From positions 46,610 to 110,609 of the forward strand of contig CAVVUS010000040.1 of assembly GCA_963751345.1 (NCBI GenBank): a DNA stretch of 64,000 nucleotides. Reading direction: 5' to 3'. Shown in pieces: positions 1-64,000 of the stretch (positions are counted from its first letter, which is position 1; the number at the start of each line of letters is the position of its first letter). The translations under genes and the position numbers were made by a program. The notes beneath the pieces were generated by a model. It was not told where the DNA came from and ran no database searches. It saw only the letters and a program-made list of their open reading frames with translations. Source of the stretch: an uncultured Chloroflexia bacterium. Its GTDB lineage: Bacteria; Chloroflexota; Anaerolineae; B4-G1; SLSP01.

Positions 1-673
<673 letters not shown>

Positions 674-690
674 TTACCAGTCCTCTGTCG

Positions 691-1485
691 TTACGATTGT
701 GACCTTTGCACCAGCATCCGTAGGCTCCCGGGACGGTACTCCAGATGATGCGTAATGTAGTGTTGCATCACGCTGGCCAACTCTGCAGCAGCGCCTTCGG
801 GAAACGGGAACTGCTTGACCTCTTCATAGGTTCGCCGCTGCAGGGCTTGCAGCCACGATAGCGCGCTCGGCGAAAGCTGCCTAACGCCGGGCTCCTGACG
901 GCTCGCCTTGAAACAAGACGCGCAGAGAGCTCCACCCCGCTCGGGATCGATGCCGTAAGGATTCCGGTCCGTGGGACGGGGTCGCAGCTCCTGAGCGCAC
1001 AGTTCAGCGTCTCCGTCGCCAACGCAAACGTGCCACTCAGGCCGAAACCCCGCCAGCGTCAACACTCGCTGCTCATACCACCGCACCAGCAGTTCCGGTG
1101 TCTCGTCTCGCTCCAGCGCCGACAGCGTCCAATCGAGCAGCTCGTAGAGCCGCTCGTCAGCCTCACGCTCGAAGAAACGCACGACCAACTCCCCCACGTA
1201 ACGAGCAAGTGTGCCGCGCTCGAAGTCATCCTGTAGGGCCGGGCGTAGGACTTCCGCCTCGGCCTGGCTGATGATGTCCCAGGAGTTCTGCACGCGCGAG
1301 ACAAGCATCTTTGTCCGCGCGAAAAGCTCCAGATGACCGGCTTTGCGCGACCGCGGCTTGCGCGTCCCCTTGGCGAGGAGATCGACACGCCCCTCAGGCG
1401 TCAGGCAGACGATCACGCGGTCGGCCTCTCCGTAATCTCGCCGACCGAGCACAATCCCCACAACCTGGTAGAGTCTCGAACGCAC
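691..1485 (-). CDS. recO: DNA repair protein RecO
   Basis: GIVLGRRDYGEADR...AKGTRKPRSRKAGHLELF N-terminal OB fold; C-terminal CxxC-type Zn motif (GGALCASC). Probable GTG start at 1485. Confidence 0.92.
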   Translation of the reverse strand: MRSRLYQVVGIVLGRRDYGEADRVIVCLTPEGRVDLLAKGTRKPRSRKAGHLELFARTKMLVSRVQNSWDIISQAEAEVLRPALQDDFERGTLARYVGELVVRFFEREADERLYELLDWTLSALERDETPELLVRWYEQRVLTLAGFRPEWHVCVGDGDAELCAQELRPRPTDRNPYGIDPERGGALCASCFKASRQEPGVRQLSPSALSWLQALQRRTYEEVKQFPFPEGAAAELASVMQHYITHHLEYRPGSLRMLVQRSQS

Positions 1486-1653
1486 CGTTTCCCCAATCTG
1501 TGTTGACGCCACGCTTGCTCGTCCACACAATGTCCTCGATTATACCACGGCGAGCCAGCTCAGGCCCTGGCTATGCTGAGAGGCGGGGGCAGGCTCGTCG
1601 ATCCAGGTACAGGTTTGCCGCCCCAGGTGTCCGGCAGCCAGAGGTCTCAACGT

Positions 1654-2166
1654 TCAGACGTCTCTCATCTCCCGACGCCCAACCCTTGACAATGCCTTCC
1701 TCAGGGCGTTGACCGACTCAGGCTCCGCCCAATCGGTCAGGCTTAGGCGATGACCCTCGGAATCGGTAGCCCACAGGCGGGCGAGCGGATAGACGTCGGG
1801 CGGCGTGTCCTCAAATCCCTCCGTCTCGACATCAAACGCGGCGACATCATCCAGAGCCAGGGTCCAGGCACTTCGTTCGCCGACCAACAGCCACGCCCTG
1901 GACCGCTGCACCTCGCCGCCGTCCGGAAGCCGTTCCAGCGATCCCCGATCGACCAGCGGTATCGTCACGGCCAGTATGCTCGCGATGACAACTCCTAGCA
2001 CCACCAGTCCCACGGTGACCGGCCACCGCGCCGGGCTCGGTGAAGGCAGGACCAGCCCAACCAGACATAGGATGCCGATGAGCACGCCAATCAGGATCTT
2101 TACAAGCGGGTTCCTCCTCTGCCAGGTGACCCGACTATGGCTCTCCTCGGTAATATCGATGTGCAT
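1654..2166 (-). CDS. Hypothetical membrane protein (2 TM helices)
   Basis: 170-aa ORF with two hydrophobic stretches followed by a soluble domain; divergent from the 2252 gene. Confidence 0.65.
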   Translation of the reverse strand: MHIDITEESHSRVTWQRRNPLVKILIGVLIGILCLVGLVLPSPSPARWPVTVGLVVLGVVIASILAVTIPLVDRGSLERLPDGGEVQRSRAWLLVGERSAWTLALDDVAAFDVETEGFEDTPPDVYPLARLWATDSEGHRLSLTDWAEPESVNALRKALSRVGRREMRDV

Positions 2167-2251
2167 TCACAACTCCAATGGTGCTCAAACTCAGCAGTGT
2201 AGTATACCGCACCTCACTTGATCAGCAACGCAGTCAGCATATAATAGAGGT

Positions 2252-4758
<2,507 letters not shown>

Positions 4759-4960
4759 ATCACCGGCCCTACGGATCCTTCTGAGGCCCGGGTGTCGGGA
4801 TCCCACCGGCCTGGCTGGGTTCGCCATCCCTCGCCCTCTCTGGGTCTGTGATGACCGATTCATCAGGTCTGGACACCCGCTACCCTAACGCGTGGATCAC
4901 GCTATCATATGCCCTGGGTCTGGCGGGCCAAGATCGTGGACACGAATGCGAGGAAGTGAC

Positions 4961-5482
4961 ATGAGCCTTTTCACAGGTACAGTAGGTAGGGGACCCCTTA
5001 TTCAGCGCCATCGCGGGTATGTCGCCAATGATCTACAGTGGATCGAGGGCAGTCTGGAGACGCTGGGGAATCCCCACGACTACATCAATCAGGACGGACT
5101 GGACGTGTTCACACTGGATGATGCACGGATCTCGCCCTGGTCCTTCACCGGTCTACCGAACAGCCGTTCGGCGCAGATCATCGTGCGGCGGGAGAGCACC
5201 CAGTTTCTCATCTTCACCGATGAAGAGACGGTGACGCAGTTTCGCGAGCCTCCTCGCACGGAGACCCTGATCTTGAACTCGCCGCTCGCCATCCTGCGGG
5301 GTCGCTTGCCGTTCCTCAGCGACGCCGGAGTCGCGAACTTCATGGATTTCTGGAAGGGCGACTTCGTACCGGTCATGGAGGTCCAGATTCACTACCTGGC
5401 ACCCAGCGCAGCCGATATGCCGCCGCGCGCCCGTCTGCTCTACATCAACAGAAGAGCGATCCAGAGCTACGTCGCTGTCTAG
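4961..5482 (+). CDS. Hypothetical protein
   Basis: ORF with SD (GAGGA) before ATG 4961; tightly followed by the next gene. Confidence 0.65.
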   Translation: MSLFTGTVGRGPLIQRHRGYVANDLQWIEGSLETLGNPHDYINQDGLDVFTLDDARISPWSFTGLPNSRSAQIIVRRESTQFLIFTDEETVTQFREPPRTETLILNSPLAILRGRLPFLSDAGVANFMDFWKGDFVPVMEVQIHYLAPSAADMPPRARLLYINRRAIQSYVAV

Positions 5483-5488
5483 GCCATA

Positions 5489-5863
5489 GTGAGAACGGCA
5501 GATGGGCGCGAGTGCCCCTACTACTACGCGGATGCGCACCGCATGGCCAGGCTCCGTGAGGTCTGTCACCTCCTTGACGGGACCACGGACAGCGCGCAAT
5601 GGACCTCGCGGCTCTGCGCGTCGTGCCCCACCCCGGACATAGCGAAGGCAAACCGGTGCGAGACAATGGTGCTGCACGCCCGAATCGGCAGGCCCCAATG
5701 GCGGTTCTGGGCTCGGCAGCGGATGATGGTTACGGCCACCTGCACCAGGAGCGGCGGGCCGGTCCGGGACCCTATGGTCGGATGCGGCCTCTGTCACCCG
5801 CCCCTGGAGTTCGTCGTCCCTCCCGATTCCGATACCCCAGAAGCAAAGGAGAGAGAAGCATGA
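5489..5863 (+). CDS. Hypothetical Cys-rich (probably metal-binding) protein
   Basis: ECPYYY..., CASC, CGLCH motifs; its stop overlaps the mtnP start (ATGA). Confidence 0.7.
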   Translation: MRTADGRECPYYYADAHRMARLREVCHLLDGTTDSAQWTSRLCASCPTPDIAKANRCETMVLHARIGRPQWRFWARQRMMVTATCTRSGGPVRDPMVGCGLCHPPLEFVVPPDSDTPEAKEREA

Positions 5864-6735
5864 TGGAGAAAGTCGCGGTTGGCGTCATCGGTGGCTCCGG
5901 GCTCTACCAGATGGACGGGCTGGAGAACATCCGAACCGTCGAGATCGATACCCCCTACGGCAATCCCAGCGATGCCATCGTGATCGGTGAGATCGAGGGT
6001 GTCGCGGCGGCATTTCTGCCGCGGCACGGGCGCGGCCACATCCTTACGCCGACAGAGGTACCGTACCAGGCAAACATCCACGCTCTCAAGCAGCTAGGGG
6101 CGAGCCGAATCGTCAGTGTGTCCGCATGTGGTTCTCTTCGCGAGCACCTGGCGCCCGGCGACATCGTGATACCTGACCAGATATTCGACTTCACTAAGCT
6201 GCGCAAGAGCACCTTCTTTGGTGACGGGCTCGTCGCCCATGTCTCGGTCGCTGACCCCTTCTGCTCGCAGCTCTCCGAGGCACTCGCGGTGGCAGTTGAG
6301 GCTTCTGGCGGTCCGGTACACCGGGGCGGGACCTACATCACCATCGAGGGGCCACGCTTCAGCACCAAGGCCGAGAGCCGTGTGTTCCGTGCGTGGGGGA
6401 TGGATGTCATTGGTATGACGGCCAGTCCCGAGATCTTCCTCGCCAGGGAGGCCGGGATGTGCTACACGACGATGGCGCATGTGACCGACTACGACGTCTG
6501 GCACGAGTCCGAAGATCCTGTTACCGTCGAGATGGTCATCCGCCAACTCAACGCCAACGTGCATCTCGCGCAGGACGCTATCCGCAGGCTCATCCCGCAA
6601 CTGGCAGGCACGACCTTCACCTGTGAGTGCGGAGGTGCGCTGGCTACGGCTCTGATCACCGACCGAAGCCGGATTCCCGATGCGACCAGGCGCAAGGTCT
6701 CCCTCCTGACCGGCTCCTCTCTGAGCGAGGCCTGA
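5860..6735 (+). CDS. mtnP: S-methyl-5'-thioadenosine phosphorylase
   Basis: GVIGGSGLY, FLPRHGRGH, IEGPRFSTKAES, VIGMT, VTDYDVW motifs. Confidence 0.93.
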   Translation: MMEKVAVGVIGGSGLYQMDGLENIRTVEIDTPYGNPSDAIVIGEIEGVAAAFLPRHGRGHILTPTEVPYQANIHALKQLGASRIVSVSACGSLREHLAPGDIVIPDQIFDFTKLRKSTFFGDGLVAHVSVADPFCSQLSEALAVAVEASGGPVHRGGTYITIEGPRFSTKAESRVFRAWGMDVIGMTASPEIFLAREAGMCYTTMAHVTDYDVWHESEDPVTVEMVIRQLNANVHLAQDAIRRLIPQLAGTTFTCECGGALATALITDRSRIPDATRRKVSLLTGSSLSEA

Positions 6736-6791
6736 CCGACCTCCAAAGCATGGGCACGCGACCGATCTCTCGCCGGAGCGTCTGGCACATC

Positions 6792-9440
6792 ATGTCAGAC
6801 ACGACGGTGAGCACACTCCTCTTCGCCGCGGCGGCGCTCTTCATGGCGGTAGGGCTCGTCACGCTGCACTTCGCGCCCAGCCCCCAGGGGCTTGACGTCT
6901 GGCATCTCCTGGCGGTTGGACTGGGCTGGGCGATCGCCTGGGGCGGTAGTGCGCGGCTTCTGAGCTCGCGCCGGGCAGAGTTCGATCGTATCCTCCTGCC
7001 GCTCGTCGCGCTGCTCACCGGATGGGGACTTCTGATGCAGGCGCGTTTGGCGCCCGCGATGCTCTACCGGCAAGTGCTGTGGCTGCTGATCGGGTGCGGT
7101 GTGATGTGCGCAGCCGCGCTGACTCCCGGGCTCGCCCGACTGCTCCGCCGCTACCGCTATACGCTCCTGACAGTGGGAATCCTCCTGCTTGGGGCGACCC
7201 TCGTCTTCGGCGTCAACCCCTCCGGCTACGGTCAGGAGTTGTGGCTGGGCGCATTTGGTGTCTACGTGCAGCCATCGGAACCGCTCAAGCTCCTGCTGGT
7301 CATCTACCTGGCGGCTTACCTCTCCGATAAGCGAGACCTGCCAAAGACTAAGGCCGCAAACCGCCCTATATGGATGGCCGTGCTGGGGCCGATGGCGGCC
7401 ATGGTCGGCCTGGCGCTTCTTCTGCTGGGTTGGCAGCAGGACTTGGGCGCGGCGCTGCTCTTCTACCTCACGTTCGTGATGATGGTCTTCCTCGCGTGGG
7501 GGAACGGTTGGTACGTTCTGCTGAGCTTGGTCTTCTTCCTGCCGGTTGGTCTGGCGGGCTACCTGCTCTCTGCCAGGGTCGCCCTTCGCGTCAGCATCTG
7601 GCTAAATCCCTGGGCGCCCGCACAGGCCGATCGCGCTTTCCAGATCCTTCAATCGCTCTTCGCCTTTGGCGCGGGGGGACTTATCGGCCAGGGGCTGGGA
7701 CAGGGCGCCCCCGGCTTGATCCCGGCGGTGCACACGGACTTTGTCTATGCGGCCCTCGCCGAGGAATTCGGGGCGTTTGGCACCATCGCAGTTCTCCTGT
7801 TGATGGCAGCCGTCGTCTACAGGGGAATCCGACTGGCGCAGCGGTCCGAATCCACGTTCGAATCATTGGTTGCAGGAGGGATCGCGGCCCTGATAGGCAT
7901 TCAGACCTGGGTCATCGCGGGCGGCAACACCAAGCTAATCCCCATCACCGGCGTCACGTTCCCTTTCTTGAGCTACGGAGGCTCCTCACTTCTCACGATG
8001 CTGACCGCGGTAGGCCTCCTCCTGAATCTGTCGGCCCCCCACGCGCTGCCGCTCAGTCTGACGCTCGAGCCGAGTGCGAATCGGCCGCTGAGAGACACCG
8101 CCGGTCGCCTCGGCCAGGGCATGCTTATTCTGTTCGGGAGTCTCTCTCTGATCACCGGCCTGTGGTCATTGGTCCGCTCGCGAGAGCTACAGCAGTACCC
8201 CAGCAACCCACGGATCGTCCTCTCCGAAAGTCGCATACAACGGGGGAGAATCCTCGACCGTAACGGCAACAGCCTCGCAGACATCGTCCTGGATGACCAG
8301 GGCTACGTCACCCGGAGCTACCCGCTGCCCGAGGCCGCGCCGGTCATCGGGTTCTCGACGCTGGCTTACGGCACCGACGGCATCGAGGCGGCCTGCGATG
8401 CCCGGCTGCGTGGCGACGTCGGCTTGTCGGCGTGGGAGGGGTTGCGCCGGAGTCTGCTCCATATCGACCCGATCGGCCGTGACGTGCGGCTTACCATTGA
8501 CGCCCGTCTTCAGGCGTACGCAGAGGATCGACTCCATGATCTTACCGGCGCCGTGGTCCTGGTAGATGCCCGTACCGGTGAGATCCTGGCGCTCGGGTCG
8601 TCGCCGGCCTACAACTCGGCAACGGTGGCAGAGGTGTGGCCGGAGCTGAGCGCCGCCGCGAATTCGCCCTTCCTCAATCGTGCGACACAGGGCCTCGCTC
8701 AGCCCGGCACGAGTCTCCAGCCTTTTATCCTGGCCTCGGCACTTCAGCAGGAGCCAACCCTTCAGCCGGCGGAACCGATCACGCAGTCTGTGACCTTCAA
8801 TGGCATCACGGTCGCGTGCAGCGGTGTGCCCGCCGACGGCAGTTGGGGCGCTGCACTCAGCTCGGCCTGCCCCGCTCCCTTCAAGCAGGCAGCGCGCGGG
8901 ATGGGCAGCGCCGCATTCACCGAAAGCCTCGCCCGCTGGGGATTCCTGGACGCGCCAACCCTCACCCTACCCACCGTGGCCTCAGACCTCCAGGAGCGGC
9001 CGCTTGAGCCTGCTGAGGAGGCCCTCGGGCAAGGGAACCTCCTGGTTACTCCCTTGCAGATGGCGCAGGCGATGGCCGCACTGGGTAACGATGGGGTCCG
9101 TCCCGACTTGAGCGTACTGGACGCCCCACTGGACGGGTGTACGCCAACCGCGCCATCGTCCGGCGCGGGCGTCCGCGTAATAGACGCGGAGACGGCGGAG
9201 CAGGTACGGCAGATGCTGGATACGTACCCTGGCGCCGTGGGGCACCTCGGCACATCTTTCGCCGGACCCGATCGCCAGCAAGCATGGTTCGTCGGCCTGA
9301 ACTCAGCAAGCGTGCCACGCTATGCCGTCGCCGTCCTGATCGACCACATGGAGGATCCACAGCTCGCCGCAGAAATCGGCACGGATCTTCTCAGGCTGCT
9401 GCCCGAGCTCCAACGCACTGAGGCCACCGGCCCCGACTAG
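6792..9440 (+). CDS. FtsW/RodA (SEDS) glycosyltransferase fused to a class B PBP-like domain with degenerate catalytic motifs
   Basis: SEDS motifs QPSEPLKL, DLGAA, HTDF and IPITGVTFPFLSYGGSS, then in the same frame RGRILDRNG, GAVVLVDARTGEILAL, NRATQG and GQG.LLVTPLQMA. Confidence 0.88.
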   Translation: MSDTTVSTLLFAAAALFMAVGLVTLHFAPSPQGLDVWHLLAVGLGWAIAWGGSARLLSSRRAEFDRILLPLVALLTGWGLLMQARLAPAMLYRQVLWLLIGCGVMCAAALTPGLARLLRRYRYTLLTVGILLLGATLVFGVNPSGYGQELWLGAFGVYVQPSEPLKLLLVIYLAAYLSDKRDLPKTKAANRPIWMAVLGPMAAMVGLALLLLGWQQDLGAALLFYLTFVMMVFLAWGNGWYVLLSLVFFLPVGLAGYLLSARVALRVSIWLNPWAPAQADRAFQILQSLFAFGAGGLIGQGLGQGAPGLIPAVHTDFVYAALAEEFGAFGTIAVLLLMAAVVYRGIRLAQRSESTFESLVAGGIAALIGIQTWVIAGGNTKLIPITGVTFPFLSYGGSSLLTMLTAVGLLLNLSAPHALPLSLTLEPSANRPLRDTAGRLGQGMLILFGSLSLITGLWSLVRSRELQQYPSNPRIVLSESRIQRGRILDRNGNSLADIVLDDQGYVTRSYPLPEAAPVIGFSTLAYGTDGIEAACDARLRGDVGLSAWEGLRRSLLHIDPIGRDVRLTIDARLQAYAEDRLHDLTGAVVLVDARTGEILALGSSPAYNSATVAEVWPELSAAANSPFLNRATQGLAQPGTSLQPFILASALQQEPTLQPAEPITQSVTFNGITVACSGVPADGSWGAALSSACPAPFKQAARGMGSAAFTESLARWGFLDAPTLTLPTVASDLQERPLEPAEEALGQGNLLVTPLQMAQAMAALGNDGVRPDLSVLDAPLDGCTPTAPSSGAGVRVIDAETAEQVRQMLDTYPGAVGHLGTSFAGPDRQQAWFVGLNSASVPRYAVAVLIDHMEDPQLAAEIGTDLLRLLPELQRTEATGPD

Positions 9441-9486
9441 TCCCCAGATATCATAGTCAGTTTCTAACTCTGCGCTAGTTTTTGGT

Positions 9487-9514
9487 TTGACAAGCCTTCA
9501 TTTTCTAATATCAT
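9487..9514 (+). promoter_or_regulatory. Sigma70-type promoter for the response regulator operon
   Basis: TTGACA (9487-9492), 16-nt spacer, TATCAT (9509-9514) in an AT-rich intergenic stretch. Confidence 0.6.
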
Positions 9515-9641
9515 AGAGTTAGAGTGTAGACGGACTCTGTCTGAACCCTGAACTCATCTGTACGTCTTGCCTGGCCGGGTTGAGGGACTGCCTTTGCCTG
9601 GCCGGTGATCGCCACCTAGCAGAGCTGTCGAGGAGCACGAT

Positions 9642-10343
9642 ATGAGCGAAACGATCCTTCTGATTGAAGACGATGAGGCACTGGCGCAGCTTGTGCAACT
9701 CCTGTTGGAACGCGCCGGGTACACCGTTCAGGCAGCGAACAGCGGCGAAGCTGGACTCAAGCTCGCTCGTGAGAGCCCACTGAATCTGGTCCTACTCGAC
9801 ATCCTGATGCCCGATATGGATGGATGGCACGTCTACGAGGCGCTCCGACGAATCACGGATGCGCCGGTGCTCTTCCTGACGGCCCTGGGCGATGAGCACA
9901 ACATTACGTACGGCCTGGGACTTGGGGCGGATGACTACATCGTGAAGCCCTTCGGCTACAAGGAGCTCGTAACCCGCGTCAAAGCCGCGCTTTCGCGCGC
10001 CCGGCGCGCACGTGGCGAGCAGACGGTTTTTGAAACGGGCACGCTCCAGGTCAACCTTGACACCCATGAGGTCAAGATCGACAGTCGCGAAGTCAGCCTT
10101 ACGCCTACAGAATTCCAATTGCTCTCCGCGCTCGTCCAGGATGCCGGCCGTACCGTCACCCACGACACACTGCTCCGGCGGGTTTGGGGACCCGAGTACT
10201 CAAATCGGCGTGATTACCTGAAACTCTACATCTGGTACCTGCGCCAGAAGATCGAGAAAGACCCACGTGACCCCGAGCGGATCATCAGCGAGCGCGGCCA
10301 GGGATACCGCCTGGTCGTCGAGCCGCAGGAGGTCGAGGCATAG
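9642..10343 (+). CDS. OmpR/KdpE-family response regulator
   Basis: Receiver domain (IEDD, LLDILMP, GADDYIVKPF) plus winged helix (LTPTEFQLL, LRQKIE...GQGYRL). Confidence 0.93.
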   Translation: MSETILLIEDDEALAQLVQLLLERAGYTVQAANSGEAGLKLARESPLNLVLLDILMPDMDGWHVYEALRRITDAPVLFLTALGDEHNITYGLGLGADDYIVKPFGYKELVTRVKAALSRARRARGEQTVFETGTLQVNLDTHEVKIDSREVSLTPTEFQLLSALVQDAGRTVTHDTLLRRVWGPEYSNRRDYLKLYIWYLRQKIEKDPRDPERIISERGQGYRLVVEPQEVEA

Positions 10344-10346
10344 ACC

Positions 10347-12780
10347 GTGCTCCTCATGGAAGTGCTCCAATCGAGGGAGACCTGGCACTTCGACATCCGC
10401 TCGGCCATCATCGGGGCCATCCTCGCCTGGATCGTGGTCGGCGCTCTCTACAGCCAGCGTGTGGTCGTGCGCCGGGTTGCTCGCAACGTCTGGGAGCCGA
10501 TCGCAGCTTGGCGCCGTAGGCTCAGGGCCAGCCAGGGAGAGAAATACGCAAGAGCCTTAGAGGAGACGCTCAGGCGTCTCCTGTTGCTTGAACCCACGTC
10601 ACCAGACCTCGTTCTCAGGTCACCTACGTACCAGGCGCTCGCCCCGCTGCCGACAAGTGTGGCAGAGGCTGCAACGGCCCCCCGTACCATGAGCGTGCCG
10701 CAGGCCGCGCTGCTGGCCGGGCATAACAGACTCGTTCTCACGGGAAGGCAGGGAACCGGTCGCACGTCAGCACTCATCATCACCGCGCGAGAGCTGATGA
10801 GCGCGGGGCGCGGCGAGGCCGATCGCCAGGCGCAGCGTCTGCCGGTGTGGATTGACCTGGCATGCCTCCCGCAGGCCAAGGTAAAGCGGAAGACGACGCC
10901 GGTGGACCAGCTTGTGGAGCTGGCGACAGCGTTTCTTCCGGAGGTGCTCCCATCGTGGCTCTCCCAGCGTCTGCGGCGGGAGCCGTGCGCCATACTCATG
11001 GACAACTGGGAAGCATTGACCCAGGATCAGCGCATGCAAGTCGCCGGATGGATCCGTGACGCCAACGAGAGCTTCGACGACGTCGTCTGGATTGTAGCGA
11101 GCGCACCGGAGGGCTACGGCCTGCTCGTAGAGGCAGGCTTCGTGCCCATCGAGCTTCGGACGGGCCTGGACAGGGCCAAGGTGTCTGGCCTATATCAAGC
11201 CTGGCGCGAACTACTTGCCAAGGACGGTGCCCAGAGTGATGACGAGATCCCGGACGCCATCCTTGAGGCTGCGGATGCCGGGGCGCCCCTCTGGGAGCTT
11301 CACCTGCGATCGCTCGTGCATCTTGAGACCGGCGAGCTGCCGGAGCGACCGGTCGAAGTCATCGATCGCGCACTGCAGCTCAAAATGGAAGCCGTTGACC
11401 TCGGCCGCATGCCCGAGGATGCTGCCGTCCAGGCAAGGGAGATCGCTCTATTGGCCATGGTGAAGCTCGCCGTGGCGGAGCGGCTGGAGGGCCATGTCCT
11501 CTCGGAACAGGTGCTGCGCAGCACTATCGTGGCAAGTATGCCACCGAAGCCTGATCACGCGCGGCGATTGGAGGCCACGGTTCACAAGCTCTTGACCACG
11601 AGTGGTCTGCTGCGCGCAGAGGGCAAGGATTGGCGGATCGCGCATGGGATATGGGCGGACTACCTGGCGGCAATCCATATGGCCGAGAGCGAGGAGGGGA
11701 ATGCCGAGGTCGAGGAGCACCTGGATGACCCGACCTGGGACATGCTTACTGAACTCTACGCAGGGATGGCAGATGTTGGGGCTATGGTCCAGACGCTGGC
11801 CAACCAAGCCGCAGTAGAGGCTGATGAGTGGCCCTTGCTGCGGGCGGCGCGCTGGGGAGTCTCGGCCGACCCGGGACAGCCCTGGCGCAAAGCTCTCAAC
11901 AAAGTGCTCGCCCAGGCTTTCATGCGTGAGACGCTGGATACGAGAGAGCCGGCTGGAGCTCACCCACGCACTGGCATCGGTCGCCGGCGATGGGGCACGG
12001 GCGTTCTTCGTTCGAATGCTGCGACAGTCGGCCCCAGGTCTTCGCGCCGCATCACTGCGTGGATTGGGCTGGTGCGGCGAGACCCACGATATGGCCGTTC
12101 TCGCTGCGGCGCTGCGCGATCAGGACCAGGGCATTCGCGAGAGCGCCGTCAAGGCGCTGCGGGATCTGGGCACCCCTGGCGCCGTCGCTTATTTGGTCGA
12201 GAGCCTGCCCCAGGTGGACGAGACGCTGATGCCCGTCATCGCCGAGGCCCTTGCAGCGTCACCGGAGGGCGAACGAGCTCTCGACGAAGCCGTCAGACAC
12301 CCAGATCTTCTCGTGCGACGGGCGGCAGCCCTCGGTCTCGGTCACGTCAGTGACGCTTGGGCGAGAGAACGGCTGTTGGAGATTGCGCGCGAGGACGCGG
12401 AATGGCTCGTGCGCTCAGCGGCAGAGACGGCCCTGCAGAGGCTCGACGAACACGCACAACGCCAGGTCAGGATACCGCCGCAGCCGCAGCCCGACCAACT
12501 CGACTGGCTCATGGGATGGGCAGCCCGCCAGGGCAGCGGGTTGGGCGTCGGAGACGCGGCCATGCAGATGTTGGTGCGCGCTGCACGTGAAGGCAATGTC
12601 GACGCCAAGGTTCTGAGCGCTCTTACGCTGGCCCAAATCGGCAGAGAGGATGATCTGCGGGCATTGGAGCCCCTTCTGGGAGATCCGGATCTCGCTGTGA
12701 GCCAGACAGCAGCTTGGGCCACTCGGAGGATTAGGAAGCGCTATCGGCTCGCCGAGACGCTGATGACATCGGGCGACTGA
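10347..12780 (+). CDS. Membrane-anchored NACHT-like NTPase with C-terminal HEAT repeats (frameshift near 11940)
   Basis: N-terminal TM, P-loop-like LTGRQGTGRTS, Walker B-like ILMDNWE. HEAT repeats (LRDQDQGIRESAVKAL, HPDLLVRRAAALGLG) continue in ORF 11824..12780. Confidence 0.75.
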
Positions 12781-12828
12781 TATGCGCGGCGTATTGGGCG
12801 GACGAGCCGGTTCGCCCGCGCGCGAACG

Positions 12829-13626
12829 TTACGCCGTCTCAGGCTGCCAGGTGACTACGTGTCCATCCCCGGATAGGATCTCGCGGGCCAGTGCCATATA
12901 GGCCACGGCGCCCTGCGAACGTGGTGCATAGCAGACGCCGGGCTCCCCGTAGCTCGGTGCTTCGCTCAGGCGCACACTTCGGGGAATGACCGAAGCGAAG
13001 ACGCGCTTTGGGAAGTACCGTCGGACCTCCTCCACAACTTCGTGCGCCAGCGATGTGCGTCGATCGTACATCGTCATCACGACCCCACGAAGCGCCAGGT
13101 TCTTATTGAGGGCACGCTGCACCAATGTGATCGTGTGCGTGAGCTGGGTCAAGCCCTCAAGCGCGAGATACTCGCACTGGACCGGGACGATCACGCCCTG
13201 AGCTGCCACCAAGGCGTTCACGGTGAGCACACCCAGGCTGGGGGGGGAGTCAATCAAGAGATAGTCATAGCCCTCGACCGACGCCAGAGCTGTCGCAAGT
13301 CGTGCCACCCGCAGATGCGCAGGCTCGGAGTTCAGCTCAACCGAGGCCCCGGCCAGACCGGGCGTGCTGGGCACCAGCGACAGGCCGTCCCACCGCGTGG
13401 CCCGCTCGATCTCGGCAATCGAGGTATCCCCGACGAGCGCATCATAGATCGAGGAGTCCAGCGAGCGCGCGTCCAGGCCCAGACTCGTCGTGGCATTGCA
13501 CTGAGGATCGATATCGACGACCAGCACACGAAAGCCCCAGCCCGCCATCGCAGCAGCCACGTTAACGACGGTCGTGGTCTTGCCCACACCGCCCTTCTGG
13601 TTCGCGAACGCATAGCGTAGCGTCAT
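12829..13626 (-). CDS. parA: ParA/Soj family ATPase
   Basis: NQKGGVGKTTT, VDIDPQCNAT, IDSPPSLG, PVQCEYLALEG, IPRSVRLSEAPSYG. Confidence 0.93.
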   Translation of the reverse strand: MTLRYAFANQKGGVGKTTTVVNVAAAMAGWGFRVLVVDIDPQCNATTSLGLDARSLDSSIYDALVGDTSIAEIERATRWDGLSLVPSTPGLAGASVELNSEPAHLRVARLATALASVEGYDYLLIDSPPSLGVLTVNALVAAQGVIVPVQCEYLALEGLTQLTHTITLVQRALNKNLALRGVVMTMYDRRTSLAHEVVEEVRRYFPKRVFASVIPRSVRLSEAPSYGEPGVCYAPRSQGAVAYMALAREILSGDGHVVTWQPETA

Positions 13627-13633
13627 CTCTTGG

Positions 13634-14488
13634 CTACAGGTCCCCGCGCAGATGGAGACCCCGGCAGATCTCCACGTCAGCCGAACCGGGTACCCCTTCG
13701 GGCCCAACCCGCGCGACGGATCTGGACGCCAGGCATGCAGCGAAGTGGGCCGCCTGCACGGGGGGGACTCCTGACGAAACGGTGTCAAACAGCGCCGCCG
13801 CAAAGATGTCGCCGGCACCGGTGGGATCGACCTCCGCTACCTGCAGCGCCGGAAAAGGATTCGGAACGCCATCGAGGAAGACGATGCCGCCCCTGGCCCC
13901 CATCGTGACGACAAGCAGGTGGGTCAATCCGGCTATCCGCTTGGCTTTCTGCCAGTTCCCCTGGACGTCATCCAGGCTGAATACTACCGCTGATGCCCTG
14001 TGCAGTGCGGCTTCCTCGACACACCACGCATGGGGATGCACTCGACCCTCGCCGTTCTGGGACCGCATCCATCCCTGAGGCGTGATACCGACAAAGGTGC
14101 GATCCGAGAAGGATGTGATCAGATCCGGACTGCACTCGCCAATGACCGGACCGATGTGCGCGACGCGTGGGCTTCGCCAGCTCGCGGGCACTGACGCCCC
14201 GGAGAGGGGACTGGCCAGTCCGTGGACGCGCTGAGAGCGACTGCCATTCACGTAGGTGTTCGTAAAGGTCGTCGTCATGGCGGCTCGCTCGCAGGACACG
14301 GAGATCGAACCGTTGAATATGGAGAAATCAAAGTCTGTGCCGGCGCTCGTCAGAATCCCGACGGAACGACGAAGCGCAGCCACCGTCAACGCAGCATACG
14401 ATACCGTTCCCCCGATGGCATACGTATCATCGGACAGCACGTCGTGTGTGACGTGACCGATGGCCAGGTAGTCGAGGGGCGCTACCAC
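13634..14488 (-). CDS. PfkB-family carbohydrate kinase
   Basis: GGTVSYAA N-terminal signature and VDPTGAGDIFAA C-terminal signature. Start codon approximate. Confidence 0.88.
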   Translation of the reverse strand: MVAPLDYLAIGHVTHDVLSDDTYAIGGTVSYAALTVAALRRSVGILTSAGTDFDFSIFNGSISVSCERAAMTTTFTNTYVNGSRSQRVHGLASPLSGASVPASWRSPRVAHIGPVIGECSPDLITSFSDRTFVGITPQGWMRSQNGEGRVHPHAWCVEEAALHRASAVVFSLDDVQGNWQKAKRIAGLTHLLVVTMGARGGIVFLDGVPNPFPALQVAEVDPTGAGDIFAAALFDTVSSGVPPVQAAHFAACLASRSVARVGPEGVPGSADVEICRGLHLRGDL

Positions 14489-14577
14489 CCCATCACAGTC
14501 CGTGGGGATATGCCATACGTCAACTGGCACCGAGGCGAGCAATTGCAGACATGATGCTGGCCATCGCGGCCATCATC

Positions 14578-15565
14578 CTACCGCTTATCGGTTTCCGACT
14601 TGGATACGGGGATAATCGTCACAGCACGATCCCGCCCGTTGCCGACACTCTCAGTGGAAACCCGATCGTCGTCACGCAGAACGATATGGATGATACGTCG
14701 TTCGTGAGCGGGCATCGGACGAAGGCGTACCGTCTGCCCTTCCTCCACCGCCTGATCAGCCTTCGCCTGCGCCATCGACTCTATGCTCCGGCGACGGCGT
14801 CTACGATAGCCATCAGCGTCGACCACGACATTGTAGTCACCATCGAGACGATGGTATATCAGTGCACGGAAGAGGTACTGAACGGAGTGCAGATTTCGCG
14901 CACGCGGTCCGACCAGCGCATCCGCATCCTTGCCGGAAAGAGAAACCCAGAGCGTCGGGCGATCCTCATCGATCCATTCCACAGTTGCCGTGACATCCAT
15001 ACCCGGAAGCATATGGGCCATGATGTCCTCAGCGATGGTCTGTCAGCCGGTCACGGTCCAGGCCATCAGACACAGGTGTGCTCTGTGGGGGCACCGCCTG
15101 ACGCGGTCTAGGCTCGCGAACCGTCTCGGCACCCCGATCAGAACGGCTTGGGGCTTCCGTTTCGCCACCGACGGGCGCCGTCTTCGGAGCGACAGGTGCT
15201 GATCTCTCAACGGCAACCGCAGCAGCTGGGGTTTCACCGGCGGCGACCGGCGACACAACCGGAGCGGCTTCCTGAACTGGCTCCGGCATCTCCGGCGCCT
15301 GTGGCTCCGTCGCGGTTGTCTGCACGGCGGCTGCAGGACCGGATGCCGGTCGGGCCGCGGGTGCCTCCATCGTCACCGGTCGCTGCGGAGCACGCACAAG
15401 GCGCACCTTTGCCTCACGTGACCCGATGCCGAGGAACCCGTGACTGCCTTCATCCAGGACCTCGATCTCTACCTCATCACGCGTCGCCATAAGCCGGGTC
15501 AGCCCGACAATGATCGCTTCCTCTACTGAGGGGGCCGACACCTCAACTGAATCATCTGATCCCAT
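14578..15565 (-). CDS. jag: RNA-binding protein Jag/EloR/KhpB (Jag_N, KH, R3H); frameshift near 15030
   Basis: Jag_N (SVEEAI...EIEVLDEGSHGFLGIG) in ORF 15029..15565; KH and R3H (PMPAHERRIIH...TESVG) in ORF 14578..15021; downstream of yidC. Confidence 0.9.
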
Positions 15566-15690
15566 CTATACATCCTCCTGCACACGTAATGGCACCCAAG
15601 TGCCAATCCGGAGTACGATTCATAGCCTGGCCATAACCGTGACGGACTAGCTGACACTACCGCCGCCTGAGGGCCCGTCCACCTACCGTC

Positions 15691-16470
15691 TTAGCCCTTC
15701 GAAGCCGCTGCTCGCTTCGGCGACCTCTGGGGAGCTTTCTGGCTCCCCGAATCATTCGTAGGTGCAGCCGTCGCGTAGTGCCGCCGGAAGAGGAAATACT
15801 GCAGAACGCCGACCAGGTTCGAGATCAAGAAGTAAATGGCCAGCCCCGATGCATACGTGGCCGAGAAGAACCCGGTCATCAGTGGCATCATAATCATCAT
15901 CTGCTTGCTCATCGCTGCCGCCTGTGGATCTGCAGAAGGCGGCGTCAGCAGCTTCTGATAATACCACGAGGTGATCACCACGAGCACGGGCAGCACGTAG
16001 AACGGATCCGGCAACGCCAGGTCCAGCCACAGGAATTGGCTCCGCAGGGGGAGCAGCGTGCTGAGGCTTGGGATCCACCGGTAAATGTCACTGGGCAGCG
16101 CCAGCAGTTGCAGCGGCGTGGCAGCCAGGACGCGGATGATCGCCTGATACAGACCGATCATCAGAGGAAGCTGGATGACCAGCGTCAAACACCCGCCGAG
16201 GGGGTTGATGCCGGCCTCACGGTACAGCTTCATCTGCTCCTGGGACAGCTTCTCCCGATCGTCTTTGTATTTCTTCTGAAGCTCATCCAGCTTCGGCTTC
16301 AGCTCCTGCTGCTGCTTAGCGCCCTGCTGCTGTTTCAGCTGTAGCGGCGTGAGGGCCAACCGCAGAAGCAGGGTCACCATAGCCACGGCAACGATCGTCT
16401 GCTGACCGAGAAACTTGTAGAGCAGCAGCATTAGGTTGATAACGGGTTGTATCAGGACAGCATTAAACAC
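15691..16470 (-). CDS. yidC: Membrane protein insertase YidC/Oxa1
   Basis: QEQMKLYREAGINPLGGCL, FLWLDL..PDP, GLAIYFLISN; short monoderm-type form. Confidence 0.93.
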   Translation of the reverse strand: MFNAVLIQPVINLMLLLYKFLGQQTIVAVAMVTLLLRLALTPLQLKQQQGAKQQQELKPKLDELQKKYKDDREKLSQEQMKLYREAGINPLGGCLTLVIQLPLMIGLYQAIIRVLAATPLQLLALPSDIYRWIPSLSTLLPLRSQFLWLDLALPDPFYVLPVLVVITSWYYQKLLTPPSADPQAAAMSKQMMIMMPLMTGFFSATYASGLAIYFLISNLVGVLQYFLFRRHYATAAPTNDSGSQKAPQRSPKRAAASKG

Positions 16471-16508
16471 GATGCAATCTCCTAGTCAGTTCATCAAGTC
16501 CGGTGCAC

Positions 16509-17664
16509 TCAGTTCGCGGCCGCTGGTTCTGGTGCCGACCATAGCAGATTACCAGTGGCGAAATCGAAGGCCTGAATACGTTCCTGGACCAAGATGGGCA
16601 TGGTGTACAGCCGTTGTTCGTCTGCCACAAGGTCACCTGGTAGACGCCCCGGATTGTCGGGATGCGTTCCCCAGTTCTGATCCAGTGTGCCCGTCGCCGT
16701 ATCTGATCGCGTAAACGAGACCTTTTTCATAGCCCGCGACGTATAACAAGGTGCCGTCGGGGTTCAACGCGGCGCGACCATGAACGACGTCTCCCACTGC
16801 AACCGGTGCATTCCAGACCATCGTCTGCGTCGCGACATCGACTGCATAGACGTTACCGCTCACATCAGCAAAATAGAGCACGCCGTTGTCCAGCACCGGC
16901 GTCGCCCAGAGCCAATCACTGGCATCGAAGGTCCACGCGATCTCGTGCTTGGCAATGTCGACGCGATAGAGATGGGAGGCAAAGTCGCCCAGCCAGAGAT
17001 CACCGTCGGCGTAGACCGGCGTCATGGCGATGGCGCCATCGAACTCCAAGCGCCAAAGCTCAGCCCCGGTCGCCATGTCGAGAGCATAGAGACGGTGGTC
17101 CAGGGAGGCGACATAGGCAACACCGTCGATGACAACGGGGGTCGCCCACACACGGTCGTGTGTTGCGAATTGCCAGACCTCGGTCCCGTCCTCCAGGTTG
17201 AGTGCGTAGACTTTCCCATCACCGTTGCCGATGACAAAAAGCCCGTTGGCCACCGCGCCGGAGCCCACATACTGGCCGCCCGCCCCTGGGAAACTCCACA
17301 GCTCATCGGGGACCTCGGTTGCCGAGGTTCCAAGCTTGAGCGCATAGACAGTGTGGTCTGAAAACCCGGCGACCAACAGTAATCCGTTGTCACCGAAGTC
17401 GGGAGCCAGCACCGGCGTGGAATAGAACGGTCCCACGCCCTTTTCCACAGCCGTGGGGAAGCTCCAATAGAGTTTGCCGGTTTCGGCATTCAGCGCCTCA
17501 ATTTGCTCCAAGTCGGCCGCGTACAGCGTACCATCCACTGAGATTAGGCCGGGCCAACTCGTTTGACGGAGTCCGCCGGAACATCCCGTCAGTACAACCG
17601 CCAGCAGAACGACTGCCAGCAGCACATGCAATCCCCGCCGCGACTTGCCGGCGAAACGGGACAT
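16509..17664 (-). CDS. PQQ-like beta-propeller lipoprotein (BamB-like fold); frameshift near 16700
   Basis: Signal peptide with lipobox LTGC; repeated YALD..TG.E.W blades; last blade is in ORF 16509..16730. Confidence 0.82.
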
Positions 17665-17741
17665 AAAACGGCGGTCAGAATGACTCCGCCAACTTGCCAT
17701 ACTTCCTCCTACCAATGATAACGGGTAAGGCTCCCGGTTGG

Positions 17742-18002
17742 CTAGCAACTCGGGACCGACCCGGCGTGGACATCGCCCGTCTGCGCCCCAACTTCGGGCA
17801 CAGGATCGTACCCACCGGGGTTGAAGGGGTTGCACCGAACAATTCTCTTGGCCCCCATCCATCCCCCTTTGAGAATACCAAACCGATCGATCGCGACATA
17901 CGTATACTGTGAACAAGTGGGTGTGAATCGGCAGGATGGTGGCAGGAACGGGGAGATGAAACGCTGATAGATACGCAGCATACCCAGAACCAGACTCTTC
18001 AC
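17742..18002 (-). CDS. yidD: Membrane protein insertion efficiency factor YidD
   Basis: YQRFISP...[10 protein letters not shown]...G.LKG....[16 protein letters not shown]. Confidence 0.95.
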
Positions 18003-18003
18003 G

Positions 18004-18357
18004 CTAGACTCCAACATCACACTCAGATCCGGAGAAGGATGCCAGCGCCGCGCGTTCCAGCAACGAACGTAAGGCAACCTCCGCCTGATGCTCATTCGCG
18101 CCCGTCAGTTCGGTGCGCGCGACAAACACGATATCCCATCCTGACGCTATGCAACCATACAAGCGCCGAGCGGCTTCCCGTAGTAACCTTCGAGCACGAT
18201 TACGGGCCACAGCATTGCCGACTTTCCGGCTCGCCGTGATACCTACCCGTGTATGATCCAGCAGATTGGGTGCACGCCACATCACAAACAGCGGATGCGC
18301 CCACGATCGCCCTTCAGACCGAACTCTGCGAAAGTCATCTGGACGCCGAAGGCGCAT
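18004..18357 (-). CDS. rnpA: Ribonuclease P protein component
   Basis: [11 protein letters not shown]...[25 protein letters not shown] (RNR motif); lies between rpmH and yidD. Confidence 0.93.
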
Positions 18358-18401
18358 CTGCTTCTTCCAGTGGGAATCACCGACAAGGCTTCCCACCCGT
18401 T

Positions 18402-18605
18402 CTACTTGCGGCGGCGCGGTCTCTGAGAAGATTCCTTCCAGTTGACACGCTTGGCACCACCGAGCTTGACGGGAATCAAGTCGTGGCGCCCCTTCTGTCG
18501 ACGGCGCTTCAGCACCGTGCGACCATTCTTCGTCTCCATCCGCGCTCGGAAGCCGTGCGTGCGCATTCGCTTTCGTTTCTTCGGCTGATAAGTTCGCTTC
18601 GTCAT
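18402..18605 (-). CDS. rpmH: 50S ribosomal protein L34 with C-terminal extension
   Basis: [36 protein letters not shown]. Confidence 0.95.
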
Positions 18606-18744
18606 TATGCGTCTCCTTACCCGAATTCACTCTCTTATCTTCACCACGCAGCGCCGCACGGGCCCCTTACACGAAAATCGCGCGGTCACCCGCGGCGGTT
18701 TGCATTGTGAAGTGTGACATCGTAACCTTGATACGACCCAGCGT

Positions 18745-18772
18745 ATTATACCGTATGCGTTGCTTTAGTCAA
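18745..18772 (-). promoter_or_regulatory. Sigma70 promoter of the rpmH operon
   Basis: Minus strand TTGACT, 16-nt spacer, TATAAT. Confidence 0.65.
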
Positions 18773-18999
18773 TCATCAGGGCCGACAGCGGCGGACCGGC
18801 AAACCTTCACAAGATCGACATGCCGCTTACGCCTGGCACCCACGGCAGGGCCAGGCACCTATCATAACGCATATCCTCCACAGCAGACCGGGCCTCACCG
18901 AGTTTTGTACTATACTATAGACAATTATCAATTCAAGTGATTGCCGGGCGGGCCATCCGCCACTGGGTGGACCGGCAGTCAAGCGTAAGGAGGTGAACG

Positions 19000-20031
19000 A
19001 TGAAGGCGATGGTACTGGACAAGCTCGTCAAGATGGGCGAGGTCGACGAGCCGCTCTCCCTGGTCGACCTGCCGGATCCGGAGCCGGCCGAGGGCGAGAT
19101 TCTGATTCGCGTTTCGGTGTGCGGTGTCTGCCATACCGAGTTGGATGAGATCGAGGGGCGCACAGCTCCGCCCAGGTTTCCGGTCGTACCGGGCCACCAG
19201 GTTGTAGGCTACGTCGAGGAAAGAGGCAAGCAGGTAAACCGCTTCGAGGTAGGAGACCGTGTCGGTGTCGGCTGGATCTACTCGGCGTGCGGCCACTGCC
19301 ACTACTGCCGGAACGGCCAGGAGAACCTCTGCGCGGACTTCAGGGCCACCGGTCGCGATGCGAATGGCGGCTATGCGGAGTATATGACGGTGGCGCAGCG
19401 TTTCGCCTATCCCATCCCGGACGTGTTCTCAGATGCAGAGGCAGCGCCCCTCCTGTGCGCGGGAGCCGTTGGATTCCGATCTCTCCGCCTCGCCCACCTC
19501 CAGGACGGGCAGCCCTTGGGCCTGACGGGGTTTGGCGCCTCGGGACATCTGGTGCTTCCCACAGCCCGCCACAAGTACCCGCACTCAGATGTGTATGCCT
19601 TCGCGCGTAACCCGGACGAACGCCAGTTTGCCGACGAGCTGGGCGCGGTCTGGTCAGGAGAGACCGAGGCTCGAGCACCGGTTAGCCTCGCTGCCATCAT
19701 CGACACGACACCCGCCTGGAAGCCGGTGGTGGAGGCGCTCAAGAACCTAGCACCCGGCGGTCGCCTGGTCATCAACGCGATCCGCAAAGGAGCCGGCGAC
19801 CGGGACGAGTTGCTGCGTCTCAACTATGCTGACGACCTCTGGATGGAACGAGAGATCAAAAGCGTCGCGAACGTCACGCGCGCCGATCTTGAGGAGTTCC
19901 TACCCTTGGCCGCCGAGATCCCCCTCAAGCCCACCATCCAGGAGTTCGACCTGGAGGATGCCAACAGAGCGCTGATGGAGCTTCGCGAGGGAAGGATACG
20001 TGGCGCGAAGGTTCTCCGAGTCAGTTCATAG
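19000..20031 (+). CDS. Zinc-dependent alcohol dehydrogenase family protein
   Basis: CGVCHT, PGHQVVG, CGHCHYC...NLC structural Zn site, APLLCAG, GFGASG; SD AGGAGG. Confidence 0.92.
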   Translation: MKAMVLDKLVKMGEVDEPLSLVDLPDPEPAEGEILIRVSVCGVCHTELDEIEGRTAPPRFPVVPGHQVVGYVEERGKQVNRFEVGDRVGVGWIYSACGHCHYCRNGQENLCADFRATGRDANGGYAEYMTVAQRFAYPIPDVFSDAEAAPLLCAGAVGFRSLRLAHLQDGQPLGLTGFGASGHLVLPTARHKYPHSDVYAFARNPDERQFADELGAVWSGETEARAPVSLAAIIDTTPAWKPVVEALKNLAPGGRLVINAIRKGAGDRDELLRLNYADDLWMEREIKSVANVTRADLEEFLPLAAEIPLKPTIQEFDLEDANRALMELREGRIRGAKVLRVSS

Positions 20032-20033
20032 GG

Positions 20034-22589
20034 CTACCAGGGGACGTCCGGCCGATGCAGTCTGCCGACCCGAATGAGTTCACCGAGTTGCTCGCGCCGC
20101 TCGAGGTAGGCGATGAGTTCGCGCGCTTTGCCCGCTTTCCCGACTGCGTCCAGGACCTCGAAGTCCACGCCGAGATCGTAGCTCAGCGTGCGCAGTTCGT
20201 CTGCGTCAAAGCGCTCCACCAGGATCTGCCGCAGCCTCACCGCCTCCCGCTGCCTCCTGGTAAGGTCGACGCCGTCGAGTAGCGCCCTGACGTCGGTGCG
20301 CTGACGCAGTCCGGGCGGCACGAAGCTCTTCTCACCCATCGCCTCCAGATCGAGCAGATACTGGTAATCCACGACAATCTCGGGGTGCTGCGGAAGCGGG
20401 ACCTTTTCCTCGACGTGGATCCCGGAGATCGTGCTGTGAATCGTGTCAAAGTGGGATCGGACGATGCTTAGCAGCGCTCGCCGGGTGCGCTCGGGCCCCC
20501 TTACCCAGATACTGACGCACTTCTCCTCACGATCCGCCGCGATCAGCGCAACGTTGCCCTGATCGGCGACCATCACGCCGTTTCGCCAGTAGACATCCTC
20601 GGTAAGGTAGGGGTGCATACGGACGATGAACCGCGAGATCACGCTACCCGGGAGTACATTGTACTGATACTGGAAGGCCAACGCATCGTCCCACCCGCCG
20701 ACGACGGGCGCCTCCTTGCTGAGAAGATCGGGCACCAGGTAACGGTCGTCGTCGTAGGCATCGAACGCGAAACAGAGTTCGAACTTCCGCATCATATCCA
20801 GGATGAACTGATGTCGATGTCGCGGATAGGTCCGACGGTCCAGGATGTGGGACAGGTCCGAGCGCAGAAGACAGCCGTTCCGCCGCCGCACAGCCTCATC
20901 ATTGAGAATGTGGTAGACGCCGTTCGTAACCCACTCGGGGTTCAGGATATTGGTGTCCTCCAGCCTGGGATCATCCTGGAAATTCAACACGATGCCGAGA
21001 TCGTGGAGAAACCCGAGAAGGGTGCGCTGGCTGCGCTCGTCTGTGACGCCGTGCTTCTGGCAGATGTCGAGGTAGTCTTCATATGGGATGTAGTCCTTAT
21101 CCACGGCCTCGACGTCGCGCTTTACCTCGAACCAGGACTCGATGAGCGCGTCACGCAGGTGCGGCATGCGCGTGACCTCGCGCACGATGCGTGCCTTCAG
21201 CTTGTCGATGCCGGTGCCGGTCGCGCACGACGTCGACACAATCGCCCGGATCTGGGGGTACTTCGCCTTTAGCCCACGCGAGTCCAGGTCCATAGCGTGC
21301 AGGTCGCTCTTGTTGGCGACGACGATCACCGGCGAGTCTCCGCCGAAGCTCTGGATGATCTTGAGCCAATATTCGAGCCGGTTCTCCTCCTCATTGAGGC
21401 GCCCATCGAGCACCAGGAGGTAGAGCGTCCGTTTCGTAAGGAAGAACTGATGGGTGGCGTGCATGATCTCCTGCCCGCCGAAGTCCCAGACGTTCAGCTG
21501 AATCCCCGTGTCATTCACCTGGATCGGCCACGACCGAATTGCGATTCCGTCTGTCTTTGGCTCCCACGGATCGTAAGTATCCGAAGTCAGCCGGTTGACG
21601 AGCGATGTCTTTCCCACGCTCCCCTGCCCCACCAGGACCATCTTGGCCTCGTTGAGCGGGCGTTTCTCGCCCCCTACGTGCTTGAGATAGTAGGTGAGGA
21701 TGGCAGCCGGATCGTCCGTCTTGGCCAGGATCTCCGGAGGCACCGCCAGCGGGTTTTCGGAGAGGTCGAGCTTATCGAGGCTATCCAGCTTACCGATCTC
21801 GACAGGCAGAGAAACAAGTTGGTTGTGGCGCACGTCCAGATGCCTCAGCCGGCGAAGCGCACTGATCTCGGATGGCAGAAACGTAATCGCGTTGTGATGC
21901 AGGATCAGAGCCATCAGCCGGTCGAGCTCGCCGATCTCGACCGGCAGGCTGCTCAAACGGTTGTTGTGGAGCTCGACGTACTCAAGGTTACGCAGGTACT
22001 TGATGTCCGGGGGAATGGCGAGGACACGGGTATGATCGATCACCAGCCTTTCCAGACCGCTCAGACGCCAGACGCCCGGTGGAATCTCTACCATCTCGTT
22101 GCGCCCCAGGTTGAGGAAGCTCAGCCGCACCAGGCGCGCGATTTCAAGGGGGATGGCCACAAGAGGGTTGCCCCAGAGCTGAAGATCCTCCAGCGCCAAC
22201 AGCCGCAAGATGACCTGGGGGAAGATGTGGATGTGGTTCTGTCGCAGATCCAGGCTCGTCAGGCCTGTGAGCATCTCCATCTCGGGGGGCAACGCCGTAA
22301 GCTGATTGCCGCGGAGATCCAATGATGTCAGCATCTTGAGCAGACCGATCTCAGGGGGAAGCGAGACCAATTGGTTGTTGCGCAGGTCCAGCTGGGTGAG
22401 CTGCCGCAACTGCCCCAGCTGTGGGGGCAGGGCGATCAGATCGTTCCCGCAGAGATCGAGGGACACAAGGTGGTCTAGCTTGCCGATCTCAGGCGGCAGG
22501 ACCGTTAGCTCATTGTAGCTCAGATCAAGTACCTGAGCACCGGCTTGTGCTGCTTCGTCGATACGTCGCAGAATCTGCTCGTTAGTCAA
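20034..22589 (-). CDS. Roco protein: LRR-Roc GTPase-COR with a C-terminal effector-associated domain (EAD7-like)
   Basis: LRRs (LDLRNNQLVSLPPEIG), Roc motifs GQGSVGKTSL, WDFGGQE and NKSD, COR domain, and C-terminal LRQILVERFDADELRTLSYDLGVDFE...KARELIAYLERR...RPDVPW. Confidence 0.9.
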   Translation of the reverse strand: MTNEQILRRIDEAAQAGAQVLDLSYNELTVLPPEIGKLDHLVSLDLCGNDLIALPPQLGQLRQLTQLDLRNNQLVSLPPEIGLLKMLTSLDLRGNQLTALPPEMEMLTGLTSLDLRQNHIHIFPQVILRLLALEDLQLWGNPLVAIPLEIARLVRLSFLNLGRNEMVEIPPGVWRLSGLERLVIDHTRVLAIPPDIKYLRNLEYVELHNNRLSSLPVEIGELDRLMALILHHNAITFLPSEISALRRLRHLDVRHNQLVSLPVEIGKLDSLDKLDLSENPLAVPPEILAKTDDPAAILTYYLKHVGGEKRPLNEAKMVLVGQGSVGKTSLVNRLTSDTYDPWEPKTDGIAIRSWPIQVNDTGIQLNVWDFGGQEIMHATHQFFLTKRTLYLLVLDGRLNEEENRLEYWLKIIQSFGGDSPVIVVANKSDLHAMDLDSRGLKAKYPQIRAIVSTSCATGTGIDKLKARIVREVTRMPHLRDALIESWFEVKRDVEAVDKDYIPYEDYLDICQKHGVTDERSQRTLLGFLHDLGIVLNFQDDPRLEDTNILNPEWVTNGVYHILNDEAVRRRNGCLLRSDLSHILDRRTYPRHRHQFILDMMRKFELCFAFDAYDDDRYLVPDLLSKEAPVVGGWDDALAFQYQYNVLPGSVISRFIVRMHPYLTEDVYWRNGVMVADQGNVALIAADREEKCVSIWVRGPERTRRALLSIVRSHFDTIHSTISGIHVEEKVPLPQHPEIVVDYQYLLDLEAMGEKSFVPPGLRQRTDVRALLDGVDLTRRQREAVRLRQILVERFDADELRTLSYDLGVDFEVLDAVGKAGKARELIAYLERREQLGELIRVGRLHRPDVPW

Positions 22590-22610
22590 GGATGTCCCCC
22601 ATGATGGTCT

Positions 22611-25262
22611 TCACTGGTCCCGGTATCGCTCAAGCTCGTCCCACTTGCCGTCCGCCAACAACCGAGCTTGCTCCGGCCAAGTTGCAGCGTATTGTGCGCA
22701 GAGACCCGTCTCGCCGATGATATCGAGCAACCGGTCCGCCGTCAACCGGGCCAACTGGTCGAAGATACGCAGCCCTGCACTGTGCAGTGCTGCCTCGGCC
22801 CTCTCCCCCACCCCGTGAATCTGTCTGAAGTCATCCGGATGCACGAGGGTCCGCTCCTCCAACTCCCCCGTCCGGGAGTCTGCAGCGTATGGCAAGGGCG
22901 TTTCGTGCGCGCTAGCCTCGGGCGCGGTGGCGACTCGCCACCGATAGTCGCTGGCGAGGGACTGTCTGAAATCGGTAAGGACCCCGTCTCGCTTGTCTAT
23001 GGCCCACGCATCACCAGTCCACCTGTACACCAACCCACAGCGAATCTGCTGGGCATAGGGCTGCTGGTTCCATCGATCGATCTCCGCATAGGCAGCGCGA
23101 ATCCAGCCAATGTTCTGGTCGACCCAGCCCAGGTCATATTCGCCTGACGGTCGATGGATATGGTCCATCTCAGTAATGTAGACGGGCACGTCCCGCCAGC
23201 GCGAGGGAATCCGCTCCATGAAGACCCGGTAGGACTGGAAGTTGTAGTAGTGATCCCCAAGTGGTCCCGTGCCGTCGCCAAAGCGCTTCAGATCCGTAAT
23301 CCCGTCGAGGTTGGGACCGTGCGTGTAGGTGTGCAGGATCACACCATCGAGAACGTCGATATTCTCCATCATCGTCTCAAAGTAGTCCAGTGGCCGCCAG
23401 CGTACGTTGCCCAGCTTGGGCATAGGCGCGTAGTTGTAGGGGTCCAGTGCACCGGGACACACCGTCGCGTTGGGGAGCACTGCCTTGATCCTTGCATAGG
23501 TCCGATTGAACGCATCCGCGTACATCTCGGCTGTGATATGCTCCAGGGGATGCTCGAGCCCACCGGGGTGCTCGCGTGGGTTGTTTTGCTCGTTGCCGAT
23601 CTGAATCGTCCACGTATAGTCGGCCGGCGATCGGCTGCTGTCGCCTAGATAGAGCTCCACCCAGCGAGCAGCGGCTGCGGCAAAGTCGTCATAGAAACGC
23701 GACACGGGCAGAGTGCCACCGGGCTCGTAGCCGTGGTTGAGGCGTACGACTACGCCAAATCCCGCGTCCGCCCAGTTCCATACCCGCCTCCGGATTTCCG
23801 GAATGAAGTTGATCGCGTCGACGTAACGCCCACAGATCTCGGTGAAAAGCGTCCAACCGGCCTTGCCGGACTCTATATAGAGCCCGCGAATGCGGTCGCG
23901 CATCAACTGGTCGTCGGACAGGGCGAGCGCGTGGATGCCGAAAATGTGCGGCGAGACGCCGGACCGTACGTCCTCGACGGTAGCTCGCACGCGGTCATCC
24001 TCACGAGCCGGGTAGCGGAGGTACCAGGCGGCAGTATAGCCCTCGTGAAGGGAGGGGGTGCGCACGTGGATCCAGGCGTCGTGCTGTCCCACCTTTCCCC
24101 CCGTGATCGCGGGATCCTCCAGGGACGTCAGGACGGTCCGGTGGGGTATCGACCAGACCACCTCGTGGTCCGTCCCGGGTCCGGCGCGCAGTCTCAGTCC
24201 CAGTCCGGGGCTCTCGACGACAACTTCGGACGCGGGTGTGCCCTCCGGCGGTTGAGGAATCACCGGCTTGGCACCAAAGGGCTTGAGCTTCAGATACCGG
24301 GCCGCACAATACCCCACCTGGCCGGGGGGCGCCTGAACGTGAAGCCAAGCTTCCTGCTGACCCACACGCTCCTCGACGATCTCCAGGGCATCGAGCGCCT
24401 TCATCACGGTGCCATCGGAGAATCTGGCGACCTCATCGTATTCGGTGCCGGGGCCGAAGCGCATCAGGAGGTTCTCACCGGAGGCGTCGACGATGAGAAA
24501 GACCACGACGTCGGGATCGATGGGCGGGCGCGGATCGGCGTCGCCGAGAGAGAGGTACTGGGCCAGCGCCCACCCCACCAGCCCGGTCTCAGTCCTGACC
24601 CATAGCCAATGTCCGTCCCGGCCCACCTTCGCACGCGCGACAGCAGCCTCCTCCAGCGCGTCAAGCGTTGTGCCGTGCTCGACCTCGGTGACCAACTTGG
24701 CACCGGTGAACGGCAGGGCCCATAGGTTCAGCGAGCCTGCTGACGGGCTGTTCACCGTAACGACTAATGACGGATCCGGTGTCTCGAAGGCCAGGTCCGC
24801 ATTGCTGCCAAACTCGACCAGATAGGGCGCGGGGTCCACGAGATCATAGGGAAAGGGAGTTTCGCCACCTATCGTCGCCCCCGCTTTCTTGAGTCCCAGG
24901 TGCAGGTGCGCGCCTTTCGAGTAACCCGTGTTGCCCGAGAGGCCTATCAGTTGTTTGGCCTTGACAGCCTGCCCGCGGAGAACCACGACCTGCGAGAGAT
25001 GTGCGTAGATCGTCTCATAGCCATCGGCGTGCTGCAGGCGGATCTGGTTGCCGTATGGCTTTAGCAACGGATCGGCGAGCGCATTTAGGCGAATGTCACC
25101 CACCAGCCCGTCGCTGACTGCGTAGACCGGACTGTGCTGAGGAGACATAATGTCGATCCCCTCATGCCCCGGCAGCCCGAACTTACCATAGAGCGCTGGA
25201 TTCTCACCGAACTTCTGGGTGATCTTGCCGTACCGCGTAGGCCAGCGCATCTGGAAAGACAT
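22611..25262 (-). CDS. Multidomain cell-wall hydrolase: M23 peptidase, three SH3-like repeats, clan-A glycoside-hydrolase-like barrel, HhH domain
   Basis: M23 motifs HEGID, YAHL and HLH; SH3 repeats (LRLRAGPGT...W.HV...GY); IGNEQN and VYITEM catalytic-Glu-like motifs; DDFRQIHGVG HhH tail. Confidence 0.8.
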   Translation of the reverse strand: MSFQMRWPTRYGKITQKFGENPALYGKFGLPGHEGIDIMSPQHSPVYAVSDGLVGDIRLNALADPLLKPYGNQIRLQHADGYETIYAHLSQVVVLRGQAVKAKQLIGLSGNTGYSKGAHLHLGLKKAGATIGGETPFPYDLVDPAPYLVEFGSNADLAFETPDPSLVVTVNSPSAGSLNLWALPFTGAKLVTEVEHGTTLDALEEAAVARAKVGRDGHWLWVRTETGLVGWALAQYLSLGDADPRPPIDPDVVVFLIVDASGENLLMRFGPGTEYDEVARFSDGTVMKALDALEIVEERVGQQEAWLHVQAPPGQVGYCAARYLKLKPFGAKPVIPQPPEGTPASEVVVESPGLGLRLRAGPGTDHEVVWSIPHRTVLTSLEDPAITGGKVGQHDAWIHVRTPSLHEGYTAAWYLRYPAREDDRVRATVEDVRSGVSPHIFGIHALALSDDQLMRDRIRGLYIESGKAGWTLFTEICGRYVDAINFIPEIRRRVWNWADAGFGVVVRLNHGYEPGGTLPVSRFYDDFAAAAARWVELYLGDSSRSPADYTWTIQIGNEQNNPREHPGGLEHPLEHITAEMYADAFNRTYARIKAVLPNATVCPGALDPYNYAPMPKLGNVRWRPLDYFETMMENIDVLDGVILHTYTHGPNLDGITDLKRFGDGTGPLGDHYYNFQSYRVFMERIPSRWRDVPVYITEMDHIHRPSGEYDLGWVDQNIGWIRAAYAEIDRWNQQPYAQQIRCGLVYRWTGDAWAIDKRDGVLTDFRQSLASDYRWRVATAPEASAHETPLPYAADSRTGELEERTLVHPDDFRQIHGVGERAEAALHSAGLRIFDQLARLTADRLLDIIGETGLCAQYAATWPEQARLLADGKWDELERYRDQ

Positions 25263-25359
25263 TCAGAGCCTCCTCGCCTCGCGGACACCCGCAAGCGCGC
25301 CAGGGGGACCGTAGGGTTACAGTTAGGTTACGATTGCGTGAACAAGACAGCGCGCCTTC

Positions 25360-25388
25360 AGTATAAGAGCGGTTATGGACTATGTCAA
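25360..25388 (-). promoter_or_regulatory. Sigma70 promoter for the M23-Roco operon
   Basis: Minus strand TTGACA, 17-nt spacer, TATACT; about 100 nt upstream of ATG 25262. Confidence 0.7.
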
Positions 25389-25491
25389 CAAAAAGTCGCT
25401 ACCCCCAGGGGGTTGCGAAGTTCGGCGCAGCAGGTAGAATCCGGTTGGTGTCTGAGAGGCATTCGCGCGACGCGTTTCGTCTCATAACCGC

Positions 25492-26517
25492 ATGCGCGGA
25501 ACGTGCTCAAACCAACCCATAGGAGAGAGGGATTCCCTGAACGAAGGACTGATTGTCAAGTCACAGAGCGGCTTCTACGCGATCCTGACCGATGACGGCG
25601 AGGAGATCGTCGCCAGCGTCCGTGGAAGGCTAAAGAAGGAACGCAACGAGGCGACGTTGGTCGCTGTAGGCGACCGCGTCGTGTGGCAACCCCTGGTCGA
25701 TGGCGGCTACGTCATCGAGGACGTTCTTGAGCGCCGGCGCACCCTCTCCCGGCTCAAGCCCTTAGCGTCGGGGCGGGGAACGCGCCGGTGGGATCGGCAG
25801 GGCTATCTCAGGGAGCAAGAACAGGTCATCATTGCCAACCCCGATCAGGTCGTCTTTGTGGTGGCCTGTGCCAACCCAGAGCCCCGTCTGAAGATGCTCG
25901 ACCGGCTCCTGGTCGGCGCCGAGCGACAGGAAATCCCCTCGGTGATCTGCGCCAACAAGACCGATCTGATAGGTCTTGAGGCGGCGCGCGCGCTATTCGG
26001 GGTCTACGAGAAGATCGGCTATCCCGTCGTCTACACCAGTGCACGGACGCACGCGGGGATCGACGAGTTGCGTGCGCATCTGGTCGGCGCCACGTCCGCC
26101 CTGATCGGACCCTCCGGCGTGGGCAAATCGAGCTTGCTCAACGCGCTTGAGCCGGGGCTAGGACAGCGTGTGATGGACGTAAGTTCCGCCACGGGCAAAG
26201 GGCGTCATACAACCACGGTCGCAGAACTTGTGCCGCTCGCGGCAGGAGGATGGGTCGCCGACACGCCCGGGATTCGGGCATTGGCGCTCTTCGATCTCGA
26301 CCCTGAAGAGATCGATGCCTACTTTCCGGACATCGCCCCGTATGTCCCCCAGTGCGCTTTCTCCGATTGCACCCATACCGTCGAACCAGGCTGTGCCGTG
26401 ATCCAAGCCCTCGAGCGGGGAGAGATCGACCGGCACCGCTACGAGAGCTACGTCCGTCTCCACCTGGAACATAGCAAACTCGCCGACATGTATTGGTGGG
26501 GCATCGACGAAGGATAG
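25492..26517 (+). CDS. rsgA: Ribosome small subunit-dependent GTPase A
   Basis: OB fold (AVGDRV), NKTD, GPSGVGKSSLLN, GRHTT, DTPGIR, CAFSDCTH..EPGC. True start may be near 25537. Confidence 0.95.
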   Translation: MRGTCSNQPIGERDSLNEGLIVKSQSGFYAILTDDGEEIVASVRGRLKKERNEATLVAVGDRVVWQPLVDGGYVIEDVLERRRTLSRLKPLASGRGTRRWDRQGYLREQEQVIIANPDQVVFVVACANPEPRLKMLDRLLVGAERQEIPSVICANKTDLIGLEAARALFGVYEKIGYPVVYTSARTHAGIDELRAHLVGATSALIGPSGVGKSSLLNALEPGLGQRVMDVSSATGKGRHTTTVAELVPLAAGGWVADTPGIRALALFDLDPEEIDAYFPDIAPYVPQCAFSDCTHTVEPGCAVIQALERGEIDRHRYESYVRLHLEHSKLADMYWWGIDEG

Positions 26518-26676
26518 GAGCCGGAGATTGTTGCCTAAGCCCGGCCTCCCGGTACAATGTAAATTAGTAGACGTTGGTCTGACTTAGCGCCGACCGCTTC
26601 CGGGCAGGTATGTGGCGGGAGGCCGCGTCACGCAGGACTGAGGATTCGCCGGACATTCCGGCACGGAGGATTACTG

Positions 26677-27378
26677 ATGCACAAGAGCAGAAGTCCCATC
26701 CTGATCGTCGTCACCTTGCTGCTGTTTGTCGCGGTTGCACCCGCACAGGCCGCACCGGTGTTGCCGGCGTCCCTCACTCAGCCATCGCTGGCCACGGCGC
26801 TGCCACCGCTCCCACAGTGGCCGATCATAGGACCCATCCTCAAGATGCTGGGGGTCGTCCCGGCACAGCCGCCCGCGGAGATCTTGCCGGTGCCGGATCC
26901 CACCTTGCCTGAGTATAGGGTCAGCACGCTGGACGACCTGAACCAGCTTCAGGACATCGAGCCGGGGCAGCACGTCCGCGTCGTCGCCTCCGACGCGGAC
27001 CTCAACCAAATCGCCAAGCAGGTGCTGGACGAGAAGGTAGGAAGCGGTGCCAGCGCAAGCGTTAGCTTCGACACCAATCTCATCGCCGTCCAGGCGACAG
27101 GCAGCGCCGATCTGATCAAGCAGATCGGCTTCGACGTGCCTTCGCTGGTCAGGGGGACCCTCACCTTGAGCACCACGATGACCGTCTCGGCGGCCAACTG
27201 CCGCCCCGTGGTCCAGATCCAGACGCTGGGCGTCAACGGCTGGAGCGTAGGCTTGCGAGGCATCGTGCAGCGCGGCCTCAACGCGCAGTTGCCCGGCATG
27301 TGGCCCACCGACGTCTGCGTGGAGAAGGTGATCGTCACGCCCGGCGAGATTGCCGTCGAGGGCTATAGAGTCCCGTAA
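26677..27378 (+). CDS. Secreted hypothetical protein
   Basis: SD GGAGG and a Sec signal peptide ending in AQA; no recognised domain. Confidence 0.7.
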   Translation: MHKSRSPILIVVTLLLFVAVAPAQAAPVLPASLTQPSLATALPPLPQWPIIGPILKMLGVVPAQPPAEILPVPDPTLPEYRVSTLDDLNQLQDIEPGQHVRVVASDADLNQIAKQVLDEKVGSGASASVSFDTNLIAVQATGSADLIKQIGFDVPSLVRGTLTLSTTMTVSAANCRPVVQIQTLGVNGWSVGLRGIVQRGLNAQLPGMWPTDVCVEKVIVTPGEIAVEGYRVP

Positions 27379-27390
27379 GGAGGGCAAATC

Positions 27391-28332
27391 GTGAAGTATC
27401 GTCTGATGGGCAACTCCGGCCTGCGTGTCTCAGTCGTGGGCCTGGGTACAAACCGGTTCGGTAGCAAGGTCGATCAGCAGGGCGTCCACGCCATCATCGA
27501 CGCTGCGCTCGACCTCGGCGTCACCCTGATCGACACCGCGGACACCTACGCCGGAGGGCGCTCGGAGGAGACCCTCGGCGTGGCGCTCAGAGGGCGATGG
27601 GATCACGTCGTCCTGGCCACCAAGGTCGAGAGCCCGACGGGCAAGGGGCCCAACGACCGCGGCGCCTCACGCTACCACATCATATCGGGCGTCGAGGCCA
27701 GCCTGCGGCGGCTCGACACGGACCACATCGATCTCTACCAGATGCACCACTGGGACGACGATACACCCATCGAGGAGACGCTTCGCGCGCTCGACGACCT
27801 CGTCACCTCCGGCAAGGTGCGCTACATCGGTGCGTCCAACTATGCATCGTGGCAGCTCGCCTACGCCAACCTCCTGGCCGAGATGCGAGGATGGACACCC
27901 TTCGTGACAGTCCAGAACCACTATCATATGCTTGAGCGCCAGATCGAGCAGGAAGTTCTGCCCTATTGCCACGCCTACCAGGTCGGCGTCCTGCCCTTCT
28001 TCCCGCTGGCTGGCGGCTTCCTGACGGGCAAGTACCATCGCGGCGAGCCCGCGCCGGCGGGATCGCGTGGGGAGTCGAATCGTTACGTCCAGCAGTACAT
28101 GACTGACGAGAATTTCACGCGTGTCGCGCGGATGAGCGCCTGGGCCGAGGCCCGCGGTCACTCGATGGTCGAGCTGGCCCACGCCTGGCTACTCGGGCAC
28201 CCGGAGGTCTGCTCCGTCATCTCGGGCGCGACCAAGGTCTCCCAGATACAGCAGAACGCCGCGTCGGCCGAGTGGGACCTGGATGCCGGCGACATGGCGG
28301 AGGTGAATGCGATCCTTGAAGGGACAGCGTAG
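27391..28332 (+). CDS. Aldo/keto reductase
   Basis: GLGTNRFG, DTADTY, SLRRLDTDHIDLYQMH, GKVRYIGASN, PLAGGFLTGKY. Confidence 0.93.
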   Translation: MKYRLMGNSGLRVSVVGLGTNRFGSKVDQQGVHAIIDAALDLGVTLIDTADTYAGGRSEETLGVALRGRWDHVVLATKVESPTGKGPNDRGASRYHIISGVEASLRRLDTDHIDLYQMHHWDDDTPIEETLRALDDLVTSGKVRYIGASNYASWQLAYANLLAEMRGWTPFVTVQNHYHMLERQIEQEVLPYCHAYQVGVLPFFPLAGGFLTGKYHRGEPAPAGSRGESNRYVQQYMTDENFTRVARMSAWAEARGHSMVELAHAWLLGHPEVCSVISGATKVSQIQQNAASAEWDLDAGDMAEVNAILEGTA

Positions 28333-28370
28333 CCGGTCGCCACGCTTCCCGGACGAGATCTCGCTCCACC

Positions 28371-29108
28371 ATGAAAGTCACCAAGCTCATCCTGCGGCGC
28401 GCCCTGAACGCGCTTGCACGTTTCCTCACGGGTGTACTGCTGAAGGTCGACGCGGACCAGTTGGCACGCATCCCGCTCAAGGGACCGATCATCATCATCG
28501 TCAACCACGTCAATTTGCTGGAGCTGCCGACGATCTACACGCGGATCAGGAGCGACCTGGGCACGGGGTTCTCGAAAGCCGAAAACTGGGACAACTGGAT
28601 CTACCGCGTGCTCTTCAATAACTGGGACGTGATCCCGATCGAGCGCGACGCGCTCGACGTGTCGGCGATGCGCAAGGGGTTTGAGGCACTGGACAATGGT
28701 AGGATCCTCTTCATCACACCGGAGGGGACGCGCAGCCACGATGGGCGTCTCCAGGAGGGCAAACCCGGCGTCGTCCTGATGGCGCTGCGAAGCGGCGCAC
28801 CGGTCTGGCCGGTCGCGTGCTACGGCGGGGAGGCCTTCTTCGACAACCTTAAGCACTTCCGCAGGACAGAATACCACATCGCAGTGGGGAATCCCTTTAG
28901 CGTCCAGGCGACCAGGGGCCACGTCACCGGCGCCGTGCGGCGGCAGATCGTCGATGAGATGATGTACCAGATCGCGGCGTTGCTTCCCCCGCGCTACCGG
29001 GGAGCCTATAGCGATATGGAGGCCGCGACCAAAGAATTCCTCGTCTTCATCTCACCGGGGCAGAACAATCTTTCTCGCACGGAACCGTCTAGTGCTCAGC
29101 CAACCTAG
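28371..29108 (+). CDS. Lysophospholipid acyltransferase (PlsC family)
   Basis: NHVNLLE (NHxxxxD/E) and ITPEGTRS motifs. Confidence 0.85.
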   Translation: MKVTKLILRRALNALARFLTGVLLKVDADQLARIPLKGPIIIIVNHVNLLELPTIYTRIRSDLGTGFSKAENWDNWIYRVLFNNWDVIPIERDALDVSAMRKGFEALDNGRILFITPEGTRSHDGRLQEGKPGVVLMALRSGAPVWPVACYGGEAFFDNLKHFRRTEYHIAVGNPFSVQATRGHVTGAVRRQIVDEMMYQIAALLPPRYRGAYSDMEAATKEFLVFISPGQNNLSRTEPSSAQPT

Positions 29109-29122
29109 AGGTCGCGATCATC

Positions 29123-29143
29123 ATCCTTCGCCTGCGGCTCAGG
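29123..29143. repeat. REP-like element family A, partial copy
   Basis: ATCCTTCGCCTGCGGCTCAGG, identical to the core of the copies at 37065 and 50583 (reverse complement). Confidence 0.75.
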
Positions 29144-29225
29144 GTCTCAGTCCTGCAAGGCCCAGGATGCCACTTCGCACGAATCGAGCCAACTAACCAC
29201 CCAGCCATTAGCCAAAGGAGGCACG

Positions 29226-30230
29226 ATGAACTACAAAGTATTGGGCTCCACAGGCGTCAAGGTCTCGTCGCTCTGTTTCGGGACGATGTCCTTCGGCGAC
29301 GACGCCGACGAAGCAACATCCGCGGCGATGTTCCACCGCTGTCGCGATGCGGGGATCAACTTCTTCGACTGTGCCAACGTCTACGCGCACGGGCATTCCG
29401 AGGAAATCCTCGGTGCCCTGATCGCCGGCGCGCGCGACGAAATCGTCATCACCAGCAAGGCTTATTTCCCCACGAGCGGCGACGTCAACGCGCGCGGCGC
29501 ACACCGCCGCCACTTGATGCAGGCTGTCGAGGGTAGCCTGCGCCGCCTGGGTACCGACACCATCGACGTCTACTTCATCCATCGCTTCGACGAGACGACG
29601 CCGCTGGAGGAGACGCTGCGGGCGCTCGACGACCTCGTGAGCCAGGGCAAGATCCTCTATCCTGCGGCGAGCAACTTCGCGGCGTGGCAGGTGGAGAAGG
29701 CTCTGGGCCTCTCGGCGCGCCACAGTTGGGCGCGCTTCGAAGTACTCCAGCCGATGTACAACCTGGTCAAGCGCCAGGCCGAGGTGGAGCTCCTGCCGAT
29801 GGCTCAGGCCGAGGGACTGGGCGTGACCCCCTATAGCCCGCTGGGCGGGGGCCTGCTGACCGGCAAGTACGGCGTGGACAAGCGGCCCGAGCACGGGCGG
29901 CTCGTCTCGAACGCGATGTACATGGAGCGCTACGCCGACGACTGGCTCTACCGCACGGCCGAGGACTTCACGACCTTCGCTAAGCAGAACGGCTACAACC
30001 CCGTCAGCCTGGCGGTCGCCTGGGTCGGTGGTCACCCTGCCGTAACAGCGCCCATCATCGGCGCTCGCAACGTCGACCAACTGGAGGGCTCGCTCGGCGC
30101 GCTGGATATAGATATGACACCCGACCTGCGGGATGCGATCTCCGCGCTCTCGCTAGAACCGCCTCCCGCGACCGACCGCAGCGAGGAGAAGACCGGCGAC
30201 AAGTTCAGCGCGAAGCTGACCAAGAACTAG
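29226..30230 (+). CDS. Aldo/keto reductase
   Basis: LCFGTMSFG, DCANVY, SLRRLGTDTIDVYFIH, YSPLGGGLLTGKY; SD AAGGAGG. Confidence 0.93.
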   Translation: MNYKVLGSTGVKVSSLCFGTMSFGDDADEATSAAMFHRCRDAGINFFDCANVYAHGHSEEILGALIAGARDEIVITSKAYFPTSGDVNARGAHRRHLMQAVEGSLRRLGTDTIDVYFIHRFDETTPLEETLRALDDLVSQGKILYPAASNFAAWQVEKALGLSARHSWARFEVLQPMYNLVKRQAEVELLPMAQAEGLGVTPYSPLGGGLLTGKYGVDKRPEHGRLVSNAMYMERYADDWLYRTAEDFTTFAKQNGYNPVSLAVAWVGGHPAVTAPIIGARNVDQLEGSLGALDIDMTPDLRDAISALSLEPPPATDRSEEKTGDKFSAKLTKN

Positions 30231-30631
30231 AACCGCTCCGAGATCAGCCATTCCTTCGCGGCTTCGTAGTCGTCGAAGAATTTGCTGTTCCGGGGCCAGG
30301 AGACGCCTTTGACCCATGTGTCGTAGATGCGCTCGATCCGCGAGACGTACAGGATCGCCATCTTTCGGATAGAGTTCTTGGGTTGAGTTGCCCACCGACC
30401 AAAGAAAGAGGCGAGCTCCGGCTGAACGGTGGCACGATGAAGTGCCACCGCTACAAGAAGCGAATTCTCCGGGCTGCGCGAGATCACGGCCTCCGAGGCT
30501 GCGATCTCGGCGATCAGTCCGGCGCGGTCTGACCCAAACTCAGAGAAATCGAGACACCAGAGCGGCACCTCGCGATACGTGACCCACGTGGCACGCGCCC
30601 GCTGATTCACCGATCTCTGTGACCCCGCCAC
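30227..30631 (-). CDS. Hypothetical protein (possibly STAS/SEC14-like)
   Basis: Ends in KFFDDYEAAKEWL, a pattern seen in SpoIIAA-like proteins; overlaps the upstream small ORF. Confidence 0.6.
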   Translation of the reverse strand: MAGSQRSVNQRARATWVTYREVPLWCLDFSEFGSDRAGLIAEIAASEAVISRSPENSLLVAVALHRATVQPELASFFGRWATQPKNSIRKMAILYVSRIERIYDTWVKGVSWPRNSKFFDDYEAAKEWLISERF

Positions 30632-30801
30632 CGATCGAGCGCTATCGACAAGCCCCCGGTCAGGATGCCGATCCCCAAGCCCAGCCCGATATTGCCCAGA
30701 GCAGCGCCGAGGGCGACGCCCAAGGCTATTCCAACGCCCATGCCGGTTCCGGCCCGCTTGACCCGGTCATCCCTGGGATGCTTGTCGCTCGAACCATCCA
30801 T
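30607..30801 (-). CDS. Small glycine-zipper membrane protein
   Basis: SD AAGGAG, ATG 30801, GMGVGIALGVALGAALGNIGLGLGIG. Confidence 0.65.
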   Translation of the reverse strand: MDGSSDKHPRDDRVKRAGTGMGVGIALGVALGAALGNIGLGLGIGILTGGLSIALDRWRGHRDR

Positions 30802-31069
30802 TGCTCCTTCTCCTTCGGAGACCCCGTGCCCATTCTCTCGCCCGAGAGGGGGCCCGAGTCCCAAAAACTGTCAGCCCTTGCCAGTCACTGCCTGACGCAG
30901 TATAGCGCGTTCCATCCCGGAAGGTACGCGTTCACCTACGCAGGGTCGCTGGTACCGCGACACCTACCTTCCGGGTTGCTGAGGAGCAACCCGGAAGGTC
31001 CCACAACGCAGGTGCGTGCCGCTTTACCGGCGCAGACGGCGGTGCCCCGCTGGCACTTCGCCCTGTCTC

Positions 31070-34000
31070 CTACTCCCCGCCCACCACCGTCAGCGTCAAT
31101 GGTGCTGACCTCCGCCGCGGTGCCCGGGTTATAGTAGTCGTATGCCGTGCTCGCCGGCGTCTGCGCCACCAGCGGGAAGGACGCTCGCAGACGATAGCTG
31201 AAACTGAGCGGCTGCTCTGCTGTCAGGTTCGTGACGTAGAGGATGATCTGGCGTCCCGTCAGTTCGTACCGCTTGACCTGCGCGTAGGGATAGTCCTCGG
31301 GCACGTCCTGGAAGCGGGCGACCAGCCGGTCCAGATCCTCGGTCTCCACAGTGAAGCCCGGCGGCAACCCCAGGTCGATGATGGTCTGCTCGGCCGAGCT
31401 GCCCGGCTCGTTGAGGCTCACGCTCACGTCCACGCCCACCGTGTCGTCGACCGCGAGCTCGGTCCGGTCGTAGCTTACGTCGATCGTCACGAGGTCCTTG
31501 GCCGGAACCAGGTCGGGGTAGTCGCTCAGCCGGTCCCAGGGCAGGTAGTAGTCGGTCGCGACCTGGTACATCAGGTTGCCCTCGCCCTCGATCGCGATGC
31601 CCACCTCCACGTCGCGGCCCACCGGCACGTCGTCGTAGACGACCGACTGCACGACGTCGAAGGTCTCGGGCGTGACCCGAACGGTGCGCGTCTGCCCGCC
31701 GTCGAGCGTGATCGTGACGGTTGCGTCGACGTTCTCCGCGCCGGAACGCACGCTCTCGACGAAGGCCTTGAGCGCCATCACGGTCGCCGACGTCGTCTCC
31801 CACGTGCCGAAGCTGTCCTTGCTGCGGACGAGGTAGGTGAGCGCAGCGCTCGCCAGATCGGGCTGGCGGCCCGCGCGCAAGAAGGCCAAGCGCCGCGGAG
31901 GCCGTCGTCTCCAACCGCCCGCTGGTGCCATAGCCGCCCATATAGGTCTCGCGTCCGGCATCCCAGAAGGCCGACTCGCCCTCGCGCTGCGCCATCCCGG
32001 CGAGGCGGGCGAGCACGCCCTCGGTGGCACCGGTGATGCCGCCGGTCTTGACGTCGACCGCGACGAGCGCGTTGGCCACCATCGCCAGGTCGTAGGCCGT
32101 CTCGGCCTCTGAGGCGTTCTCGCGCAGGAAGCTCGCCCCGCGCTGGGTCGCGGCATCATCCGCGTAGCCCGCGTCGGCCAGCCCCCAGACGATCCACGCC
32201 GTCACCGGCACCCGGCCCGTCAGGCCGGTGATGCTCGTCTCGTGGAAGCCCTCGACACCCTCCCAGGAGCCGTCGCCGTTCTGGTGGGCGATGAGCCAGT
32301 GGGCGACCCGTTGGATGAGCGCAGGATCGACGTTCGCCACGCGACTCATGTCGCCGAACTCCTGCAGGCCATAGGCGGTGAGCATCGGGTCGGCCGGCGC
32401 CTCGCCGAAGAGGCTGAAGCCGCCGGGGTCGCCGTCGACCTCGAACGTGGTCAGCCGCTGGTAGCCGAGGTTGATGTACTCCTCCGCCTTCATCTGCACC
32501 TCGGGCGAGGCCTGCTCCGTGGTCTTGAGGTAGTCGAGCACAAGTATGTTGGGATAGGTGGTCGACGAGGTCTGCTCGAAGCAGCCGAAGGGCATCCGCA
32601 GCAGCGCGTCGAGCCCCTCCACCACCTGGCTGACCACGCCGGGGTAGATCTTGACCGTCAGCCGCTGGGTGCCGGCGATCGCGTCGCCGGGGACCTGCAC
32701 CGGCACCGCCGCGGGCACCGTCGGGCTCAGCTTGTCGGAGACGGCGAAGCGAAGCTCCTTGCCGTCGGGGTAGACCCGCACGTCCTTCTGGATCGCGTCG
32801 GACATCTGGCTCCCGTACGCCGTCACCTTGAAGGGCTGCTGCCCGAAGGCCAGCGCCTTGATGCGGAAGTAGACGACGGTGATGTCGTTCGACGCGATGG
32901 TGATCTCCTTCTGCGCGTCGTCGACGAGCTCGAACCACGACGCCTCGGTCACCTCGAGGCGGACCGTCTGGGACTCCGGCAGGTAGTTGTAGACCGCGAC
33001 CGGGACAGCGATCTCGTCGCCGACGGTGAGCGAGCCGGGGAGATCGAGGTCGATGAAGAAGTCCTGGAAGACGCGCAGCGAGCCCGTGGCGCTGCCCAGC
33101 CGTCCATCCTGCGAGGAGGCCAGCGCTGCGATGCGCCAGGTGGTGATCGAGTCGGCCACCGGGACGTCGACGGTCAGGTGACCCTCGGCGTCGGTGATCT
33201 CGTCGGGCAGCCAGAGCATCGTCTCGGGGAAGAACTGGCGCAGCCGCGGCTCGGCGGTCTGTGCCACGCCGCTGCCGGCGGCCTCACCGGTTGTCGCGCC
33301 GTCGTTCAGGAGTCCGGCGGCCTTCTCCGCCACGGCCGTAGGCAGAGCCGCGCCAAACGCACGTTCCAGCATCGGCGGGGCCATGGCCTCTCTCCACGAC
33401 AAGGCCCTGGTCAAAAGCGTCCGCGGCGCCCATCACGCCCATCCCACGCCCATAGAAGCCCAACCCGAAGACGGGCACCAGCCCCACCAGCAGCAGGATG
33501 GCTACCATCGTGGACGAGACGCCCGCAAGCGCGCGTTTCTCCCAGATCAGGCTCGTGCCGCGCAGGAGGAAGGCCAGCGGGAAGAGCAGAATCGCGATCA
33601 AGCCCACGATGAGCACAGGGTCCGCGGAAGAGACGTCGCCGTGGTCGACCGACCAGCCCATCACGCCGCCCACGACGATGGCGAGCGGCACTACCGCGAG
33701 CAGCAGGCCGATCGTGAGGTCCTTGCGCCGTATCGCCGTCACGATCAGCACGATAAGACCCGCGACCCCGAGCAGGCCAAGCGATAGGACCACGACCGTC
33801 GTAAGCACCTCCTGCGTCCGCCAGAAGACATTGTCCGCCAGCCAGACCAGGCCCAGGAGGCTCAGCCCGGCAAGGATCACGATCGCCACAGCGAGGCCGA
33901 GGCTTTTCCAGAACGCCCGCGCGCGGGCAGCAGCCACGCCGCTGAGCACCACCGCCGCGAGCGGCAGGAGGACGAAGGCGCCGAACGAGACCGTGGCGAG

Positions 34001-36070
34001 CGATCCGTAGAAGGCCTGCTGCCGCGCGTAGGCGCGGTCCATCGCCTGCTCGTGCGAGTTGGCCTCCAGCGAGAAAGGATCGGCCTGCGGGATCGCCGAG
34101 GCAAGCGCGGCCTTGCCCGCGCCCTCCTGGGCCGCCTGCAGCGGCGCAGGGCAGGTCGTACCGTCACCGGTCGAGCACGGCTGCGAGACCATCTCAGGGA
34201 TACTAAACCCGTGCAACTCGTACTTGGGCTCCAGGAGCTCCTGTTCCAGCATGAAGTAGAGCTTGGCGAAGCCGGGGTCCTGCTCGGCAAGGGCGAAGAC
34301 CGACTCGTCGACGATCGCCAGCCCGACGGCGGACTGCACGCCGCCGCCATCTGCGCCGCTGACCTGGACGTCAAGCGTGCCGTCGTCGCCGGGCCGGTAG
34401 ACGTCGGCGCCCGCGATCAGGCCGACCGAGAGATCACTGGCCTCGTCCACGACGACCAGGCGCGTGTCGCGGACGATGGCGCCGCTGGACAGGATCTTGT
34501 ACGCGTGCAGCTCCAGCGTGCCGTAGAGGTCGGGCGTGAGATCCACCGCGACCTCGGCGTGACCGTCGGCCACGTCCACCGCGCGGGTGCTCACCGTCTG
34601 CCCCTCGCGGATAATGTCGAGGTAGACGGTGCCGCGCTGCTGGGAGGTGAGGATCGTGAGCCCCATCGTGTCGCCCACGCGGTAGATGGCGCCGTCCGGG
34701 CGCAGGAGCACGCTCTCGCTCGCGCCGGTGCCCTCAAAGGCGACCTCGCGCTGCGCCGTCGTGCCCGCCGCGTCGCGGGCGGAGATACTCATCGAGGTAT
34801 AGGAGCTGCTCGGCGTGAAGCGCAGCTCGGCCAGCCCGTAAGTGCCCGAGTGCGCCGTCAGCGTCTCGCCCGTGTCGTAGAGCGTGACGGTCACGTCCGC
34901 CTCGACGGGCGCGCCGTCGGGCGTGCTCGTCATCACGTAGAGGACGTTCTCGACGCCCTCGCGGAGCAGGCCGCCCTCGGGGATCGCGTCGATGACCAGC
35001 GCGTCGCTCGCCACGGGCAGCGAGAGCTGCCCCACCTCGGTGTGCTCTGCGAGATCGGTCACGCGCGCCTCGACGTAGAACCGCGCGCGCCCGTCCTCCA
35101 GATCGGAGCCGGCGATGTAGGTGGGCAGGTCAAAACCAAACGTGAAAGCGCCCTGGTCGTCGGTCACCCCGTCGATCGTGACGGCGACGACACGCTCAAA
35201 GTCGAAGGTATACCCTTCGATCGCGACCGTGCCGCCTGCCACGTCCTTGCCGAAGAAGTAGCGCGCGGAGAGCGTGCCCTCGACGTGGTCGCCGGGCCGG
35301 TAGAAGTCGCGGTCGGTCGTCAGCGTCACGTCGAACTTGGGCAGCGTGTAGTGCTCCACGGTCACCGTCTTCTCGGAGACCGTGTCGCCGAGCGTCGCCG
35401 TGATCTTGTAGGCGCCGCTGTTGACCTCGTCGGCGAGTTGGAAGTCGGCGGCGGCCACGCCGTACGCCGAGGTCGTCAGCGTCCGGCGGAAGACGGTATT
35501 GCCCTTGCCGTCGGCCACGGCGATCTCGACGGAGCTGGTTGCCCGCGGGGACGCGGTCGAGGCTGCCCAGCCCCAGCACGCGGATGTGGATGACCTGGCC
35601 GGGCTGGTAGAGCGGCTTATCGGTGGAGACCAAGAGGCGATAGCTGCGCACCAGCGTCACCGGCTTCTCCAGCCGGTCGGACCCGAGCGACGAGGTCGTC
35701 TCGACGACCAGCGTCTCCTCGGTGGCGGCACGTCCATGACGACGTCATCGGGCACAGTGAAGCTGACGGGCAGCGTGCCGTCCGCGTTCGTCTGGCCCTC
35801 GAAGAGCGGCGCGCCGGCCCCACCCTCGGTCGGGCGAAGCAGCACCTTCACGCCCGCGCCGGAGAGCGGCGAAGCATCGCGGCTGTCGCGCACGACGACG
35901 CGCATAGCCGCCGTGCTGCCGGGCACCAACTGCGATTGGCCCAGAACAATGGTCTCGTGCTGGCTCAGACGCTGGGGCAGCGTCTCATTGTAGACGACGA
36001 GACCCACGAGACTGAGGGCAACGAGAACGACGAGGGCGAGTCCTACGGCTATCCAACCTCTGCGGGACAT
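31070..36070 (-). CDS. Alpha-2-macroglobulin family protein with thioester motif and an internal multi-TM insertion (several frameshifts)
   Basis: N-terminal TM anchor; TDKPLYQPGQ and YTLPKF MG domains; RLRQFFPETMLW...DSITTW; MPFGCFEQ thioester motif; C-terminal IDLGLPPGF...AYDYYNP. Reconstructed from ORFs 35657..36133, 35196..35660, 33284..35518, 31129..33414 and 30936..32159. 3' end approximate. Confidence 0.88.
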
Positions 36071-36296
36071 AGGGCAGCTCCTTCTATGGTTGATGACGGA
36101 ACGTCGAGTGCGACCGCGCGGTTGCCGTCGCACATACTATTGACGTCCGCCACCGCTGCAGGGTTCCCTTTGTCGAGCGGAAGCACGCACAGGCCCTGCG
36201 AAGGTCGGGCCCGCGCTTGCTGGCGGATATGGCTGAGGAAGCAACAGCGCCTTGCCTACGAAGCGCGATGCCAACCTTCACAAGGCCCTCGTGAGG

Positions 36297-37102
36297 CTAA
36301 ACCCCGCGGAGTGCGACGTGGTCGATCCAGCGGCTGGCGCAGGCAGCCATATCCAGCAGCTCAGACGTCGGATAGGGGGCGGCACCTTCCAGGGCGGGAT
36401 CGAGAGTGCGTATGCCACGGAACTGCTGCAGCACGTACGAGACTGACTTCCGATCCCCGCACTCAGCCAGCCACTGCGCGATGGCCTCGACATCGTCGCC
36501 GTCCAGGAGGCCCGGGACGACAGTCGTGCGGAACTCTACTGTGACGCCGCTCCGGCAGAGAAGGTCAACCGACGCCGCCACTTGGCCGACATCCACGGAC
36601 TCGACGTCCGGAGAGACGCGAATACTTAGTCCGGGGCGCTTTCACGTCCATCGCCACGTAGTCTACGACGCCGGTGTTGAGGAGGTCTGCCAGGCGATCG
36701 GGATGCGTGCCGTTGGTATCGAGCTTGACCGCCACACCCCGGGCACGCGCCGCCGACAGGAACGCGGGGAGCCCCTGCTGCAACAGAGGCTCCCCGCCGG
36801 TCACGACGATGCCGGTCACCTTGCCTGCCCGCCGCGTGAGGAAAGCCAAGACCTCCTCCGGATCAACGGCGGGCAGCGAATGAGGCCTGCAACACCAGGT
36901 CGGCATTGTGGCACATAGGACATCGGAAGTCACACCCCCCTGTGAAGAGAACCGTGGCGATGTGATCGGGAAAATCGATCAGCGACGTCCGCGCCCAGCC
37001 TCGGAGGTCGATCTCCAAGGCTGGGACTCTTGAGGCTTCGAGCTCGACGTGACTTGTAGACCTGAGATCCTTCGCCTGCGGCTCAGGATGACAATTCAAC
37101 AT
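36297..37102 (-). CDS. nrdG: Anaerobic ribonucleotide reductase activating enzyme (radical SAM); two frameshifts
   Basis: TSLIDFPD.IATVLFTGGCDFRCPMCHN, VTGGEPL, KLDTNG, YVAMDVKAP, EFRTTVVP. An alternative TTG start lies at 37018. Confidence 0.9.
37065..37093. repeat. REP-like element family A
   Basis: AGATCCTTCGCCTGCGGCTCAGGATGACA, exact reverse complement of 50583-50611. Confidence 0.85.
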
Positions 37103-37108
37103 GCAGTC

Positions 37109-37288
37109 CTAACTGACAGGCAGCTTCTCGTCTACTTTGAAGGCCTTCCGCTCCACGAACTCCTGGCGCTTGCCCTGGTTCCACGCCTGGACGGGGCGCA
37201 GGTATCCCACCACTCGCGAGTAGACCTCGCAGGGTACCTTGAGTTCGACGTTCTCCCGCTCGGTTATCGGTTGCTTGTTCTCCGCCAT
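37109..37288 (-). CDS. Stand-alone NrdD glycyl-radical domain (59 aa)
   Basis: My translation: MAENKQPITERENVELKVPCEVYSRVVGYLRPVQAWNQGKRQEFVERKAFKVDEKLPVS*. Contains the YSRVVGYLRPV glycyl-radical motif and has its own purine-rich SD. Below the ORF-track size cutoff. Confidence 0.92.
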   Translation of the reverse strand: MAENKQPITERENVELKVPCEVYSRVVGYLRPVQAWNQGKRQEFVERKAFKVDEKLPVS

Positions 37289-37336
37289 TTGGATCCCCCC
37301 TGTTGTGTATCGAATTCAGAAACGCCTAATCGCTGG

Positions 37337-39370
37337 TCAACCTTCCGGCGCCGCCGGTCGACCATATTGCGCCAACTGCTCCTCGGTATGTTCGTAGGGG
37401 CAATACGTGTGCTCCCCCGCGATGTAGCCGTGGATCGGGCAGACGCTGAAGGTCGGCGTCAGCGTGTAATAGGGCAGCCGGTAATTCTCGGCCACGGTAC
37501 GCACGAGACGCCTTGCCTGTTGCCAATCGTCGATCTGTTCACCGAGGAAGATGTGCAGCACGGTGCCCCCCGTGTAGAGCGTCTGGAGCTCGTCCTGATG
37601 GTCCAGCACCTCAAAGAGATCATCGCTGAAATCCACGGGCAGATGCGTCGAGTTCGTATAGTAGGGTGAGTCCGGGGTGCCCGCTGTGGCAATCTCGGGA
37701 TAGCGGGCTTTGTCCGTGCGCGCCAACCGGAAGGTAGCGCCCTCGGCAGGCGTGGCCTCGAGGTTATATAGGTTCCCTGTCTGCTCCTGGAAGCGCGCCA
37801 ACACCTCTTGCATGAACTGCAGCGTACGGATGGCGAAAGCTTGACCATCCGGATGGTCGATCCCAACGCCCAGGAAGTTCTGGCATGCCTCGTTCATGCC
37901 ATTGAGCCCTACAGTCGAGAAGTGGTTGCTCCAATAATGGCCGGTGCTCGCCTTCACGTTGCGCAGGTAGTGCTGGCTGTAGGGATAAAGCCCACGTTCC
38001 GTCAAGGACTCCAGCATCTTGCGCTTGATCTCCAGGCTGGTCTTCGCGACATCCATCAGATGCTCCAGATGGTCGCGGAAATCGCGCTCGTTCCTGGCAG
38101 TGTACCCCAGCCGCGCCATATTGATCGTGACGACGCCCACCGAGCCGGTGAGCGGTGCAGCCGCGAAGAGGCCCCCGGTTCGCTTCCGCAGCTCACGGTT
38201 GTCCAGCCGTAGGCGGCAGCACATACTTCGCGCATCCTCGGCGCTCATATCGCTGTTGATAAAGTTCGCGAAGTAGGGAATCCCATATCGGGCGGTCATC
38301 GCCCAGATCGGCGCAAGCTCGGAGTTGTCCCAATCGAAATCAGGCGTGATGTTGTACGTGGGGATCGGGAATGTGAAGACACGCCCCTGTGCATCGCCAT
38401 CCAGCATCACCTCGGCGAAAGCACGGTTGATCAGATCCATCTCCGGCTGGAAGTCCCCGTAGACCGCTTCCTTTGGCTCACCGCCCACGATCACCGGTTC
38501 GCTGGACAACGTGCTGGGCGGCGTCAGGTCCATGGTGATATTGGTGAACGGTGTCTGGAAGCCCACACGAGTGGGCACGTTGATGTTGAAGACAAACTCC
38601 TGAAGTGCCTGCTTCACCTGCGTGAAATTCAGGCTGTCATACCTGACAAAGGGCGCCAATAGTGTGTCGAAGTTGGAGACGGCCACGGCCCCCGCCGACT
38701 CCCCCTGTAGCGTGTAGAAGAAGTTGACCAGTTGCCCCAACGCCGTACGCAAGTGTCGCGGGGGCTTGCTCTGCACCTTAGCAGGTACACCGCCGAAGCC
38801 CTGTTCGAGGAGATCCAGCAGGTCCCATCCGCAGCAATAGACGGAGAGCATACCCAAGTCGTGAACGTGGAGGTCTGCACTGGTATGCGCAGCCTGTACT
38901 TCCGGGGGATAAATGCGATGCAGCCAATAACGTGCTGCGATGGATGAGGCCACATAGAAGTTGAGTCCCTGCAGCGAGTAGTTCATGTTGCTGTTCTCGT
39001 TGACCCGCCAATCCGACCGCTGCAGGTAGTCATCGACCAGCTTCTCAGAATCCAGCAGCATCCGGTGGGTCTCCCGCGCCTGCGCTCGCTGCTGACGGTA
39101 GAGAATATAAGCCTTGGCAATCCGTGGATTGCCCGATTTGACCAGCACCTCCTCAACGACATCCTGGATATCTTCGACGTGCGGCGGCAGACCGCTGCCG
39201 TTGATCCGCTCCTCCATTAAGCCGGTCACAGCCCACGAGAGCGTCTCAGCCCACGTGCGCCCTACCCCATTGCCCGAAGCGCGTGCCGCAGCGTAGATCG
39301 CCTCCTCGATCCGCTTTCGATCGAACGGCACAACCGCCCCGTCTCGCTTAACCACCCTTTCGACCGCCAT
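37337..39370 (-). CDS. nrdD: Class III (anaerobic) ribonucleoside-triphosphate reductase, large part lacking the glycyl-radical loop
   Basis: ATP cone (VVKRDG..VPFD), DWRVNENSN, YCCGW, RSMCCRL, TGSVGVVTIN, EATPAEG, YYTNST, YTGGTV, TPTFSVCPIHGY; SD AAGGAG before ATG 39370. Confidence 0.95.
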   Translation of the reverse strand: MAVERVVKRDGAVVPFDRKRIEEAIYAAARASGNGVGRTWAETLSWAVTGLMEERINGSGLPPHVEDIQDVVEEVLVKSGNPRIAKAYILYRQQRAQARETHRMLLDSEKLVDDYLQRSDWRVNENSNMNYSLQGLNFYVASSIAARYWLHRIYPPEVQAAHTSADLHVHDLGMLSVYCCGWDLLDLLEQGFGGVPAKVQSKPPRHLRTALGQLVNFFYTLQGESAGAVAVSNFDTLLAPFVRYDSLNFTQVKQALQEFVFNINVPTRVGFQTPFTNITMDLTPPSTLSSEPVIVGGEPKEAVYGDFQPEMDLINRAFAEVMLDGDAQGRVFTFPIPTYNITPDFDWDNSELAPIWAMTARYGIPYFANFINSDMSAEDARSMCCRLRLDNRELRKRTGGLFAAAPLTGSVGVVTINMARLGYTARNERDFRDHLEHLMDVAKTSLEIKRKMLESLTERGLYPYSQHYLRNVKASTGHYWSNHFSTVGLNGMNEACQNFLGVGIDHPDGQAFAIRTLQFMQEVLARFQEQTGNLYNLEATPAEGATFRLARTDKARYPEIATAGTPDSPYYTNSTHLPVDFSDDLFEVLDHQDELQTLYTGGTVLHIFLGEQIDDWQQARRLVRTVAENYRLPYYTLTPTFSVCPIHGYIAGEHTYCPYEHTEEQLAQYGRPAAPEG

Positions 39371-39411
39371 GTCTGGGGCCACTCCTTTCGAAATAAGTCC
39401 AGAGACAGCAA

Positions 39412-39438
39412 GACGCCCACGCATGTCACGTGGGCGTC
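39412..39438 (-). terminator. Hairpin in the nrdD leader (possible attenuator)
   Basis: Perfect 10-bp stem GACGCCCACG/CGTGGGCGTC with a 7-nt loop, followed on the minus strand by a weakly pyrimidine-rich tail. Confidence 0.4.
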
Positions 39439-39615
39439 CGGCAACCCACCGCAGGAACTCCACAGAGGCTACTCATCGGAGGAGGGGAATCCTCAGAGTG
39501 TCTCAGAGCGAGGTGCTGCTTGTTGAGCCCAGTAGGAAGAAAAAAGCAATGTAAAATGCAAACACACTGCTTGTTTGTATGAACCGGCCGTATTTGGTTA
39601 GAAAGAGACCTAGAA

Positions 39616-39631
39616 ACACTGGATATAGGGG
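39616..39631 (-). promoter_or_regulatory. Putative NrdR box
   Basis: Minus strand CCCCTATATCCAGTGT resembles the NrdR consensus acaCwAtATaTwGtgt; lies just downstream of the nrdD promoter. Confidence 0.6.
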
Positions 39632-39675
39632 GTGAAGATCGGCCAGTGCAACTAAAGTGTCACCGAGCTGTTCAT

Positions 39676-39704
39676 ACTATAGCACCGAAGCTGCCCTTTG
39701 TCAA
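39676..39704 (-). promoter_or_regulatory. Sigma70 promoter of the nrdD operon
   Basis: Minus strand TTGACA, 17-nt spacer, TATAGT with an extended -10 (TGcTATAGT). Confidence 0.7.
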
Positions 39705-39796
39705 CGATAAGTTAGAACATCTGGGCGAGTTCGTAAGCCAATCGTCAGGTAGGGCAAAACCGGTTGCCGGTTGTCCGTTTCCAGTTGTCAGTACTG

Positions 39797-41856
39797 TCAA
39801 CTACCTTGTCCCGTCTTGATCACCATCACCTGGTTCTTCTGCATGAAGAGCCGACCGCCGGTGACGGTACGCCCCGTGGTCAGATCAATTCCAGCCGGCA
39901 CCGAGGGCACGCTGACAACGCGCTCGTTAGCGTTGGTGATGAACCAGAGCTGCTTCTGCTCGTCTTCCCGCAGGGTGACGTGGACGCCCGCAGGTATTTC
40001 CGGCCACAACGGGGCCAGATCCTCCCGCAGCCCTTGCAGGAACGGTATCAAGCCCTCGATGACCGGCTCAGTCAGATAGGTGCCGATGTAGACGGCGGCA
40101 CCCTCACCGGTCTTGCGCCTCGTGGCGGCGCTCTTCAGTTGTAGATGGCGCTCCTCCCACCGGGCGATCGTGTTGGTCCCCGGCAGCGCATCGAGGCGCT
40201 CGTACCAATACTGCGAGTGCGCTCGGGCGTTGCCCGGGTAGAAACGCAGGGTCAGGGGACGCTGATCGCGCGCGTTCTGGCGTCCGTACTCAACCACGCG
40301 GAAGCCCGTCAGCTTACTCAGGATACCGGGAGGTGTCTCTGCCACAACGTTGTTCTGTAGGTCTTTGGTCGCCGTCCTCGCGCCGATCACGAGCACGCCC
40401 CCGCCCTGGACAAAGGACTCGAGGCCGGGCAGCCATGCCGGGTCGAAAAGGGCCCAATGAGGTATGATATAGACCTTCAGCCCCGACAGGTCGTCCGACG
40501 GATGGACGCAGCCCACGGCATAGCCCTGGTTGAAGAAGGTCGCATGGACCTCTGCGGCGATCTGGTCGGGAGACGGCAGGCCGAAGGATATGGCGGCGTG
40601 GGCGTCCTCAACGTCGACATCCGCAGCTGCGATGCCCACGTCGACCCGCACGTGCGTGTTCATCACCTCGGATCCGATCGCCTTCAGCTCCTCCCCGAAC
40701 TGCTTCACCTCATCGTAGCACCCGCGAGGCACGTTGTCGTGGTCGAGGATACCGCGCCAGTACTCCTCGGCGCCAAAGCGGCACGTGCGCCAGCGGAAGA
40801 AGAGCAGGCTGTCCGCGCCGTGGGCGATCGAGGTATAGGCCATCCGCCGCATCTCACCGGGCTCGGGGGTATCGTGCAGGTAAGGCGCCTGCCCGCCCGA
40901 GCCCGACTGCTGCTCCGGGACCATCAAGTTACCGGTCCACGCGCGGGCGCGGTCGAGGTTGAAGGCCTGGGTGAGGGGGCGGGCGCAGGGATCCTTATCG
41001 AAGAAAGGGTAGACGTCGTAGCTCAGGAAGTCGAGATCGCGCCCAAACTCGCCCCTATAGTCGATGTGGGCGAAGGTGCCGTTGTGCGTGACGAACCAGC
41101 GCGGGTCGGCAGCGCGCAGGATCTCCACCTGTTCGTGCTGGAAGCGCGTCGTGGACCACGAGATAAAGCGGTCGTAGTCGAGCAGGTGGGCCGGGTTGGC
41201 GTATGCCGGCTTACCGTTCTTGGGCGTCTGGATCTGGTCGAAGTCGGTGTAGGTCTGGGACCAGAAGACGGTCCCCCAGGCCGCGTTGAGCGCCTCGATG
41301 TCATCGCCGTAGCGCTCGCGCAGAAACGTGCGGAAGGCGGCCTGGCAGGTGTCGCAATGGCACTCGGAGAAGTGGCAGTTCAGCTCGTTGTCGGTCTGCC
41401 ATCCGACCACGTGCGGGCTGCCCGCATAGTGATCGGCCATCGCCTGCGTGATCGCGCGCGAGTAGGCGCGGAAGGTCTCGCCGGTGAGGCAGGCGTGCTG
41501 GCGGGAGCCGTGCTGCATCCGCACCCCGTCCGCGTTGACCCGCAGCACCTCCGGGTGCGCCTAGGTCAGCCAGCGCGGCGGCGTAGCCGTGGGCGTGCCG
41601 AGGATCGTATGGATCCCCTGTGCACCCAGCTCGGCGATGACCTCGTCAAAGAGGCTGAAGTCGTACCGCCCCTCCTCCGGCTCAATCACGCTCCAGGCGA
41701 ACTCGGCCATGCGGACGCAGTTGAAGCCCGCCTCGGCCATGCGCTGTGCATCCTTCGCCCGATCCTCCGCAGACCAGTGCTCCGGGTAGTACGCCGCGCC
41801 ATACCAGAAACGATCGAGCCCCGTCGGACGTAGATAGGAGTGCCTGGTACTGCCAT
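39797..41856 (-). CDS. Beta-galactosidase, GH42 family (5' frameshift and in-frame TAG at 41561-41563)
   Basis: YGAAYYPEHW...GFNCVRMAEFAWS.IEPEEG.YDF, LGTPTATPPRWL, WQTDNE, FFRWR...GAEEY, trimerisation domain. Confidence 0.88.
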
Positions 41857-43383
41857 CGCTCCCCCTCCCTTCTCGATGATCTTGCCAAAGAAGAACGCCT
41901 TGTCGTCACGGCGGGTGCCGTTCTCGTCAATGTACCACCAATCGTCCTCGTAGGCCCGCCGGCCCTCGCCGCTCACCCCGGCCAGATCCACCTGGCCCTT
42001 GCCCGTGACCGGCTCCTTGGCGCCGTCCAGGTCCGGGTCGACGTAGCGGACGAACCAGGCCTCCAACTGGCCCTTCATCTCTGTCACCCGCGCCCGCTGC
42101 GCCGGGTCGTCCACGAGGTTGTGCTCCTCGTCCGGGTCCGCCGCAAGGTCGTAGAGCTCGTTGGGTCCGTACGGATAGCGGTGGACGTATTTCCACTGCC
42201 GGGTGCGGATCATGCGCACCGGTCCATACTCGTCGAAGACGACGACGTGTTCCCGTTCGGGAAGAGCCTCGCCTCGCAGCAGCGGCGCGAAACTCCGCCC
42301 CGGCAGCGACACAGCGTCGGGGGATTCGACGCCCAGGTAGTCCAGCAGCGTCGGCATGAGGTCATAGTGGCTCAGCAGATGGTCGTCCACGCACCTCCGG
42401 CAGCCGCCGGGCATCGCCATCAGCGTCGGCACCTTGACCGAGGTATCGTACATGTTCTGCGGGAAGGTGCCGTTGCCCTTGCCCCAGATCCCGTGGTGCC
42501 CCATGTTCATCCCGTTGTCGCTGGTGAAGACGATCAACGTGTTCTCCAGCACGCCCATCGACGTCAGCCTGTCCAGAATCTGGCCGACACCGCGATCGAC
42601 GCCCGTGATCGCGGCGTAGTAGCCGCTCAAGAGCTCGTGCCGCCGCGGCCCTCTTCCCCGCGGAGCGCTGTTGATCTGCCAGGGGTGCCCGCCAGGCACC
42701 TCAGGACACGTGTCGAAGGGACAGTCGGCGTAGAGGGAGACTAACTCCTCCGGATGCTCACCCCTATCCCACGGAGAGTGCGGCGCCGTGTAGTGGACGC
42801 TCAAGTAGAAAGGCGCATCCTCCTCGGCCTGTGCATCCAGGAACCTCAGCCCGCCCTCCGTGATCACATCCGTGAGGTAGCGAGTGTCACGCTCGATGCG
42901 TCCCTCGCGGATGAAGTAGCCGTTGTGGTAGCTGCCGCCACCATAGGGGAAGAGATGCCAGTAGGAGAACCCCTTCTGCGGGTTGAGGCTATCACCCAGA
43001 TGCCATTTGCCGCTGATACCACAGGCGTAGCCGTTAGCCGCCAACACCTCCGTGTAGGCAGGCATCCCTTGCAGGTACTCGATCTCCCGGTCATCGCCTG
43101 ACCCCAGCCCCGGTGTCCGCTCCCCGATCAGATTGCCCTTGCGGAGCCAATCGTGCACGCCGTGTTGGGAGGGAATCCGCCCGGTGAGAATCGACGCACG
43201 CGCAGGCGAGCAGACAGGGGAGGCGCAAAAGAAGCTTTCAAAGCGCATCCCCATTGCCGCGATACGATCCAGGTTCGGTGTCTGCACCTCGTTATTGCCG
43301 GCACTTCCCAACGCCCAATATCCCTGGTCGTCAGTGAGCACGAAAACGATATTCGGCCTCTCGGGATCTCGACTGCCACGCAC
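41857..43383 (-). CDS. Sulfatase (formylglycine-dependent); 3' end uncertain
   Basis: PNIVFVLTDDQG, CSPARAS (CxPxR), GKWHLG, FTSDNG, ELYDLAADPDE. The frame runs on into the GH42 start region. Confidence 0.9.
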
Positions 43384-43410
43384 ACCTCCTTATACCGGCA
43401 GCAACCGGGG

Positions 43411-44312
43411 TCAATCCTCCACTAACAGCGTATTCGTCCAGGCGCGCCTACCCACGCCGTCCTCGATCTCAATGTAGGCATAGGGCCAGTCCTCCGGCAA
43501 TGCAAAACTCGCCTGCTGCAGTGTGCTGCCGTCGAAGCTGCCCAGGCGCTGCCCCTGCGAGCGCGGGCCTACCAGCCGGACGAAGCTCACGGGCGATGTC
43601 TCGATGGACACCTGACCGTCGTCGACCCTGATCTCGTGAAAGGTAGGGCCCGTGGTGCTGTAGAAGCGGCCCGCACGCAGGCTTGCCATGATAGCCTCCG
43701 CGGTCACCGAGGGCGCCTGGACCATGACCCAGCCCCCGTTCCAACCGGGATGGGAGGTTGTGATGTGGGCATCGTCGGACGCGAACGCCAGCGTACGCGG
43801 TGCCTCCTTGAGCATCATCTCCCAATACGGGCGCCCGTCCCCCTTCCCGTTCAGCCATTGGCAGACGTAGTTGTAGATCTCCACGCCATCAAATCCCCAT
43901 CTGACCGTTTCCGCACAGGAGTTCCCGGTCCAGTAAGGGTGTGCAAGGATGAGCAAACCGCCCTGGGCGCGCACAGCGGCGAGCGCGTCGGGGAATCCCA
44001 TCTGCCTCTGTATACCGGTGAAGGCCCCCAGACAGACGACGTGATAATAGCCGCTGTGCTCGTCGAATCCGTCCAGCTCGATACCGTCGAGCCAGAGCAG
44101 GGGCTGTCTGCACCACCGCCGCCCAGCAGCACGGAAGACGAGGCCCAGTGATCCGTCCGAAACAGGAAGTCATAGCCGGCACCGCTATAGGCCCGCTCGA
44201 GCTCCGCGAAAGTCAGCCCCCCATCCGAGACCGTGCTGTGAATGTGCGTGTTCCCCTTGTACCAGTTGCCCTCTGACAGATAGCGCGGCGACGCCTGCCG
44301 TTCCCCGCTCAC
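43411..44312 (-). CDS. PHP-domain metallohydrolase (CehA/McbA-like); frameshifted
   Basis: WYKGNTHIHSTVSDG, DFLFRTDH, LAHPYW, SDDAH, GRFYSTTGP; GTG start overlaps the upstream stop. Confidence 0.82.
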
Positions 44313-45304
44313 CGCGTCGCCTCGTTGCGCCAAGGGTCTGCCGCCAGGAACGCATGGAGCATCGCCCTCTTCTTCTCGACATCCACGCCGATCGCGTGTC
44401 CGGCACCGTAGTCGATCAAGATGAACCCTCCGTCTGGCGTCGCCCACCGATCCAGCAACAACTCGGCCTCCTCACGGATCTCGTCTGCGCCCTTGAACGG
44501 CAGCGTATGCTGGATGTCGCAGAGCGAGGCAAAGCAGATCCGTCCGCGGAACCGCTCGCCGATGTCCTCGATGCCCAATGCCCTTGGCTGTTGTAGTTCG
44601 ATGATGTCCAGCCCGATGTCGATCAAGCTCTCGATGATGCCATTGACCTTGCCGCAGGAGTGCATCCACACGTGCCAGCCAAGGTCGTGGACTGCGTCGA
44701 AGATCCGTTTGTAGCGAGGCTTGAAAAAGGCATCCCACATCGTGGGCCGGACGAAGACATTCTGTTGCGTACCCCAGTCATCGGTGAAGGTGAAGCCGTG
44801 GATGCGATCGCCGAAGCGCGAAGCGATGTTCTCGATGATGCGCAGATCAACCTCGACGATGCGGTCAGCCAGCGCTGCGATACGTTCGGGCTCCAGATAG
44901 AGATCGGTGAGCGTGGCCTCGAACCCGTGCAGCGCGTGCATCCGCTCGAAAAGAAGCATGAAGATGCTCGTGGCCACGTACTGGCCCTCGCTGCCCTCGA
45001 AACGTGCCGCCATCCCCTCATAGAAAGCCGGATCGTCAGGATCGGGCCATGCGTAGTTCTCCCAGGACGCCCAGTCGGCTAGCGGATGTCCCTTCACCTG
45101 GCCCATGTTGTCCATCTCCGAGCGCGCCCAGGTGCACCCCCATTCGTCCACCGTCTCGCGGTAGCGATGGTCGCCGGTCCCGATCTGGTTCCAGCCGACA
45201 AAGTGCACGTCGTCGACGCCGAGCGCCTCGAGGTGCAGCGGCAGGCGATCCGGCCGTCGGAACTCGATGGCGCGGGTCATGACTTCGTAGGACGACATAG
45301 CCAT
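44309..45304 (-). CDS. Uroporphyrinogen decarboxylase-fold protein (MtaA/CmuA-like methyltransferase superfamily)
   Basis: DEWGCTW, DDWGTQ, FKPRYKR, HSCG; SD AAGGAGG. Confidence 0.85.
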   Translation of the reverse strand: MAMSSYEVMTRAIEFRRPDRLPLHLEALGVDDVHFVGWNQIGTGDHRYRETVDEWGCTWARSEMDNMGQVKGHPLADWASWENYAWPDPDDPAFYEGMAARFEGSEGQYVATSIFMLLFERMHALHGFEATLTDLYLEPERIAALADRIVEVDLRIIENIASRFGDRIHGFTFTDDWGTQQNVFVRPTMWDAFFKPRYKRIFDAVHDLGWHVWMHSCGKVNGIIESLIDIGLDIIELQQPRALGIEDIGERFRGRICFASLCDIQHTLPFKGADEIREEAELLLDRWATPDGGFILIDYGAGHAIGVDVEKKRAMLHAFLAADPWRNEATR

Positions 45305-45357
45305 AGGTTGCCTCCTTGGATCGTTGATAGGATGGAAGCGGTCAGCGTTCAGCGCTG

Positions 45358-45417
45358 AGACCTTTGGGGTTTCCTTCTCAAGCAACCACCTACTGGACAA
45401 GGAAACCCCAAAGGTCT
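45358..45417. repeat. REP-like inverted repeat, family B
   Basis: Perfect 19-bp arms AGACCTTTGGGGTTTCCTT / AAGGAAACCCCAAAGGTCT with a 22-nt spacer; intergenic. Confidence 0.8.
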
Positions 45418-45421
45418 TCCG

Positions 45422-46565
45422 CTACGCGGCGGCTCGCTCCGCCCAGTCGTTAAACGCGTCGAGCATCGCCAGGAAATTGTCGTACTTCGTACCGACGGCC
45501 ACAGAGTGCGTCGTGCCGAAGATGTAGCCGCTGCCGGGCGCACCGGCGCGCATCGCCTCCGCCACGTCATGGCGCACATCCTCGGGCGTCCCGGAAACCA
45601 GGTTTTCAACACTAGCCCCACCCCAGAGCGCCAGCCTATTGCCATATCGCGCTTTGACCTGGGCCATGTCCATACTTGCCGAGGCCTGGATCGATTGGTA
45701 CGCATCGTACCCCGCCTCGACGAACATGTCGAGCAGCGCCCAGTTGTTTCCACACGCATGCTTGAGCACGCGCAGCCCGTGCGACTTGACGCTCGCCACC
45801 CGCTCCTTGATCGACGGGAGGCAGACGCTGCGGAACATGCGCGGCGAAATGAACGGGCCCGCCGTCGCGGCAAAGTCCGTGCCCCAGAGGACGCCATCCG
45901 TGCCGGGCCTGATCATCCACGGGTCCTCAAGATTGCCGAGTCGCGTGGCCTGCGCAATGGCCGCGGACACGACCTCAGGCTGAAGCGCGTACATCATCAG
46001 GCCGTGCTCCATCCCACCCAGCAGGATCATTCCCGCCTCGCCACCGCTCGGGCCGAGGATAAAGTGGCTGTCGCCGAGCGCCTCGACGATCGGATCGACC
46101 GCCTCGAAGATCGAGGGGTCCGGCGGCACCGGGTCCACGTCGAGCGGGAAGTCTTCGCGGCAAGTGAGGCTCGGGCTGCGCCACGAGCGTCAGATCGGCG
46201 GTGACGTCCGAGTACTTCCACACCCGGCCGTGCGTCCGCCGCCCACGTGTTGGCGTCGATCCGGCGGACACTGTCGGGCACGTAATCCGCGGCGGGGCGA
46301 CGCTGCTTGCCATCGCGCTCACGTTGACGACGTCGATGACGTCGAGCTTGCGATAGAGCTCGATCGTGTCCTCTTTCCAGCTCTGGACCACCTCGTCGCG
46401 CCGGCCCTCCCAGAACGCGATCTGGCACTTCGCCTTCGCGCGCAGGTAGGTCTCGTGGCCCAGGATCCGCTCGACCGTGTCGAAGTCGATGGCGAAGAAC
46501 CCGATCGGCACGCGGTCGACCGGCTCGTGGGCCAGCGCCCGCTGTACGCGCTCCTTACCGTTCAT
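45422..46565 (-). CDS. Second uroporphyrinogen decarboxylase-fold protein; frameshifted
   Basis: MNGKERV..AL.HEPVDRVP N-terminus, KHACGN, LALWGG, GYIFGTTHSV. Confidence 0.82.
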
Positions 46566-46568
46566 AGG

Positions 46569-48119
46569 TCAACTCGCATCTCCCGAGCTAGATTGGTCCA
46601 ATCTTCGGAAGATTGGACCAATCTTACTCTCTTGGCAATCCCCTAGATACCCCTGCATCAGCGGCCACAGATTCTGGTACGCGCCGTACCACTCCGCGTA
46701 CGCCGCGTGGACCGCCATGTCAGGCTCGAACGTCCGCTCCAGCTTGACCATCGCCTCGACGGCCTCCGAATACGCGCCGAACTGACCGCTGCCGACGCCC
46801 GCGATGATCGCCGCGCCGAGCGCCCCGGCCTCGGTGACGACCGGCCGCGTCAACGGGCGCCCCAGGATGTCGGCCCAGAGCTGGACCCAGGCGTCCGACT
46901 TGCTGCCGCCGCCCACCGCGCGGAACTCGTCGATGGCGATGCCGGTCCGGGCAGCCGGTCGACCACCGACGCAGGTAGAAGGTGGCCCCCTCCACGATCC
47001 CCTTGAGGATCGCGCCGCGCGGCGTCTCCAGCCGCAGCCCGACGATCACACCCGACGAATCGGCGACGAAGTCGGGCGGCCCGGTGGTCGTGAAATGCGG
47101 CAGCACCACGAGCCCGCTGGGGCCGTCGGGCAGCTCGGCAAAGAGCGCGGGGTAGACGTCCTCCCCGCGCTCCTGGCCCGGCGGTGCTCCTCGGCGGCGA
47201 AGGTGTCCCGGTACCACTTGACCAGCGACCCGCCCTGGTTGTAGATAAAGGTGACGTAGGCCCCCGGCACCGCGTGGTGCTCGGTGTTGAGACCGCACGC
47301 GATCATCGCCCCGGCCGGGACGCCCCGCGGCGACGGGCGTGATGCATATGAAGGTGCCCATGCCGTAGGTCGCGCGGCCCTCCTCGATCACGCCGCAGCC
47401 AACGGCGTTGGCGCACTGGTCGTGCGCGCCCGCGACGATGACCACGCCCCCCGGCAGCCCCAGCTCCTCCGCCACGTGGGCCGAGACCGTGCCGATGGCG
47501 GTTCCCGAGGGACGACGCGTGGCAGCTTGTCGCGGTCGAGCCCCGCCCAGTCCAGGAGTGCCTCGGACCAGTCCACGGTTCGAGGTCGAGGAGCAGCGTC
47601 CGGTTCGCAAGCGAGCGTCGACCGCGGCGTCGGCGCCCAGCATGGCGGTCACGAAGCTGCCCCAGAGAGAAACTTGTGCGTCCGCTCGTAGACCTCGGGC
47701 CGGTGGTCCCGAATCCACATCAGCTTGGTCAGCCCGTAGTGGTTGCCGAGCGTGTTGCCGTTGATCCGGTAGAGCGCCACCGGCGCCATCGCGGGGGTGA
47801 GCTCGCCCAGGTAATCCTGCCCGCGCACGTCGAAGTTGAGGATCGAAGGGGCGAGGATCTCGTGTCCCTCCGACACGGCCACGACCGCCTCGCCCAGCGA
47901 CGAGACGGAGACGGCGCGGATGGGTCGGCTCCGTCGCCGACGCCACCTGGCGGATCGCGGATTCGTCTTCGCCCAGACTCGACCGCGTCCAGCTCGGCCC
48001 ATCCCGGCTGGGGATGGCGATGTCGTACTCGCGGTAGGCCGACGCCAGGAGCCGCCATCGACCGAGAAACAGGCGACCTTGCAGCCCGTGGTGCCGACGT
48101 CGATGCCCAGGATGCTCAT
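46569..48119 (-). CDS. FGGY-family carbohydrate kinase (xylulokinase-like); several frameshifts
   Basis: ILGIDVGTTGCK, KLMWIRDH.PEVY, GAHDQ, GGGSKSDAW.QL.AD, EAGALGAAI. Confidence 0.87.
46588..46625. repeat. Tandem palindrome pair AGATTGGWCCAATCT (family C)
   Basis: Two perfect 15-bp palindromes at 46590-46604 and 46610-46624. Confidence 0.8.
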
Positions 48120-48124
48120 ACGAT

Positions 48125-49039
48125 CACCCCAGGATCCGCCTGCCGACCCGGCGATGCCGTAGTAGTCGCGGATCAGCCACGTGGTGCGCTCGTAGACGGC
48201 CGTCTTGCCCGCCTCCAACCCGCCCGTGCGGAGCCCTTCCTCGAAGGCCTGGCGGATCTCCGTCGCCACGTTGACCTTGGCGATGCCTCCCTCGATCGCC
48301 GCAAGAACGTCCTCCCGCAGGACGCCCGAGCCGCCGTGCAAGACCAGCGGCACGCCGGTCGCCGCCTGAGCCGAGCCAGGTGATCCAGGTTGAGGTGCGC
48401 CTGGGTCTTTTTCCGATCCCTGAACGCCTTGGACACCGCGCCGTGAACGTTGCCCACCGCCACCGAGAGCCAATCGCAGCCGGTCTCCGCCACGAACCGC
48501 GCCGCCTCGTCCACGTCGGTGAAGCCCAGGCCCGAGGCGAAGAGCTCCTCATAGGGCGGCAGCGGGCCTGCACCAGAGTGCAGGCGCGCGCCCTCGCGCA
48601 GGATCGCGCCCAACTCTGCCTCGCACGGGATCCCCGCCGCGTGCGCCATCTCGGCGACCTCGCGCGTCGCCGCGATGTTCCCCTCCAGGTCGAGCCGCGA
48701 CCCGTCGATCATCACCGAGTCGTAGCCCAGCGAGATCGCCCGGCGCACGATCGGCGCGTAGTCGACCGCCAGGTCGTCCTCGTCGACCACCGGCACGTGG
48801 TCCAGATGCAGCCGCACGTGGTCGGGGTCGCCGAAGCGCGCGAACGCCTCCTGCACCGCGGCGGGGCCGTAGCACTCGAACCGCTGCCACTCGATCCGCG
48901 CCGTCTCGATCAGGGCGAAGGCGTCCTGATCGACCACCGCGCGCACGATAGGCTCCAGCATCGGCAGGTGGGGCACGTTGAAGGCGGGCACCATCGTCCC
49001 CGCCTCCCACGCCGCCCGAACGATATCGTTGTCAACCAT
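48125..49039 (-). CDS. Class II fructose/tagatose-bisphosphate aldolase family; frameshift near 48370
   Basis: PAFN, LHLDH, SVMIDGS, EAELG, VAVGNVHG, PLVLHGGSG, KVNVATE. 3' end approximate. Confidence 0.88.
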
Positions 49040-49054
49040 GGTCCATCCTTTCTG

Positions 49055-50511
49055 TTACTCCCCCTCCTGGCGGGGGATTGGTCCCCTCCTCGAAGATTGG
49101 ACCAATCTTCCTCCTGCGGCGCGCTGACCTCGAAGCCCAGGTAGTGCCCCAGCGCCTCCCGCACCGGGGCCATCACGTGCCCCGGCGTGAGGCTGACGTG
49201 GTGACGGTATCCCTCATACCCGATGTGGAGCAGCACGTCCTGCAGCCGCGGGATCGCCGCGACACCCGCGCAGCCGAAGAACTCGTCAGGGATGGTGTCC
49301 TCGGTGAAGGCCCCTTCGCCCAGGTAAAAGCGCAGCCCCCCCCTCGGTCATCATGCTGGCAAAGGTGAAGTCGAACGGCGCGATCCGGCCCTGGTGGCAC
49401 CCCAGCCGCATCCCTTGCCCACCGCGTTCGCCAGGATGGCGTGTTCGGCGATGTGACCGGGACCGGTCATCAGCGCCTTGGGCACAGGTCCGCAGTGGAA
49501 GAGGATGCACTTGTCGTCCTCCTCCTCGTAGTTGTTGTTCCAGTCGAGACAGGTCGCGGGCTCGTCCGTGGCCTGGTGGAGCGCGAACATCGCCACGGCG
49601 TTGCCGACGTCGACCTCGCACGCCGCGGGGATGCCGCGGTTGTTGAGCTCGCCCAGGAGGACACACGCCGAGATCCCCAACTGCTGCTGGAGCTCGATCC
49701 AGCAGCGCAGCGCCAGCGCGTCCAGCTGGTACTCGTCGATCACGTCGTCGAGCACGACGCCCAGCCGCGCGATCTTGGCGAAGGCGTCCTCCGGCACCCC
49801 GGCCCACGAGGTGTAGTCGCGCAGGACCTCGGCCTTGGCCTTGAACGGCGCGCCGGCGGTATCGACCGCGTCCATCCGCGCGAAGACGTCGGAGAGGTCG
49901 AGCGTCTCCATCGTGATGCCGTGGCGCTGGAGCGCGACCTCGTCGATGCGCACGGTCTTGAACGCCGTGGTGCGGGCGCCGATCGCGCCGACGACCATGT
50001 GGCGCATGCCGCCCACGACGCGGCAGACACGGTCGAAGTGGTCGACGTTGGCCTTGAAGCGGTCGCTCGTCGGGCTCACGACGTGGGGTTTGAGCGCCGT
50101 GAAGGCGAGGCCATACTGATGAAAGACGTCCATGATCCACAGCTTGCCGCAGAACGCGTCGCGCCGGACCTCGGGCGCCATCCGGTCCATGTCATCCGGA
50201 TAGGCGTGGACCAGGATCGGGACGCCCGCGTCGCGGAGCGCGGCGATGGCGCCGGTCTCGTCGCCGAAATTGGGCAGCGAGAGGATGACGCCGTCGTACT
50301 CGCCGCGGTGCTCGCGCAGGAAATTGGCGTAGATCTCGCCCTCCCGCGGCGTCTCGACGGCCCCGTGGCGCGTCGCGCCGGCGTCGAGCACGATCACGTC
50401 GTGGCCGAGGCCCTTGAGCACGCGAGGCAGCTCCTCGCGCGCCTCGGCCAACAGTGAGGCCGGGAAGAATCCCCGATTGCCGAAGAACAGCGCAAATCTC
50501 GACTTTGCCAT
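49055..50511 (-). CDS. L-fucose/L-arabinose isomerase family protein; frameshifts in the 3' part
   Basis: NRGFFP, LPNFGDE, RRDAFCGK, LRCW, ACEVD, LFHCGP, C-terminal RHHV. 3' end approximate. Confidence 0.82.
49076..49109. repeat. Family C palindrome pair (first half degenerate)
   Basis: GATTGGTCC at 49076 and AGATTGGACCAATCT at 49094-49108. Confidence 0.7.
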
Positions 50512-50582
50512 AAGCGGCCTCCTCTGGCGATGAGCATCAAATTAGGAGTTGGGGAATGACGATATTGCAGACCTGTGAATTC

Positions 50583-50672
50583 TGTCATCCTGAGCCGCAG
50601 GCGAAGGATCTAGCCTTGTAGAGCAAAGACCTTCGGGTTTCGGCCCGGGCGGACTCGCTTGGCCCCAAAGGT
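50583..50672. repeat. Composite REP-like element: family A copy (50583-50611) plus family B copy (50627-50672)
   Basis: TGTCATCCTGAGCCGCAGGCGAAGGATCT followed by AGACCTTCGGGTTTC...CCCCAAAGGT. Confidence 0.78.
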
Positions 50673-50684
50673 ACTTTCACGATA

Positions 50685-53600
50685 CTAGCCGATGTGGAGT
50701 TTGAGCGTCTTCACCTCGAACGGACGGAGCGAGACGGTGATCTCGTGCCCGGCGCCGGTCTTGACAACCGGCACGTCGGCGATCACGGTGTCCTCCAACA
50801 TATTCGTCAGCGCGGCACCGCTCACCGGCAGCGTCGTCGAGAGCGTGGCCTGCACCGCCATCCGCTTGGACTCGTAGAGCCGCACGACGACGTCGCCGGA
50901 GCCGTCCTCGGCGGGCTTGACCGTCTCGATGACGACGTTCGGCGCGTCCACGTTGAAGAGCGAGGCCGTGCCGGCATCGCCCGGGGCCGTCAGCAGCGGC
51001 GCGTTGAGGTCGTAGCCCTCGCGGACGACGTCGCTCTCGGCGAAGGGCCCGGTCCAGGCGTAGAAGGCGTAGGTGAACTCCTGGATGCCCTGGTCGGCGT
51101 GGTAGTCGGGCGCGAGCGCCGACTTGAGCAGCGTCAGGTTGATGGTGTTGCCGAGGACGTTGACGCCGTACTTGCAGTCGTTGAGCACCGCGCAGCCGCG
51201 GTTCTCCTCGACCAACGCCGTCCACTTGTGGTTGGGCACCTCGAAGCGGTCGGCGTCGAAGGGGCGGCTGCGGTGGTTCGGGCGCCGGATGTGGCCGAAC
51301 TGGATCTCGTGCAGCGCCTCGTCGCTGTGAATCCGGACGGGGAAGGCGACCTTGAGCAGCTTGTGCCGCTCGTGCCAGTCGATCGTCGTCTCGAAGTCGA
51401 GCCGCCGGCTGCCGCGCCGCAGGCTGATCTCCTGCGTCATCGTCGAGTCGTGCAGGGTGCGCGTGACCTTGAGCGTCGCGACCAGCGGCCCGGCGGCGAC
51501 CACCTCGATCTCGGCCGGCTGGTCGAGCAGCGACCGGGCGTCTGCTCGTACATGCTGTCGATGTCCCACGCGTCGAAGCGCGAGGGGACGTCCTTGTACA
51601 TCTGGAAGCTGTTGCACGCGCCCGTCGCCAGCTCGCCCAGCGGCCGGTCTTGTCGACGAGGCTCACGATCTCGCCGCGGTCGTTGAACTTGACCCGCAGC
51701 AGGTCGTTCTCCAGCAGGTCGGGCGCGGCCTTGAGCTCGGTTCGGCGGGCGTGGCGGCGCCGGCCGGGTGGAGCGTCGTCCACCCGCACGAGGGCACCGT
51801 CACCTCGGCCATCACGTCGTCGCCGACGGCCTGCACCGGCACCGGGGCGCCGGTAGCATCCGGCGCGCCCGCGTAGCCCTCGGGCAGCGGCACGAGCCCG
51901 TGCGCTCCCAGGAGAGACGTTGAAGACGGTCATCCCGTCGTCGCCCTTCGCCAGCGTCATCGCCGCGTCCGCCGTCACGCAGTCCGCCGCCTCGATCACC
52001 TGGTCGTAGAGCGCCTCGGCCTCCTCGTAGACACGCGCGATCGACGAGCCGGGGAGGATGTCGTGGAACTGGTTGAGCAGCACGCCCTTCCAGGCCTCGT
52101 CCAGCGTCGCGGACGAGAAGTCGAAGCCGCCCAGCAGGCGGGCCGCCACACCCCACAGCTCGGCTCGCCGGAGCGCGAACTCGCTCTTGCGGTTGCCGCG
52201 CTTGGTCTTGGCCTGCGAGGTGTACACGCCGCGGTGGCACTGGAAGTAGAGCTCGCCGACGTAGCGGTCCTCGGGCCAGCCCTTGGCTTCCTGGTCCTCG
52301 AAGAACTCCATCGGCGTCGCGAGACGCACCTTCGGCACGCCCTCGAGGTTCTGCAGCCGCCGCGCGAACTCGAGGTGGTCGCGGGTCGGCCCGCCGCCGC
52401 CGTCGCCGTAGCCGAAGGGATAGAGCCGGGTGGAGAAGCCGTCCTTCTGGACGCGCTCGTTCCAGCGCTCGATCACGCTCTCGGCGTCGATGCGGGCGTT
52501 GTAGTCGTTGTGCAGGTGGACGTAGACCTCGGAGCCGTCGATGCCCTCCCAGATGAAGGTGTTGTAGGGGAAGGGATCGCCGCCGTGGTAGGCCCAGAAG
52601 ATCTTCTGCGTGGAGAAGTACTTGACGCCGCAGCCGCGCATGATCTGCGGCAGCGCGCCGGAGTAGCCGAAGACGTCGGGCAGCCACAGCAGCTCGCAGT
52701 CGACGCCGAACTCCTGCTCGAAGAAGCGCTTGCCGTGGATGAACTGGCGGATCAGGCTCTCGCCGCCGGTGATGTTGGTGTCGGGCTCGACCCACGTCGC
52801 CCCCTCAGGGACGAACTGGCCCGCCGCCGCGGCCTCCTTGACCCGCGCGTAGATGTCGGGGTAGCGCTGCTGCAGCATCCGGTAGAGGTGCGGCTGGCTC
52901 TGCAGGAACTTGAACTCGGGGTACTCGGCCATCAGCGCCAACTGGGTGGAGAGGGTCCGCCCGATCTTGCGCTCGGTCTCCTGCAGCGGCCAGAGCCACG
53001 CCACGTCGAGGTGGGCGTGGCCGAAGGCGAACATCTCGGGCGCGGTCGAGCCGTTGACGCAGGCCATCAGCGGCGCCAGCCGCTCGCGGCACGCGCGCAC
53101 GGTCTCCAGCATCTCGTCGTTGGGCAGCTCGAAGTCGACGATCAACGTGAAATCGCGCAGCCCCGCGTCGATCTCCTGGAGCCGCAGGCTGTTCTCGTCG
53201 AGGTGCTCGCGCGTCTGGAAGAGCGTCTCGACGTCGAGCCAGAGCTGGTAGACATCCTCCTGCCAGATGCCGAACGTGGTCTCGCCGACCACCTCCTGGG
53301 TGGCGTCGGGACCGCGCATCGCACGCTGTCCGGGACGGAAACCCCACGGCGGGCCCACGACGCGCGACTGGGCGATGGCGTCGGACTCGGGAAGCGGCAT
53401 CTCGCGGTCGGGCGGCGTCGGCCCGCCGTGGACGAGGCGCGGCCCGTGGCCCGCGTAGCTCTCGATCAACACCTCGTAGCGGGTGCCGGGCGTGCCCGAT
53501 CGGGTCAGCGTGATCTCGGCGTGGCGCCGGTCGCGCGCGCCTGCGGCCTCGCCGTTCACCCAGACGATGCCCTCACCGCCGACCTCGACAACCAACACAA

Positions 53601-53848
53601 TACGGGCGTCCTCGGCCTCGTCGGGAAGCGTGAACTCGCCCTTGAACCACCCGTACTCCCACATCTTGCCCCAGGCCGTGCCCGCGGGCATAGGTGTGAA
53701 CGTCCTCGCCCAGCGCCTCGTCGGGCGTCAACTGCGCTTTGGTGGCGAACCCCGCCATCGCCACCGTGCCCAGCGGACGGTAGAGGTGGCGCGGCAATTC
53801 CTCGCGCCATGGTGCGAGTCTGTGCTGCCATTCCAGGTTCAGAACCAT
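50685..53848 (-). CDS. Alpha-mannosidase, GH38; several frameshifts
   Basis: GHAHLDVAWLWP, LWLPDVFGYS, FGYGDGGGGPT, GELYFQCHRG.YTSQ, LLNQFHDILPGSSI, LNDCKYG, VVRLYES. Confidence 0.92.
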
Positions 53849-53871
53849 CGGGTAACCTCCGAGAGAGAAGG

Positions 53872-53946
53872 AACGTTTAAACGTTAGCACGTTTTCACGT
53901 TCACGCCCCAACGTTCTGACGTGCAAACGTTCGAACGTGCTAACGC
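53872..53946. repeat. Degenerate octamer tandem repeat with ACGT core
   Basis: AACGTTTA, AACGTTAG, CACGTTTT, CACGTT, then AACGTTCT, GACGTGCA, AACGTTCG, AACGTGCT filling the intergenic space. Confidence 0.7.
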
Positions 53947-55007
53947 GTAATGATCGTCTTCAGCGAGTCCTGCGTGTCCAGCGCCTCGGCCTCCTGTGCG
54001 AAAACGCCGGCGATGTCACCCAGCGGGTGGCGCACCGAGTTCTCCAGGATGATGTCGACGTTGAAGACGCCGCGCTGGACCGCGCGATAGGCCTCGCGCA
54101 TGTTCTCGACCGACTGCAACTTGGTGTAGTGCACGCCGTTGAGGTTGCGGATCTCGAGGCCGTCCTCGTGGAACCGGTGGAAGCAGAAGTCATCCACCGG
54201 CGCGTAGTTGTCGCCGTAGAGCGCGACGATGCCGTTGTGGCGCACCATCGCGACCGCCTGCTTGATGCCGATGCCGGTGCCGCCCACGGCCTCCACCGCG
54301 ACGTCGACGCCCTCGCCCTTGGTGATCTCGTCGACGGCGGCGATGGCGTCGTCCTCCGCGGCGTTGATCACGACGTCGGCGCCCAGCGCCTTCGCCACCT
54401 CCAGCTTCGACGGCACGACGTCGACCGCGATGACCAGCGACGCGCCGGACTTGATCGCGCCCTGCAGCATGATGTTGCCGGCAAAGCCCACGCCGTTGAC
54501 GGCGACGGTGTCGCCCAGCTTCACGCCCATATGGATCGCGGCCCACGCCGCGCAGCCGAGAGGCTCGTACAGGCACCCCACCTCGAACGGGACCCCGTCG
54601 GGAATAGGCTGAACGTGGCGGATGTCGGTGACCCAGTAATCGGTGAAGGTCGGGTAGATCAGGCTCCCCACCCGGTCGCCGATCGCGACGCTGCCGCCCC
54701 CGACGTACGTCTCCACGCCGGCGCCCTTGGCGACGATCATGCCGCCGCCCTCGTGGCCCAGCGGCCCCATCGGGTAAGCGTGCTTGGGCTTGCCGTCCGG
54801 GCGGCCCGCGCCAAGCTGAACGTCGGGGCCGCCCTTGGCCTCATCCTGCGGGCGAACGCTGATGCCGCGGTAGTAATAGCGCTCGGAGCCACAGATCGAG
54901 GCCTGGTGCGCCTCGATCAAAACGTCATTCGGGCCGAGCTCCGGCAGGGTCAGCCGATCGAGCGTGATCTTCCCAGGCTCCAGGTAAACAGCGCGTGTCT
55001 CTACCAT
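53940..55007 (-). CDS. Zinc-binding (MDR) sugar/polyol dehydrogenase
   Basis: ICGSE, LGHEG, EPLGCA, GVGFAG, LGADVVIN, GVDVAVEAVG; no four-Cys structural Zn lobe. Confidence 0.87.
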   Translation of the reverse strand: MVETRAVYLEPGKITLDRLTLPELGPNDVLIEAHQASICGSERYYYRGISVRPQDEAKGGPDVQLGAGRPDGKPKHAYPMGPLGHEGGGMIVAKGAGVETYVGGGSVAIGDRVGSLIYPTFTDYWVTDIRHVQPIPDGVPFEVGCLYEPLGCAAWAAIHMGVKLGDTVAVNGVGFAGNIMLQGAIKSGASLVIAVDVVPSKLEVAKALGADVVINAAEDDAIAAVDEITKGEGVDVAVEAVGGTGIGIKQAVAMVRHNGIVALYGDNYAPVDDFCFHRFHEDGLEIRNLNGVHYTKLQSVENMREAYRAVQRGVFNVDIILENSVRHPLGDIAGVFAQEAEALDTQDSLKTIITR

Positions 55008-55169
55008 GCGAGGGTCGCGCCCACTGCAGGTCGAACCGAGGGTCTCATTGTGTGGCGCCTCCTGTCGTGGCGGCGGGATGGCCCGCCGCACCTCAACTCT
55101 GTGCGGGGATGATTGTACCATGGCTCCCCCAATACCCCACCGGGCGAAGACCTTCCGGCACCTTTCGGA

Positions 55170-55233
55170 ACCTTCCGGGAAGCTACATTACGCCGCCAAA
55201 TGCAAGGGCTTCCGCTCCAGCTTCCCGGAAGGT
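55170..55233. repeat. 15-bp inverted repeat in the divergent promoter region
   Basis: ACCTTCCGGGAAGCT (55170-55184) and AGCTTCCCGGAAGGT (55219-55233); preceded by two more ACCTT(C/T)CGG direct repeats. Confidence 0.7.
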
Positions 55234-55261
55234 AGGTACAAACGTTAACCATTTGTTAAAC

Positions 55262-55289
55262 TTGACATCTCGGATATAGTGTATACTAT
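55262..55289 (+). promoter_or_regulatory. Sigma70 promoter driving the riboswitch-microprotein unit
   Basis: TTGACA (55262-55267), 16-nt spacer, TACTAT (55284-55289). Confidence 0.7.
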
Positions 55290-55347
55290 GAGTGTGGGTG
55301 GTTGGGAAGAAGAGACCACCAGTAACGTACCTGAACAAGCGAATGCG

Positions 55348-55480
55348 AGCGTCGCCGAATGCACCAGCAGCGGGGGAACCGATATAATGGGGCGAGCCGA
55401 TGAGATCCGAGGGGGGTCTCGTCGTAGGGTCATCTTCTTTGATCCGAGCCCGACAGCTAACCTCGTAGGCGTGAAAGAAG
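55348..55480 (+). ncRNA. Cyclic di-AMP riboswitch (ydaO/yuaA class)
   Basis: Conserved blocks in the expected order: CGCCGAAT, GGGGGAACC, TGGGGCGA, GTAGGG, CCGAGCCCGACAGCTAACCTCGTAGGCG. Pseudoknot pairing CTTCTTT (55434-55440) with AAAGAAG (55474-55480). Confidence 0.92.
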
Positions 55481-55510
55481 GACACCACAGTTGACCGGGT
55501 GTCCTTTTTT
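55478..55510 (+). terminator. Riboswitch expression-platform intrinsic terminator
   Basis: Stem GGACACC/GGTGTCC followed by TTTTTT. Confidence 0.85.
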
Positions 55511-55570
55511 GCTGGTTCGGATCCGCGCGTCAATTGAGCGGTCAAAGCCAAGTATAGTAGGAGGAAGATC

Positions 55571-55714
55571 ATGGAGACCGATATCCAATCAATGATGATG
55601 GCGCCGATCGTGGCTGACGAGAAACTTCGGAACAAGCGTCGGGAGCCGGTGCAGTTGGAGCCAAACCTAAACGTGGCCCACCTGCTCCACAACCTAATCC
55701 GCCTGTTCCAGTAG
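55571..55714 (+). CDS. 47-aa small protein of unknown function under c-di-AMP riboswitch control
   Basis: SD AGGAGG upstream; METDIQSMMMAPIVADEKLRNKRREPVQLEPNLNVAHLLHNLIRLFQ*. The only plausible ORF between the riboswitch and the downstream terminator. Confidence 0.8.
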   Translation: METDIQSMMMAPIVADEKLRNKRREPVQLEPNLNVAHLLHNLIRLFQ

Positions 55715-55760
55715 TTGAAGCGAGCCGGATTTCGGCCCGAACGATATAAGGTCACAAGCA

Positions 55761-55794
55761 CAAGCAGCCCCCCGAGACTTCGGGGGGCTGCTTG
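55761..55794. terminator. Strong hairpin between convergent genes (probable bidirectional terminator)
   Basis: CAAGCAGCCCCCCGA-GACT-TCGGGGGGCTGCTTG, a perfect 15-bp stem. Confidence 0.75.
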
Positions 55795-55810
55795 GCGTCT
55801 ATGGACCGTG

Positions 55811-55860
55811 AAGACTCTTTGGGCAAGCCCGAGTCTGCTCGGGCCGGAAACCCCAAAGGT
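55811..55860. repeat. REP-like family B copy
   Basis: AAGACTCTTTGGG...CGGGCCGGAAACCCCAAAGGT; close to the reverse complement of 50627-50676, including the internal spacer. Confidence 0.7.
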
Positions 55861-55861
55861 T

Positions 55862-56767
55862 TCAGCTCTTCTGCACCCTCGCGATCGCCGCGCGCACCGT
55901 GTCAGGTAATCCCTGCCCGTTCGAGGCAGCGACGTTCTCCTCCAACTGCGCCACCGTGCGCGCACCGGGTATGATCGCCGACATTGCCTTTGGCGTCAGG
56001 CTGAACTGAAGCGCCATCCGCGTCATCCCGCCCTCACGACCCTCTGCGATGGGGCGTAGTGCCTCGGCCCTGGTGATGTTCTCGACCATCTGATCGCCGT
56101 CGAGTTGTGCTCTGTTGTCCTCGCCCACAGGCGCGCCCGGTCTGAATTTACCCGTTAGCACACCACGGGCCAGCGGCATCCGGCAGAGCAGCCCGACGCC
56201 GGTCTCCTCGGCGACCGCAAAAAGATCCGTCTCCGGTGCCGTATAGAAAATGTTGTACGTGATCTGCAGCACGTCGACCAGGCTTGAGCGCATCAGCCAG
56301 ATCGCGTCGTCCTCGGTGCGAACCGCGACGGCCGCGAAGCGGATCTTGCCCTGTACCTTGAGCTTCTGCATTCCCTCCGCCCAGTCGTAGGTCTCCAGTG
56401 CCTCGCGCGTCGGGCTGTGGAGCTGGTAGATGTCGACCACGTCACGCTGGAGACGCCGCAAGCTGCCCTCCAGCGTCTCCACCATGCGCGCCGCCGAGAA
56501 ATCGTGCTCGCCCGTGCCCCGGACCCGGCACATCTTGGTCGCGACGAGGACGTCGTCGCGGTTTCCAAGCGCCTTGCCCAACATCTCCTCGCTGCGGCCC
56601 CAGCCGTAGGCCTCGGCCGAGTCAAAGACAGTGACGCCCAAGTCGACGGCGCGGCGCACCAGGTTCACCCAATGCTCGTCGGATGCATATGATTCGCCAA
56701 GGCGATTGCCGCCCAGGCCCACCTCGGATATCTCTACCCCGGTATTGCCCAATTCACGATAATGCAT
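55862..56767 (-). CDS. Aldo/keto reductase
   Basis: YRELGNTG, DSAEAYG.G.SEE, SLRRLQRDVVDIYQLH, PLARGVLTGKF. Confidence 0.92.
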   Translation of the reverse strand: MHYRELGNTGVEISEVGLGGNRLGESYASDEHWVNLVRRAVDLGVTVFDSAEAYGWGRSEEMLGKALGNRDDVLVATKMCRVRGTGEHDFSAARMVETLEGSLRRLQRDVVDIYQLHSPTREALETYDWAEGMQKLKVQGKIRFAAVAVRTEDDAIWLMRSSLVDVLQITYNIFYTAPETDLFAVAEETGVGLLCRMPLARGVLTGKFRPGAPVGEDNRAQLDGDQMVENITRAEALRPIAEGREGGMTRMALQFSLTPKAMSAIIPGARTVAQLEENVAASNGQGLPDTVRAAIARVQKS

Positions 56768-56884
56768 CTATCTTGATTCTCCTAAAGTATCTGTCCCCTC
56801 CCTCGCGAGTCCGATTCACTTAAGGGCCGACCCCGGGAGGGTGGCACCAGAGCTGGCGCCGGAAGGATGCGAGTGCGCCTAGCG

Positions 56885-57474
56885 CTACAAGGACGCCCGC
56901 GTCTCGCGAACGGCGGCGTCGAAGGCCGCCTCGAGCGCGGCGTTGGTGCCCCGGATCCCGTCCACGACCTGCTCCGCCCAGTCGACGTACTGCGGCGATC
57001 CGCGACGCGGGCCAGTGCGCAGGCGGGTCCGTGCTGAGTTCCCGCACGTTGTGAGATCTTGTCCGCCAGCTTGACCAGCTTGGCGGCGCGCGAGGCGTCG
57101 GCAGCGTGGACGATCTGCAGTTGCTTGCGGACATCTTTGGGAAGCGACTTGTCGTCCGTGACCTCGCGCACGATCGAGGCGACCTCGGGGCCGAAGCGCG
57201 CCTCGATCTCCTCCGGTGCCGTGCCCGTGTCCTCAACGGTATCGTGGAGCAGCGCGGCCACGAGCGTGGCCGTGTCGCGTACCCCACCCACGTCCCACAG
57301 GAGCTGCATCACGCCGATGACGTGGTTGACGTACGGGCGGTGATCCTCACCCTTGCGGCGTTGGTCCCGGTGGCGCTCGGCGGCGAAGGCCACCGCCGCG
57401 ATCAGGTCGCCGACCTGGGAAGCCGTGAAGAGGTCGCGCCGCGCGGCCTCTCCGGTGGATGTCGGTCCGTCCAT
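56885..57474 (-). CDS. HD-domain protein, Mesh1/small alarmone hydrolase-like; frameshifted
   Basis: [12 protein letters not shown]...[35 protein letters not shown]. Confidence 0.85.
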
Positions 57475-58414
57475 CAGGACGCGTGTTCCTGCTTTTTGAG
57501 CGCCGCCTCGACCCGTGCCCAGATCCTCTCGTCGCCCTGGTAGAGCCGAAGCGCCGCCAAAGCCTCGTCGGCCGGGCGTCCGCCCTCCTCCACGAGCGAG
57601 ATCAGAAAGTCGAAGGCGCGCTCGTGGCGCAGGAGCGCGATCGCGACCAGGAACGCGCGCCGCAGCTCCCCATCGATGGCATCCTCCCACGCCGCCTCCA
57701 GAAAGGGGAAGGCCTGCACGAGGTGGGAGTCGCCCAGCGCGACCGCCGCCGCCTCCTGCTCCGCACGGTCCTCGCTACGCAGGAAGCCTGCCACGAAGGT
57801 CAGCGAGGCCTCTGCATCGAGCTGTATCAGCGCGGTGAAGCAATCGCTGATCACGTCTGGGCTGCTCGTCGCCGGTGAGTACCTTGAACCGCAGCAGCGG
57901 CACCCCAGCCTCCAGCCCTGCAGTACCCGATCGCACGGGCAGCCGAGATACGGGCATCGGCTTCGGAGTCGGCCAGCAACTGCGCGAGCTGCAGCATCAC
58001 ATTGGGATAGTTGATGCGGACCAGGCCAAGAGCCGAGAGACCCCTGAGCTTGGCCGCCGTATCCTCACGCCCACCCCACACCGGCTCCATCTGCACATGC
58101 CCAATCCCCTGGAGGTAGACGTCCGGCTGGTACGCCTCCATCCGATAGAGTGCGTCGACGATCGCCGTCTTGGCCGCGCAGCCCGGGTCGGTCTTCGTCG
58201 GGTTGTTCATGAAGCGGTCGAAGGCCTGCACCAGATCGGGCACCAGTTCGAATAACTGGAACTCGCCCGCGATCTCCGCGGCCCGCCCTGCGACGTGGTT
58301 CACCTTCGACCCAAGCGCACGGCGAAGCGCGGCCAGCGTCTGCTCGGACATCGGATCGGACCGCAGCGCACTGAGGTCCGCGAGCCGGTCGTCCAGGCTT
58401 CGCGATCTGCCCAT
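57474..58414 (-). CDS. HEAT-repeat protein; frameshifted
   Basis: [56 protein letters not shown]; TGATG coupling to the HD gene. Confidence 0.75.
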
Positions 58415-58416
58415 GG

Positions 58417-59534
58417 CTAGAGGACGTCGAGCTTCTCGTCGTGCAGCTTGGCCAGCGTGAAGGTCGCCTTGCGGCCGACGTCGATGCCGTAGGGGCACGT
58501 GATTCCCTCGGCCTCACGCTGCAGCGCTGTCCTGGTCCCAGCCCGACGCCGCAAAGGTGCGCCGCGCCGTCTCGCCGAAGTCGAACCAGTGCGCAAGCCG
58601 TCGCCGGAGTGCGTAGTCCGCAGGATCGTGCGGCAGATAGTCGATCATCTGCCGGTCGATGTGCCCCTCGAGCCGGAATAGGCCCATCAGCTCGGGCGAG
58701 CAGACGCCGCACTGGCGGCAGACGTAGTCGCCGAGCTCCGGGGCATCGCGCAGGATCGCCTCGCGCTCCGCTGCGTCCGCGGCGCCCTTGGCGAGCGCTG
58801 CCGCCGCCTCGTAGACGTGCTCGACACGGTTCATCCCGCAGATCAGCACCTCGGACCCCGATCCGAACGCGTAGCGCAGCGCGGGCTCGGGCGACCGGTA
58901 GAGGAAGCCATCAGCCCAGCGGCTTCATCGCCGTGATGCCGACGCCCTTCTCGCGCGCCAGCGGATAGACCTGATCGTGGATCTCGGGGATCCACTGATC
59001 CTCCAGGTAGTTGTCCCAAATCAGGATCACCGACGAGGGGATGCGACGGATGGCCTCCATATAGAGCTGAGGCGGGCGATGGCTGCTGAAGCCCATCCCA
59101 CTGACCAGACCCTCTTCCTTGGCGCGCAGCAGCGCCTCCATGGCTCCGTCCTTGCCCGTGATCGTGTCCAGATCCTCCATCGTATTGACGCCGTGGAAGA
59201 AGTAGAACTCGATGTGATCGGTGCGCAGCAGTTTGAGCGTGGTCTCCAGGTCGCGGCGGATGCCGTCGCCATCGCGCGCGCCGCTCTTGCTCGCGAGCAC
59301 GATGCCGTCGCGGCGCCCCTCGAGTGCGCGGCCCAGCTTGTCCTCCGACGCGCCATTGCCATAGCCGCGGGCCGTCTCAATATAGGTTCCCCCTACCTCC
59401 AGGAACGCCGACACCACTTTCTCGACGATCTCCGACGAGATTTCGAGCTGGTGGAAGCCTCCCAATCCAAGCCGGCTCACCGTCAGTCCGGTGGCGCCCA
59501 GTGTCGTCTGCGGCAGCTTCTGCGTTGTAATCAT
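58417..59534 (-). CDS. Aldo/keto reductase with C-terminal Fe-S cluster domain; frameshifted
   Basis: LGATGLTVSRLGLGG, ETARGY, LRTDHIE, AMKPLG, CRQCGVC, C-terminal CPYGID. Confidence 0.82.
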
Positions 59535-59564
59535 GGCTCATCTCCTCCTATGTGAAGTCCTGGA

Positions 59565-59600
59565 AGATTGGACCAATCTTCTTGGATTGGTCCAATCTAG
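59565..59600. repeat. Family C palindrome pair
   Basis: AGATTGGACCAATCT (59565-59579) and GGATTGGTCCAATCT (59584-59598); intergenic. Confidence 0.8.
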
Positions 59601-59626
59601 TACGACCGTCCGCATCAGCAAACTCG

Positions 59627-60472
59627 CTATCGCGGAGGCCCGGCGAGCACGCGGGCGCGCAGCGTCTCGGCGGTGCACTCGCCTTCCATCCCGTAGCACG
59701 CGATCATCTCCAGCCACCAGGTCGTCCCCGCCTCGGCGTACCGTGCGGTGGTCTCCCGCGCCGCGGACGGATCGCCCGCGGGCGTGGTGCCCACACTGAC
59801 TACGTCAAAGGGCCCTCCGGCCTGGCGATGCGCCATCACGTAGCCGATGGCCTCCCGCAACTGGGCCAGCTCCTCGTCCAGACTCAGCCCGTAGTCGAAG
59901 AGCGGGAACATTCCATCCCACCGCGCCATGCGGCGGAACGGCGCCCTGTTGGGCCAGAACCCGCCGACCCAGATGGGGATGCGCGGCGCCTGCACCGGTG
60001 TGGGCAGAAAGTGGGCGTCGCGTACGCTGTAGTACGCGCCGTCATAACTGAAACGCTCTCCGGACCAGAGGCCCGCCAACACCTCGAGCCCCTCGTCCAG
60101 CATCGCGCCGCGGGTCGGTAGGTCCGTCTCCTCCCCGAGATTTCCCCACTCCTCGTCGCCTACCCCGATCCCCACCCCAAGGACGAGCCGGCCTCCTGAG
60201 AGTTGGTCGACCGAGACCGTCTCACGAGCCAGCTTCCACGGCCTACGCCGCGGCAGCGGCGTGACCGTCGTGCCCAAGCGGATCTGCGAGGTCGACATCG
60301 CGGCGGCGGTCAACGCCACCCAGGGATCGACGAAGGGCTGGTCCCCCATAGCGATGTGGTCCCAGATGAAGAAGCCATCCCAACCCGCGGCCTCGGCATC
60401 CTCCGCCAGCGCCGCCATGGCAGAGGCGCTGCCAAACGCACCGAAATTTGGCAGGTAGACACCATAGCGCAT
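59627..60472 (-). CDS. LLM-class flavin-dependent oxidoreductase
   Basis: AEAAGWDGFFIWDH, DPWVALTAAA, IRLGTTVTPLPRRRPWKLARE, LSGGRLVLGVG, PIWVGG. Confidence 0.92.
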   Translation of the reverse strand: MRYGVYLPNFGAFGSASAMAALAEDAEAAGWDGFFIWDHIAMGDQPFVDPWVALTAAAMSTSQIRLGTTVTPLPRRRPWKLARETVSVDQLSGGRLVLGVGIGVGDEEWGNLGEETDLPTRGAMLDEGLEVLAGLWSGERFSYDGAYYSVRDAHFLPTPVQAPRIPIWVGGFWPNRAPFRRMARWDGMFPLFDYGLSLDEELAQLREAIGYVMAHRQAGGPFDVVSVGTTPAGDPSAARETTARYAEAGTTWWLEMIACYGMEGECTAETLRARVLAGPPR

Positions 60473-60586
60473 TGGGGAACCTCCTTTTGGATGAACGCCG
60501 CCAACAGCGAAGTCTACCACAGCAAGTGGCGTATGGAAAGCTGGGAACGAGACACCGCGACGCGGGACCGGCGGTGAGCGGCGCAG

Positions 60587-61477
60587 CTAGACGAGCGCCG
60601 GGCGGAGCGACCGCACGACGCCTAGCGACGCCTGCGCTTCCTCGATCTTGAGCTCGAAGATCACGGGTCCATCGAACCCCGCCGCCACGACGTGGTCGAG
60701 GAACGCCCCGACGTCCAGATCGCCGGTCCCCAGCGGCTGATGGTCCCGGCCGTAGACGAGCGCACCGGGGGTCTCCGGCCGAACCGCATCGTGCAGGTGG
60801 ATCTCCGCCAGGCGATCCCCGCACAGATCCACCGCCTCGAGCAGCTCTACCGGGCCGGAGAATCCCGACAGCACGTGCCCAACGTCGAGACAGAGTGAAA
60901 GGTCAAGCGCATCCGCCATCTCCAAGGTGAGGTCCAGAGGAAACTCAACAGTCTCAATAGCCAGGCGGCGGCTCGGGATACCGGTCATCTCCAGGATCAT
61001 CTGAAGACTCTGCATCGCGGCCTGCTGGAACTGGCGCAGGATCAGGCCCTTGCCCATCGCAGGGAGCGACATCGACGCAAACTCGGCCGCAAGGGCACCC
61101 GTCGCGTGGAGCACGTAGACCTCCGGCCCGAGCGGCAGAGTTGCCTCAATGATCTCCACCAGAGCCTTAACCGAACCCTCTCGGACAGGCCGCAGCGGCG
61201 TGGAGGGTTCCACCGACCACAACGGCAGATGCACGGTATACTGAAGCCCACGCTGATCGCCCAGATCGTGCAGGGCCTGGATCTGTGAGGGAGCGAAAGC
61301 CTGCGGCATGAACGTCGCAAGGTCGCCACCCAACTCAATCACGCCGTACCCCTGCCGATGGAGAGCCATGACCAGCTCAACCTGGCTAAACTCCGTCGCA
61401 TAGTCCTGTAGTTGATCCGTGGACAGACCTGTTGGGACCAGTGCCGCAACCTGCATCGCCATGATGCCGAAGCGCAT
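60587..61477 (-). CDS. Sugar-phosphate isomerase/epimerase (AP endonuclease 2) TIM barrel, CbiR-like
   Basis: YTVHLP, VLH, AIE, CLDVGH, EIHLHD, DH.PLG.G, IFE metal-binding motifs. Confidence 0.78.
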   Translation of the reverse strand: MRFGIMAMQVAALVPTGLSTDQLQDYATEFSQVELVMALHRQGYGVIELGGDLATFMPQAFAPSQIQALHDLGDQRGLQYTVHLPLWSVEPSTPLRPVREGSVKALVEIIEATLPLGPEVYVLHATGALAAEFASMSLPAMGKGLILRQFQQAAMQSLQMILEMTGIPSRRLAIETVEFPLDLTLEMADALDLSLCLDVGHVLSGFSGPVELLEAVDLCGDRLAEIHLHDAVRPETPGALVYGRDHQPLGTGDLDVGAFLDHVVAAGFDGPVIFELKIEEAQASLGVVRSLRPALV

Positions 61478-61486
61478 GTTATCTCC

Positions 61487-61661
61487 TCATTCTTCCGCTA
61501 TCTTCGTCACCCGACGTATCGCCGGGTCCGTGAACACGTCCTGTACATCCACCGCCCGCGACGAGAAACTCCAGACGACCGCGCCGTCGGGTCCGGCCTG
61601 GAACCAGTGTAGGGTATGACGACCGCGCCGTCGGGTCCGGCCTGGAACCAGTGCAGGGTAT
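61487..61661 (-). pseudogene. 3' remnant of a D-lyxose/D-mannose isomerase family gene
   Basis: TLHWFQAGPDGAVVWSFSS..VDVQDVFTDPAIRR matches the C-terminal cupin motif of D-lyxose ketol-isomerases; the 5' portion is absent. Confidence 0.7.
61574..61661. repeat. 44-bp tandem duplication at a breakpoint
   Basis: GACGACCGCGCCGTCGGGTCCGGCCTGGAACCAGTG(T/C)AGGGTAT at 61574-61617 and 61618-61661, one mismatch. Confidence 0.9.
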
Positions 61662-61695
61662 CCGCGCGCGCGAAGCTCGGCTTCGAGCACTGGAA

Positions 61696-62659
61696 ATGAA
61701 CGCCTACGTCGCAGCAACCGACTACGACTGGTTCGCGTTCCTCGCAGGCCGGGAGGACATCGATGAGGTCAACTTCTGGCTCCCGAAACGCTGGGGGGGC
61801 CGATTCGGGGTTCTGAGCCCGGGCCAGCCGCTTCTCTTCAAGCTCAAGAGCCCCCACAACGCCATCGCCGGGGGAGGGTTCTTCACGCACTACACGGAGC
61901 TTCCGCTGTCCATCGCATGGGACGCCTTCGGGCCCAAGAACGGAGCGTCCAGCCATCTCGAGGTGTGGCGGAGGATCACTCGATTGCGCCGGGAGCAGCC
62001 TCGTCCAGGGGACGACCCGACGATTGGCTGCGTCCTCCTCGCCGAGCCGTTCTTCTGGTCGCAAGACCTCTGGATCCGCGATATCCCAGGATGGCATCCG
62101 AACATTCAGCGCGGGCGGACCTCGATCTGCGCCAGGGTGAGGGGCTCCAGATCTGGAAGAGGGTGATCCAGCGATTGGAAGTCACGACCTGGGGTAATGC
62201 GGCCGACACCTGGAATCAGGAAAAAGGCCGGGAACGGCTCCAGCACCTGCCAATCCCCGGCGGTTACGGCGATCCGCTGACAACCCGCCCTCGTCTCGGC
62301 CAGGGCACGTTCCGGGCCGTGGTCACCGACCTGTACGAGCGGAGGTGCGCCATCACCCAGGAGAAGGCCCTGCCCGCCTGGAGGCGGCTCAGATTCATCC
62401 CGTTCCATGACCTGCCGGAGCACGAAGTCACGAACGGCATCCTCCTGCGGTCCGACGTCCACCGCCTCTTCGATGCCGGCTACAGCCTGTCACACCCCAG
62501 TACGACGTTGTTGCCAGCCGACGGCTGAAGGAGGACTTCGACGACGGGGAGAACTACCGCAAGCTGCACGGAAGCCGGATATGGGTGCCGGAGCCAGCGG
62601 CGTCGAGGCCGGACGCGGAGGTGCTCCGCTGGCACAACGAGAATAGGTTCAGGGGATGA
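61696..62659 (+). CDS. HNH endonuclease (putative restriction endonuclease); frameshifted
   Basis: TDYDWF...EVNFW.P...LFKLKSPHNAI.GGGFF...AWDAFG.KNG N-terminal domain; RLGQGTFR.VVTDLY.RRCAIT, NGILLRSDVHRLFDAGY, LRWHNENRF. Confidence 0.85.
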
Positions 62660-62800
62660 GTCCGCCTGGCCGACAAGCTGGGCGTCGACATGCTGGAGAA
62701 CGCGGAGGCCAAGCTGAGGGAGAACGACGCCAAGCACCCGCCCAGCAGGGTCCGTAGCAGCGCGCGCCACTACTACGACTACGAGGAGGTCGATACTAGC
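62660..62800 (+). pseudogene. C-terminal remnant of a MazG-like nucleotide pyrophosphohydrolase
   Basis: VRLADKLGVDMLENAEAKLRENDAKHP..RVRSSARHY resembles the C-terminus of MazG-like (DCTPP1-type) proteins; the N-terminal catalytic part is missing. Confidence 0.6.
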
Positions 62801-62803
62801 CCT

Positions 62804-63972
62804 ATGACCCTCCCCCACCACCTCGTCACCGTCTGGAACCCGTCCTACGCCTCCGGACGCCATGGACGAGCACCTGCGGGTCCTCATCGACTGGGCCGGC
62901 CGGGCCCAGGCCGGCGAGGCGGACAAGACGACGTCTACGTGTGGTGGGGAAAGATCCGATCCCCGAATCGAAAGGGGCTCCTTCCCCACGCCGACGCGAT
63001 CGCGGCCCTGGACGAACAGGTCCGGGCCGGGACCGAGACCCATCTCTACCTGACCGACTACCGCTCACTCTATGTGGCCTGGGTGGGTGAGATCACCGCG
63101 GAGCACCTGCCGAAGGAGCAGCCCGAAGAGCTGGACCACATGCCCAGCCTACTACCGGGACCAGTTCGCCGACTTCTGGTTCCAGCTCTGGGACATCCGG
63201 CGGCTGGTGGCCGACGACACCCCGGCGGTCATCGAGGAGCTGAAGCGCCTGCAGAATACCCGGTACCACGACCGGCCCGTGTCCCTCTACGGGGGGATGG
63301 TGGAGCTCCCCCTCATCGTGACCCGGGAGGACGGGGTGAGCTGGTTCTCGGACCGGGACGTCCTGACGGACGGCCAGCTCTGGGCCCAGCGGGAATCGGA
63401 GCTCACGGGGCGAGACGGAGCGGATGGCCCGGGAGCTCCGGGACAACCTCCTGGGGCCCGACATCTGGAGCGTGCTGGAGCCCGCCACCCGGACCTTCCT
63501 GGCCTCGGCGGAAGCCGTGTTCCGGGCCCGGCAAGGACGACCCGGCGTTCGACTTCTCGGGGCCGGCCATGGAGTACGCCAAGGCGGTGGAGACGGAGCT
63601 GAACGCGCTCCTGTTCCCGGCCATGCGAAAGGTCTATGCCGGAAATCCCGAAGCGGACCGATCGTCCTCCTGGACGGCCGAACGATGGACCTGGGCTCCG
63701 GATCCCGCCCCAGTCCCTGGGACCCTGCTGGTGATGCTGGAGAAGAAGCCGGTGGTCGCAGAAGGCCGTGCGGATGGCGTTCCCCCACGATCACGCCTGG
63801 CTGCTGGGGGAGCTGCCCCACGGCCTGCGGCGGATCGTCGATCTCCGGAATCCCTCGGCCCATAACCGGGCTGTCGCGCGGGACGCCGTCCAGACCCACC
63901 GCCGGGAGATCCTCGGGAATCGGCGAAGAGGGTGTCATTGCGAGAATTGCACGAGTGAAGATGCGGGGGTGA
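62804..63972 (+). CDS. Hypothetical protein, HP0729-family-like; several frameshifts
   Basis: HHLVTVWNPSY...EHLRVL...WWGKIRS...HLYLTDYRSLYVA. From memory this resembles the Helicobacter HP0729 N-terminus (NPYY...GKIRS...LFLTDY.NLFVA). C-terminal part YAKAVETELN...LRNPSAH. Confidence 0.6.
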
Positions 63973-64000
63973 CAACACTGACGGTGCAATTGGAGCGGAG

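Follow-up and report, generated by a model that had tools for sequence, protein, structure and literature searches.

A ydaO-class c-di-AMP riboswitch with a conserved, stand-alone 47-aa microprotein gene as its cargo in a Chloroflexota genome

The DNA analyzed here, called the window below, is a 64-kb stretch of a Chloroflexota genome, and it contains a compact unit on the plus strand, bordered at 53940-55121 by the gene of a zinc-type alcohol dehydrogenase and at 55862-56767 by that of an aldo/keto reductase, both on the minus strand. The unit begins with a sigma-70-type promoter-like site at 55262-55289, composed of a TTGACA box (55262-55267), a 16-nt spacer and a TACTAT box (55284-55289), which agrees with the consensus at 10 of 12 positions; two promoter-like sites were found in 55000-56000, as against 0.3 expected from shuffled sequence. 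A leader hairpin with a purine-rich loop can be read from the sequence at 55297-55320, and it is followed by a c-di-AMP riboswitch aptamer of the ydaO/yuaA class (RF00379; 55343-55486) and by an intrinsic terminator at 55480-55510, which would serve as the expression platform. A Shine-Dalgarno sequence, AGGAGG (55559-55564), stands 6 nt upstream of the ATG at 55571, which opens the gene of a 47-aa microprotein (55571-55714), designated type A. Between this gene and the convergent aldo/keto reductase gene there is a 3' hairpin with a 4-nt loop at 55762-55793, to which no strand can be assigned; no T-run flanks it on either strand, and it may form the end of one or both convergent transcripts. 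An initial annotation, made from the letters of the sequence, had described a lone plus-strand unit composed of promoter, aptamer, pseudoknot, terminator, Shine-Dalgarno sequence and ORF and opposite in strand to its neighbors, and we found every one of these elements where it had been placed, give or take a few bases; the 3' hairpin, given there as 15 bp, is present and measures 14 bp.

At orthologous type-A loci, the promoter-like site ends 38-89 nt upstream of the aptamer, the distance being 47-54 nt in 13 of 19 cases. Other microprotein-linked leaders, when viewed individually, show hairpins comparable to that of the window. An RNAalifold analysis of the leaders gave no consensus structure, probably owing to an alignment out of register, and we therefore claim neither conservation of the hairpin fold nor covariation.

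The RF00379 covariance model matches 55343-55486 with 80.5 bits (E 4e-17) over model positions 1-134 of 134, far above the curated gathering score of 38 bits, and this was the sole Rfam match in the window. The whole-genome search, for which Bacillus subtilis served as a control genome with its matches recovered, found the same aptamer again and gave four RF00379 copies in this genome. Judging from this match, the aptamer is a genuine full-length c-di-AMP riboswitch of the ydaO class. The class-specific pseudoknot could form between 55433-55440 and 55474-55481 with eight contiguous pairs, which represents pairing potential only; among 72 related aptamers, the median number of such pairs was 8, compared with 5.9 when the tails were shuffled. 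The terminator directly abuts the aptamer and consists of a 7-bp G+C-rich stem (arms 55480-55486 and 55498-55504), an 11-nt loop and a run of six T (55505-55510); a simple terminator scan missed it because the loop exceeded the 8-nt limit of the scan. The same design, GGACACC...GGTGTCC with a T-run, follows 66 of 74 related aptamers regardless of the cargo, including those that precede the ABC (C12) and MFS (C35) transporter genes of this genome.

We examined whether the short ORF has been stably maintained in related genomes. RF00379 matches numbered 74, distributed in 28 of 61 genomes, and at 25 of these loci, belonging to 20 genomes, a homologous ORF of 45-51 aa was found immediately downstream of the aptamer on the same strand. 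The 74 downstream stretches contain, over their two strands, 2004 stop-to-stop ORFs; among these, an HMM constructed with 15 ORFs as seeds detected 28 ORFs in the 25 loci at E < 0.01 (the next score was E 0.12), all on the riboswitch strand and 13 of them not among the seeds. An ATG was found in 27 of the 28 ORFs, and a Shine-Dalgarno-like purine run in 26 of 27, the remaining one being N-masked at that place. The ratio dN/dS, estimated by the NG86 method, had a median of 0.41 for type A, with all 79 usable pairs (of 210) below 1, and a median of 0.36 for type B, a second group of microproteins described below, with all 15 pairs below 1; both types showed an excess of differences at the third codon position. 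Values around 0.4 correspond to moderate constraint only. On the basis of these comparisons, we regard the 47-aa ORF as a real gene under purifying selection.

The gene had been initially annotated as an unannotated one, and this holds only in part: the element itself is real, and close relatives of the microprotein are already present in public protein sets as predicted 'hypothetical proteins'. A library of 1.84 billion representatives contained 31 clusters matching the microprotein, 28 of which were 45-51 aa long; as for the outliers, entries of 73 aa and 88 aa start 5' of the conserved ATG, and one of 752 aa is a short repetitive match. The core of the initial annotation, a ydaO/c-di-AMP riboswitch with a stand-alone microprotein as its only cargo, survived all the refutation tests it had named, as the aptamer scored strongly, the ORF with its ATG and Shine-Dalgarno sequence was conserved with dN/dS below 1 in every usable pair, and the relatives carried an equally short gene rather than a long one.

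Three RNA libraries yielded assembled contigs that span the terminator (55339-55642, 55421-55587 and 55315-55552), and the first of these runs through the terminator into the ORF with zero mismatches; these are metatranscriptome assemblies, in which DNA carry-over is possible and strand and transcript ends are unreadable, and stretches of the window without such cover should not be taken as evidence of silence. RNA-library contigs start at 55309, 55315 and 55339, all downstream of the promoter-like site, which is a weak hint only.

The genome encodes a second microprotein, type B (C30:395674-395826), in the same arrangement, and a six-frame search of the whole genome recovered just these two riboswitch-linked copies. 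The type-B unit is closed by a strong intrinsic terminator. A third family, type C, occurs in another genus. Paralogy of types A and B was considered and is not supported: BLASTP gave no alignment, HMMs built from A alone or B alone missed the other type, and hhalign assigned a probability of 1.6%; a joint alignment of the two was used purely as a search tool. The search of the 61 genomes yielded 36 matches, comprising 28 behind an aptamer, one at a contig end and seven lacking an aptamer. These seven A-like copies are weak and divergent and show no aptamer over at least 690 nt of upstream sequence, and a pair of type-C copies has none within 1500 nt; the microprotein families are therefore not obligately controlled by riboswitches. 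Two of the aptamer-less A-like copies precede a conserved protein of 358-371 aa with no Pfam match, which offers no clue to function. Type A is a lineage-restricted family found almost always directly 3' of an RF00379 aptamer, and a 48-aa A-like ORF was found even in a genome from another family of the class (G110), directly behind a 91-bit aptamer in an unrelated neighborhood. Copy number varies among loci, and tandem arrays occur.

A tree of the aptamers placed the 25 microprotein-linked ones outside a clade of 48 aptamers linked to transporters or other genes (support 86/93), and the type-B aptamers formed one group (80/99). Microproteins are the commonest RF00379 cargo in the genus (25/74), and the other cargo in related genomes, of ordinary size, includes ABC_membrane, MFS_1, TauE, DUF362 and NTP_transferase. 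Elsewhere in the class, RF00379 loci share the aptamer and terminator design and, unlike the window, carry cargo of ordinary size: tandem CdAMP_rec, Inos-1-P_synth, Octopine_DH-like, LytR_cpsA_psr, PBP_like_2 and B12-binding proteins. Among these, Inos-1-P_synth, Octopine_DH-like, LytR_cpsA_psr and CdAMP_rec are osmolyte, envelope and c-di-AMP reception genes. At type-A loci the syntenic neighbors, namely an ORF of about 1000 aa, ADH_zinc, Aldo_ket_red and HD_4, all lie on the opposite strand, and a search for a partner among conserved neighbors returned this opposite-strand synteny only, which we read as a sign of shared ancestry rather than of linkage. The next genes in the window and at its syntenic loci are convergent and the peptide itself is conserved, which is not the layout of an attenuator leader peptide. 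At one exceptional locus (G035), a same-strand GFO_IDH_MocA gene lies 107 nt downstream of the microprotein.

AlphaFold2 predicted helices at residues 5-23 and 33-46 for type A (mean pLDDT 75), and the helices predicted for type B lie at 2-26 and 38-50 (pLDDT 67); in both types a linker of 9-11 residues joins the two helices, and transmembrane segments and cysteines are absent. The top 19-residue hydropathy was 0.39 for the window protein and at most 1.07 among type-A members, so that no transmembrane segment is expected in type A. The hydrophobic moment is greatest in the C-terminal helix, which is strongly amphipathic and occupies the extreme C-terminus; in some A-like and type-C members, this helix is plainly hydrophobic. 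Types A, B and C are all predicted to be, or seem to be, two-helix proteins. Two predicted helices with an amphipathic C-terminal one make a sequence compatible with a membrane-associated regulator. Pfam gave no significant match for any of the 27 members (best E 0.054, with a single member per match), NCBIfam profiles gave none for the microproteins, PDB profile searches returned chance-level matches only (a de novo protein and IL-13, E 0.007 or worse), Foldseek against PDB returned 0 matches, and the best ESM Atlas score, 0.82, was under the threshold for a lead.

The initial annotation had also raised the question whether the genome carries a diadenylate cyclase, and it does: a 272-aa ORF (G000:C24) contains a DAC domain (PF02457, 137.6 bits) and a hydrophobic N-terminus, and from these features it is assigned as a CdaA-type cyclase. 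The next gene, of 412 aa, is read as CdaR-like from its position and sequence.

The leaders of B. subtilis ydaO (kimA) and yuaA (ktrAB) are the founding c-di-AMP riboswitches, which control large K+ transporters. As in the window, they consist of a full-model RF00379 aptamer followed by an intrinsic terminator, in a host with a CdaA-type cyclase; the window differs in that its only cargo is a soluble-looking protein of 47 aa and its downstream genes lie on the opposite strand. More generally, c-di-AMP riboswitches are known to control genes for transporters, osmolyte enzymes and cell-wall hydrolases. In kdpFABC of Bacillus thuringiensis, the first ORF downstream of a c-di-AMP riboswitch also encodes a very small protein, KdpF, a hydrophobic peptide of the membrane that is encoded by the leading gene of a transporter operon. 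The microproteins described here, in contrast, have no transmembrane segment and stand alone, with no adjacent kdp genes; the neighbors in the window are an opposite-strand dehydrogenase and reductase. A different group of small proteins, MntS, MgtS, SgrT, AcrZ and Sda, have 30-60 residues, are produced on a specific ionic or stress signal and bind a larger protein, and Sda forms a helical hairpin of roughly 46 residues. The likeness of the window microprotein to them is in size and regulatory logic only, with no sequence or fold match in the Pfam, NCBIfam, PDB or Foldseek searches. Full-text literature searches, with PMC3766115 and PMC7266159 among the sources, yielded no description of a microprotein under the control of a c-di-AMP riboswitch, and gene-association supplements may list such ORFs as hypothetical proteins.

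We consider it probable (roughly 60%) that the locus is a self-contained, riboswitch-gated unit whose microprotein is a small regulator or adaptor that tunes transport or c-di-AMP homeostasis. By analogy with characterised members of the class, a high level of c-di-AMP would fold the aptamer and halt transcription at 55505-55510, and a drop in c-di-AMP, caused by K+ shortage or osmotic upshift, would allow read-through and production of the microprotein. The ABC and MFS transporters having the same aptamer-terminator design would be co-produced at low c-di-AMP, and the amphipathic C-terminal helix would bring the microprotein to the membrane or to a partner, and from there it would tune transport or c-di-AMP homeostasis. 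Our best guess is a small regulator made at low c-di-AMP, with the membrane as a possible site of action and osmotic or K+ homeostasis as a possible role.

The strongest competitor, which we hold to be unlikely on balance, keeps the riboswitch gating and makes the product a soluble stress protein whose basic middle segment binds nucleic acid, a cytosolic enzyme or the ribosome, or else a protein that feeds back on c-di-AMP synthesis or degradation. The central segment is indeed basic, most members carry a positive net charge (medians of +1 in type A and +3 in type B), the C-terminus of type B is less hydrophobic, and no same-strand transporter gene lies beside any member; the lack of a match to any nucleic-acid-binding or other family speaks against it. 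The direction of the switch can also be questioned. The 3' strand of the pseudoknot (55474-55481) and the terminator stem (55480-55486) share two bases, and inspection of the sequence found no antiterminator or alternative pairing, so that the OFF direction rests on analogy and an ON logic, in which ligand binding blocks termination and the microprotein is made at high c-di-AMP, is compatible with the sequence. We judge this reversed direction improbable: to our knowledge, all characterised members of the RF00379 class are OFF with ligand (Bacillus kimA and ktrAB, Streptomyces rpfA and the B. thuringiensis kdp operon), and transporter genes of a kind usually induced at low c-di-AMP lie behind this same terminator design.

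That the product is a membrane-active, toxin-like peptide slowing growth upon a collapse of c-di-AMP appears very unlikely; the small size, the amphipathic or hydrophobic C-terminal helix, the variable copy number and the tandem arrays would suit such a peptide, but no member has a hydrophobic stretch of transmembrane length, no antitoxin RNA or gene is evident, and the gene is stably syntenic and not mobile. Equally, there is very little to recommend, and we rank slightly lower, a transcript that functions as RNA with an incidental ORF, either as a terminated small RNA or as an antisense to the aldo/keto reductase and HD-domain genes. Lacking a T-run, the 3' hairpin might permit read-through into the convergent gene, and most type-A loci preserve the synteny of the convergent AKR and HD_4 genes; against this, ATG, Shine-Dalgarno sequence, length and frame are kept across the 25 loci with dN/dS below 1, the terminator of the type-B unit would close its transcript, and the G110 unit has unrelated neighbors. 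It is hardly credible that the ORF is a remnant of a longer riboswitch-controlled gene, or that the 260-aa minus-strand ORF covering the region (55183-55965) is the real gene, since an ORF of the same 45-51 aa recurs in relatives and in 28 of the 31 clusters from the library, which excludes a deletion remnant here, and the antisense ORF matches no known family and is shortened to 93-188 aa among relatives.

Returning to the riboswitch-gated regulator, the commonest riboswitch output of this genus is a stand-alone microprotein belonging to no known family, and a single genome has two unrelated ones, indicating that c-di-AMP signalling has an unexplored layer working through small proteins. It is conceivable, as a tentative generalization that we would not yet favor, that at least three sequence-unrelated two-helix families of about 50 residues, placed behind c-di-AMP riboswitches in one class of Chloroflexota, constitute a new class of second-messenger effectors, which, when the messenger falls, would attach by their amphipathic C-terminal helix to the membrane or a partner and retune K+/osmolyte transport or, as feedback, the cyclase. 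The case also illustrates that riboswitch-anchored searches recover real small genes hidden by ORF-length cut-offs. This is a rare orphan bacterial microprotein whose inducing signal is known from sequence alone, and its function is thereby testable, by looking for its binders or for changes at low c-di-AMP.

Reading of positions 54900-56100, together with an Rfam scan of the 64 kb, bore out the anatomy proposed in the initial annotation, in which a c-di-AMP riboswitch controls a lone microprotein gene. The sole Rfam match in the window is an aptamer of the c-di-AMP (ydaO/yuaA) class, RF00379, at 55343-55486 (+), scoring 80.5 bits (E 4e-17; gathering score 38) with all 134 model positions matched. 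On the same strand it is preceded by a promoter-like site (TTGACA at 55262-55267, a 16-nt spacer and TACTAT at 55284-55289; 2 sites in 55000-56000 vs 0.3 in shuffles). The pseudoknot claimed earlier can form by 8 contiguous pairs between the loop 55433-55440 and the 3' tail 55474-55481 (+), the median over 72 related aptamers being 8 vs 5.9 with shuffled tails. Directly 3' of the aptamer is a terminator (+) whose G+C-rich stem pairs 55480-55486 with 55498-55504 ahead of six T (55505-55510), and which a simple terminator scan missed because its 11-nt loop exceeds the limit of that scan. The SD sequence AGGAGG (55559-55564, +) stands 6 nt 5' of the ATG at 55571, which opens the 47-aa type-A microprotein ORF (55571-55714, +), and a 14-bp hairpin lacking a T-run on both strands follows at 55762-55793. 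The unit is flanked by genes for a zinc-type alcohol dehydrogenase (53940-55121, -) and an aldo/keto reductase (55862-56767, -).

RF00379 occurs four times in the source genome (5.4 Mb in 49 contigs, 93% complete). Two of the copies stand 5' of transporter genes, one of the ABC type (ABC_membrane) and one of the MFS type. Another begins a second riboswitch-microprotein unit (contig C30, 395383-395829; 1501-1947 of the fetched stretch L001): 3' of its aptamer (395383-395529, 86 bits) come a terminator, an SD and a 51-aa type-B ORF, and a strong intrinsic terminator closes the unit. When this genome and 60 relatives were searched, 74 matches to RF00379 were obtained in 28 of the 61 genomes, covering 22/22 genomes of the genus but only 6/27 genera sampled. 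For each match we retrieved 300 nt of upstream and 1500 nt of downstream sequence, built a profile from 15 short ORFs picked by coordinates, and ran it against the 2004 stop-to-stop ORFs (30 aa or longer, both strands) in the 74 downstream stretches. The profile assigned 28 ORFs at 25 loci (E < 0.01; next best E 0.12), every one on the riboswitch strand and 13 of them non-seeds. An ATG start was present in 27/28, and 26 of these 27 had a strong purine-rich SD, the last being N-masked there. Tandem type-A genes with their own SDs occur behind a single aptamer, three in G014 (L032, G014:C29, 568-1183) and two in G005 (L037, G005:C230).

A six-frame search of the source genome found as microprotein matches only the two riboswitch-linked copies (next E 0.66 and 0.72), and an aptamer precedes 28 of the 36 matches in the 61 genomes. 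Of the other eight, a type-B-like copy is 139 nt from a contig end, and seven weak, divergent A-like copies (L085-L091, at G021:C5, G002:C5, G002:C16, G015:C17/C151/C165 and G001:C340), in tandem pairs at two loci, had no RF00379 match at E <=1 in at least 690 nt fetched upstream. Class-wide sampling (401 genomes, 216 genera) added one match, in G110 of another family, where a 91-bit aptamer precedes a 48-aa ORF by 94 nt and a terminator, SD and 3' hairpin are present. In a class-wide RF00379 survey (151 genomes, 44 with matches, 58 loci fetched), microprotein cargo was found only in the genus of G110; G152 of that genus carries a single A-like ORF (A-HMM E 8e-4) together with two members of a further family, type C. 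Type-C copies in a neighbouring genus (L172, L173, g30) had no aptamer within 1500 nt. Because A-like and type-C copies without an aptamer exist, the microproteins are usually, not obligately, riboswitch-gated. At L107 and L110, a conserved 358-371-aa protein without Pfam match is encoded 3' of the A-like copy in the same orientation.

The 74 aptamers carry type A (19), type B (6), MFS (18), ABC (17) or other cargo (9), and for the remaining 5 the cargo is truncated at a contig end or ambiguous. In their maximum-likelihood tree, the 25 microprotein-linked aptamers fall outside a clade of 48 transporter-linked and other aptamers (support 86/93), and the six type-B aptamers form one group (80/99). 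Since the tree separates the microprotein-linked aptamers, aptamer and cargo seem to have been passed down as a pair.

When 1.84 billion representative proteins were searched with a profile, 31 clusters matched at E <=0.001; 28 are 45-51 aa long, two longer ones start 5' of the conserved ATG, and a 752-aa protein was matched over a short repetitive stretch. Public records of close relatives read 'hypothetical protein', and named records with type A are MAGs of uncultured Chloroflexota carrying the label Anaerolineae, Anaerolineales or Chloroflexia. The stretch is found mainly in sequencing runs of salt-marsh metagenomes and metatranscriptomes. Contigs of three RNA libraries were placed on 54700-56400: one at 55339-55642 (304 nt, no mismatch), a second set at 55309-55419 and 55421-55587, and a third at 55315-55552. 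All begin 3' of the predicted promoter, 3/3 sets span the terminator and two extend into the ORF, though strand, ends and level are not readable from such contigs and DNA carry-over is possible.

Types A (45-50 aa) and B (51 aa) are similar in size and layout. BLASTP gave no alignment between them, the A-HMM found no type B nor the B-HMM any type A, and hhalign of A vs B gave 1.6%; we therefore take them as unrelated or diverged past recognition. AlphaFold2 predicts a common architecture, with helices at 5-23 and 33-46 in type A (pLDDT 75) and 2-26 and 38-50 in type B (pLDDT 67). Type C, 54 and 52 aa in G152 (L148:307-468 and L156:762-917; mutual BLASTP 3e-14), has a hydrophobic C-terminal helix, and both copies lie behind c-di-AMP aptamers. 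In all there are two families and probably a third. None of the microproteins matched Pfam, NCBIfam, PDB or Foldseek. Across 43 type-A sequences E17 (window numbering) is invariant and L29 nearly so. The type-A hydrophobic moment peaks in the C-terminal helix, whose end is one or two residues from the stop; this terminal amphipathic helix may be of the kind that targets membranes, as in MinD. Cysteine and a transmembrane-length hydrophobic stretch are absent in all members. The data would also fit a soluble protein with a role away from the membrane.

The genome encodes a CdaA-type cyclase, the diadenylate cyclase whose presence the initial annotation had left to be checked, followed by a 412-aa gene taken to be CdaR-like, and c-di-AMP is therefore made. 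The known characterised members of this riboswitch class are OFF switches. By analogy, high c-di-AMP would terminate transcription 5' of the microprotein gene, and the gene would be read when c-di-AMP is low. Two bases are shared between the pseudoknot strand and the terminator stem, and inspection of the unit for an antiterminator found none; an ON switch, though conceivable, is unlikely. The post-aptamer terminator motif is common to 66/74 copies whatever the cargo, and therefore microproteins and ABC and MFS transporters should respond together.

A toxin-like peptide is not supported, as hydropathy gives no sign of one. A function of the transcript as RNA only is contradicted by the coding signature of the ORF: dN/dS (Nei-Gojobori) has a median of 0.41 in type A and 0.36 in type B, and is <1 in 79/79 usable pairs (of 210) and 15/15, respectively, pairs that are not independent of each other, and third-codon-position differences are in excess. 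These sequence comparisons point to moderate selective constraint, and the conservation with dN/dS below 1 named earlier as a check holds at all usable pairs and 25 loci with a homologous ORF. A deletion remnant of a longer gene, also raised earlier, is refuted by the relatives. A 260-aa antisense ORF spanning the unit (55183-55965, -) was rejected, having no family match and a length not kept in relatives; high G+C content probably accounts for it.

We also compared the leader between promoter and aptamer (window 55290-55342 and the corresponding region of L001-L069). It is longer for microprotein-linked aptamers (38-89 nt from the -10 box end to the aptamer), usually with a hairpin whose purine-rich loop is similar to the pseudoknot tail, than for most transporter-linked ones among those inspected, most of which have a promoter-like site near the aptamer; no consensus fold was obtained across these leaders. 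Two genes downstream of the microprotein gene, and convergent to it, is an HD_4-domain protein (56782-57690, -), the domain type being that of small (p)ppGpp hydrolases; it is syntenic in 8/21 stretches compared, among them another genus in which it directly faces the microprotein gene. The 1004-aa ORF at 50677-53691 (-) is Arg/Ala-rich and of low complexity past about residue 600, and the riboswitch-linked MFS gene (G000:C35, downstream of 4826) occupies two frames (252 + 262 aa) vs about 480 aa in relatives; assembly frameshifts are possible at both.

Elsewhere in the class, RF00379 precedes myo-inositol-1-phosphate synthase, an octopine-dehydrogenase-like enzyme, LytR_cpsA_psr, a PBP_like_2 binding protein, B12-binding-domain proteins and, by eye, nucleotidyl transferases at L113-L116 (other-cargo loci L139, L150, L127, L125, L136 and L113-L116). 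In other families it lies 5' of proteins with two CdAMP_rec (PF06153) domains (L126:74-763, L133:311-970; by eye also L120, L149, L163), where an RNA sensor of c-di-AMP controls a protein receptor for the same messenger. Aptamer and terminator without a recognisable cargo ORF were seen at L117, L124, L132, L143 and L144 (also L142, L162), several with a conserved pyrimidine-rich element and then a G+C-rich hairpin 3' of the terminator, present twice in L124. The class-wide cargo suggests an osmolyte, envelope and c-di-AMP regulon.

The riboswitch is of a textbook class and the cargo is not: in the full-text literature, the original ydaO papers and all supplements excepted, we found no report of a c-di-AMP riboswitch with stand-alone microprotein cargo. 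The arrangement is well supported as an observation and is relevant to research on riboswitches, c-di-AMP and small proteins. On the most economical reading, the microproteins take part in a response to low c-di-AMP (K+ or osmotic) and work through binding to something larger.
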